Positions 1 to 64,000 are shown, numbered from the stretch's first letter. The stretch is DNA of 64,000 nucleotides from Bispira polyomma (GCA_965649765.1 OZ287758.1:56172001-56236000), one strand, 5' to 3'. Translations and numbers: made by a program. The notes: generated by a model from the letters alone, not told the origin.

Positions 1-357
1 ATCAGCTACTATGTGTATCTCTGGTATCAGCTAGTATGTGTATCTCTGGTATCAGCTACTATGTGTATCTCTGGTATCAGCTACTATGTGTATCTCTGGT
101 ATCAGCTACTATGTGTATCTCTGGTATCAGCTACTATGTGTATCTCTGGTATCAGCTACTATGTGTATCTCTGGTATCAGCTAGTATGTGTATCTCTGGT
201 ATCAGCTACTATGTGTATCTCTGGTATCACCTACTATGTGTATCTCTGGTATCACCTACTATGTGTATCTCTGGTATCACCTACTATGTGTATCTCTGGT
301 ATCACCTACTATGTGTATCTCTGGTATCACCTACTATGTGTATCCATGTTATCAGCT
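1..357. repeat. 25-bp minisatellite (ATCAGCTACTATGTGTATCTCTGGT)n, ~14 copies, continues off the window start
   Basis: Exact 25-bp periodicity. The overlapping repetitive ORFs at 13-461 are by-products. Confidence 0.95.
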
Positions 358-1023
358 ACCTCTATAACAAAGTGATTTCAAGGTTCTCAACAGTACTTAT
401 CTCACAAAGTACTGAGACTTGTGGGTTCATATTTGGTACACGTGAACCGTTCACTACATAATTGATGACCATGTAATTATTTTGATGTGATTTCTCAACT
501 TCGCGCCTCAGAACAGCATTTTTGCCAGCTTCCTTTGCCAGTTTTGGGCCGAAATTCTTAATACAAGCATTATAGTTGCCAAGGATAATGGAAAAGCTTT
601 TATTTTTATGATTTTTTTCCAATTACAAATTTGTTTATCACTACTTAAGTGACCTGCCCCGACCCATTTAATGACCGCATTATTCGCCACAAATCTGACC
701 ATTTTGAAAAGCCTGGATGAAGTTCTGTGGTTGTTTACTGTTGGGCCCCAGTGGTTGTCTTTGTGGTATAATCAGAATTGTATTTTAGACAAAAGCTTAT
801 ATTATACTAATAGATATATATATGTACATATAAGGTTAAGAATAGCTGTATAGATTAGCTCTAAACTGTTTTGATAACACTGCCACAGACTGGTGTTAAA
901 CATTGTTAGTTTAAGAGCTTTAGTAAGTACTGTGAGTGTAGTTAGTACAACTTGCCTCTTTACTATGTTAGCACATATTTCTCATCTTTCTGCACAACAG
1001 TAGTGGTTTAGCATGCTCATCTG

Positions 1024-1533
1024 GGCCTGTGTATTCACTAAAGGTTTAATTCTTAGAAAACCCAGGATTGGATTGGTCGATTCTAAAAATGGTTAAGATG
1101 TTACTTAGCCTAAGAGAAAGACATGGCATTTTTTATAATTTTCCATCAAAATTAGTGCAAACGTATACTTACGTAGCAAACACTTATTTAGAGATAGAAT
1201 TTGATGATTATAAATTTGATGAAGAAATGGATCTATTTTACTAAAATTCTCTTAAGTTTCTGCTATTCTGAGATTTTAAGAAAAAGTCGTGAATTTTGGC
1301 ATTCACTAAAATTTTAGTCTCCATATTTGCAGAAGATAGTGTTGTAAACAGTAGTCACATGGCCATCATAAAACATATGTGGCCACATTTCTAATAGCTA
1401 AGAATTAATTCTTAGAATAAGAATTTTCTTAGCTAAAAATTGATTTGTTTCTTAGAATAAAGAAATTTTAGACTAGAAAGTTTTCTAATTCCAAGAAATA
1501 ATTCTTCGAGTAAGAATGTTAGAGAATACAGCC
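1024..1533. mobile_element. Putative MITE (non-autonomous DNA transposon) with imperfect TIRs
   Basis: Left end GGCCTGTGTATTCACTAA; right end reverse-complemented GGCTGTATTCTCTAA. AT-rich interior with repeated TTCTTAG/CTAAGAA motifs. No clear TSD. Confidence 0.4.
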
Positions 1534-1650
1534 TGACATTTTACTGGTAGTAGTTAAGTTCTACAAATGCAAATTACCTTATTGTCCCTTCAGTTCTGTG
1601 GTCTTATGTGTCAACCTTTGGATGACCTTGACCCCTGTTGTGTTCTGTAG

Positions 1651-1799
1651 GGCACATGGAGATCATCGACATACTGCTACAGAAAGGTGCAAGTGTCAAC
1701 GTGAAGGACAAGTTTGGCCTCACCCCTCTGATGCTGGCCGCAGCTAAAGGATTCCTGGATGTTATAAAGAACTTGGAAAGAAAGGGGGCCAGTTTTAAG
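1651..1799 (+). CDS. Internal exon of an ankyrin-repeat protein gene (GHMEIIDILLQKGASVNVKDKFGLTPLMLAAAKGFLDVIKNLERKGASFK)
   Basis: Ankyrin consensus (GH..I..LL.KGA.VN..D..G.TPL..AA..G). Acceptor ttctgtag| at 1650, donor |gttggt at 1800. Upstream exons lie outside the window. Confidence 0.9.
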
Positions 1800-1838
1800 G
1801 TTGGTGGGGGTCAGGTGCGTGGGGGTGGGCGCTAGCTT

Positions 1839-2068
1839 TAGGTATGGTCTCACCCCTGTGATGCTGGCAGTAGATAAACGGTTTCTGGATGTTATCAAGG
1901 ACTTGGAGAGGAAGGGGGCCAGTTGTAAGGTGTGCGAGTGTCTGGAGGTGGGGAGTGATGGGGGAGGGGCTAGCTCTGAGTTTGGTCTCACTCCTGTGAT
2001 GCTGGCAGCAGCCAATGGGGTTCCTGGATGTTATAAAAAACTTAGAGAGAAAAAGGGCCAGTTTTAAG
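1839..2068 (+). repeat. Two degenerate tandem copies of the 3' half of the ankyrin exon plus its donor region
   Basis: YGLTPVMLAVDKRFLDVIKDLERKGASCK|gt at ~1839-1929 and FGLTPVMLAAANG..., frameshifted, at ~1978-2068. Period ~130-140 bp. Confidence 0.85.
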
Positions 2069-2342
2069 ATGTATGGGTGGGTGTGGAAATCTTGATTAAA
2101 CTACAGCTTTATTCACAAGATGGGGCGAGTTTAATAGAAAACAAGACAGTCAAATTAGATCAGGTTTTTTCAGACATTCTTCAACTTCTGGTCCATCTCT
2201 TATGGGAACAATGGCTATAACAGTGCATGTGTTTGGTTGGTCTTGAGTGCATAAGTACTCCCCATTGACTACAGTTCAGCGAGTGTGTCTGTTCATGTAT
2301 GTAGGTACTACGCATTGACTGTAGAACAGTGTATCTCTTTAG

Positions 2343-2447
2343 GTCGTTAACATTGATGGGAAGTCATCCACAGACATCGCAGATGAGAATGAGAATGATG
2401 ACATTGTGCACTACATCCTGGGGAGGGATTACTACCAGATGTGTACA
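2343..2447 (+). CDS. Next exon of the ankyrin gene (VVNIDGKSSTDIADENENDDIVHYILGRDYYQMCT)
   Basis: Acceptor ctctttag| and donor |gtaagt. 105 bp, phase 0-0, continuous with the previous exon, and completes a terminal ankyrin-like repeat (DG.S..DIA......DIV.YI). Confidence 0.85.
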
Positions 2448-2628
2448 GTAAGTGCTATTCCTACCACCATTACTACCAGATGTGTACAGTAAGTGCTATT
2501 CCTAGCACCATTACTACCAGATGTGTACAGTAAGTGCTATTCCTAGCACCATTACTACCAGATGTGTACAGTAAGTACTATTCCTAGCACCATTACTACC
2601 AAATGTGTACAGTAAGTGCTATTCCTAC
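2428..2628. repeat. 41-bp minisatellite x5 spanning the exon/intron junction
   Basis: Unit ATTACTACCAGATGTGTACA|GTAAGTGCTATTCCTAGCACC starts at 2428, 2469, 2510, 2551 and 2592. Confidence 0.95.
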
Positions 2629-3066
2629 CCCCCTACCCCCTCATCTGACTGGGATTGATTTTTCGCTTGTTACAAATAAACAAGATGGATGCCATAGTCA
2701 CCAAGTTGAAACTTGTGGGTTTGTTAACATGGGTATAGCTTAGGATTGTGTCTGGCTCCATTACGATAAACAAGATGGCCAAAGTTGCTGCCAACGTGAA
2801 AATGGTTTCCATTCTTTTAAACGAAAAGTACTGTAGTTGTGGCTGCATTAATGCGGATTATATGTTTTTTTACAAAATAACTTGGCAAATGCAGGTTATA
2901 CACTGGTGCGGGTTTATATCTGTTCTATTTCAGGAAGGCAAATATCCCCCTCACAGGAAAACGTACAGCCCACCTTGTAAACCACAAGTTAACAAATGTA
3001 ATGCTCTCTCAAACGGTCTTCATCACATCTTGTTTACCACTTCCCGGTGTGACTACCAACAATGGG

Positions 3067-3878
3067 CTCCTAATACCACTCCTCACAAGGTCCTATTAAC
3101 TCTTTGTAACCTTGTTACCTACAAGAGTACCACTCCTGACAAGGTCTTTTTAAGCGTCCCGTAAGGGCGCCTGTTTGTATGCAGGAGAAAATTCATGTGG
3201 AATGGGCCGCCGGCTCCCGCCTTTTCTATTATTACCTACAAAAGTACCCCTCCTGACAAGGTCCTTTTAACTCTTTGTAACCATATTACCTACAATAGTA
3301 CCCCTCCTGACAAGGTCCTGTTAACTCTTTGTAACCTTGTTACCTACAATAGTACCACTCCTGACAAGGTCCTATTAATTCTTGGTAACCTTATTACCTA
3401 CAATAGTACCACTCCTGACAAGGTCCTATTAACTCTTGGTAACCTTGTTACCTACAATAGTACCACTCCTGACAAGGTCCTATTAACTCTTGGTAACCTT
3501 GTCACCTACAATAGTACTGGGCCGCGGTGGCCTAGGGGTTAGCAAGCATTGCGCTTCACAATCACGGGTCTCTCACCTCTGGGCGTTGTGAGTTCAAATC
3601 CCATCGATGCCCATGTGGGAAAGGTGGTCGTTCCTTACTGTTGGCCGCTGGTTTCAGTGCAGAACCTTGATCAACAGTATGCAGTGTTTCCTCCAGCATT
3701 TCCAACTACCCGTCCCAATATAACCTAAACAGGTACTAGAGTGGACGTTAAATATCCCAATTAAAAAAAAAACTACAATAGTACTCCTCTTGACAAGGTC
3801 CTATTAACTCCTAGTAACCTTGTTACCTACGATAGTACCACTCTTGACAAGGTTCTATTAACTCTTTGTAACCTTGTC
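3067..3878. repeat. 54-bp intronic minisatellite interrupted by a ~77-bp insert (3152-3228) and a SINE
   Basis: Unit TACCACTCCTGACAAGGTCCTATTAACTCTTGGTAACCTTGTTACCTACAATAG. Confidence 0.92.
3519..3772 (+). mobile_element. tRNA-derived SINE, full length, with 13-bp TSD
   Basis: GGGCCGCGGTGGCCTAG A-box-like head, GAGTTCAAATCCC B-box, oligo-A tail. TSD CTACAATAGTACT at 3506-3518 and 3773-3785. Five more copies of the family occur in the window. Confidence 0.92.
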
Positions 3879-3986
3879 AGTTTGATAGTTGTGTTATCAC
3901 AGACCTGTACACAAGTATCATGTTATCCTATACATAACAGTCAGCTTTTGTGAGAATACATGTCAGCGAGTGAGATTGTTTTGTAG

Positions 3987-4049
3987 AACTTTGTGCAGGG
4001 GGATTTGGTGAGATTGAGGGAAGAGCTCAGTCCTCAGCGTCTGGATGAT
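3987..4049 (+). CDS. Probable exon of the ankyrin gene (NFVQGDLVRLREELSPQRLDD); an alternative in-frame donor at 4086 is possible
   Basis: Acceptor ttttgtag|, phase 0 matching the previous exon, GC-richer than its flanks. Donors |gtaaga (4050) and |gtgagc (4086) are both phase 0. Confidence 0.6.
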
Positions 4050-4207
4050 GTAAGAGCAGGTGGCCAGGATGTGAGACGTCACCTTGTGAGCACCTGTAAG
4101 TAGTCACCTGATTAACACCTTGTAAGACACAATGTGTCACCTGATTAATACCTGTAAGTAATATAAATCTTCCGACTTTGCTTGTTCCCAGCTTATGACT
4201 ACTTCAG

Positions 4208-4308
4208 ACATGGCTCTGTAAAAAGGTTGTTTACTTTCCCAGATTCTGTGTGATGACAGGTATTCCCGCACTATGGGCCACTGTACAAACCAGATATAGC
4301 ATTTATAG
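4208..4308 (+). CDS. Possible exon (TWLCKKVVYFPRFCVMTGIPALWATVQTRYSIY)
   Basis: Pyrimidine tract plus acttcag| acceptor, open in phase 0, donor ag|gttagc in phase 2 compatible with the exon at 8774. No domain recognised. Confidence 0.5.
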
Positions 4309-4643
4309 GTTAGCATACTGAGACAAGTATTCCAGCACTATGGGCCACTGTACAAACCATATATAGCATTTAAAGGTTAGCATACTGAGACAGGTATTCC
4401 AGCACTATAGGCCGTTATACAAACTAGATATAGCATTTATAGGTTAGCATACAGAGACAGGTATTCTAGCACTATAGGCCGCTGTACAAACTAGATATAG
4501 CATTTATAGGTTAGCATACTGAGACAGGTATTCTAGCACTATAGGCCACTGTACAAACTAGATATAGCATTTATAGGTTAGCATACTGAGACAGGTATTC
4601 TAGCACTATAGGCCGCTGTACAAACTAGATATAGCATTTATAG

Positions 4644-7600
4644 TAGGGGTGCGACAGGGGGCCCGGTGTCCGAAAGACGATTCGGTTTGTTTACTGTACG
4701 GGTCCGCTATTACTACCTGGTTGTCCGTTTGTATAATAAACTCGCAAAGATTCCTCATAAAATACACCATACTATATACTTTTTAATAAAATATGTGAAA
4801 TCCCTTTATTTTTTATGTTTTACTGTCTTTATTTGGCCATTTAGCACTTTCAGTACCTTTAAGTATACCTGCGAAAAACCACACTTCCTGTTCCATTGTT
4901 ACCGTAAAATCCAAATCTTCTGCTATGACGTGGAGGTAGCTGGTAACCGATAATTTCATGACGTAAATTTTAGAAATCAATATCTCCACATGTTCTTTAT
5001 AATTTTATATTATATGGAATAGATTAGATTAGTGTTGAATCTGTTGATTAGATAAAATATAGATATGGAATCCAAGAGAAGTGATGTGTGGCAGTATTTC
5101 GAGGTGAATGAGGACAAGACAAGGACAAAATGTAGTCTTTGTGCTACATCTTTATCTTTCAAAGGTATGCTTTTGCTGTAAACTAATTTTTTAAGCTACA
5201 ATTTTGACATCAATAATTTCGATTTTCAAATTTGATTATCCAAAGATAGGAGTGAACTTAAATTTTTGCATTTTCAAGGGGGAAATACTTCCATTATGAG
5301 GAGTCACCTTACCTCTAAACATCCTGGGGTTCAGCTCAACAAAGACACATCCAGTGGAGTGAGTGGATCAGTAGGCAAGCAGTCTACCCTATCCTCTTTT
5401 GTTAAAAGAAGTACTACCTTGTCTGAGGCCCATCCGCAGGCGATCACAAAAAAAATTGCAATTATGTGTGCTTTAGACTTGAAGCCATTGAGTATTGTAG
5501 AGGGCCAGGGATTTAAGCAATTTGTAAATGCCTTAAATCCCCAGTATAGGGTTCCATGTAGAAAAACTGTCGGAAAATACTTGGAAATCATTTATAATCA
5601 AGAAAAAGAGTCCTTTGTAGAGAAGGTTGAGGATCAATGCCTGCCTTTAACGTCAGATTTATGGACAAGTACAGCCCTGCAGAGCTATATTACAGTTACT
5701 GGCCACTTCCTCTCTAGTGATTGGAAGTAAAATTCAAGTGTGGCTGCCACCCGTGTTGTTGAAGATAGACACACAGGTTCCAATATTGCCTCAGAGATTG
5801 ATCAAATTTGTAAAGAATTTAAGATACACCAGGTTTCCGCCATCGTCACTGACAATGCCAGTAACATGGGCATTGCTGCCAGAGAACTCAGCATTGCCCA
5901 TGTTCCTTGCTTTGCTCATACTTTGCAATTATCCATCGAGGATGGTCTTAAACTTCCTCAAATTTCAAAAACATTAGGGGCAGCCAGAAGGTTGGTAGGT
6001 CATTTTAGCCATTCTGTGTTGTCCACCAACGCATTAATTTCAAAGCAAGAGGGTGGTCAAAGGCTTAAGTTAGTTCAAGATGTTCCAACTCGTTGGAATT
6101 CCTCATATTTCATGATGGAACGCCTTTTGAAACTTCGTGTTCCACTTTATAGCGTAATTTTGGATGACTGCTTGACCAAGCCTGGTGACCGTGTCCGACT
6201 TGACCTGAAGAACGCTTTCTGGAAGGTCATGGAAGATATTTCCCCAGTTTTGGAACCTCTGGCTGATGTGACCGAGATTTTAGGGAATGAATTTAGCCCT
6301 ACAGGTAGCTCTGTGCATGTTTTACTGCAAAATATGATATCAAGTATTCTTAAGGCTTGTACAGAAGATTCAGGTGTTGTGAAAGATCTTAAATGTAAAA
6401 TTCGTGAAGGCCTTCAGAAAAGATTTAAACTAAATGGTGAGGGCATCCCTGATGATGTGATTATTTCTAACTCCCCTTTCCTCCGAGCTTCCATACTGGA
6501 TCCTCGGTACAAGTCTGTAATTGGCAGGGAATACGTTGCCTCCGGCTAAGTTTTCAAAATTGAAAGATCGGCTTCTAGAATTTTTGCATACAGTTGAGTC
6601 TGACCATGGTCAAGTTGTACAGTTAAAAAATGAAGAAGCTGCCAATGCTCCTGCTACCAAAAAGTTCAAAATTTTGGATATTATTAAAGGTGACAGTGAT
6701 AACAATTCAAATTATAGTATCTCTGTTGAGAAAGAGCTAGAAGAATACCTGGCTGAACCAGTACGAATGTCATGTCCTCTAGAATGGTGGACACAATATC
6801 AGAATAAATTTCCTAAACTTTCAAAACTTGCAAGAAAATACCTGGCAATACCTGCCACCTCAATGCGATCAGAAAGAACTTTTTCTACAGCAGGCCAAAC
6901 CATTACCAAATTAAGATCGGCCCTGGACTCAGAGACTGTTGACCAAATCATTTTTCTTAATCGCAATGCCAAACTTAAACTTCTAGGGGAAAAAGCTTGT
7001 ACCAGTGTTGAGGTTTTAAAGTTAGGAAGCTCAGGTAGAACCTTAGAAAGTGTTCAAGGTCAAGCTTTAGAAAACATTTTAACTGATGTAGTGACCACTG
7101 AGGTTAAGGAAGAACATGATGAAGACCTGCTAAAGTTTGACTGAATTTTGAAGAATTATATTTTATTGTAAAATAAACAAAAAGACAATAATGATGTTTG
7201 AACTTGTGCAGTTTAAAATTAAAAAGACAATAATGATGTATGAACTTGTGCGTTTTAAAATTAAAAAGACAATAATGTATGAACTATGAATTATGTATGA
7301 ACATATTACAATTTTTTTATTCTCTAAAATGTGGAGAATAGAGATAAATTCAGCTTTTGCAAGCACTTGTAATGCTTCAGGTACGATTTTTATGGTCACA
7401 TGAAATAAAACAATGTTTCTTTATTTTTTTTTATTTATTAATTTTATTTTGTCCTTACATCAATCTCTTACCTGTGGCAGAAAATACTAGTTTTACTGTA
7501 TTCTGTGTTATAGTATGTTCCCTCTTCATTTCCTGTTTCCATGGTGACACCAGTAAGTACTCTTTCTTGTGAATACTTATACAAGTCAATATGGCTTGTT

Positions 7601-7787
7601 TTACATACAGAAAGTACTGTATTTGGTGTGTTTCTTAGTTTTCTTTAACTTTTTCCACATTTAAGTAGGTTTTTATATTAATTTATATGTATATTACCAG
7701 CACACACTTTTTACGGTTACCCGGACCCGACTCGGTTTTTTGTACGCGGTTCCCCGAAGTAAGATATTTCGCCCCGTCTCACCCCTA
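4644..7787 (+). mobile_element. hAT-superfamily DNA transposon, full length (3144 bp)
   Basis: TIRs TAGGGGTGCGAC(A)GGGGC versus reverse-complemented TAGGGGTGAGACGGGGC. Perfect 8-bp TSD ATTTATAG (4636-4643, 7788-7795). Internal transposase. Confidence 0.96.
5065..7144 (+). pseudogene. hAT transposase (ZBED1/ZBED4-like: BED zinc finger, DDE, C-terminal dimerisation domain), two exons, disrupted
   Basis: Exon 1 at 5065-5164 reads MESKRSDVWQYF...CSLC; GT-AG intron 5165-5278; exon 2 completes the BED finger (HLTSKH). Motifs TSDLWTS, VTDNASNM, CFAHTLQL, TRWNS, LDPRYK, PLEWW, SERTFS. In-frame TAA at 5728-5730 and a frameshift near 6520-6545. Confidence 0.93.
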
Positions 7788-8332
7788 ATTTATAGGTTAG
7801 CATATTGAGTCAAGTATTCCAGCACTATGGGCCACTGTACAAACCAGATATAGCATTTAAAGGTTAGCATACTGAGACAGGTATTCCAGCACTATAGGTT
7901 GTTATACAAACCAGATATAGCATTTAAAGGTTAGCATACAGAGACAGGTATTCCAGCACTATAGGCCGTTACACAAACCAGATATAGCATTTATAGGTTA
8001 GCATACTGAGACAGGTATTCTAGCACTACGGGCCACTGTACAAACCAGATATAGCATTTATAGGTTAGCATACTAAGACAGGTATTCTAGCACTATGGGC
8101 CGCTGTACAAACCAGATATAGCATTTATAGGTTAGCATACAGAGACAGGTACTATGGGCCACTGTACAAACCAGATATAGCATTTATAGGTTAGCATACT
8201 GAGACAGGTATTCCTGCACTATGGGCTGCTGTACTGTGCCAGTAGTTACTTCAGTAGGGCGATTCCTAATGGTCGGTGTTGATAATTTCATCTAATCAAT
8301 ATATTCATATGCCCAAATCCAACATTGCCCTG

Positions 8333-8756
8333 GCCAGTCAATTGTCCCTACTTAATTAGTCTGTACTAGACCTCTGTTGTCCAGTCAATTGTCCCTACTT
8401 AATTAGTTTGTACTAGACCTCTGTTGTTCAGGCAATTGTCCCTACTTAATCGGTCTGTACTAGACCTCTGTTGTCCAGTCAATTGTCCCTACTTAATCAG
8501 TCTGTACTAGACCTCTGTTGTCCAGTCAATTGTCCCTACTTAATTAGTCTGTACTGAACCTCTGTTGTCCAGTCAATTGTCCCTACTTAATTAGTCTGTA
8601 CTAGACCTCTGTTGTCCAGTCAATTGTCCCTACTTAATTAGTCTGTACTAGACCTCTGTTGTCCAGTCAATTGTCCCTACTTAATCAGTCTGTACTAGAC
8701 CTCTGTTGTCCAGTGATTTGTCCCTACTTAATTAGTCTGTACTGAACCTTTGTTGT
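8333..8756. repeat. 47-bp minisatellite, ~9 copies, ending just upstream of a splice acceptor
   Basis: Unit CCAGTCAATTGTCCCTACTTAATTAGTCTGTACTAGACCTCTGTTGT. Confidence 0.95.
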
Positions 8757-8773
8757 TGATTTCTCTGTTTCAG

Positions 8774-8861
8774 TGCGGGATTTTCGTATAGACATCAACC
8801 AATTCCTGGTGGACCTAGGTTCAGGGCCAGTTCTGGAAGCTGTCGACATATAACCGTATAA
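8774..8861 (+). CDS. Probable last coding exon of the ankyrin gene (reading frame uncertain)
   Basis: Strong acceptor tttctctgtttcag| at 8773. The phase-2 reading gives (S)AGFSYRHQPIPGGPRFRASSGSCRHITV*, stop at 8859-8861. It is followed by AT-rich UTR-like sequence. Confidence 0.45.
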
Positions 8862-10224
8862 TTGTCACTACAAGGTCACCTTATCTTGAGCCTATTCAAA
8901 TAGGTTTGAGCCTATCTAGGTTTGGTTTTAATTTTTATTCAAAATACCCAGTGTTGTACGACACATGGCAATTCAATGAGGGTATTTGGTCAAGGTTTTC
9001 TGCTCTGCAAAGTACTTCTGCAAGTCTACTGCCAACTTCCCCACAATGGATGCCAGGATCAAAAACTGGGTAAAATTACCTGAACTGAGTGGACATTCGC
9101 ACCTGATAATCAGAACATTTCTCCTAAGAGGAACCTGGTCCCGTTTGGCAAATCCTGCGCAGGTATTTGGGATAGCCTGCATCGAGTTGGTATAGTTTCA
9201 GAAGTAACAAAATAGCTGTCTATTGCTTTGTACTATTTTACATGTTTGTTGGTCTATCCAGTATCTCCCTGGTATCCCACTTTTACAACACTCCCATTGA
9301 ATACACTCATGGCCTGATTCTCTGCAGCAAGTGACACAGTTTAATCGGATCAATGAACAACCTCAGAACTTCCTCTGAGCTTTTGGTTGTGTGGTACTGT
9401 GTGAGCGGAGTTTGGGGGATAGGGGGGAGGGAAAAAGAACATTTTGGAGTATGGAAGAAAAGACTATTAAAATAACGTTGACATTGTCAGAATGTTCAAT
9501 GATTACAGCAATGGATTCTAACACTATAACACACTGAAGTGAGCGTGTGTGTTTTCTATATTTAAATGTTTGGTAGTAGTAAAGTATTATCCTTGTATAT
9601 TTAAGTGTTTAGTAGAAGTAGTCCAGCATATCCTTGTATATGTAAGTGTACACAGACATGTGTGTATATCCCAGGGGATCTGTGTGTCACTCAGTGGTGA
9701 ATGTAACTGTAAATATTGAACATCACAACTAGATCTTCTTGTTTGTTAACTTTGGCACTTGGAGACATAGCCCCTGTTTTAAAAGCTTTCGACATATAAT
9801 CAATGGTATAGAGAAATATATACATTGTATGTGTGTATAACATTGTAAATACATTTGTATATATATATATCTATATATCCTTTACAGTGCCGATATGTAG
9901 TTTTGAGCCATTCTGGGTGTGCTTAATGCTAACTGAAAATCAGTATTTTTAAGTGATCATGTGTAATTTGAGACACTTTTTTTCAACCTTTCACAGTGTC
10001 GGCCGTTCTTTGTGGCAAAACAGTTTAGGGTATATATATTTTACGTGTAAAAATTTCCATTAACTTAACTTTTGTGGCACTTTCCTGTTATTTCCTTTGT
10101 ACATATATATATATATATATATACACAATAGTTTTAAAGAGTGTACATTATTGATGTCTGCAAGAGAATCCTTCATAAATACACGTTTTCATTAAGGTTT
10201 GTTTTGTACTTCCACTGACCTCCA

Positions 10225-11670
10225 TAATGATCTACTTAATGCCATCATGAGTATCTACAATGATCTACTTAATGCCGTCATGAGTGTCTACAATGATCTA
10301 CTTAATGCAGTCATGAGTGTCTTTAATGATCTAAATGCCGTCATGAGTGTCTATAATGGCATACTTAATGCTGTCATGAGTGTGTATGATGGCTTACTTA
10401 ATGCTGTCCTGAGTATCTACAATGATCTACTCAATGCCGTCATGAGTGTCTACAATGATCTACTTAATGCCGTCATGAGTGTGTACAATGATCTACTTAA
10501 TGCCGTCATGAGTGTCTACAATGATCTACTTAATGCCGGCATGAGTGTCTACAATGATCTACTTAATGCCATCATGAGTATCTACAATGATCTACTTAAT
10601 GCAGTCATGAGTGTCTTTAATGATCTAAATGCCGTCATGAGTGTCTATAATGGCATACTTAATGCTGTCATGAGTGTGTATGATGGCTTACTTAATGCTG
10701 TCATGAGTATCTACAATGATCTACTTAATGCCGTCATGAGTGTCTACAATGATCTACTTAATGCCGTCATGAGTGTGTACAATGATCTACTTAATGCCGT
10801 CATGAGTGTCTACAATGATCTACTTAATGCCATCATGAGTATCTACAATGATCTACTTAATGCTGTCATGAGTGTCTACAATGATCTACTTAATGCCGTC
10901 ATGAGTGTCTACAATGATCTAATTAATGCAGTCATGAGTGTCTTTAATGATCTAAATGCCGTCATGAGTGTCTATAATGGCATACTTAATGCTGTCATGA
11001 GTGTGTATGATGGCTTACTTAATGCTGTCATGAGTGTCTACAATGATCTACTTAATGCTGTCATGAGTGTCTATAATGGCTTACTTAATGCTGTCATGAG
11101 TGTGTATGATGGCATACTTAATGCTGTCATGAGTGTCTACAATGATCTACTTAATCCTGTCATGAGGGTCTATAATGGCTTACTTAATGCTGTCATGAGT
11201 GTCTATAATGATCTACTTAATGCCGTCATGAGTGTCTACAATGATCTACTTAATGCCGTCATGAGTGTCTACAATGATCTACTTAATGCAGTCATGAGTG
11301 TCTTTAATGATCTAAATGCTGTCATGAGTGTCTATAATGGCATACTTAATGCTGTCATGAGTGTGTATGATGGCTTACTTAATGCTGTCATGAGTGTCTA
11401 CAATGATCTACTTAATCCTGTCATGAGGGTCTATAATGGCTTACTTAATGCTGTCATGAGTGTCTATAATGGCTTACTTAATGCTGTGTGTGTGTCTATA
11501 ATGGCTTACTTAATGCTGTCTGTGTATCTACAATGGCTTACTTCATGCTGTCTGTGTATCTACATAATCTACTGAATGCTGTCTTGTGTATCTATAAGGG
11601 CCTACTTAATGCTGTGTGTTTATAATTATCTACTTAATGCTGTCTGTGCGTCTATAATGGCTTACTTAAT
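10225..11670. repeat. 33-bp minisatellite with higher-order structure (~43 units, degenerate 3' end)
   Basis: Unit AATGATCTACTTAATGCCGTCATGAGTGTCTAC, with a recurring block that contains a 30-bp variant. Confidence 0.95.
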
Positions 11671-12662
11671 GTGAAAAGTTTACCTAAGCAGAAAGTTTAC
11701 AGATAAATTCTTCCTAACGTTTAGTTTTGTTTGTTTACTATAGTTTGATAGTGTAGGGTGTACTAAAATGATTTGCCATTCTCTGATCTCTTCATAATCT
11801 TTACTGGCTCTCTATGTCCAGCTTTATTTAATTTATCTTTATTTTCTTTTTATCACATTCACATGTATTGACACCTTATTTCCTGGTACTTTTTTTTAGC
11901 TTTTTATGGGTTATTGTTTTCAGTAGAGCTTAAAAGCTAGAGAAAGAAGTAGAGAAAGTTTACAGATAAATTCTTCCTAATGTTTTGTTAGTTTACTATT
12001 GTTTGATAGAGTAGGGTGTTATAAAACATTTTGCCATTATAGCTGATTTAATATGTTCACAATCACCACTGGTCTAGTGTCGTCATTCCCCATGTCCGGT
12101 ACATGAGTGGTACTGAAAACAGGCTTGGCTATATTCTACTACTGGTTACTGAGTCCATTCACCTTTTGATGTGCAATGATTTGGGAGTAAATCCATTGGA
12201 AACCGGGATCTTGTCTGGTGCTTTAGAAAAGCTTATCTCTGAGGAAAGTGGCTTGAATCCAAACGTGCTCTTGTATGTGTAAAACTTCCTTTCAAGTCCA
12301 TTGTTTACAGTACAAAGATAGACTCCTATATTCTACTGGTTTCCACTTCACCATGATCTCACCTCATCTGTTCAGAATGTCTTTGACAACAAATGGGTTG
12401 AAGCTTAGTCTGGCATAAATAGCCAGTGATTAGATGTTCAGTTTTGGTACAAGTATTTTTCATTGCACTGGCTTTGCTGTTTCAGATCTCGCCCCTTGAG
12501 CTTATGATGTAAACTTGGTCACATCATCCAGTTGTAGCAGGAATTTTATTGTTCAGTACAAATAATCGGTTTGGTTTTGACCTCAATATGGTGTATAGTA
12601 ATGGTGTAGTTTTGTCAACGCATATGCTAATTGTGTACTTTGTCACTAGTTTGTGAACTCTT

Positions 12663-12668
12663 AATAAA
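12663..12668 (+). promoter_or_regulatory. Candidate polyadenylation signal of the ankyrin gene
   Basis: AATAAA followed ~20 nt later by a GT/T-rich tract, just before TE-derived sequence begins. Positional inference only. Confidence 0.3.
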
Positions 12669-12939
12669 AGGTGTAATGGCATCTGTTGTAGTTTGTCTTA
12701 TTTATATAAAACCAGTCCATACTTGCTGAAGAATATATACTTTCTGATATATGTTGCTTTCTCATTCTATCCCTTAATGATGTCAATTATCTCTCTTTTG
12801 TTTTAAAATCAAACATCTGAAAACTCCTGAGATCTCATTTCTTATTGATTTGCATTGTGTCATAACCCCAGGTTGAGTCTATATCAGTACATTTGCTTGA
12901 TCTCCAAAATAGAATGCCATAACCTTAATATCCTAGAAG

Positions 12940-15196
12940 CTGATGATTTTAACAAATTATAAAATATTCGAAAGAATCAAAAGAATGGTCTTATGATAAG
13001 GGCTTGCGCACAATGGCTAAGTGAGGGGAAAAGACCTACCAAATGTTTTTGTTCCCTAGAAAAGCTCTACTCCACAGAAAAAAACTATAAAGAAAATAGT
13101 TAAAGACACTGGAAAAACTATAATCAAAAAGTGATTTTGAAAGAAGTAAGAAATTTTTATGAAAACTTGTTCAGAAACAGTGACTCAGAAATTACAGAAA
13201 CTTAGATATTTTTAACGCTCTTTCTGGTTTACAAAAATTAACTGAAGAGGACTCCAATTGCCTTGAAGGTTGTTTAACCATTGACGAAATTGGCAATGCA
13301 TTAAAATACACGAGCCAGAGAAGTCATAGATGGGTTTTCATCCAAATTTTATAAAGTATTTTAGACGGTGTATAATTTGTTGTTTGCCAAAGTGGGACAA
13401 GCCAAGACAAATCCAAAAGAATTGGCGACCTATCTCACTACTATCAGTAGTCTACAAGATCTCATCTGCCCTGGCCTCAAGTTTTGCACAAAATAATTAG
13501 CAATACACAGTCAGGCTTCATGACTGATTGGTTTATCAGTGAAAATACAAGAATAATTATGATATTATGCATTATACCCAATACAAACAAATTCTTGGCT
13601 TATTAATGCTGGTTGATTTTCAAAAGGCTTTTGATACTGTGTCTTGGAAATTTCTCTACACCATTTTAAATTTTCTGGGTTTCAAGCAGAAATTTTGTAA
13701 ATGGATCAAGGTGCTCAATACAAATGTAAAAGCTGCAATATGGTGTATTATCTGTGGAGGGGGGGGGGGGGGGGGCAACTTCTTACAGGAATTTTTTTTT
13801 CTTTAGAACTAGATTCTATGATTCAGTTTAATTACAATCCTATGATACAAAACCTACAAAAATTGTTTAATGTATGGAATCAAAGACTTCTGACCCCCAT
13901 CAGAAAAATAGCAGTTGTAAAAAGTCTGGCATTATCAAAGCTAATTCATCTGTTCCTTGTATTGCCTACACCAGATAAAAAATTTTTCAAAAAGATAGAA
14001 AGTATGTTCTATAAATTTATTTGGAGTGGCAAACCGGACAAAATAAAAAGGACAATTATGGTTAAACATAACCTCACAGGTAGCCTAAATATATGATTGA
14101 TTTATTTGAATTTGTCTCTGCTTTGAAAATAACATGGATCCGAAGATTATATGTTAATCCTGGAGCACCTTGGGGTAAGGTGGCTACACACTATCTTGGT
14201 TAAGTTAGTAAGACTATTCTACTTGGATCTTGCTGAAAAGCTTTCTAGGAAAATAACAAATTTTGGGCATACACTTTATACAGCTGGGAAAGTTTGCTAA
14301 AAAAAGACCAGTAAAGACTCTCAGTGATGCAATGTCTGAATCACTTTGAAGTAATCCAAAAATATCAAAAGCAGAGATCTTTCTATCAGTCTGGTTTAAT
14401 AAAGGTATAATTTCAGTAGCTGATATCGTTAATGCGAAAGGGGACTGCATATCTCAAAGAGAATTGACTAAGTTTTATAATATTAGAATCAACTTTTTGG
14501 AATATTATAAAATTACAACATGCGTAAAAGTCTTTCTAAATAAGTTTAAAATGAAATGAAAGAAACACCAAAAACCTGTTTACCCTTGTCAGGTCAAAAT
14601 TTTGTATAATCCTTAAAAAGGCAGCAAAGATTTCTATGCTACTTTGAAAAATCACTTGAATGAGAGTCACAATACATCTCTGTCATACTGGGAAGAATCA
14701 CTAGGTATTAGTTTATCAGAAATCACTTCGAAACAGATATTTAGAATATGCAGTACTCTACAGAATCTTAGGTACCAATGACCTCTTATTGAAAATAAAA
14801 CGTCATATAAGTGGCATGTGCAATTTTCGCAATCATTATATAGAAACGGTCATGTATCTATTTGTAGAGTGTGGCATTGTAAAACAGTTTTGGTCTTAAC
14901 TTGAACTGAATTTGCAAATTAAGCTGGGGATCGAATTAACTGTTAATTCCTCTTTTATAATATTAGGTGTTCCAAATTTCAACTGCCTGACTATTCCAAT
15001 AAATACTATTTACCTTGCAGCAAAAATGTACATCTTTAAAACGACAAGAAAAAAATGCGTATATATGCCCTAATGCGTATATATCTGTACATAGAACATT
15101 AGAAATAATTCAGTGGACAATAGTCAATAGACGAACATGTGAACAATATTCAAAGTAGTGGAATAGGAGTAATGATATCTAATAATGTCAAGAAGG
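12940..15196 (+). mobile_element. Decayed L1/Tx1-clade LINE ORF2 fragment, RT core missing at the G-tract
   Basis: W.SEGKRPTK.F, DFQKAFDTVSWKFL, KSLALSKLIH, FIWSGKPDKIKR and a C-terminal Cys/His knuckle C..(R)..IETV.HLFVEC. Many stops and frameshifts. Confidence 0.88.
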
Positions 15197-17905
15197 TTCA
15201 TGTGTAAAAGGGTTTTTTGAATAGGTTTACAATGGGTTTGTGATCAGTTTCTGCTGTGACAATAGTTCCGTAGATAAACTGATGAAATTGTTCGGACCCA
15301 AAAGCAATCCCCCGTGGTTCTTTTTCGATCGTTGCGTATCTTGTTTCTGCATCTGTCAATGACCTACTAATATAGGCTACCGGTTTCCATTGCCTATCGT
15401 GTAATTGCAAAAGTACAGCGCCTAGTCCGTCTTTGCAAGCATCGGTCGAAACTTTAATTGGCTGAATAGGATTGTAAAATTGAAGTACAGGACTCTCCAT
15501 CAACAGCTTTTTAATTTCTTCAAAGCCTTGTTGTTCATATTCCCATTTCCATTCATTCTTGTCTCATAGCAAATCTCGCATGGCAGTTATAGCACTAAGG
15601 TCTGGAACCCATTTGGCTACATAGTTCACCATGCCCATAAATCTCTCTAGATCCGTTTTACACACTGGGGCAGGCATATTCTTAATGGCTGATACTTTTG
15701 AAGGATCGGGCTTGAGACCACAGCTTGTTATTAGGTCCCCCAAGAACACAACTTCAGACAGTCTGAATTGACATTTATGTTTATTTCATTTCATTCCACT
15801 GTGGTATATCTAACACTCTTCTCAACTTTTTGTCGTGGTCTTGTTTGTCGTGACCCCATATGATGGCATCATCCATGCTTGTGTCAATTTGCTTCTCCTT
15901 TTCAAATATTTCCCCAACTTTCTTATGAAATACTTCAGGGGCTGAGGATATTCTGTTTGGCAGTCTGTTGTAGCAATATCAAGCAAATGGGGTGTTAAAT
16001 GTTGTTAGTTTGCAAGAATGTTCATCCAACTTCAGTTGGAAATCCCGTCTGCTGCATCAATCTTACTGAACACCTTCGCCCCATGGAATCTGGACATGAC
16101 CTCCTCTTGAGTCGGGAGTTTGAAATGCTGCCTTTTAATAAATCTATTTAAATCTTTTGGATCCAAGCACAATTTCAGGTCTCCATTCTTTTTGGTAGCT
16201 ATCACTAGCGAATTGACCCAGTCAGTTAGTTTATCTATTTTGGAGATGATTCCATTCTGCTCCAGCTGTTCAAGCTTTGCTTTCAACTTGTCCCACATTT
16301 GCAGGGGAATTTTGCGACGGGAATGAACTACAGGCTCTGCATATTCTTGTAGCTTTATTTTATACTCTCCTTGTAATTCACCTAGTTTTCCATCAAACAA
16401 GTCTTTGTATTCCTGATATACCCATTGGTAGTTTCCACCTGCTTGTTCCACTTGGTATATTAATCTAACCAGGTCTAATTTTTCACATGCGTCTTTAGAT
16501 AGAAGTGTCTTATCTGTACCATCTACTACATAAAACAGCAGCTTGTGGTGTTTACCTTTACATTTTACCTCTAGAACAGTTTTGCCATATACCTTGATCT
16601 CTTTCCCATTATATCCTTTCAATTTCTGCATGGTATGATGTAATTTTGGCCTTTCATCAATGTTATTGAAGTCAGATTTGCTGATGGCATTGGCCTGTGC
16701 CTCTGTATCTAGTTTCATAGGTAATATTGTATTGTGCACAGTTAGTGGGACTACCCAATCTCTTGATGTACTCTCGATCGACTCTACAGTCAAACTTCCT
16801 AGAAACTTACTATCATCACTGGAGTAATCAGATTCATTGGATTTACATACAGATGCAAAGTGATTTGTCCGTCCACATTTAGAGCATTGCTTACCGAAAG
16901 CAGGGCTCTTTTTTTTTGACAAACATGTGGCGATCACCGCAGTACTTGCATTTGCGCATAGGTTTCTGTGCCGTATTGTCTTTTTTCACAAAGTTTATGG
17001 ATGGTTTGCCTGTTATAGCCGATTTGTGTTCTTCCACGTATTCAGCTGCCTTGGCGTACCTCACTGCATCTGAAAGGGATAAATCTGCCTTGGAAAACAG
17101 TTTCTCTCTTAACTGCAGGTCTTTGACACCACAGACAAATTTATCGCAAACCATGGATTCCCTTATTGCGCCAAATTCCGAAATCTCAGCCCTTACTTTT
17201 AGTCTTGTGAGAAAGGCATCAATGTTCTCATCTTGTCCTTGCTGACATCCCATGAACCTTGAGTGTTCGAAAGTTCTGTTGGTTTTTAGAACGTAAAGTG
17301 CCTCAAATTTGGCTAGTACCTTCTCCAGAATTTTGGAGTCTGCAACTTCATGCCCATCTACCGTAGTGGTGCCAAAGTCAAATATGGAAAAGTCCTCCCT
17401 TGCATTTTTGCCAATGCATGCAAGCAGGATTGCTACTCTTTGTACATCAGGTTTAGAATCATAATTGATTGCCGTCATATATAACTGAATTTCCTGTTTA
17501 AAGTCTTTACACTTTACTGGAATATTGTCTCCAGTCCTACTGTCCCGTGTTGCTGGTCTCAATTGATTTATTAATTCAGATGCCATTACTGAACCTCCTG
17601 TACTTGTTATATAGCTCTAGTCACTTACAGGTCTCTATTATCGCTCACACTGACTGATATGGTGTGGCTGTAGTACTGCACAGTGTTTCAATATTAGTCT
17701 ATATAAACATACATTTACTGTGTTATTCAATGAGTTTTACATCTGACACCATGTGTTGGTCTTGGCACACTGTCAAATAAAAGTATTTCTTAGAGCAACA
17801 TGCTGTTTATGATCTGGCGGTTCATGCAGAACATCGAATCTCACACTCGTAGGGTACACGCAAGTACACAGAGACATATCAGCACAACTACACACTCACA
17901 CCACA
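15197..17905 (-). mobile_element. Gypsy (Mag-like) LTR retrotransposon, 3'-truncated: 5' LTR 17752-17905, PBS, gag, PR, RT, RNase H; no integrase or 3' LTR
   Basis: Minus-strand LTR TGTGGTG...CAACACA followed by PBS TGGTGTCAGA (tRNA-Leu-type). Gag with CKYCG..H and C..CG..NHFA.VC; protease KLDTEA; RT LCLDPKDLN and KIDA; RNase H TDAC..GLGAVL and ETDHKP. Frameshifted. Confidence 0.92.
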
Positions 17906-18197
17906 TTGTCATTTGGTTCCGGAATGTGGACAATATACTATGCTACACAGTTGTTAACCAAAATTGAGTTCTATAGTTAACTTGTCAGAGGCCTTAAATG
18001 GGTTCATAAAACATACCAATGACGAAGGCTCATGAAGGTCCAAATAATGTAATAATTCTTTTGAGAAAAAACCACACCTTCGAGTGGTAACACTCCTACT
18101 CCTGCCATTGCAGTCTTACGTTTGAATCTCATGCTAAAGGCTGGTAGTTAACAGCACATAAATCTCGACCAACTACCCTATATTTATTGTACACCTT

Positions 18198-19421
18198 TTC
18201 AGTCTTTACCTGTTTCATGGATGCTTCTAAAGCTTTTGAACGAATAACATATGACAAGTTATTTGAAAAGTTACAAAAACGAGGTAACCCAGTAGTTATT
18301 ACTCGTATCATATATTATTGGTATACTATGCAGAATGTTTGTATTCGCTGTGATATAGTAAACTTGTAAGTTGAAAGCAACATTAAACCAAAGTTAAACT
18401 AAATTTATATGTTGTTGTTTTTTATCTTAAGGTTTGAGTTTTTTTTCCGTTTAGACCCATCACATTTATAAGCATAGCTGTATTAGAAAGTTATCATAAG
18501 AAAAGCTATGGCCCCATTTTTGTCATTGTACCAGAATTAGGCATGGTTTTGCAACCAAGAGGTACCTATTAAACCATTAGGCTTCACTCCATTAACACTT
18601 TAACAGGTAAAGTATCAAAGGTAATATCACCAGTCATTTGCAGTATACAGCCACACTTGATGATTATCCTGTTTTTGTCAAAATAAGAAACTTTGTTTCT
18701 GATGCGCTTTAGTCTTCTGAAAAATTATGTTATGCAGATTTATTTAAAACTGACCATTAACAAAAGGCTTCTTTAAACTACATGAATTAAGTTGTTTGAC
18801 AACATATAACACCAGGGCCACGTTGTACATACATAACATTTCTAAAAACATTATTAAAAGCAACAGTCACTTTGTTCATAACAGATTTTGTATAGTTCAT
18901 CCACAACTGAGAATTTGAATTGGGATATTTAACGTCCACTCTAGTACCTGTTTAGGTTATATTGGGACAGTTAGTTGGAAACGCTGTAGGAAACACTGCA
19001 TACAGTTGATTAAGAGTCTACACTGAAAACCAGTAGCCCACAGTCAGGCACTACCACCTTTCCCACATAGGCATCGACGGGAGTCGAACCCACGCCAGCC
19101 GATCCCAGAGGTGAGAGACTAGGGATTGTGAAGCGCAATAATATAACTATGTCATCAACATACATTATGTGATTTGTTAAATATACAAAACACAAATGGT
19201 GATGGAATTCCTCCTTGAAGTACACGATTTTGAATTTTATAGGAGGAAGTTCAGTTACTCCAGCGAATACAAACAGTCTGCATAATATACCAATAATATT
19301 TGATACGAGTAATAACTACTTACTGTACTTGGGTACCCTATTTTTGTTATTTTTTCAAATTTCTTGTCATATCATTCTATCAAAAGCTTTAGAGGCATCC
19401 ATGAAACAGCAAAAGACTGAA
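18198..19421. repeat. Inverted pair of ~155-bp LINE RT fragments (18198-18350 + and 19261-19421 -)
   Basis: Both arms encode FMDASKAF(D/E)R, a non-LTR RT motif, and share the same end points (TTCAGTCTTT...TATTCGCTG). Confidence 0.8.
18914..19139 (-). mobile_element. tRNA-derived SINE, 5'-truncated copy
   Basis: Reverse complement aligns with 3519-3772 from the tail up to ATTGCGCTTCACAATC. Confidence 0.88.
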
Positions 19422-20439
19422 GAGCTGTGTGAGAAAGAGCTCTAAGCCGCAAGTCCCAGTAATTCTATCACTGAATTATTAGAACCCTCCAACTCTGTTG
19501 CGGTACTATACTTTTGCGACTAAACATAAACAATGATTGTAGGAAACTTAAAATCTAGAATCAACACAAGATTGCAAATGTTGTATGAATGGAATTTTTA
19601 ATTGAGTTGATTTTAGCTAATGAACTTGGATAGTGAAAATTAATTCCTAGTGAAAATTTAAACCTTGTATTTATTTTCAACTGATAGAAATGAACAAACT
19701 GTTAAATCACACTCTAATGTAATAAAGAAAATGTACTGCAAAAGAAAACAAGTAAGGGGAGAATTAGAAATCAGAAAGGGAGAATTACCCTCGGAATTAC
19801 ACATAGAAGCAAATAGAAAAAAGCTAAATACTGAAGAAGACACTTGACAACATAAATTTTAAAGGAATAAAGGAAAAAACAATAGAATATAATAACAAGA
19901 ACAGAGAAGTAAAACAATCAGCAAGGAATGACAAAAGAAAATCAATAGAGGAAAGGGCAAACTGTGAAGATCCATTGGGAGCAGTCTTGATTTTGGGCAG
20001 CCCGGGTGTAATCTTTTAGCTATCCCGAGTAATCATGATGATCCAGGATTGATTTGGACAGTCAGAGTCGTAATTCGGGTGATCCGGGAAACAAACAACA
20101 TAATCGGGAAGTTTCTGAACATGTTTAGAAAATCCCCTGATTGGAGATTTTACCCCATCGGCGCCCTGTTAATCAGAAGTCACCCAGAGTACTCCTAATT
20201 CCACTCTGGTTAATGTTGTTGTCACCTACAGTACTCGGGCTGTATTTCTTCCACGTTCTCCAAAAACATTAAAGTACAATCCTCATTGAGCCTGACTAAT
20301 TGGGGGTGGCTTCTCGATTAATCATCCTGACACCCCAATTGTAAAGATTAGCCGGGACCAATGAGGATTAGCCGGGGTGGGCGCCAAGTAATCCTAACAA
20401 TAGGGGTGCCAATCAGGGTGGTTATGTCTAATGTGTATA

Positions 20440-21861
20440 AATAGAGGTGCGCTGGCCAGAACAAGTCCGGAGGCAAGGTTACACCCACCAGGAATACAAG
20501 AGAGGAAAAACCAAGAGTGTCGCCCTGCCGGTACTGGAGGAGGAAGCCCTGGTTGACTGGCTTTGAGAACACGAGTTGCTCTTCAACAAAAAGCAGGACT
20601 ATAAAGACATTGTCAAGAAAGAAGCTTGTTGAGCAGATATCAGTGATTTCAGTCGCAAATGACAATGTTTGGCCAACTCAGTATTCTGAAGTCTGGGCAG
20701 GCCCCACCCAAGTTGACGGAAAGACAGACCTGGGTGAAAGAACATTAAACCTTTATGAAGCCGCACATCATCTGACAGTCTGTGAGGAAGTCAAACTTCA
20801 AGGGGAAGAAGCCAGCAGCTGCAGCCAGGGGCCCCAGGACTACCTCAATATCCCCTTACAGCATAAGTGATAATGTGTCAGATGTGGATGTCTCCCTGGA
20901 GGGGTCTGAGGTGGGTTTCTTGGTGACCCGGTTTTCGCCAACAACATCATCAGGGGCCACCGTCCGTGAGCAAGACTCTTTCCGGAGTACCATGCAGCGT
21001 ATGGAGAGCATGATGACCAGCTTCATGAAAAAAGCCTCCCCGAAGCCAGCAGCATCATGGCCGAGGGTGGCCGACTTTAACTGGGTCAAGGCCCAGGCTG
21101 ACACTTTACCAGACATTCTTTTTATGGAATTCCCGACAAAGACCTCCCAGCTGTTGTCAAGTTCAACAGCCCAGCATCAGAAGCAGCAGCAGCAGATTCA
21201 GGCACCTTCCACTTTCGTTTCCACCTCATACGACATGCTAGCACTATCGCCAGAACTGACCACAGTAGATGAATGGATGCCACTGGCACCATACAGGCCT
21301 GTGTACTACCAGAAGCGCATCACCCAGTAGCAAGAGCAGCAGAAGTATCAGCAGGGATCACTACCACCACAGCAGTATCAGAAATTGACACAACGATAAA
21401 AGTCTAGTCTTTCCAGAGGCAGCAGCCCAGGCAAATAGCTCAAGTGGTGGGACAGACACTGGGACACTTATACACATACCTTCACCACAGAAGAGTGCGG
21501 CTAGCCCCTTCAATTTCTCCGACATTCCATCAGTAAACTCAATAAACTGAATACGCCTCAGCCAAAAACAGAGGAGGATGATGACTGCCAAATGACCACG
21601 ACAGTTAAAGCAACCGCCACATTTGACACACCACCCGAGACATCCAGCAGATGCACCTTCACCAGCTCTCCAGCCCTCTTAACTCCCCCTCCTCCTCCAG
21701 CAGCTGCATACCTGCCAATGTCCTTATCAGCGTCACCACATATTCCAAGAACCTTTATTGGAGCTGTTGTTTACAAATACCAAAAATCCCATCAGAACAA
21801 AACACCTACTGGCCCAAAAAAAACTTACCTCACTCAAACACAAGTTTTAAAGAATAGTTAA
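20440..21861 (+). pseudogene. Harbinger accessory DNA-binding protein (MADF/Myb-SANT-like N-terminus, S/T/P/Q-rich tail)
   Basis: Frameshifted reading EEEALVDWL*EHELLFNKKQDYKDIVKK...LTERQTWVKEH..FMKPHI matches the typical Harbinger ORF2 pattern. Confidence 0.7.
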
Positions 21862-22182
21862 AGGGCTTGAACCCTAATTACCCACAAGTTTTAAAAAATT
21901 GTTAAAGGGCTTGAATCCTGGTCCCCCACAAGTTTTAAAAAATTGTTAAAGGGCTTGAATCCTGGTCCCCCACAAGTTTTAAAGAATTGCTAAAGGGCTT
22001 GAACCCTGGTCTCCCACAAGTTTTAAAGGATTGTTAAAGGGCTTGAACCCTGCTTCCCCACAAGTTTTAAAGAATTGTTAAAGGGCTTGAACCCTGGTCT
22101 CCCACAAGTTTTAAAGAATTGTTAAAGGGTTTTAACCCTGGTCCCCAAAAAGTTTAAACAATATTTTAAAGGATTTGAACCC
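21841..22182. repeat. 44-bp minisatellite (~8 copies) between the two Harbinger genes
   Basis: Unit CAAGTTTTAAAGAATTGTTAAAGGGCTTGAACCCTGGTCTCCCA; also at ~41081 and ~60323. Confidence 0.93.
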
Positions 22183-22349
22183 AGAGGTTATTTTTATTAT
22201 TGCAGTTCCTTGTGTTTCATGGTCCTTGGGTGTTCTGTGGTGATGTGTCTGATAGAGATTAGTTAAATGTGGGGCCTGTGTGTATATGGTAGTGAGGGGT
22301 TTATTTCATCTTTTTGAAAAATTAGGGTGGTCCTCAAAAGGACCGATTA

Positions 22350-24455
22350 TTAGCACTCAGTACAAGTGAAGATTCTGCCTTGTTGCCGATGCACTGCTCC
22401 CTTGTTGTTAAAGTGCTGCATCAGCAGCTCTCTCTGGACTTTGGTCTCTGTTGGGATTCGGTTTTGGCAGGACCCGATTATCTCCCTGTAGCTCATTAGA
22501 CTCCCCATGTATTCTTCCACTGCCAGGGTCCCATATCGTGTCCTGAGTACATTGTGCAGCACACAACATGTCATGGTCACTGTTGCCGCCACATCAGGTT
22601 CCTGCTGGATGGTGGTCAGGAGTACCCCCCATCTGTTGCTGAGGACCTCGAAGGCATTCTCCACCATTCTCCTGCTCCTGCTTATCCTATGATCTTCTGC
22701 TCTGGGGTCATGCCTCGGCGGGATAAGGTTTCATCAGCCATGCTTTCAATGCAAAGGTGTCATCAGCCAGGATGAAGCATGGCACTTCAGGTCTGGTTGG
22801 GCTGATGCATCATGGTGGGGTAAATCCAATTGAGCTGTCCTCGATCATGTTCCTCAGCTCCCATTAGTTAAATATCTGGGAGTCCGACCCCAACCCACTG
22901 CAGCCAACATCCACCCAGAGGAAGCAGTAGTTGGCATCTACAAGGACCAGAATTACAATTTAGTAGAAGCCTTTGTAGTTAAAGTACTGACTGCCACCTC
23001 CTCTGGGACATCTTATGGCTACATGCTTGCCATCAAGAACACCCAAGGCATTTGGCACATTGGATCTAGTACGGAAGACGCTTTCTACCTCTTTCCAGTC
23101 ATCTAGAGTGGTTGGACAGGTCAGCCACTCATCCTGGTATTCTTTCAAAATGGCCTCACAGACTTCAAGCACCGTCTTGTTTACACTGGATTTGCCGACC
23201 CTGAAGTCAAAGGACTAGCTGTTGGTTGTGTTACGGTCACAGGAGCAAGCACGGTAGCAATTACCGGTTGCTTTCAAGTTGTAACAGAAAAAGACAAAAA
23301 GTTTCACTTAACAAATTTATTTAACAATAAAAATAACAATTACAGGCAACTGAGATACTCAAAATAGTTTATACAATAATACAACAATAATGAAACCAAT
23401 CTGACCTGACTACAGTCCTGTCCCTATAACTAACATTTAAACCAGTTTGTCCACTGTATCCTGTAAACTCTCTTGAGATCCGTTTGGTGTCCACTAACGC
23501 ACAATGCCTGTATTCTGTTATCCGTTTGGTGTCCACGAACACAAAATGTATATATCCAAAGAGTCTGCACAACTAAGCTCTCCAGTCCATGATGCAAACA
23601 ATATCCAATATGTAGCAGTTCCACTCTCCTTAACTCCAGTTATATCCAGTTCACGCCAATGAGTTCACCAAAAAATGTATATAATAACCAGTTTATATCC
23701 ACTTGACACAGAAATAAAGTGGTTCACAATATAGCAGTCCACATAGCATACCAACTCAACAAACTCTAGTCTATGGCCAAGTCTTCAACCCTTATATGTA
23801 CTAGAGATATAGAAGGCTCTAGAGTACCTAAACAATAGTTACTAGAAGACTCCGGAATTAAATGTAAACAGGGCAACAAAACTCCAATAAAAATAGTACA
23901 CAGAACCAGCTTCTAGAAGCTTAGGGGTTTCCTCAAATCTATAAATAGCTTACTCTAGCAGAGTGTAAGAAACATCAGTATTAACTAGACTAGTTCTCCA
24001 CTGACATACAACAATGTCCTTATATGTAATAGTTGAGTCCCACGTGGCCAAAATTCACAAAACAACGCCCAGCTTGAATCCAGCAGGCAGGGGGCACAAT
24101 ACCATGTCCTCCCTCTCGGCAGCCTGGCTTCCAGCCTGGCCGCCATCTCGTTTAACAGTTTGGCATCCATTCTAATTTAGTTTCTAAATCCCTGGGCGTC
24201 ATTCTCGGCCAGGTCGTGCAGTAATGCCGTGTAATGGCCGTAGGCCTCTCTCTCACAGACCCAACTCCTCTCCCAAACCTCTGGTCTCCTTTTCCGTCTT
24301 TTCATGGGTCCCCTGGCCCCGGCCCCAGGCTTATGGCCAGCCCTGGCTCCCGCCCTTCTAGCTCTCTGCTGCAGCATCACTCTGAACATGTCTATCATCA
24401 TGCCAACAAAGGTCATGAATGTCCACGCAATCATCATCACTTTATCTGGTGGCAT
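22350..24455 (-). pseudogene. HARBI1-like DDE transposase, interrupted by a solo LTR
   Basis: W..SW...R..YGHY..LL.DL...D..GFRN, ALGVLDGKHVAI.CP..GGS.YFNYKGF, VDANY.FLWVDVG..G..SDSQIF, VENAF..L.NRW, CCVLHN. Stops and frameshifts. Confidence 0.92.
23229..24031 (-). mobile_element. Solo LTR (803 bp) with 4-bp TSD GTTG
   Basis: Ends are TGTTAC...GTAACA (intact in units 2 and 3, GTAATA here), flanked by GTTG on both sides. Removing it rejoins the transposase. AATAAA lies on the minus strand near its 3' end. Confidence 0.88.
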
Positions 24456-26789
24456 ATCTACTCAATCCTCTACTTAATTCTGTACTCAATTAATAATTAT
24501 CAATGTGCTCTTTGGGGAAAAAATTCTCAAGTGTCTGGATCATGTGTCTTGTGATCTTTACAGTCGGGATGGCCAGTACGGGTGATCTTTACAACCCGGG
24601 AGAGGAGATGGTTAATCCAGTTGTCACTCACCTGGGCCCCTGTTAAACGTGGCAATCATACTGGAATCGTTGTGTCCCTAAAGATCATAGGGAGTGTAGC
24701 TCCGGAGAATCAGGATCATTTTTAACAATTTAAAGTATTTCCTGTCCTAGATCATAATCCGCGTATCACGGCAGGTGGTCTAGAGGATTCAGCAGGGTGC
24801 CACTAGGATCGTAAAAATCAGGGCTGCTCCTGATAGATCTTCACAGTGGAACAGCGCCATAACAAACAACCATGCAGTAAGCAAACAGTCCAGTGGTAAA
24901 CAAATAAGTGAAAGCAAAAGGTCAAGAGGTCGTACTGGTAAAAACTCATACGTAAAGTCAACAATAACAAGCGTAAACACTTAAAACCTTTTTGTGCATA
25001 TTTCATAACTACAACTTAATATTAGTAGGGTTATAATAGCATTTAACATTTACCTAACCAATGGAATATTAGCAAACTAATAAACATCAAAGTGAAAGTT
25101 TATAAAAAAATATGTCTTGTACCATAACAATCGACATCACTCAAGGCATTATACTATACCCTATTGTATTTTTGATTACAATAGATTGGGTTATGAAAAA
25201 AACAATTGCAGAAGCAGAGAGGAATACAATGGGAACTTTTCAACCAACTAGAAAACCTCGATTTCCCCAGCTTTGCACATCAACACCTCCAAGGTAGGGG
25301 TGATAAAACAGATAAAATTGAAGAAATGAACATATAATCAGAAACAACTACAGGATTAAAAATTGAGGGGAAAGTTCTCAACAACACCAACAAATTCACA
25401 AATCTTTTAAAGATTATGGTTCCGAAGATAACATTCGATCAAGACTAAACAAAACCAGTACTGCCTTCAGTAGTTTAACAATAAGTATAATCTCAGAACC
25501 AAATTTACAACAGCAATGTGAAGTCAGTACTACTCTTAGGAGCAAAAACATGGAGTGTTTAAAAATTAAATGGATAACATCAATGCATGCCACAATAAAT
25601 ATCTAACAGAGCAAATTTTTTGGCCAACCATCAAACTTAATGAAGATTAATACGAAAAAACAAATGGCCAACCATCATACTTAATAAAGATTAATATAAA
25701 AAACACATTTGTTTTAAACACGTAATAAAGAGAAGGCTTGAAATGGTTGGAATAGAAAGCGTATGAACTCCAATAGGGCACTTAGATGGACACCACCAGG
25801 GACAAGGCGACCAGTAGACCTAATGCTACATAGAGGAAAACTGAAGTAGCTGAATGATGTGAACAAATCCTGAGAGGAGCAGAAATGCTAGCCAAAAACA
25901 GGACTGTGTGGAGAAAGTTTGCAGGTGAGACGTGATACTTCACCATGAAGTAAAAAGCATAACTAAGCAAGAATTTCTTAAAAATTGTCAATTAGTTACT
26001 TTTTATTCCAGCTAAACTTTCCATTTTTACAGTATCTTACTGAAATGTCATAAGTGTGAAATGTATGAAAAGAAAATCGGGCAATCAAATTTAGGTACAA
26101 AAACAAGAACTTCATAAGGCACTTATGTCCTTGCCCCACAAAAGAGTTGTTTACATTTAACTTTATAAATTTGTTCAAATTAGTGTTTAGTCTCTGTCTC
26201 TTTAATAATTTTTGACAGAAAATACAGTGTGCAAATATATATATTCAAGTCTACTTATGAACATTGATAGTGATGCTTCAATGAGACACTCAATCAATGG
26301 CAATTTAATTTTATCCGCCTAGTCGATTAATTACCTTTACAGAGATGGGATTTCTCATGTGAAAACCAATTGAGCTAAACATTATCCTTGGGGCAGATAA
26401 TGGCAGACATGACATTGCACTATTCAGTTGATTATACTAAGACCCTACACTTTACATTAAAGTTATAAACCGGCCAGGACATACATAAAGAGAGACAGAA
26501 AACATTCAAGGACAATAATGAAAACAATAATACCAAGATTTATTCAAATATATGAACAATCACTAATAACAATGATTTTTTTGTTTGGTTTTTTGTTAAA
26601 AGGCATTTTATTTACCATTTTTGTACATATTTGCTACCATTCCTTATTGGTAAAGTCTTACAATATATCTCATTAGTACACAGTATGAGTTGTAGTATAT
26701 ACATGTATTACATAAAGATGAGATTGGTACACATTATTTTGCAGATTAACAATAATTACCTCATAAATTCCTTTTAACGCAAAATATTA

Positions 26790-27367
26790 CAGGGGGTGAG
26801 TCATATAAATGCAGGTAATTTTAAAAGTGTAGATAATATTAATTATTTTGATATGTATTTATATTGACATATCCTTTTTCCTAATTCTAAGCTATTGTTG
26901 CTTCCAATTTGTTTTTTTCTTAAAACATCACACAGAAAATCGTGTGATGGGCAAGAAATCTAAATTCACAATCATACAGATTTACAGATGTCAAGAAAAT
27001 GAACGTTGTCTTTAACTTGCCAATTTATTAAAAGCATACCTTTTAATAGTGGGTCCTACTCCCATTCATGTTTACACACTCCATACAATGTTTTTGAATA
27101 GTCACAAGAGTATTTCGGATGACTTGTTTTTCCAGGTTTTCCTGAGGGCCTGGATCAGCATGGCCACATTGGAACAGGTGAATTATGATCCGGAACACTG
27201 TTGTGAATATGCGAACTGAATGGGACTACAACCCACTATTAAGTTATTTTTTCAATAAATTGGCAAATGAAAGACAACTTCAATTTTTTTGGCATCTGTT
27301 TTCCTGTGCTTGTGGATTTGGATTTTCTCGCACATCACATACTTTGCTTGGTAATTCCCTAAAGAAT

Positions 27368-27400
<33 letters not shown>

Positions 27401-27527
27401 AGCAACAATAACTTGAAACAAGGAAATAGACATGTAAATACAAATACATATTAACATAATAAAAATTCTCCACACTTTTGAAATATCAACATTTATATGT
27501 CAGAGTCCTATTTTATTTTGACCGGTG
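26790..27527. mobile_element. Fold-back MITE (Tc1/mariner-like) with ~300-bp imperfect inverted arms and a ~G30 run in the right arm
   Basis: Arms pair, e.g. TTGTCTTTAACTTGCCAATTTATT versus reverse-complemented TTGTCTTTCATTTGCCAATTTATT. TA-flanked termini TA|CAGGGG...CCGGTG|TA. Confidence 0.75.
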
Positions 27528-27852
27528 TATATATTTAATGCTTTGAAAAAGCTGGTTATTAAGCTTTCTTGTTCAATAATATAATATTTTACATATTCAG
27601 TTTCGTTAATAACGTGGCAAACACAACCATATTTTCTCAAATTTTTATTACACATTTTAAATTTGCATAGGTGATTCTGCTTTTAACCTCAGTTGACCTT
27701 GATATTCCCCATAAAATGTTTTTCAGTTACCAGTCTTTATTCAAAAGAAGTCAATATAAATATACCATACAGTTAACATGTACAAACTCTAACAATGCAT
27801 GTTACAATTTAGTAATGTACAGAAAACAAAACATATCATGAATAAATATTTA

Positions 27853-28015
27853 CAGTTAAACCCTGTTAAGTCAAAACCCAAGAGAGGGTTCCCTGAGGAA
27901 CACAAGCCCAAAAGAGCAGAGATACTTGAGAAAGATTTGGTTGGAACCCCCAAATTTTACTTTTACATAACAGGAAACTTTAATTAATGGAGTTCTACCT
28001 GAAGGGGTTCAACTG
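27853..28015. mobile_element. 163-bp pogo/Tigger-like MITE
   Basis: TA|CAGTTAAACCC...GGGTTCAACTG|TA termini. A more degenerate relative lies at ~29920-30070. Confidence 0.75.
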
Positions 28016-28099
28016 TAATTAAACAGTACTTTTTATCTAACATAGGTTAATTTTAATGAGAAACAACATCAGATTAAAGAGGTATATAATACAGTAAGC

Positions 28100-29535
28100 A
28101 TATCTCTATGTTGTAATACATTTGAAATATTGTACAGATAATTACCTAATTTTTTACAGTTTAATACTTTGCATATAAATATTCAAAAATATTTAATTGC
28201 GCATTCTTTCTAGAATGTTAATGTTAAATATACTATGTTGTGGTAATGTAGATGACATTTAAAGGAATATTTGGTACAACAAATTTCTAATCACCAAAAA
28301 TAATGGTACCAGGAAAAATATCAATATTTTTATCTATTGATCTTCTAAGCCATATTTTGATGTTCTTCCAAAAGTTAATGTTTTTTACCAGGAGGCAAAT
28401 AAATGTAAGATTTTTGCTGATTACAGAAAGAACATTTATAACTTGAGATTGATTTGGTGCAGAAAATACTTTATACCTAATAATCTGTATTTAATTTTAT
28501 ATTAGAACCAGTATTATCCTGAATAGGAGTAAAGATTATTTCATGTATTTTTTCAATTAATTTGGTATGTTGTTATCATCAGCTCTCTCTCCCAATTGTT
28601 AAGATATTTTACTTGGTCAGTTCCTTCATCCACATTCAAAACACGATAAAAATCTTGACCTCTTTTTGATTTAATTAATAAGTGAATATGATTGAGGAGG
28701 TATCGTCTTTGATTAAGATATTTTGACAAATCAATACTTTTCAGGAGAAGAGTGCATCCTGTGGTATGTTAGGAAGTTCACCGATGCACTCAAATACTGC
28801 TTCATGTTGTGCCAGATCATTAAAATTCATTTATTTGTGGTACGATCAGCAGGTGAAACAATTCCCTTTTGGTATAACTGTGGAACAAAAAAGTTAGTTT
28901 TTGAGATACTTTGATTGTACTATAGTGGTCCATAAAGTCTTTCATGAGTTTTATCAATTTATGAGAGCTTTTTTATGACATTCCTCCATGATGCAAGGAC
29001 TCCTTTCCAAAATTAGTTTTCCGTTCTTTGAGCAACTGATAAAGACCACTGAGATAAGATATAGAACTATATCAACTGAATTTAGATTAAAATGAACTAG
29101 GTAGATCCAATAAGTTCCATGGTTTAAATACAATTGACAAAGCCAACATACTTTACTAGAGCAGTTGGGATCTATCATTTTCAATCGTCCTTGTAAGTAT
29201 CCCTGGGATTACTTAAATGGAGATCAAGAGAGATAAGACTGAAGACTGACTGTATTTTGTATTCAAAATTGTATTTTGTATTCAAAATTGTATTTTGTAT
29301 TCAAAATTGTTCAAAATTGCTTTTTAGCAAAATTGCAACCCCTCGTGCATTGAACCTTTGACCATTTAACATGCATTCACCCTACCAAATTTATTTGATT
29401 GATTTCACATTTGTGTCCAACAAATGTGTATTATTTTTTGTGTGTAAATTTTCTAAAAAATGTAAAACATCTGTTCTTTTAATGTAACTTAAGCCATGAC
29501 AGTTTACTGACAACATCTTAAGATTATCTCCAATA
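28100..29535 (-). mobile_element. Second L1/Tx1-clade LINE, ORF2 remnant (endonuclease start joined to the 3' region; RT deleted)
   Basis: The minus strand gives LKMLSVNCHGL...ARGVAILL (APE endonuclease N-terminus), then GRLKMID and a C-terminal L1-like region. A 19-bp repeat (TGTATTTTGTATTCAAAAT)n sits at the deletion junction. Confidence 0.75.
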
Positions 29536-30289
29536 ATAATATTCCTGAATGATCTAATTCTCCATTGACAGCATTGTGGCAAAATAAGAATTTACCTCGA
29601 AGTACAAGCATTTAATGTGGTTTGTTTCACATGAAATAACAGAAAATAATATTTAAGAAAATACACTTAAAATACACAAATAGACACATAAGAAAACAAA
29701 GCTATGAAGACACATAAAATGGAGAGAATACCATAAACCATGTCTGCTCACCAATTATCAGTTTTCAAATATTCTTTGGGTATAATTATTTAAAAAAATA
29801 CCTTTATAAATCAATTCATATAATTTGCAATTATTGAGTGTCTATTTACCCTTTAAATCTTTAAATCTATTCTATCTTGATAGGATTAGCTATACTATCT
29901 AAAAAGAAATTTTCATAGAAAGTTAAACCCTGTTTAATCAAATCTCAAGGGATGACAATACGTATTATTACATAAGCAAACGTTGCATTTGAACAGGGTA
30001 GAATGTAGTATACATCATAAATTCCATTCTACTTAATAGGCCAATTAACCTAACAGACAGAGTTTGACTTGAATAACATTTGGCATAATTTTTGTTTAAT
30101 ATTTTATCCAGTATTAATAATACTTAAAATTCTGGTAAGACAATATATTTGATCCAATAATTATTAATCATTAAAACACTATAAAATACATCATATAACT
30201 ATTGTTTAACTTATATTATACCCAATGTTCATTATGCTTAAAGCTACAGTAAGCCAATGTTAAATTCATCATATATTTTATCTCATATT

Positions 30290-31530
30290 TCAAATGCTTA
30301 AAATTCTATCAAAACAACTTCCTAAACGATAGGCATCAATATTATGCTCATCTCTGGCAACACGCACATCCATACAAACTGCCTTCAGGGCTAGAATGAC
30401 ATCACCTTGGCAGGTCATATCTACCACATGGCCTTGAAAAGTACTTCCTAAGTATGACTTGGGTGGTGCTGACGATACTTTTAACTCCAGTGCTCTGTCT
30501 GACACAATCAAGTTGGTATCCTGAACGTTATCCTTTCTGTGTTCTATCATATGGTCATTCACAAGCAATTTATTTATAAATCACCTTGTCTTCTGCTGTT
30601 TCTGTTTGGCATCACAAAATACAGGCATGAGTTTTTGCTTGCGACTCTGCATTTCATTTGGAAGTTGCTCGCCAACTCCAAAGCGTTTTGTTTTATCCAA
30701 GTTTCCTACTATAGGTCTTGACTTGTGTTTAATCTTTTCCCCAATCTTTCAACTTGGTCAAAGGTAATAGATAGTATATACTGTGTTTGTATTTTTAGTT
30801 CATCTCTCATAAAGCTAGTTAAAAGTTCTTTGGTTGCTTCATCCGTTTATTTGGACACTTGTTAAATGTTAAAAAACTCAAAATTGCTCTGGCTTGAATT
30901 TGAAGGAAATCTTCTTTTAAATATTCTATATCCTTCTCGTTTTTGGCAGGTTGACCTTTAAATTAACTGACATTTTTACTTTTGAGTTGATCTAATTCCT
31001 GAGCTTGACCCTGCTGTGGGATTCAACATTCTTCGGTTGCATATAACGTCTTTCTATTTTGTCTGTATACTGTTGTTTATCAAATCTTTCATATCCAATG
31101 CTTTTTTTAACTTATCAAGGTATTTTGACAACTACTGCTTTATGATTTCCAACGGGGCCGCGGTGGCCTAGTGCTTAGCAAGCATTGTGCTTCACAATCA
31201 CTGGTCTCTCACCTCTGGGCGGCGTGAGTTCGAATCCTGTCGATGCCTATGTGGGAAAGGTGGTTGTTCCTTACTGTGGGCCGCTGGTTTCAGTGCAGAA
31301 CCTTGATCAACTGTATGCAGTGTTTCCTCCAGCATTTCCAACTACCCATCCCAATATAACCTAAACAGGTACTAGAGTGGACCTTAAATATTCCAATTAA
31401 AAAAAAAAAATTAAGATTTTCATCAGTATACCCATGTTAGTATCCAATGTCTCTTTAAAGGTCTCCAGCCCTTTTGACTCTCCTTGATTTTATTTAAGAT
31501 GTCCATATACTTAGAACCGTCCATCATGAA
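30290..31530 (-). pseudogene. LINE ORF1-like remnant (RRM/CTD-like) with a C-terminal IMPACT/YigZ (UPF0029)-like domain; SINE inserted
   Basis: The minus strand reads ITFDQVERLG..SRPIV..FGVGEQLPNEMQSRKQKLMPVF..AK....NKLLVND (ORF1-type), then continues in the same frame into SYLGSTFQGHVV....DVILALKAV..DVRVARDEHNIDAYRL (IMPACT-type STFQ.H...HNI.AYR). Confidence 0.7.
31154..31410 (+). mobile_element. tRNA-derived SINE, full length
   Basis: Same family as 3519-3772, with A/B boxes, an A-tail and a degenerate TSD (TTATGATTTCCAAC / TTAAGATTTTCATC). Confidence 0.9.
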
Positions 31531-31798
31531 CACTGTGGTAGGTCAAATTAGAGTATAAGATACCAAAAGGGGCATCGTTTTGCTGCCCATTTGGTTGCTA
31601 GGATACCAGTAAACGAAAAATTTGAACATATAAACTATATTTATATCGTATTAATGTATTGGTATGTACATAAATAGTTAAAATAAGGTATTTATTTAAC
31701 TAATTTACTGAGTCCATTAACAAGGAATCTCAATTATTTGCTATTGTTCTGTTTCTGTAACCTTTTGTTGGGCCCCTCATCTTCCTAGACTTATTTGG

Positions 31799-32439
31799 CT
31801 AAGGAGTCTGATGTTGGTCAGACTTCAGTTTCTTCTTCATAGTGGTAGAGGCAGCTGATTCATACTTAGAATTCAGAGTGTCTTTGATTTCCTTAAATTC
31901 ACTTGGTGACAGGTGTGTTTTCATTTCTGCTAGGATTGCCTGGATGTCAGCTTTAAGTCCAGTGTATTTAACATTGAGCTCTTCCACCCAATGTAGAGTC
32001 AAGTCCCTTCTGCATTGGTTAACAATTTGAGTCCATTTGGTCTTGAAACTCTCATTGGTGGAAATAGGGGAGTACTCTTCATTAAACACTGCGAGGGAGA
32101 TCTTCCTTCCTTCAGGTTGTGTTTGATGGAGTGAAAACTAGCTGCATTTTTAATTTTTTTCTGAATAAGTTTTTAGCCCTCAGGTAGAGAGGCTTGGTTT
32201 GTGCTAGGTATTTATCTCTGCTAGTGATGTTTCATTCACTGGAAGGACATTCTTTTGGTGCCCTTGGTGGAGGACTGAGTTGTTTGTTTGAGCTTGTTCG
32301 ACACATCCTCTAATAGGGAGAGGGTCTCGCTGATAAAATTGGCGGCTGGTAATGGTGCACCAGTGGTAGGGGTGTTGAATGCTGTTGAGGAGTCCACTTC
32401 TGGGTGGTTTAAAGCAGAATTCAAGGCAGTTTCACTCAC
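31799..32439 (-). pseudogene. Retroelement-derived helical ORF remnant, possibly a Penelope-like N-terminal region
   Basis: FKTKWTQIVNQCRRDLTL resembles the W..I.N.C..DL motif of Penelope/Neptune-type ORF N-termini. Broken by a stop and a frameshift; no RT follows. Confidence 0.4.
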
Positions 32440-33249
32440 TCATAGTGACCCAATGTAAAATTAGTCATTGTCGGTGATTTACTTTAAATCATTGACGCCA
32501 AGTACTTTATTCTACTTAAAACCACAGTTTACCTATATATATTCTGGACACTAATTATATAAGCAAAAGATATTGCATTTTCAAACAAGGCATTCTAGTC
32601 TGGTTGACGATTTATAAGTCCAACTATTGGATAGTTTGTGAAAGGTATCTTTTGTAGAATTAGATAACAGTCTGGCTAATGTCCTGGCCAGTTCATAACT
32701 TTTAATATAAAGTTTACTTTTAGGGTCTGAGTATAATTAACTGAGTAGTGTTGTGTCATGTTTGGCATTATCTGTCACAAGGATAACTTTTGGCTCAATT
32801 TGTTTTCACATCTGAAATCCCATCTCCGTTAAATCTATTAATCCACTAGGTGGATAAAACTTAATTGCCATTGATATAGGGTGTCTCTTCATAACCAGAC
32901 TTAAATTTATATACTTGCATGCTATAATATCTATTAAAAATAATTTAACAGACATAGAGTGATTAAACACTAATATGAACTAATTTATAAAGTTCCTATA
33001 GTTTTCAAAATTACTGATGTTCATAAAACTGATTGCCAGATCCTTTTAGTGATACAATACATTAAACACTTGTGACATTTGCCAGATCCTTTTAGTGATA
33101 CAATACATTAAACACCTGTGACATTTGAGCAAGATACTGTAGAAATTGATAGTTTAAGTGGAATAAAATGTCAGTAATTAACAATTTTAAAGTAATTCTT
33201 ACTTAGTTGATTGGGGGTGGGGGGTGGGGGGGGGTGGGGGGGGGGGGGG

Positions 33250-34674
33250 CAACTTCTTACAGGAATTTTTTTTTCTTTAGAACTAGATTCTATGATTCAG
33301 TTTAATTACAATCCTATGATACAAAACCTAGAAAAATTGTTTAATGTATGGAATCAAAGACTTCTGACCCCCATCAGAAAAATAGCAGTTGTAAAAAGTC
33401 TGGCATTATCAAAGCTAATTCATCTGTTCCTTGTATTGCCTACACCAGATAAAAAATTTTTCAAAAAGATAGAAAGTATGTTCTATAAATTTATTTGGAG
33501 TGGCAAACCGGACAAAATAAAAAGGACAATTATGGTTAAACATAACCTCACAGGTAGCCTAAATATATGATTGATTTATTTGAATTTGTCTCTGCTTTGA
33601 AAATAACATGGATCCGAAGATTATATGTTAATCCTGGAGCACCTTGGGGTAAGGTGGCTACACACTATCTTGGTTCAGTTAGTAAGACTATTCTACTTGG
33701 ATCTTGCTGAAAAGCTTTCTAGGAAAATAAATAACAAATTTTGGGCATACACTTTATACAGCTGGGAAAGTTTGCTAAAAAAAGACCAGTAAAGACTCTC
33801 AGTGATGCAATGTCTGAATCACTTTGGAGTAATCCAAAAATATCAAAAGCAGAGATCTTTCTATCAGTCTGGTTTAATAAAGGTATAATTTCAGTAGCTG
33901 ATATCATTAATGCGAAAGGGGACTGCATATCTCAAAGAGAATTGACTAAGTTTTATAATATTAGAATCAACTTTTTGGAATATTATAAAATTACAACATG
34001 CGTAAAAGTCTTTCTAAATAAGTTTAAAATGAAATGAAAGAAACACCAAAAACCTGTTTACCCTTGTCAGGTCAAAATTTTGTGTAATCCTTAAAAAGGC
34101 AGCAAAGATTTCTATGCTACTTTGAAAAATCACTTGAATGAGAGTCACAATACATCTCTGTCATACTGGGAAGAATCACTAGGTATTAGTTTATCAGAAA
34201 TCACTTCGAAACAGATATTTAGAATATGCAGTACTCTACAGAATCTTAGGTACCAATGACCTCTTATTGAAAATAAAACGTCATATAAGTGGCATGTGCA
34301 ATTTTCGCAATCATTATATAGAAACGGTCATGCATCTATTTGTAGAGTGTGGCATTGTAAAACAGTTTTGGTCTGAACTTAAACTGAATTTGCAAATCAA
34401 GCTGGGGATCAAATTAACTGTTAATTCCTCTTCTTTAATATTAGGTGTTCCAAATTTCAACTGCCTGACTATTCCAATAAATACTATTTACCTTGCAGCA
34501 AAAATGTACATCTTTAAAATGACAAGAAAAAAATGCGTATATATGCCCTAATGCGTATATATCTGTACATAGAACATTAGAAATAATTCAGTGGACAATA
34601 GTCAATAGACGAACATGTGAACAATATTCAAAGTAGTGGAATAGGAGTAATGATATCTAATAATGTCAAGAAGG
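33250..34674 (+). mobile_element. L1/Tx1 3' fragment (unit 2 copy, lacks everything upstream of the G-tract)
   Basis: Collinear with 13776-15196. Confidence 0.88.
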
Positions 34675-37445
34675 TTCATGTGTAAAAGGGTTTTTTGAAT
34701 AGGTTTACAATGGGTTTGTGATCAGTTTCTGCTGTGACAATAGTTCCGTAGATAAACTGATGAAATTGTTCGGACCCAAAAGCAATCCCCCGTAGTTCTT
34801 TTTCGATCATTGCGTATCTTGTTTCTGCATCTGTCAATGACCTACTAATATAGGCTACCGGTTTCCATTGCCCATCGTGTAATTGCAAAAGTACAGCGCC
34901 TAGTCCGTCTTTGCAAGCATCGGTCGAAACTTTAATTGGCTGAATAGGATTGTAAAACTGAAGTACAGGACTCTCCATCAACAGCTTTTTAATTTCTTCA
35001 AAGCCTTGTTGTTGTTCATATTTCCATTTCCATTCATTCTTGTCTCGTAGCAAATCTCGCATGGCAGTTGTTATAGCACTAAGGTCTGGAACCCATTTGG
35101 CTACATAGTTCACCATGCCCATAAATCTCTCTAGATCCTTTTTACACACTGGGGCAGGCATATTCTTAATGGCTGATACTTTTGAAGGATCGGGCTTGAG
35201 ACCACAGCTTGTTATTAGGTCCCCCAGGAACACAACTTCAGACAGTCTGAATTGACATTTATGTTTATTTCATTTCATTTCACTGTGGCAAAGTATATCT
35301 AACACTCTTCTCAACTTTTTGTCGTGGTCTTGTTTGTCGTGACCCCATATGATGGCATCATCCATGATTGTGTCAATTTGCTTCTCCTTTTCAAATAATT
35401 CCCTAACTTTCTTATGAAATACTTCAGGGGCTGAGGATATTCTGTTTGGCAGTCTGTTGTAGCAATATCAAGCAAATGGGGTGTTAAATGTTGTTAGTTT
35501 GCAAGAATGTTCATCCAACTTCAGTTGGAAAAACCCGTCTGCTGCATCAATCTTAGTGAACACCTTCGCCCCATGGAATCTGGACATGACCTCCTCTCGA
35601 GTCGGGAGTTTGAAATGCTGCCTTTTAATAAATCTATTTAAATCTTTTGGATCCAAGCACAATTTCAGGTTTCCATTTTTTTGGTAGCTATCACTAGCGA
35701 ATTGACCCAGTCAGTTAGTTCATCTATTTTGGAGATGATTCCATTCTGCTCCAGTTGTTCAAGCTTTGCTTTCAACTTGTCCCACATTTGCAGGGGAATT
35801 TTGCGACAGGAATGAACTTCAGGCTCTGCATATTCTTGTAGCTTTATTTTATACTCTCCTTGTAATTCACCTAGTTTTCCATCAAACAAGTCTTTGTATT
35901 CCTGATATACCCATTGGTAGTTTCCACCTGCTTGTTCCACTTGGTATATTAATCTAACCAGGTCTAATTTTTCACATGCGTCTTTAGATAGAAGTGTCTT
36001 GTCTGTACCATCTACTACATAAAACAGCAGCTTGTGGTGTTTACCTTTACATTTTACCTCTAGAACAGTTTTGCCATATACCTTGATCTCTTTCCCATTA
36101 TATCCTTTCAATTTCTGCATGGTATGATGTAATTTTGGCCTTTCATCAATGTTATTGAAGTCAGATTTGCTGATGACATTGGCCTGTGCCTCTGTATCTA
36201 GTTTCATAGGTAATATTGTATTGTGCACAGTTAGTGGGACTACCCAATCTCTTGATGTACTCTCGATCGACTCTACAGTCAAACTTCCTAGAAACTTACT
36301 ATCATCACTGGAGTAATCAGATTCATTGTCCACCTCGACCATTTTTATGTCTTTTCTACCTTTTTGAGCCTGTGTCTTGGATTTACATACAGATGCAAAG
36401 TGATTTGTCCGTCCACATTTAGAGCATTGCTTACCGAAAGCAGGGCTCTTTTTTTTTGACAAACATGTGGCGATCACCGCAGTACTTGCATTTGCGCATA
36501 GGTTTCTGTGCCGTATTGTCTTTTTTCACAAAGTTTATGGATGGTTTGCCTGTTATAGCCGATTTGTGTTCTTCCACGTGTTCAGCTGCCTTAGCGTACC
36601 TCACTGCATCTGAAAGGGATAAATCTGCCTTGGAAAACAGTTTCTCTCTTAACTGCAGGTCTTTGACACCACAGACTAATTTATCACAAACCATGGATTC
36701 CCTTATTGCGCCAAATTCCGAAGTCTCAGCCCTTACTTTTAGTCTTGTGAGAAAGGCATCAATGTTCTCATCTTGTCCTTGCTGACATCCCATGAACCTT
36801 GAGTGTTCGAAAGTTCTGCTGGTTTTTAGAACGTAAAATGCCTCAAATTTGGCTAGTATCTTCTCCAGAATTTTGGAGTATGCAACTTCATGCCCATCTA
36901 CCGTAGTGGTGCCAAAGTCAAATATGGAAAAGTCCTCCCTTGCATTTTTGCCAATGCATGCAAGCAGGATTGCTACTCTTTGTACATCAGGTTTAGAATC
37001 ATAATTGATTGCTGTCATATATAACTGAATTTCCTGTTTAAAGTCTTTACACTTTACTGGAATATTGTCTCCGGTCCTACTGTCCCGTGTTGCTGGTCTC
37101 AATTGATTTATTAATTCAGATGCCATTACTGAACCTCCTGTACTTGATATATAGCTCTAGTCACTTACAGGTCTCTATTATCGCTCACACTGACTGATAT
37201 GGTGTGGCTGTAGCACTGCACAGTGTTTCAATATTAGTCTATATAAACATACATTTACTGTGTTATTCAATGAGTTTTACATCTGACACCATGTGTTGGT
37301 CTTGGCACACTGTCAAATAAAAGTATTTCTTAGAGCAACATGCTGTTTATGACCTTGCGGTTCATGCAGAACATCGAATCTCACACTCGTAGGGTACACG
37401 CAAGTACACAGAGACATATCAGCACAACTACACACTCACACCACA
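34675..37445 (-). mobile_element. Gypsy element, unit 2 copy
   Basis: Same gag/PR/RT/RNase H, LTR and PBS. Retains a 51-bp segment deleted in unit 1. Confidence 0.92.
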
Positions 37446-38453
37446 TTGTCATTTGGTTCTGGAATGTGAACAATATACTATGCTACACAGTTGTTAACCA
37501 AAATTGAGTTCTATAGTTAGCTTGTCAGAGGCCTTAAATGGGTTCATAAAACATACCAATGACGAAGGCTCATGAAGGTCCAAATAATGTAATAATTCTT
37601 TTGAGAAAAAACCACACCTTCGAGTGGTAACACTCCTACTCCCGCCATTGCAGTCTTACGTTTGAATCTCATGCTAAAGGCTGGTAGTTAACAGCACATA
37701 AATCTCGACCAACTACCCTATATTTATTGTACACCTTTTCAGTCTTTACCTGTTTCATGGATGCTTCTAAAGCTTTTGAACGAATAACATATGACAAGTT
37801 ATTTGAAAAGTTACAAAAACGGGGTAACCCAGTAGTTATTACTCGTATCATATATTATTGGTATACTATGCAGAATGTTTGTATTCGCTGTGATATAGTA
37901 AACTTGTAAGTTGAAAGCAACATTAAACCAAAGTTGAACTAAATTTATATGTTGTTTTTTATCTTAAGATTTGAGCTTTTTTTCCTTTTAGACCCATCAC
38001 ATTTATAAGCATAGCTGTATTAGAAAGTTATCATAAGAAAAGCTATGGCCCCATTTTTGTCATTTTACCAGAATTAGGCATGGTTTTGCAACCAAGAGGT
38101 ACCTATTTAACCATTAGGCTTCACTCCATTAACACTTTAACAGGTAAAGTATCAAAGGTAATATCACCATAGCCATTTGCAGTATACAGCCACACTTGAT
38201 GATTATCCTGTTTTTTGTCAAAATAAGAAACTTTGTTTCTGATGCGCTTTAGTCTTCTGAAAAATTATGTTATGCAGATTTATTTAAAACTGACCATTAA
38301 CAAAAGGCTTCTTTAAACTACATGAATTAAGTTGTTTGACAACATATAACACCAGGGCCACGTTGTACATACATAACATTTCTAAAAACATTATTAAAAG
38401 CAACAGTCACTTTGTTCATAACAGATTTTGTATAGTTCATCCACAACTGAGAA

Positions 38454-38679
38454 TTTGAATTGGGATATTTAACATCCACTCTAGTACCTGTTTAGGTTAT
38501 ATTGGGACAGTTAGTTGGAAACGCTGTAGGAAACACTGCATACAGTTGATTAAGAGTCTACACTGAAAACCAGTAGCCCACAGTCAGGCACTACCACCTT
38601 TCCCACATAGGCATCGACGGGAGTCGAACCCACGCCAGCCGATCCCAGAGGTGAGAGACTAGGGATTGTGAAGCGCAAT
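38454..38679 (-). mobile_element. SINE, unit 2 copy
   Basis: Copy of 18914-19139. Confidence 0.88.
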
Positions 38680-39500
38680 AATATAACTATGTCATCAACA
38701 TACATTATGTGATTTGTTAAATATACAAAACACAAATGGTGATGGAATTCCTCCTTGAAGTACACGATTTTGAATTTTATAGGAGGAAGTTCAGTTACTC
38801 CAGCGAATACAAACAGTCTGCATAATATACCAATAATATTTGATACAAGTAATAACTACTTACTGTACTTGGGTACCCTATTTTTGTTACTTTTTCAAAT
38901 TACTTGTCATATCATTCTATCAAAAGCTTCAGAGGCATCCATGAAACAGCAAAAGACTGAAGAGCTGTGTGAGAAAGAGCTCTAAGCCGCAAGTCCCAGT
39001 AATTCTATCACTGAATTATTAAAACCCTCCAACTCTGTTGCGGTACTATACTTTTGCGACTAAACATAAACAATGATTGTAGGAAACTTAATCAATAGAA
39101 TCAACACAAGATTGCAAATGTTGTATGAATGGAATTTTTAATTGAGTTGATTTTAGCTAATGAACTTGGATAGTGAAAATTAATTCCTAGTAAAAATTTA
39201 AACCTTGTATTTATTTTCAACTGATAGAAATGAACAAACTGTTAAATCACACTCTAATGTAATAAAGAAAATGTACTGCAAAAGAAAACAAGTAAGGGGA
39301 GAATTAGAAATCAGAAAGGGAGAATTACCGTCGGAATTACACATAGAAGCAAATAGAAAAAAGCTAAATACTGAAGAAGAAACTTGACAACATAAATTTT
39401 AAAGGAATAAAGGAAAAAACAATAGAATATAATAACAAGAACAGAGAAGTAAAACAATCAGCAAGGAATGACAAAAGAAAATCAATAGAGGAAAGGGCAA

Positions 39501-42500
39501 ACTGTGAAGATTGATTGGGAGCAGTCCTGATTTTGGGCAGCCCGGGCGTAATCTTTTAGCTATCCCGAGTAATCATGATGATCCAGGATTGATTTGCACA
39601 GTCAGAGTCGTAATTCAGGTGATCCGGGAAACAAACAACATAATCGGGAAGTTTCTGAACATGTTTAGAAAATCCCCTGATTGGAGATTTTACCCCCTCG
39701 GCGCCCTGTTAATCAGAAGTCACCCAGAGTACTCCTAATTCCACTCTGGTTAATGTTGTTGTCACCTACAGTACTCGGGCTGTATTTCTTCCACGTTCTC
39801 CAAAAACATTAAAGTACAATCCTCATTGAGCCTGACTAATTGGGGGTGGCTTCTCGATTAATCATCCTGACACCCCAATTGTAAAGATTAGCCGGGACCA
39901 ATGAGGATTAGCCGGGGTGGGCGCCAAGTAATATCATCATACCGCATATCATCTGACAGTCTGTGAGGAAGTCAAACTTCAAGGGGAAGAAGCCAGCAGC
40001 TGCAGCCAGGGGCCCCAGGACTACCTCAATATCCCCTTACAGCATAAGTGATAATGTGTCAGATGTGGATGTCTCCCTGGAGGGGTCTGAGGTGGGTTTT
40101 TTGGTGACCCGGTTTTCGCCAACAACATCATCAGGGGCCACCGTCCGTGAGCAAGACTCTTTCCGGAGTACCATGCAGCGTATGGAGAGCATGATGACCA
40201 GCTTCATGAAAGAAGCCTCCCCGAAGCCAGCAGCATCATGGCCGAGGGTGGCCGACTTTAACTGGGTCAAGGCCCAGGCTGACACTTTACCAGACATTCT
40301 TTTTATGGAATTCCCGACAAAGACCTCCCAGCTGTTGTCAAGTTCAACAGCCCAGCATCAGAAGCAGCAGCAGCAGATTCAGGCACCTTCCACTTCCGTT
40401 TCCACCTCATACAACATGCTAGCACTATCACCAGAACTGGCCACAGTAGATGAATGGATGCCACCGGCACCATACAGGCCTGTGTACTACCAGATGCGCA
40501 TCACCCAGTAGCAAGAGCAGCAGAAGTATCAGCAGGGATCACTACCACCACTGCAGTATCAGAAATTGACAACGATAAAAGTCTAGTCTTTCCAGAGGCA
40601 GCAGCCCAGGCAAGTAGCTCAAGTGGTGGGACAGACACTGGGACACTTATACACATACCTTCACCACAGAAGAGTGCGGCTAGCCCCTTCGATTTCTCCG
40701 ACATTCCATCAGTAAGCTCAGACCTTTACAACCAGTCCTCTTTGCCTCTGTACCTTGTACGGACCACAGGAGGAGAATACCCAACCCTGAATACGCCTCA
40801 GCCAAAAACAGAGGAGGATGATGACTGCCAAACGACCACGACAGTTAAAGCAACCGCCACATTTGACCCACCACCCGAGACATCCAGCAGATGCACCTTC
40901 ACCAGTTCTCCAGCCCTCTTAACTTCCCCTCCTCCTCCAGCAGCTGCATACCTGCCAATGTCCTTATCAGCGTCACCACATATTCCAAGAACCTTTATTG
41001 GAGCTGTTGTTTACAAATACCAAAAATCCCATCAGACCAAAACACCTACTGGCCCAAAAAAAACTTACCTCACTCAAACACAAGCTTTAAAGAATAGTTA
41101 AAGGGCTTGAACCCTAATTACCCACAAGTTTTAAATAATTGTTAAAGGGCTTGAATCCTGGTCCCCCACAAGTTTTAAAAAATTGTTAAAGGGCTTGAAT
41201 CCTGGTCCCCCACAAGTTTTAAAGAATTGCTAAAGGGCTTGAACCCTGGTCTCCCACAAGTTTTAAAGGATTGTTAAAGGGCTTGAACCCTGCTTCCCCA
41301 CAAGTTTTAAAGAATTGTTAAAGGGCTTGAACCCTGGTCTCCCACAAGTTTTAAAGAATTGTTAAAGGGTTTTAACCCTGGTCCCCAAAAAGTTTAAACA
41401 ATATTTTAAAGGATTTGAACCCAGAGGTTATTTTTATTATTGCAGTTCCTTGTGTTTCATGGACCTTGGGTGTTCTGTGGTGATGTGTCTGATAGAGATT
41501 AGTTAAATGTAGGGCCTGTGTGTATATGGTAGTGAGGGGTATATTTCATCTTTTTGAAAAATTAGGGTGGTCCTCAAAAGGACCGAGTATTAGCACTCAG
41601 TACAAGTGAAGATTCTGCCTTGTTGCCGATGCACTGCTCCCTTGTTGTTAAAGTGCTGCATCAGCAGCTCTCTTTGGACTTTGGTCTCTGTTGGGATTCG
41701 GTTTTGGCAGGACCCGATTATCTCCCTGTAGCTCATTAGACTCCCCATGTATTCTTCCACTGCCAGGGTCCCATATCGTGTCCTGAGTACATTGTGCAGC
41801 ACACAACATGTCATGGTCACTGTTGCCGCCACATCAGGTTCCTGCTGGATGGTGGTCAGGAGTACCCCCCATCTGTTGCTGAGGATCTCGAAGGCATTCT
41901 CCACCATTCTCCTGCTCCTGCTTATCCTATGATCTTCTGCTCAGGGGTCATGCCTCGGCGGGATAAGGTTTCATCAGCCATGCTTTCAGTGCAAAGGTGT
42001 CATCAGCCAGGATGAAGCATGGCACTTCAGGTCTGGTTGGGCTGATGCATCATGGTGGGGTAAATCCAATTGAGCTGTCCTCGATCATGTTCCTCAGCTC
42101 ACATTAGTTAAATATCTGGGAGTCCGACCCCAACCCACTGCAGCCAACATCCACCCAGAGGAAGCAGTAGTTGGCATCTACAAGGACCAGAATTACAATT
42201 TAGTAGAAGCCTTTGTAGTTAAAGTACTGACTGCCACCTCCTCTGGGACATCTTATGGCTACATGCTTGCCATCAAGAACACCCAAGGCATTTGGCACAT
42301 TGGATCTAGTACGGAAGACGCCTTCTACCTCTTTCCAGTCATCTAGGGTGGTTGGACAGGTCAGCCACTCATCCTGGTATTCTTTCAAAATTCCCTCACA
42401 GACTTCAAGCACCGTCTTGTTTACACTGGATTTGCCGACCCTGAAGTCAAAGGACTAGCTGTTGGTTGTGTTACAGTCACAGGAGCAAGCACGGTAGCAA

Positions 42501-44087
42501 TTACCGGTTGCTTTCAAGTTGTAACAGAAAAAGACAAAAAGTTTCACTTAACAAATTTATTTAACAATAAAAATAACAATTGCAGGCAACTGAGATACTC
42601 AAAATAGTTTATACAATAATACAACAATAATGAAACCAATCTGACCTGACTACAGTCCTGTCCCTATAACTAACATTTAAACAAGTTTGTCCACTGTATC
42701 CTGTAAACTCTCTTGAGATCCGTTTGGTGTCCACTAACACACAATGCCTGTATTCTGTTATCCGTTTGGTGTCCACGAACACAAAATGTATATATCCAAA
42801 GAGTCTGCACAACTAAGCTCTCCAGTCCGTGATGCAAACAATATCCAATATATAGCAGTTCCACTCTCCTTAACTCCAGTTATATCCAGTTCACTCCAAT
42901 GAGTTCACCAGAAAATGTATATAATAACCAGTTTATATCCACTTGACACAGAAATAAAGTGGTTCACAATATAGCAGTTCACATAGCATACCAACTCAAT
43001 AAACTCTAGTCTATGGCCAAGTCTTCAACCCTTATATGTACTAGAGATATAGAAGGCTCTAGAGTACCTAAACAATAGTTACTAGAAGACTCCGGAATTA
43101 AATGTAAACAGGGCAACAAAACTCCAATAAAAATAGTACACAGAACCAGCTTCTAGAAGCTTAGGGGTTTCCTCAAATCTATAAATGGCTTACTCTAGCA
43201 GAGTGTAAGAAACATCAGTATTAACTAGACTAGTTCTCCACTGACATACAACAATGTTCTTATATGTAACAGTTGAGTCCCACGTGGCCAAAATTCACAA
43301 AACAACGCCCAGCTTGAATCCAGCAGGCAGGGGGCACGATACCATGTCCTCCCTCTCGGCAGCCTGGCTTCCAGCCTGGCCGCCATCTCGTTTAACAGTT
43401 TGGCATCCATTTTAATTTAGTTTCTAAATCCCTGGGCATCATTCTCGGCCAGGTCGTGCAGTAATGCCGTGTAATGGCCGTAGGCCTCTCTCTCACAGAC
43501 CCAACTCTTCTCCCAAACCTCTGGTCTCCTTTTCCGTCGTTTCATGGGTCCCCTGGCCCCGGCCCCAGGCTGATGGGCAGCCCTGGCTCCCGCCCTTCTA
43601 GCTCTCTGCTGCAGCATCACTCTGAACATGTCTATCATCATGCCAACAAAGGTCATGAATGTCCACGCAATCATCATCACTTTATCTGGTGGCATATCTA
43701 CTCAATCCTCTACTTAATTCTGTACTCAATTAATAATTATCAATGTGCTCTTTGGGGAAAAAATTCTCAAGTGTCTGGATCATGTGTCTTGTGATCTTTA
43801 CAATCGAGATGGCCAGTACGGGTGATCTTTACAACCCGGGAGAGGAGATGGTTAATCCAGTTATCACTCACCTGGGCCCCTGTTAAACGTGGCAATCATA
43901 CTGGAATCGTTGTGTCCCTAAAGATCATAGGGAGTGTAGCTCCGGAGAATCAGGATCATTTTTAACAATTTAAAGTATTTCCTGTCCTAGATCATAATCC
44001 GCGTATCACGGCAGGTGGTCTAGAGGATTCAGCAGGGTGCCACTAGGATCGTAAAAATCAGGGCTGCTCCTGATAGATCTTCACAGT
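39501..44087. mobile_element. Harbinger element, unit 2 copy (368-bp deletion removes the MADF-like domain), nested in the RTE remnant
   Basis: Same TIRs and transposase fragments (41590-43695, minus strand). Confidence 0.88.
42469..43271 (-). mobile_element. Solo LTR, unit 2 copy
   Basis: GTTG|TGTTAC...GTAACA|GTTG. Confidence 0.9.
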
Positions 44088-46016
44088 GGAACAGCGCCAT
44101 AACAAACAACCATGCAGTAAGCAAACAGTCCAGTGGTAAACAAATAAGTGAAAGCAAAAGGTCAAGAGGTCGTACTGGTAAAAACTCATACGTAAAGTCA
44201 ACAATAACAAGCATAAACACTTAAATCCTTTTTGTGCATATTTCATAACTATAACTTAATATTAGTAGGGTTATAATAGCATTTAACATTTACCTAACCA
44301 ATGGAATATTAGCAAACTAATAAACATCAAAGTGAAAGTTTATAAAAAAATATGTCTTGTACCATAACAATCGACATCACTCAAGGCATTATACTATACC
44401 CTATTGTATTTTTGATTACAATAGATTGGGTTATGAAAAAAACAGTTGCAGAAGCAGAGAGGAATACAATGGGAACTTTTCAACCAACTAGAAAACCTCG
44501 ATTTCCCTAAAGAAATCGCCTTGGCCAGCTTTGCACATCAACACCTCCAAGGTAGGGGTGATAAAACAGATAAAATTGAAGAAATGAACATATAATCAGA
44601 AACAACTACAGGATTAAAAATTGAGGGGAAAGTTCTCAACAACACCAACAAATTCACAAATCTTTTAAAGATTATGGTTCCGAAGATAACATTCGATCAA
44701 GACTAAACAAAACCAGTACTGCCTTCGGTAGTTTAACAATAAGTATAATTTCAGAACCAAATTTACAACAGCAATGTGAAGTCAGTACTACTCTGAGGAG
44801 CAAAAACATGGAGTGTTTAAAAATTAAATGGATAACATCAATGCATGCCACAATAAATATCTAACAAAGCAAATTTTTTGGCCAACCATCAAACTTAATG
44901 AAGATTAATACGAAAAAACAAATGGCCAACTATCATACTTAATAAAGATTAATATAAAAAAACATTTGTTTTAAACACGTAATAAAGAGAAGGCTTGAAA
45001 TGGTTGGAATAGAAAGTGTATGAACTCCAATAGGGCACTTAGATGGACACCACTACATAGAGGAAAACTGAAGTAGCTGAATGATGTGAACAAGTCCTGA
45101 GAGGAGCAGAAATGCTAGCCAAAAACAGGACTGTGTGGAGAAAGTTTGCAGGTGAGACGTGACACTTCACCATGAAGTAAAAAGCATAACTAAGCAAGAA
45201 TTTCTTAAAAATTGTCAATTAGTTACTTTTTATTCCAGCTAAACTTTCCATTTTTACAGTATCTTACTGAAATGTCATAAGTGTGAAATGTATGAAAAGA
45301 AAATCGGGCAATCAAATTTAGGTACAAAAACAAGAACTTCATAAGGCACTTATGTCCTTGCCCCACAAAAGAGTTGTTTACATTTAACTTTATAAATTTG
45401 TTCAAATTAGTGTTTAGTCTCTGTCTCTTTAATAATTTTTGACAGAAAATACAGTGTGCAAATATATATATTCAAGTCTACTTATGAACATTGATAGTGA
45501 TGCTTCAATGAGACACTCAATCAATGGCAATTTAATTTTATCCGCCTAGTCGATTAATTACCTTTACAGAGATGGGATTTCTCATGTGAAAACCAATTGA
45601 GCTAAACATTATCCTTGGGGCAGATAATGGCAGACATGACATTGCACTATTCAGTTGATTATACTAAGACCCTACACTTTACATTAAAGTTATAAACCGG
45701 CCAGGACATACATAAAGAGAGACAGAAAATATTCAAGGACAATAATGAAAACAATAATACCAAGATTTATTCAAATATATGAACAATCACTAATAACAAT
45801 GATTTTTTTGTTTGGTTTTTTGTTAAAAGGCATTTTATTTACCATTTTTGTACATATTTGCTACCATTCCTTATTGGTAAAGTCTTACAATATATCTCAT
45901 TAGTACACAGTATGAGTTGTAGTATATACATGTATTACATAAAGATGAGATTGGTACACATTATTTTGCAGATTAACAATAATTACCTCATAAATTCCTT
46001 TTAACGCAAAATATTA

Positions 46017-46746
46017 CAGGGGGTGAGTCATATAAATGCAGGTAGTTTTAAAAGTGTAGATAATATTAATTATTTTGATATGTATTTATATTGACATGTC
46101 CTTTTTCCTAATTCTAAGCTATTGTTGCTTCCAATTTGTTTTTTTCTTAAAACATCACACAGAAAATCGTGTGATGGGCAAGAAATCTAAATTCACAATC
46201 ATACAGATTTACAGATGTCAAGAAAATGAACGTTGTCTTTAACTTGCCAATTTATTAAAAGCATACCTTTTAATAGTGGGTCCTACTCCCATTCATGTTT
46301 ACACACTCCATACAATGTTTTTGAATAGTCACAAGAGTATTTCGGATGACTTGTTTTTCCAGGTTTTCCTGAGGGCCTGGATCAGCATGGCCACATTGGA
46401 ACAGGTGAATTATGATCCGGAACACTGTTGTGAATATGCGAACTGAATGGGACTACAACCCACTATTAAGTTATTTTTTCAATAAATTGGCAAATGAAAG
46501 ACAACTTCAATTTTTTGGGCATCTGTTTTCCTGTGCTTGTGGCTTTGGATTTTCTCGCACATCACATACTTTGCTTGGTAATTCCCTAAAGAATTTGGGG
46601 GGGGGGGGGGGGGGGGGGAAGCAACAATAACTTGAAACAAGGAAATAGACATGTAAATACAAATACATATTAACATAATAAAAATTCTCCACACTTTTGA
46701 AATATCAACATTTATATGTCAGAGTCCTATTTTATTTTGACCGGTG
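46017..46746. mobile_element. Fold-back MITE, unit 2 copy
   Basis: Copy of 26790-27527 with a shorter G-run. Confidence 0.75.
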
Positions 46747-47070
46747 TATATATTTAATGCTTTGAAAAAGCTGGTTATTAAGCTTTCTTGTTCAATAATA
46801 TAATATTTTACATATTCAGTTTCGTTAATAACGTGGCAAACACAACCATATTTTCTCAAATTTTATTACACATTTTAAATTTGCATAGGTGATTCTGCTT
46901 TTAACCTCAGTTGACCTTGATATTCCCCAGAAAATGTTTTTCAGTTACCAGTCTTTATTCAAAAGAAGTCAATATAAATATACCATACAGTTAACATGTA
47001 CAAACTCTAACAATGCATGTTACAATTTAGTAATGTACAGAAAACAAAACATATCATGAATAAATATTTA

Positions 47071-47233
47071 CAGTTAAACCCTGTTAAGTCAAAACCCAAG
47101 AGAGGGTTCCCTGAGGAACACAAGCCCAAAAGAGCAGAGATACTTGAGAAAGATTTGGTTGGAACCCCCAAATTTTACTTTTACATAACAGGAAACTTTA
47201 ATTAATGGAGTTCTACCTGAAGGGGTTCAACTG
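47071..47233. mobile_element. pogo/Tigger-like MITE, unit 2 copy
   Basis: Copy of 27853-28015. Confidence 0.75.
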
Positions 47234-47317
47234 TAATTAAACAGTACTTTTTATCTAACATAGGTTAATTTTAATGAGAAACAACATCAGATTAAAGAGG
47301 TATATAATACAGTAAGC

Positions 47318-50300
47318 ATATCTCTATGTTGTAATACATTTGAAATATTGTACAGATAATTACCTAATTTTTTACAGTTTAATACTTTGCATATAAATAT
47401 TCAAAAATATTTAATTGCGCATTCTTTCTAGAATGTTAATGTTAAATATACTATGTTGTGGTAATGTAGATGACATTTAAAGGAATATTTGGTACAACAA
47501 ATTTCTAATCACCAAAAATAATGGTACCAGGAAAAATATCAATATTTTTATCTATTGATCTTCTAAGCCATATTTTGATGTTCTTCCAAAAGTTAATGTT
47601 TTTTACCAGGAGGCAAATAAATGTAAGATTTTTGCTGATTACAGAAAGAACATTTATAACTTGAGATTGATTTGGTGCAGAAAATACTTTATACCTAATA
47701 ATCTGTATTTAATTTTATATTAGAACCAGTATTATCCTGAATAGGAGTAAAGATTATTTCATGTATTTTTTCAATTAATTTGGTATGTTGTTATCATCAG
47801 CTCTCTCTCCCAATTGTTAAGATATTTTACTTGGTCAGTTCCTTCATCCACATTCAAAACACGATAAAAATCTTGACCTCTTTTTGATTTAATTAATAAG
47901 TGAATATGATTGAGGAGGTATCGTCTTTGATTAAGATATTTTGACAAATCAATACTTTTCAGGAGAAGAGTGCATCCTGTGGTATGTTAGGAAGTTCACC
48001 GATGCACTCAAATACTGCTTCATGTTGTGCCAGATCATTAAAATTCATTTATTTGTGGTACGATCAGCAGGTGAAACAATTCCCTTTTGGTATAACTGTG
48101 GAACAAAAAAGTTAGTTTTTGAGATACTTTGATTGTACTATAGTGGTCCATAAAGTCTTTCATGAGTTTTATCAATTTATGAGAGCTTTTTTATGACATT
48201 CCTCCATGATGCAAGGACTCCTTTCCAAAATTAGTTTTCCGTTCTTTGAGCAACTGATAAAGACCACTGAGATAAGATATAGAACTATATCAACTGAATT
48301 TAGATTAAAATGAACTAGGTAGATCCAATAAGTTCCATGGTTTAAATACAATTGACAAAGCCAACATACTTTACTAGAGCAGTTGGGATCTATCATTTTC
48401 AATCGTCCTTGTAAGTATCCCTGGGATTACTTAAATGGAGATCAAGAGAGATAAGACTGAAGACTGACTGTATTTTGTATTCAAAATTGTATTTTGTATT
48501 CAAAATTGTATTTTGTATTCAAAATTGTATTTTGTATTCAAAATTGTTCAAAATTGCTTTTTAGCAAAATTGCAACCCCTCGTGCATTGAACCTTTGACC
48601 ATTTAACATGCATTCACCCTACCAAATTTATTTGATTGATTTCACATTTGTGTCCAACAAATGTGTATTATTTTTTGTGTGTAAATTTTCTAAAAAATGT
48701 AAAACATCTGTTCTTTTAATGTAACTTAAGCCATGACAGTTTACTGACAACATCTTAAGATTATCTCCAATAATAATATTCCTGAATGATCTAATTCTCC
48801 ATTGACAGCATTGTGGCAAAATAAGAATTTACCTCGAAGTACAAGCATTTAATGTGGTTTGTTTCACATGAAATAACAGAAAATAATATTTAAGAAAATA
48901 CACTTAAAATACACAAATAGACACATAAGAAAACAAAGCTATGAAGACACATAAAATGGAGAGAATACCATAAACCATGTCTGCTCACCAATTATCAGTT
49001 TTCAAATATTCTTTGGGTATAATTATTTAAAAAAATACCTTTATAAATCAATTCATATAATTTGCAATTATTGAGTGTCTATTTACCCTTTAAATCTTTA
49101 AATCTATTCTATCTTGATAGGATTAGCTATACTATCTAAAAAGAAATTTTCATAGAAAGTTAAACCCTGTTTAATCAAATCTCAAGGGATGACAATACGT
49201 ATTATTACATAAGCAAACGTTGCATTTGAACAGGGTAGAATGTAGTATACATCATAAATTCCATTCTACTTAATAGGCCAATTAACCTAACAGACAGAGT
49301 TTGACTTGAATAACATTTGGCATAATTTTTGTTTAATATTTTATCCAGTATTAATAATACTTAAAATTCTGGTAAGACAATATATTTGATCCAATAATTA
49401 TTAATCATTAAAACACTATAAAATACATCATATAACTATTGTTTAACTTATATTATACCCAATGTTCATTATGCTTAAAGCTACAGTAAGCCAATGTTAA
49501 ATTCATCATATATTTTATCTCATATTTCAAATGCTTAAAATTCTATCAAAACAACTTCCTAAACGATAGGCATCAATATTATGCTCATCTCTGGCAACAC
49601 GCACATCCATACAAACTGCCTTCAGGGCTAGAATGACATCACCTTGGCAGGTCATATCTACCACATGGCCTTGAAAAGTACTTCCTAAGTATGACTTGGG
49701 TGGTGCTGACGATACTTTTAACTCCAGTGCTCTGTCTGACACAATCAAGTTGGTATCCTGAACGTTATCCTTTCTGTGTTCTATCATATGGTCATTCACA
49801 AGCAATTTATTTATAAATCACCTTGTCTTCTGCTGTTTCTGTTTGGCATCACAAAATACAGGCATGAGTTTTTGCTTGCGACTCTGCATTTCATTTGGAA
49901 GTTGCTCGCCAACTCCAAAGCGTTTTGTTTTATCCAAGTTTCCTACTATAGGTCTTGACTTGTGTTTAATCTTTTCCCCAATCTTTCAACTTGGTCAAAG
50001 GTAATAGATAGTATATACTGTGTTTGTATTTTTAGTTCATCTCTCATAAAGCTAGTTAAAAGTTCTTTGGTTGCTTCATCCGTTTATTTGGACACTTGTT
50101 AAATGTTAAAAAACTCAAAATTGCTCTGGCTTGAATTTGAAGGAAATCTTCTTTTAAATATTCTATATCCTTCTCGTTTTTGGCAGGTTGACCTTTAAAT
50201 TAACTGACATTTTTACTTTTGAGTTGATCTAATTCCTGAGCTTGACCCTGCTGTGGGATTCAACATTCTTCGGTTGCATATAACGTCTTTCTATTTTGTC

Positions 50301-50767
50301 TGTATACTGTTGTTTATCAAATCTTTCATATCCAATGCTTTTTTTAACTTATCAAGGTATTTTGACAACTACTGCTTTATGATTTCCAACGGGGCCGCGG
50401 TGGCCTAGTGCTTAGCAAGCATTGTGCTTCACAATCACTGGTCTCTCACCTCTGGGCGGCGTGAGTTCGAATCCTGTCGATGCCTATGTGGGAAAGGTGG
50501 TTGTTCCTTACTGTGGGCCGCTGGTTTCAGTGCAGAACCTTGATCAACTGTATGCAGTGTTTCCTCCAGCATTTCCAACTACCCATCCCAATATAACCTA
50601 AACAGGTACTAGAGTGGACCTTAAATATTCCAATTAAAAAAAAAAAATTAAGATTTTCATCAGTATACCCATGTTAGTATCCAATGTCTCTTTAAAGGTC
50701 TCCAGCCCTTTTGACTCTCCTTGATTTTATTTAAGATGTCCATATACTTAGAACCGTCCATCATGAA
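47318..50767 (-). mobile_element. Minus-strand L1/Tx1 remnant with IMPACT-like ORF1, unit 2 copy
   Basis: ORF 49527-49805 is identical in translation to 30290-30568. Confidence 0.72.
50391..50647 (+). mobile_element. SINE, unit 2 copy
   Basis: Copy of 31154-31410. Confidence 0.9.
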
Positions 50768-51035
50768 CACTGTGGTAGGTCAAATTAGAGTATAAGATAC
50801 CAAAAGGGGCATCGTTTTGCTGCCCATTTGGTTGCTAGGATACCAGTAAACGAAAAATTTGAACATATAAACTATATTTATATCGTATTAATGTATTGGT
50901 ATGTACATAAATAGTTAAAATAAGGTATTTATTTAACTAATTTACTGAGTCCATTAACAAGGAATCTCAATTATTTGCTATTGTTCTGTTTCTGTAACCT
51001 TTTGTTGGGCCCCTCATCTTCCTAGACTTATTTGG

Positions 51036-51676
51036 CTAAGGAGTCTGATGTTGGTCAGACTTCAGTTTCTTCTTCATAGTGGTAGAGGCAGCTGATTCAT
51101 ACTTAGAATTCAGAGTGTCTTTGATTTCCTTAAATTCACTTGGTGACAGGTGTGTTTTCATTTCTGCTAGGATTGCCTGGATGTCAGCTTTAAGTCCAGT
51201 GTATTTAACATTGAGCTCTTCCACCCAATGTAGAGTCAAGTCCCTTCTGCATTGGTTAACAATTTGAGTCCATTTGGTCTTGAAACTCTCATTGGTGGAA
51301 ATAGGGGAGTACTCTTCATTAAACACTGCGAGGGAGATCTTCCTTCCTTCAGGTTGTGTTTGATGGAGTGAAAACTAGCTGCATTTTTAATTTTTTTCTG
51401 AATAAGTTTTTAGCCCTCAGGTAGAGAGGCTTGGTTTGTGCTAGGTATTTATCTCTGCTAGTGATGTTTCATTCACTGGAAGGACATTCTTTTGGTGCCC
51501 TTGGTGGAGGACTGAGTTGTTTGTTTGAGCTTGTTCGACACATCCTCTAATAGGGAGAGGGTCTCGCTGATAAAATTGGCGGCTGGTAATGGTGCACCAG
51601 TGGTAGGGGTGTTGAATGCTGTTGAGGAGTCCACTTCTGGGTGGTTTAAAGCAGAATTCAAGGCAGTTTCACTCAC
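51036..51676 (-). pseudogene. Penelope-like ORF remnant, unit 2 copy
   Basis: Translations identical to 31799-32439. Confidence 0.4.
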
Positions 51677-52491
51677 TCATAGTGACCCAATGTAAAATTA
51701 GTCATTGTCGGTGATTTACTTTAAATCATTGACGCCAAGTACTTTATTCTACTTAAAACCACAGTTTACCTATATATATTCTGGACACTAATTATATAAG
51801 CAAAAGATATTGCATTTTCAAACAAGGCATTCTAGTCTGGTTGACGATTTATAAGTCCAACTATTGGATAGTTTGTGAAAGGTATCTTTTGTAGAATTAG
51901 ATAACAGTCTGGCTAATGTCCTGGCCAGTTCATAACTTTTAATATAAAGTTTACTTTTAGGGTCTGAGTATAATTAACTGAGTAGTGTTGTGTCATGTTT
52001 GGCATTATCTGTCACAAGGATAACTTTTGGCTCAATTTGTTTTCACATCTGAAATCCCATCTCCGTTAAATCTATTAATCCACTAGGTGGATAAAACTTA
52101 ATTGCCATTGATATAGGGTGTCTCTTCATAACCAGACTTAAATTTATATACTTGCATGCTATAATATCTATTAAAAATAATTTAACAGACATAGAGTGAT
52201 TAAACACTAATATGAACTAATTTATAAAGTTCCTATAGTTTTCAAAATTACTGATGTTCATAAAACTGATTGCCAGATCCTTTTAGTGATACAATACATT
52301 AAACACTTGTGACATTTGCCAGATCCTTTTAGTGATACAATACATTAAACACCTGTGACATTTGAGCAAGATACTGTAGAAATTGATAGTTTAAGTGGAA
52401 TAAAATGTCAGTAATTAACAATTTTAAAGTAATTCTTACTTAGTTGATTGGGGGTGGGGGGTGGGGGGGGGGTGGGGGGGGGGGGGGGGGG

Positions 52492-53916
52492 CAACTTCTT
52501 ACAGGAATTTTTTTTTCTTTAGAACTAGATTCTATGATTCAGTTTAATTACAATCCTATGATACAAAACCTAGAAAAATTGTTTAATGTATGGAATCAAA
52601 GACTTCTGACCCCCATCAGAAAAATAGCAGTTGTAAAAAGTCTGGCATTATCAAAGCTAATTCATCTGTTCCTTGTATTGCCTACACCAGATAAAAAATT
52701 TTTCAAAAAGATAGAAAGTATGTTCTATAAATTTATTTGGAGTGGCAAACCGGACAAAATAAAAAGGACAATTATGGTTAAACATAACCTCACAGGTAGC
52801 CTAAATATATGATTGATTTATTTGAATTTGTCTCTGCTTTGAAAATAACATGGATCCGAAGATTATATGTTAATCCTGGAGCACCTTGGGGTAAGGTGGC
52901 TACACACTATCTTGGTTCAGTTAGTAAGACTATTCTACTTGGATCTTGCTGAAAAGCTTTCTAGGAAAATAAATAACAAATTTTGGGCATACACTTTATA
53001 CAGCTGGGAAAGTTTGCTAAAAAAAGACCAGTAAAGACTCTCAGTGATGCAATGTCTGAATCACTTTGGAGTAATCCAAAAATATCAAAAGCAGAGATCT
53101 TTCTATCAGTCTGGTTTAATAAAGGTATAATTTCAGTAGCTGATATCATTAATGCGAAAGGGGACTGCATATCTCAAAGAGAATTGACTAAGTTTTATAA
53201 TATTAGAATCAACTTTTTGGAATATTATAAAATTACAACATGCGTAAAAGTCTTTCTAAATAAGTTTAAAATGAAATGAAAGAAACACCAAAAACCTGTT
53301 TACCCTTGTCAGGTCAAAATTTTGTGTAATCCTTAAAAAGGCAGCAAAGATTTCTATGCTACTTTGAAAAATCACTTGAATGAGAGTCACAATACATCTC
53401 TGTCATACTGGGAAGAATCACTAGGTATTAGTTTATCAGAAATCACTTCGAAACAGATATTTAGAATATGCAGTACTCTACAGAATCTTAGGTACCAATG
53501 ACCTCTTATTGAAAATAAAACGTCATATAAGTGGCATGTGCAATTTTCGCAATCATTATATAGAAACGGTCATGCATCTATTTGTAGAGTGTGGCATTGT
53601 AAAACAGTTTTGGTCTGAACTTAAACTGAATTTGCAAATCAAGCTGGGGATCAAATTAACTGTTAATTCCTCTTCTTTAATATTAGGTGTTCCAAATTTC
53701 AACTGCCTGACTATTCCAATAAATACTATTTACCTTGCAGCAAAAATGTACATCTTTAAAATGACAAGAAAAAAATGCGTATATATGCCCTAATGCGTAT
53801 ATATCTGTACATAGAACATTAGAAATAATTCAGTGGACAATAGTCAATAGACGAACATGTGAACAATATTCAAAGTAGTGGAATAGGAGTAATGATATCT
53901 AATAATGTCAAGAAGG
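52492..53916 (+). mobile_element. L1/Tx1 3' fragment, unit 3 copy
   Basis: Copy of 33250-34674. Confidence 0.88.
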
Positions 53917-56687
53917 TTCATGTGTAAAAGGGTTTTTTGAATAGGTTTACAATGGGTTTGTGATCAGTTTCTGCTGTGACAATAGTTCCGTAGATAAACT
54001 GATGAAATTGTTCGGACCCAAAAGCAATCCCCCGTAGTTCTTTTTCGATCATTGCGTATCTTGTTTCTGCATCTGTCAATGACCTACTAATATAGGCTAC
54101 CGGTTTCCATTGCCCATCGTGTAATTGCAAAAGTACAGCGCCTAGTCCGTCTTTGCAAGCATCGGTCGAAACTTTAATTGGCTGAATAGGATTGTAAAAC
54201 TGAAGTACAGGACTCTCCATCAACAGCTTTTTAATTTCTTCAAAGCCTTGTTGTTGTTCATATTTCCATTTCCATTCATTCTTGTCTCGTAGCAAATCTC
54301 GCATGGCAGTTGTTATAGCACTAAGGTCTGGAACCCATTTGGCTACATAGTTCACCATGCCCATAAATCTCTCTAGATCCTTTTTACACACTGGGGCAGG
54401 CATATTCTTAATGGCTGATACTTTTGAAGGATCGGGCTTGAGACCACAGCTTGTTATTAGGTCCCCCAGGAACACAACTTCAGACAGTCTGAATTGACAT
54501 TTATGTTTATTTCATTTCATTTCACTGTGGCAAAGTATATCTAACACTCTTCTCAACTTTTTGTCGTGGTCTTGTTTGTCGTGACCCCATATGATGGCAT
54601 CATCCATGATTGTGTCAATTTGCTTCTCCTTTTCAAATAATTCCCTAACTTTCTTATGAAATACTTCAGGGGCTGAGGATATTCTGTTTGGCAGTCTGTT
54701 GTAGCAATATCAAGCAAATGGGGTGTTAAATGTTGTTAGTTTGCAAGAATGTTCATCCAACTTCAGTTGGAAAAACCCGTCTGCTGCATCAATCTTAGTG
54801 AACACCTTCGCCCCATGGAATCTGGACATGACCTCCTCTCGAGTCGGGAGTTTGAAATGCTGCCTTTTAATAAATCTATTTAAATCTTTTGGATCCAAGC
54901 ACAATTTCAGGTTTCCATTTTTTTGGTAGCTATCACTAGCGAATTGACCCAGTCAGTTAGTTCATCTATTTTGGAGATGATTCCATTCTGCTCCAGTTGT
55001 TCAAGCTTTGCTTTCAACTTGTCCCACATTTGCAGGGGAATTTTGCGACAGGAATGAACTTCAGGCTCTGCATATTCTTGTAGCTTTATTTTATACTCTC
55101 CTTGTAATTCACCTAGTTTTCCATCAAACAAGTCTTTGTATTCCTGATATACCCATTGGTAGTTTCCACCTGCTTGTTCCACTTGGTATATTAATCTAAC
55201 CAGGTCTAATTTTTCACATGCGTCTTTAGATAGAAGTGTCTTGTCTGTACCATCTACTACATAAAACAGCAGCTTGTGGTGTTTACCTTTACATTTTACC
55301 TCTAGAACAGTTTTGCCATATACCTTGATCTCTTTCCCATTATATCCTTTCAATTTCTGCATGGTATGATGTAATTTTGGCCTTTCATCAATGTTATTGA
55401 AGTCAGATTTGCTGATGACATTGGCCTGTGCCTCTGTATCTAGTTTCATAGGTAATATTGTATTGTGCACAGTTAGTGGGACTACCCAATCTCTTGATGT
55501 ACTCTCGATCGACTCTACAGTCAAACTTCCTAGAAACTTACTATCATCACTGGAGTAATCAGATTCATTGTCCACCTCGACCATTTTTATGTCTTTTCTA
55601 CCTTTTTGAGCCTGTGTCTTGGATTTACATACAGATGCAAAGTGATTTGTCCGTCCACATTTAGAGCATTGCTTACCGAAAGCAGGGCTCTTTTTTTTTG
55701 ACAAACATGTGGCGATCACCGCAGTACTTGCATTTGCGCATAGGTTTCTGTGCCGTATTGTCTTTTTTCACAAAGTTTATGGATGGTTTGCCTGTTATAG
55801 CCGATTTGTGTTCTTCCACGTGTTCAGCTGCCTTAGCGTACCTCACTGCATCTGAAAGGGATAAATCTGCCTTGGAAAACAGTTTCTCTCTTAACTGCAG
55901 GTCTTTGACACCACAGACTAATTTATCACAAACCATGGATTCCCTTATTGCGCCAAATTCCGAAGTCTCAGCCCTTACTTTTAGTCTTGTGAGAAAGGCA
56001 TCAATGTTCTCATCTTGTCCTTGCTGACATCCCATGAACCTTGAGTGTTCGAAAGTTCTGCTGGTTTTTAGAACGTAAAATGCCTCAAATTTGGCTAGTA
56101 TCTTCTCCAGAATTTTGGAGTCTGCAACTTCATGCCCATCTACCGTAGTGGTGCCAAAGTCAAATATGGAAAAGTCCTCCCTTGCATTTTTGCCAATGCA
56201 TGCAAGCAGGATTGCTACTCTTTGTACATCAGGTTTAGAATCATAATTGATTGCCGTCATATATAACTGAATTTCCTGTTTAAAGTCTTTACACTTTACT
56301 GGAATATTGTCTCCGGTCCTACTGTCCCGTGTTGCTGGTCTCAATTGATTTATTAATTCAGATGCCATTACTGAACCTCCTGTACTTGATATATAGCTCT
56401 AGTCACTTACAGGTCTCTATTATCGCTCACACTGACTGATATGGTGTGGCTGTAGCACTGCACAGTGTTTCAATATTAGTCTATATAAACATACATTTAC
56501 TGTGTTATTCAATGAGTTTTACATCTGACACCATGTGTTGGTCTTGGCACACTGTCAAATAAAAGTATTTCTTAGAGCAACATGCTGTTTATGACCTTGC
56601 GGTTCATGCAGAACATCGAATCTCACACTCGTAGGGTACACGCAAGTACACAGAGACATATCAGCACAACTACACACTCACACCACA
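53917..56687 (-). mobile_element. Gypsy element, unit 3 copy
   Basis: Copy of 34675-37445. Confidence 0.92.
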
Positions 56688-57695
56688 TTGTCATTTGGTT
56701 CTGGAATGTGAACAATATACTATGCTACACAGTTGTTAACCAAAATTGAGTTCTATAGTTAGCTTGTCAGAGGCCTTAAATGGGTTCATAAAACATACCA
56801 ATGACGAAGGCTCATGAAGGTCCAAATAATGTAATAATTCTTTTGAGAAAAAACCACACCTTCGAGTGGTAACACTCCTACTCCCGCCATTGCAGTCTTA
56901 CGTTTGAATCTCATGCTAAAGGCTGGTAGTTAACAGCACATAAATCTCGACCAACTACCCTATATTTATTGTACACCTTTTCAGTCTTTACCTGTTTCAT
57001 GGATGCTTCTAAAGCTTTTGAACGAATAACATATGACAAGTTATTTGAAAAGTTACAAAAACGGGGTAACCCAGTAGTTATTACTCGTATCATATATTAT
57101 TGGTATACTATGCAGAATGTTTGTATTCGCTGTGATATAGTAAACTTGTAAGTTGAAAGCAACATTAAACCAAAGTTGAACTAAATTTATATGTTGTTTT
57201 TTATCTTAAGATTTGAGCTTTTTTTCCTTTTAGACCCATCACATTTATAAGCATAGCTGTATTAGAAAGTTATCATAAGAAAAGCTATGGCCCCATTTTT
57301 GTCATTTTACCAGAATTAGGCATGGTTTTGCAACCAAGAGGTACCTATTTAACCATTAGGCTTCACTCCATTAACACTTTAACAGGTAAAGTATCAAAGG
57401 TAATATCACCATAGCCATTTGCAGTATACAGCCACACTTGATGATTATCCTGTTTTTTGTCAAAATAAGAAACTTTGTTTCTGATGCGCTTTAGTCTTCT
57501 GAAAAATTATGTTATGCAGATTTATTTAAAACTGACCATTAACAAAAGGCTTCTTTAAACTACATGAATTAAGTTGTTTGACAACATATAACACCAGGGC
57601 CACGTTGTACATACATAACATTTCTAAAAACATTATTAAAAGCAACAGTCACTTTGTTCATAACAGATTTTGTATAGTTCATCCACAACTGAGAA

Positions 57696-57921
57696 TTTGA
57701 ATTGGGATATTTAACATCCACTCTAGTACCTGTTTAGGTTATATTGGGACAGTTAGTTGGAAACGCTGTAGGAAACACTGCATACAGTTGATTAAGAGTC
57801 TACACTGAAAACCAGTAGCCCACAGTCAGGCACTACCACCTTTCCCACATAGGCATCGACGGGAGTCGAACCCACGCCAGCCGATCCCAGAGGTGAGAGA
57901 CTAGGGATTGTGAAGCGCAAT
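57696..57921 (-). mobile_element. SINE, unit 3 copy
   Basis: Copy of 38454-38679. Confidence 0.88.
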
Positions 57922-58742
57922 AATATAACTATGTCATCAACATACATTATGTGATTTGTTAAATATACAAAACACAAATGGTGATGGAATTCCTCCTTGA
58001 AGTACACGATTTTGAATTTTATAGGAGGAAGTTCAGTTACTCCAGCGAATACAAACAGTCTGCATAATATACCAATAATATTTGATACAAGTAATAACTA
58101 CTTACTGTACTTGGGTACCCTATTTTTGTTACTTTTTCAAATTACTTGTCATATCATTCTATCAAAAGCTTCAGAGGCATCCATGAAACAGCAAAAGACT
58201 GAAGAGCTGTGTGAGAAAGAGCTCTAAGCCGCAAGTCCCAGTAATTCTATCACTGAATTATTAAAACCCTCCAACTCTGTTGCGGTACTATACTTTTGCG
58301 ACTAAACATAAACAATGATTGTAGGAAACTTAATCAATAGAATCAACACAAGATTGCAAATGTTGTATGAATGGAATTTTTAATTGAGTTGATTTTAGCT
58401 AATGAACTTGGATAGTGAAAATTAATTCCTATTAAAAATTTAAACCTTGTATTTATTTTCAACTGATAGAAATGAACAAACTGTTAAATCACACTCTAAT
58501 GTAATAAAGAAAATGTACTGCAAAAGAAAACAAGTAAGGGGAGAATTAGAAATCAGAAAGGGAGAATTACCGTCGGAATTACACATAGAAGCAAATAGAA
58601 AAAAGCTAAATACTGAAGAAGAAACTTGACAACATAAATTTTAAAGGAATAAAGGAAAAAACAATAGAATATAATAACAAGAACAGAGAAGTAAAACAAT
58701 CAGCAAGGAATGACAAAAGAAAATCAATAGAGGAAAGGGCAA

Positions 58743-61700
58743 ACTGTGAAGATTGATTGGGAGCAGTCCTGATTTTGGGCAGCCCGGGCGTAATCTTTTA
58801 GCTATCCCGAGTAATCATGATGATCCAGGATTGATTTGCACAGTCAGAGTCGTAATTCAGGTGATCCGGGAAACAAACAACATAATCGGGAAGTTTCTGA
58901 ACATGTTTAGAAAATCCCCTGATTGGAGATTTTACCCCCTCGGCGCCCTGTTAATCAGAAGTCACCCAGAGTACTCCTAATTCCACTCTGGTTAATGTTG
59001 TTGTCACCTACAGTACTCGGGCTGTATTTCTTCCACGTTCTCCAAAAACATTAAAGTACAATCCTCATTGAGCCTGACTAATTGGGGGTGGCTTCTCGAT
59101 TAATCATCCTGACACCCCAATTGTAAAGATTAGCCGGGACCAATGAGGATTAGCCGGGGTGGGCGCCAAGTAATATCATCATACCGCATATCATCTGACA
59201 GTCTGTGAGGAAGTCAAACTTCAAGGGGAAGAAGCCAGCAGCTGCAGCCAGGGGCCCCAGGACTACCTCAATATCCCCTTACAGCATAAGTGATAATGTG
59301 TCAGATGTGGATGTCTCCCTGGAGGGGTCTGAGGTGGGTTTTTTGGTGACCCGGTTTTCGCCAACAACATCATCAGGGGCCACCGTCCGTGAGCAAGACT
59401 CTTTCCGGAGTACCATGCAGCGTATGGAGAGCATGATGACCAGCTTCATGAAAGAAGCCTCCCCGAAGCCAGCAGCATCATGGCCGAGGGTGGCCGACTT
59501 TAACTGGGTCAAGGCCCAGGCTGACACTTTACCAGACATTCTTTTTATGGAATTCCCGACAAAGACCTCCCAGCTGTTGTCAAGTTCAACAGCCCAGCAT
59601 CAGAAGCAGCAGCAGCAGATTCAGGCACCTTCCACTTCCGTTTCCACCTCATACAACATGCTAGCACTATCACCAGAACTGGCCACAGTAGATGAATGGA
59701 TGCCACCGGCACCATACAGGCCTGTGTACTACCAGATGCGCATCACCCAGTAGCAAGAGCAGCAGAAGTATCAGCAGGGATCACTACCACCACTGCAGTA
59801 TCAGAAATTGACAACGATAAAAGTCTAGTCTTTCCAGAGGCAGCAGCCCAGGCAAGTAGCTCAAGTGGTGGGACAGACACTGGGACACTTATACACATAC
59901 CTTCACCACAGAAGAGTGCGGCTAGCCCCTTCGATTTCTCCGACATTCCATCAGTAAGCTCAGACCTTTACAACCAGTCCTCTTTGCCTCTGTACCTTGT
60001 ACGGACCACAGGAGGAGAATACCCAACCCTGAATACGCCTCAGCCAAAAACAGAGGAGGATGATGACTGCCAAACGACCACGACAGTTAAAGCAACCGCC
60101 ACATTTGACCCACCACCCGAGACATCCAGCAGATGCACCTTCACCAGTTCTCCAGCCCTCTTAACTTCCCCTCCTCCTCCAGCAGCTGCATACCTGCCAA
60201 TGTCCTTATCAGCGTCACCACATATTCCAAGAACCTTTATTGGAGCTGTTGTTTACAAATACCAAAAATCCCATCAGACCAAAACACCTACTGGCCCAAA
60301 AAAAACTTACCTCACTCAAACACAAGCTTTAAAGAATAGTTAAAGGGCTTGAACCCTAATTACCCACAAGTTTTAAATAATTGTTAAAGGGCTTGAATCC
60401 TGGTCCCCCACAAGTTTTAAAAAATTGTTAAAGGGCTTGAATCCTGGTCCCCCACAAGTTTTAAAGAATTGCTAAAGGGCTTGAACCCTGGTCTCCCACA
60501 AGTTTTAAAGGATTGTTAAAGGGCTTGAACCCTGCTTCCCCACAAGTTTTAAAGAATTGTTAAAGGGCTTGAACCCTGGTCTCCCACAAGTTTTAAAGAA
60601 TTGTTAAAGGGTTTTAACCCTGGTCCCCAAAAAGTTTAAACAATATTTTAAAGGATTTGAACCCAGAGGTTATTTTTATTATTGCAGTTCCTTGTGTTTC
60701 ATGGACCTTGGGTGTTCTGTGGTGATGTGTCTGATAGAGATTAGTTAAATGTAGGGCCTGTGTGTATATGGTAGTGAGGGGTATATTTCATCTTTTTGAA
60801 AAATTAGGGTGGTCCTCAAAAGGACCGAGTATTAGCACTCAGTACAAGTGAAGATTCTGCCTTGTTGCCGATGCACTGCTCCCTTGTTGTTAAAGTGCTG
60901 CATCAGCAGCTCTCTTTGGACTTTGGTCTCTGTTGGGATTCGGTTTTGGCAGGACCCGATTATCTCCCTGTAGCTCATTAGACTCCCCATGTATTCTTCC
61001 ACTGCCAGGGTCCCATATCGTGTCCTGAGTACATTGTGCAGCACACAACATGTCATGGTCACTGTTGCCGCCACATCAGGTTCCTGCTGGATGGTGGTCA
61101 GGAGTACCCCCCATCTGTTGCTGAGGATCTCGAAGGCATTCTCCACCATTCTCCTGCTCCTGCTTATCCTATGATCTTCTGCTCAGGGGTCATGCCTCGG
61201 CGGGATAAGGTTTCATCAGCCATGCTTTCAGTGCAAAGGTGTCATCAGCCAGGATGAAGCATGGCACTTCAGGTCTGGTTGGGCTGATGCATCATGGTGG
61301 GGTAAATCCAATTGAGCTGTCCTCGATCATGTTCCTCAGCTCACATTAGTTAAATATCTGGGAGTCCGACCCCAACCCACTGCAGCCAACATCCACCCAG
61401 AGGAAGCAGTAGTTGGCATCTACAAGGACCAGAATTACAATTTAGTAGAAGCCTTTGTAGTTAAAGTACTGACTGCCACCTCCTCTGGGACATCTTATGG
61501 CTACATGCTTGCCATCAAGAACACCCAAGGCATTTGGCACATTGGATCTAGTACGGAAGACGCCTTCTACCTCTTTCCAGTCATCTAGGGTGGTTGGACA
61601 GGTCAGCCACTCATCCTGGTATTCTTTCAAAATTCCCTCACAGACTTCAAGCACCGTCTTGTTTACACTGGATTTGCCGACCCTGAAGTCAAAGGACTAG

Positions 61701-63329
61701 CTGTTGGTTGTGTTACAGTCACAGGAGCAAGCACGGTAGCAATTACCGGTTGCTTTCAAGTTGTAACAGAAAAAGACAAAAAGTTTCACTTAACAAATTT
61801 ATTTAACAATAAAAATAACAATTGCAGGCAACTGAGATACTCAAAATAGTTTATACAATAATACAACAATAATGAAACCAATCTGACCTGACTACAGTCC
61901 TGTCCCTATAACTAACATTTAAACAAGTTTGTCCACTGTATCCTGTAAACTCTCTTGAGATCCGTTTGGTGTCCACTAACACACAATGCCTGTATTCTGT
62001 TATCCGTTTGGTGTCCACGAACACAAAATGTATATATCCAAAGAGTCTGCACAACTAAGCTCTCCAGTCCGTGATGCAAACAATATCCAATATATAGCAG
62101 TTCCACTCTCCTTAACTCCAGTTATATCCAGTTCACTCCAATGAGTTCACCAGAAAATGTATATAATAACCAGTTTATATCCACTTGACACAGAAATAAA
62201 GTGGTTCACAATATAGCAGTTCACATAGCATACCAACTCAATAAACTCTAGTCTATGGCCAAGTCTTCAACCCTTATATGTACTAGAGATATAGAAGGCT
62301 CTAGAGTACCTAAACAATAGTTACTAGAAGACTCCGGAATTAAATGTAAACAGGGCAACAAAACTCCAATAAAAATAGTACACAGAACCAGCTTCTAGAA
62401 GCTTAGGGGTTTCCTCAAATCTATAAATGGCTTACTCTAGCAGAGTGTAAGAAACATCAGTATTAACTAGACTAGTTCTCCACTGACATACAACAATGTT
62501 CTTATATGTAACAGTTGAGTCCCACGTGGCCAAAATTCACAAAACAACGCCCAGCTTGAATCCAGCAGGCAGGGGGCACGATACCATGTCCTCCCTCTCG
62601 GCAGCCTGGCTTCCAGCCTGGCCGCCATCTCGTTTAACAGTTTGGCATCCATTTTAATTTAGTTTCTAAATCCCTGGGCATCATTCTCGGCCAGGTCGTG
62701 CAGTAATGCCGTGTAATGGCCGTAGGCCTCTCTCTCACAGACCCAACTCTTCTCCCAAACCTCTGGTCTCCTTTTCCGTCGTTTCATGGGTCCCCTGGCC
62801 CCGGCCCCAGGCTGATGGGCAGCCCTGGCTCCCGCCCTTCTAGCTCTCTGCTGCAGCATCACTCTGAACATGTCTATCATCATGCCAACAAAGGTCATGA
62901 ATGTCCACGCAATCATCATCACTTTATCTGGTGGCATATCTACTCAATCCTCTACTTAATTCTGTACTCAATTAATAATTATCAATGTGCTCTTTGGGGA
63001 AAAAATTCTCAAGTGTCTGGATCATGTGTCTTGTGACCTTTACAATCGAGATGGCCAGTACGGGTGATCTTTACAACCCGGGAGAGGAGATGGTTAATCC
63101 AGTTATCACTCACCTGGGCCCCTGTTAAACGTGGCAATCATACTGGAATCGTTGTGTCCCTAAAGATCATAGGGAGTGTAGCTCCGGAGAATCAGGATCA
63201 TTTTTAACAATTTAAAGTATTTCCTGTCCTAGATCATAATCCGCGTATCACGGCAGGTGGTCTAGAGGATTCAGCAGGGTGCCACTAGGATCGTAAAAAT
63301 CAGGGCTGCTCCTGATAGATCTTCACAGT
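58743..63329. mobile_element. Harbinger element, unit 3 copy, containing the solo LTR at 61711-62513
   Basis: Same TIRs, transposase fragments, LTR ends and GTTG TSD. Confidence 0.88.
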
Positions 63330-64000
63330 GGAACAGCGCCATAACAAACAACCATGCAGTAAGCAAACAGTCCAGTGGTAAACAAATAAGTGAAAGCAAA
63401 AGGTCAAGAGGTCGTACTGGTAAAAACTCATACGTAAAGTCAACAATAACAAGCATAAACACTTAAATCCTTTTTGTGCATATTTCATAACTATAACTTA
63501 ATATTAGTAGGGTTATAATAGCATTTAACATTTACCTAACCAATGGAATATTAGCAAACTAATAAACATCAAAGTGAAAGTTTATAAAAAAATATGTCTT
63601 GTACCATAACAATCGACATCACTCAAGGCATTATACTATACCCTATTGTATTTTTGATTACAATAGATTGGGTTATGAAAAAAACAGTTGCAGAAGCAGA
63701 GAGGAATACAATGGGAACTTTTCAACCAACTAGAAAACCTCGATTTCCCTAAAGAAATCGCCTTGGCCAGCTTTGCACATCAACACCTCCAAGGTAGGGG
63801 TGATAAAACAGATAAAATTGAAGAAATGAACATATAATCAGAAACAACTACAGGATTAAAAATTGAGGGGAAAGTTCTCAACAACACCAACAAATTCACA
63901 AATCTTTTAAAGATTATGGTTCCGAAGATAACATTCGATCAAGACTAAACAAAACCAGTACTGCCTTCGGTAGTTTAACAATAAGTATAATTTCAGAACC

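Follow-up and report, generated by a model that had tools for sequence, protein, structure and literature searches.

An IMPACT (UPF0029) domain at the C-terminus of ORF1p in an L1/Tx1-group LINE lineage of Bispira polyomma

The 64,000-nucleotide stretch of Bispira polyomma DNA analysed here (the window) contains a defunct LINE that belongs to an L1/Tx1-group lineage. Pfam and fold matches in intact relatives showed that a UPF0029 (IMPACT) domain is fused to ORF1p in this lineage, as the initial annotation had proposed. We regard it as nearly certain that the following hold together: the arrangement coiled coil-RRM-CTD-IMPACT followed by a spacer and an ORF2 with endonuclease (EN) and reverse transcriptase (RT); hallmarks of target-primed insertion; a single ORF1 lineage bearing the domain; purifying selection on it; a NADAR domain in the corresponding slot of sister elements; and exchange of whole ORF1s.

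The window copy lies on the minus strand and is collinear with the dispersed family B (L041-L047). Its 5'-most recognisable ORF1 remnant (31411..31469, 85-88% nucleotide identity to L041 and L043) lies upstream of a SINE-like insertion on the plus strand (31152..31410), which interrupts ORF1, has a tRNA-type head and poly(A), and has copies of 85-93% identity at 3516-3772, 18914-19139 and elsewhere. The SINE-like repeat is about 250 bp long, the copy near 3519 is flanked by a 13-bp target duplication, and Rfam and ARAGORN gave no match for the insertion. The frameshifted coiled-coil region follows (30904..31151), collinear with family B and corresponding to the predicted helix H111-205 that forms the coiled coil in the intact ORF1 model. 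RRM, CTD and linker occupy 30479..30903, with frameshifts, small deletions and one stop (tblastn, 55-69% to the ORF1 of L041/L043). The N-terminal half of the IMPACT domain (30318..30478), in frame with the end of the CTD, was recognised from the alignment, from the junction relative to L042 and from the UPF0029 matches of intact relatives. Downstream were found the 3' part of the ORF1-ORF2 spacer (29562..30317, 75% nucleotide identity to the family B spacer and ORF2 start), the ORF2 start, with about 110 residues from the beginning of the APE endonuclease (29207..29561; tblastn, 64% to the L043 ORF2 N-terminus), and the decayed C-terminal third of ORF2, which follows the RT and includes the zinc-binding region (28179..29207; 83% nucleotide and 49-62% amino acid identity to L042/L044). 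A remnant of the ORF2 end or 3' region, set apart by an insertion (27554..27707, 77-80%), and a 3' UTR remnant (26655..26777, 81-82%) complete the element, both on the minus strand and both compared with family B at the nucleotide level.

The motifs quoted in the initial annotation all lie on the minus strand as placed. SRPIV, FGVGEQLP, RKQKLMP, KLLVND and GSTFQGH..HNIDAYRL share a frame, as had been described, but with a stop between the CTD pieces, and ITFDQVERLG is in a different frame from the rest. The APE endonuclease start LSVNCHGL...ARGVAILL was also found, beginning near 29513 on the minus strand. A deletion between 30318 and 30317, about 400-510 bp relative to L041-L044, took out the latter half of IMPACT together with some of the spacer, so that the inter-ORF spacer now continues directly from mid-IMPACT. 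At 29207 another deletion, of about 2.3 kb, eliminated RT completely and EN for the most part. The copy had been described as dead and ending before the DDGE motif. It indeed stops short of DDGE because of the first deletion, which is decay of the copy and not a short domain.

From 13756 to 64000 the window is a tandem segmental repeat with a period of about 19.24 kb and at least 2.6 units of 97.6-99.4% identity, which runs beyond the window and represents recent duplication or assembly redundancy. The copy previously reported at 47318..50767 (minus strand) is a copy of the dead element, with 99.4% identity, but it lies within the repeat (21547-44758 / 40787-64000) and therefore arose by segmental duplication and does not represent a separate insertion. 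Just beyond the window lies a third copy (L003). Remnants of another L1-group ORF2 were observed within the repeat unit at 12897-15052, 33265-34530 and 52498-53772 on the plus strand. Two short open frames of 111 and 74 aa lie upstream of the element at 31802-32458 (minus strand), and the 111-aa frame had no significant Pfam match.

None of the window fragments scanned matched UPF0029, Transposase_22 or EN models in Pfam, and the 96-aa frame at 30293-30580 had no UPF0029 match at E<=0.1. In contrast, all seven ORF1 pieces tested from other loci matched UPF0029 (E 4e-26 to 4e-16), so that the match predicted for this region was obtained in the relatives and not in the window fragment, and the window assignment follows from theirs. 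The 96-aa frame had at least 114 matches in its own 1.04-Gb genome (150 of 197 candidates scored); the fragment is therefore not a chance resemblance.

Intact relatives include the eight copies of family A (L031-L038), which are 98-99% identical and about 7.3 kb long. Their ORF1 encodes 495 aa from the first Met, and a 1292-aa ORF2 frame is present in L035 and L037. Seven of the eight copies share a common 5' start, the sequence passes into poly(A) at the 3' ends inspected, and target-site duplications of 13-18 bp were found in four of seven tested copies. A search with EN returned 26 full-length matches at >=97%, seven of them in 1292-aa open frames, and family A is therefore young. The flanks of the copies were unrelated, with no common target and no sign of target specificity, a trait of some Tx1 elements. 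No RNA match was listed among three runs of one study, which speaks neither for nor against expression. The IMPACT-bearing ORF1s were intronless, and many copies were found in the genome, as expected for a mobile multi-copy locus in the initial annotation. Family A ORF1 matched Pfam UPF0029 (PF01205) over the whole model (2-107 of 107; 91.5 bits against a cutoff of 27; E 4e-26). The AlphaFold model of this ORF1 had a mean pLDDT of 82, and above 90 in the IMPACT fold. Modelled residues 187-357 matched human L1 ORF1p (2yko/2w7a) with Z 11.6 over 162 residues. The modelled residues 375-495 matched 2cve (Z 16.8, 1.9 A, 112 aa) and 1vi7, which we take to be E. coli YigZ (Z 15.5, about 2 A), and yeast Yih1 ranked top in Foldseek. 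On the predicted structure, ORF1p is of type II, with a coiled coil, a single RRM and a CTD, and then a complete UPF0029 domain. Pfam Transposase_22 did not match ORF1. RWD (PF05773) was detected in none of the ORF1s scanned, and most cellular UPF0029 matches carry it. ORF2 contained the Pfam domains Exo_endo_phos, RVT_1 and zf-RVT and matched human L1 ORF2p at E 8e-112, but R2 only at 8e-25; by this likeness to L1 it is assigned to the L1/Tx1 group, the RT trees having been built without named Tx1 references.

The link between ORF1 and ORF2, previously drawn from position, was found in 75 of 77 loci, in which an L1-group EN or RT lies downstream on the same strand; two loci were without ORF2. 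The first 37 loci were picked partly for long open frames and the next 40 mostly in hit-list order, and some of the ORF2 matches are more than 3 kb away. RRM-CTD was present upstream of IMPACT in 64 of the 77 loci and missing in 13 (5' truncation). The ORF1-ORF2 spacer measured 0.7-1.5 kb and was long in most loci. Among 35 metagenome loci, eight had RRM-CTD and IMPACT, and an L1-type ORF2 followed ORF1-IMPACT on five metagenome contigs (L160-L163, L167). In a protein library clustered at 50%, both domains were present in 125 of the best 150 matches. Atlas matches scored 0.86-0.87, under the 0.9 level and of value as leads only, and were most often molluscan; one cluster was labelled a Bacteroidetes MAG, on a 1.8-kb contig that we take to be misbinned animal DNA.

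The host IMPACT gene is ordinary, with RWD present and the ancient domain spread across four exons. Phylogenetic comparison, which had been proposed as a check, placed the ORF1-fused domains in one clade separate from host IMPACT. In the 78-domain tree, built after 9 of 87 rows had been dropped as truncated, broken or redundant, a single branch (99/88) united all 50 ORF1-fused rows and excluded both the 13 rows from cellular eukaryotes (97/98) and the 15 from bacteria. A mixture-model tree of 39 rows recovered the same ORF1-fused branch (98/88). In AU tests on 122 columns, neither grouping of the LINE domains with the host domain (p 0.33) nor with animal IMPACT (p 0.37) was rejected. These sequence comparisons support a single old fusion of IMPACT to ORF1. 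The domain would have been captured once, long ago and without RWD, a spliced eukaryotic IMPACT RNA being the probable source. Stand-alone IMPACT-like proteins from bacteria (L077-L156), mostly Rhodobacteraceae, were also observed; they measure about 110-130 aa and have motifs resembling those of eukaryotes, and their genes are often located downstream of an M48 peptidase gene. The 60 of 149 flanking frames scanned belonged to mixed families, with Peptidase_M48 the commonest and no NADAR or RNA-repair link, so that this survey gave no functional hint for the IMPACT domain. One protein (P0181) contained three tandem UPF0029 domains of cellular type.

Twenty other L1-group loci, picked by EN, were examined: NADAR was located upstream in 12, none was found in 8, and IMPACT occurred in 0 of 20. 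Pfam confirmed NADAR in four of five frames tested (E to 2e-41). L232/L233 (2445-3770), L243, L248, L239 and others encode an L1-group type II ORF1p with a C-terminal NADAR, and L232 and L233 have long open ORF1 and ORF2 frames. An RRM-CTD tree separated 37 IMPACT-bearing from four NADAR-bearing ORF1s at 99/99. In the RT tree, the IMPACT elements L214 and L231 nested among NADAR elements, and they were collinear with L075 and L249 at 96-97%. With groups chosen after the trees had been seen, constraining all IMPACT RTs into one group was rejected (p 0.02), and families A and B with L039 and L040 formed an ORF1 clade (100/100), while a single RT clade for them was rejected (p 1e-92). Mosaic elements (L039, L219, L220, L229) were 93-95% identical to family A in ORF2 but only 65% in ORF1. 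These comparisons show that whole ORF1s were exchanged between RT lineages, including one into a NADAR lineage. Furthermore, in L158 (218-5252) and L159, from the same assembly and with ORF1s 67% alike, ORF1-IMPACT lies upstream of a non-L1 ORF2. This ORF2 is complete in L158 and represented by its start only in L159; its N-terminus carries a 2A-like motif (GDIExNPGP, of the general form GD(V/I)ExNPGP), and the RT is 24-27% identical to L1 types. A 2A-like motif has been reported in CR1, L2/Crack and Ingi elements (PMC3708506). Judged by motif and RT identity, the ORF2 of L158 and L159 is probably of CR1 type, and ORF1 probably moved across LINE superfamilies.

Codon models, earlier suggested as a further check, gave a low omega for the IMPACT domain (0.020-0.072; 0.033, 0.072 and 0.020 in three sets), with values of 0.06 in RRM-CTD and 0.07-0.08 in the coiled coil, and fixing omega at 1 for IMPACT cost 126-249 log units. 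Pairwise dS was undefined in 13 of 14 comparisons because synonymous sites were saturated, so omega shows constraint and not its magnitude. The domain is thus under purifying selection in these coding sequences, and such constraint is no proof of catalysis. Its best-kept residues are those of the pocket. In the 125 two-domain database proteins (numbering of family A ORF1p), H421 was conserved in 95%, D440 in 97%, D441 in 98%, E443 in 90%, R468 in 98%, R479 in 98% and S388 in 73%, with N in 20%. The LINE domains differ from cellular IMPACT at K387, K415, H452 and the aspartate of GPDRF, all of them invariant in the cellular proteins. Together with the replacement of S388 by N in a fifth, these changes mean that the domain may act on another substrate or have an altered activity or none. 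The average net charge of the LINE IMPACT domain across the 125 proteins is near zero and not basic, so that simple RNA binding is not favoured. In a divergent IMPACT subfamily (L060-L071, L076), RRHDGPNLG replaces RWYGG..LG, and H, DDGE and R are kept.

We favour, at a probability of about 0.45, the reading that the IMPACT domain is enzyme-like cargo on the RNA particle, guarding the element RNA or its translation. By comparison with human L1, ORF1p trimers would coat the element RNA, and this coat would bring many IMPACT pockets near the element RNA and near ribosomes. The pocket (S/H/D-D/E/R) would then bind or hydrolyse a substrate found on RNA or on the translation apparatus. The pocket residues are retained in the same slot where sister elements keep NADAR. 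A catalytic tetrad has been an idea for YigZ. NADAR would offer a parallel role, since it removes ADP-ribose from nucleic acids and has been described as an enzyme reversing guanine ADP-ribosylation (PMC11125620); the parallel is positional only. The invariant residues of Yih1 group on one face, and its function is given as unknown (PMC4503747); no activity was reported for any IMPACT/YigZ domain in the papers examined. A bolder version is more tentative: mollusc-type LINE ORF1p would have an exchangeable C-terminal enzyme slot, taken by NADAR or IMPACT, and the IMPACT-ORF1 cassette would travel between the L1 and CR1 superfamilies because the domain serves in counter-defence, as a hydrolase whose targets are modified RNA or stalled ribosomes. 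If this were true, the long-sought activity of IMPACT/YigZ would be revealed.

A possible, less probable role, close to the nucleic-acid or ribosome binding raised in the initial annotation, is tethering to ribosomes or RNA without catalysis, aiding cis-preference, RNP assembly or re-initiation at ORF2 across the 0.7-1.5 kb spacer. The long spacers at most loci are in keeping with it, as are the association of Yih1 with ribosomes (PMC7140605, PMC4503747) and the binding of mouse ORF1p to ribosomal proteins even after RNase (PMC10289378). However, the ribosome-binding region of Yih1 overlaps the RWD-linker part, which is missing from the element, while the strongest conservation in the LINE domain falls on the pocket and its charge is not that of a basic RNA-binding surface. 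A structural or targeting function of the domain, in oligomer contact or localisation and with a pocket that binds a small ligand, is unlikely. The confident fold prediction (pLDDT above 90) and the CR1/L2 esterase, an enzyme fold proposed to target membranes (PMC4120745), would fit such a module, but NADAR, with an unrelated fold, takes this position in sister families, which speaks against a specific structural contact.

Interference with the GCN1-GCN2 pathway had been raised as a function in the initial annotation, and a decoy for GCN1 that blocks GCN2 stress signalling would agree with the inhibition of GCN2 by cellular IMPACT/Yih1 (PMC4503747, PMC7140605) and with L1 bodies reported to counter translational inhibition (PMC10289378). 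PMC4503747 and PMC7140605 attribute GCN2 inhibition to RWD, which alone is enough, and RWD helix-3 mutants fail. Since RWD, required for GCN1 binding and GCN2 inhibition, is absent from every ORF1-type match and present in most cellular ones, this proposal is weak and the decoy quite unlikely. It is highly improbable that the segment lies outside the LINE, as a processed pseudogene of IMPACT or by chance proximity. The missing Pfam match of the window fragment alone and the AU results that keep grouping with host or animal IMPACT would be compatible with it, but the in-frame fusion recurs across many families with ORF2 attached, the layout is identical on metagenome contigs, and the Pfam matches, the low omega, the linkage to ORF2 and the two-domain database proteins refute it. 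The enzyme-like cargo reading remains the one we prefer.

No report of an IMPACT/UPF0029 domain in a LINE was found in the literature, in line with its absence from the ORF1 accessory domains listed in the initial annotation; Repbase entries and subscription papers, outside the search, may note it. None of the papers containing 'UPF0029' was on transposons, judged by title. The term had 0 occurrences in the main text of PMC5203782, PMC4120745, PMC10294476 and PMC12477816, 'impact' was likewise absent from that of PMC4120745, and 'UPF0029' occurs in two supplements of PMC5203782. The ancient domain of IMPACT ranges from bacteria to humans, with a function described as unknown. A selfish element retains it without RWD across many families and RT lineages; this RWD-less retention allows the domain's intrinsic role to be told apart from GCN2 regulation, with retrotransposition as a direct readout for testing it. 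IMPACT is also a new cargo for the ORF1p catalogue, and the elements include unambiguous exchanges of a whole ORF1, among them a transfer into a NADAR lineage and a probable one across superfamilies. ORF1 movement between unrelated ORF2 lineages was already known (PMC4120745).

The LINE domain shares 41-46% identity with animal IMPACT across the domain length, and shares the ancient-domain fold and motifs with eukaryotic IMPACT/Yih1 and bacterial YigZ (PF01205). Compared with these it is without RWD and without introns, forms its own clade and has several cellular invariants replaced. With human L1-type elements (L1/Tx1 group, 2yko), the IMPACT LINEs have in common the CC-RRM-CTD fold, an APE-RT-zf-RVT ORF2, poly(A) and 13-18 bp duplications, whereas they add a C-terminal UPF0029 domain of about 120 aa and a 0.7-1.5 kb spacer and have no Transposase_22 match. 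SGNH esterase and PHD domains are established accessory domains of LINE ORF1p, and the type IV ORF1s of CR1/L2 (SGNH esterase) and the PHD-bearing ORF1s likewise captured an accessory domain (PMC4120745); there the domain differs, and in the present elements a complete type II ORF1 has gained IMPACT. Tx1 families of Crassostrea gigas with NADAR in ORF1 are already in print (PMC12477816); they likewise carry an enzyme-fold cargo on ORF1, in a layout also present in this genome, but the fold is unrelated to IMPACT and the IMPACT- and NADAR-bearing ORF1s lie on opposite sides of the 99/99 branch.
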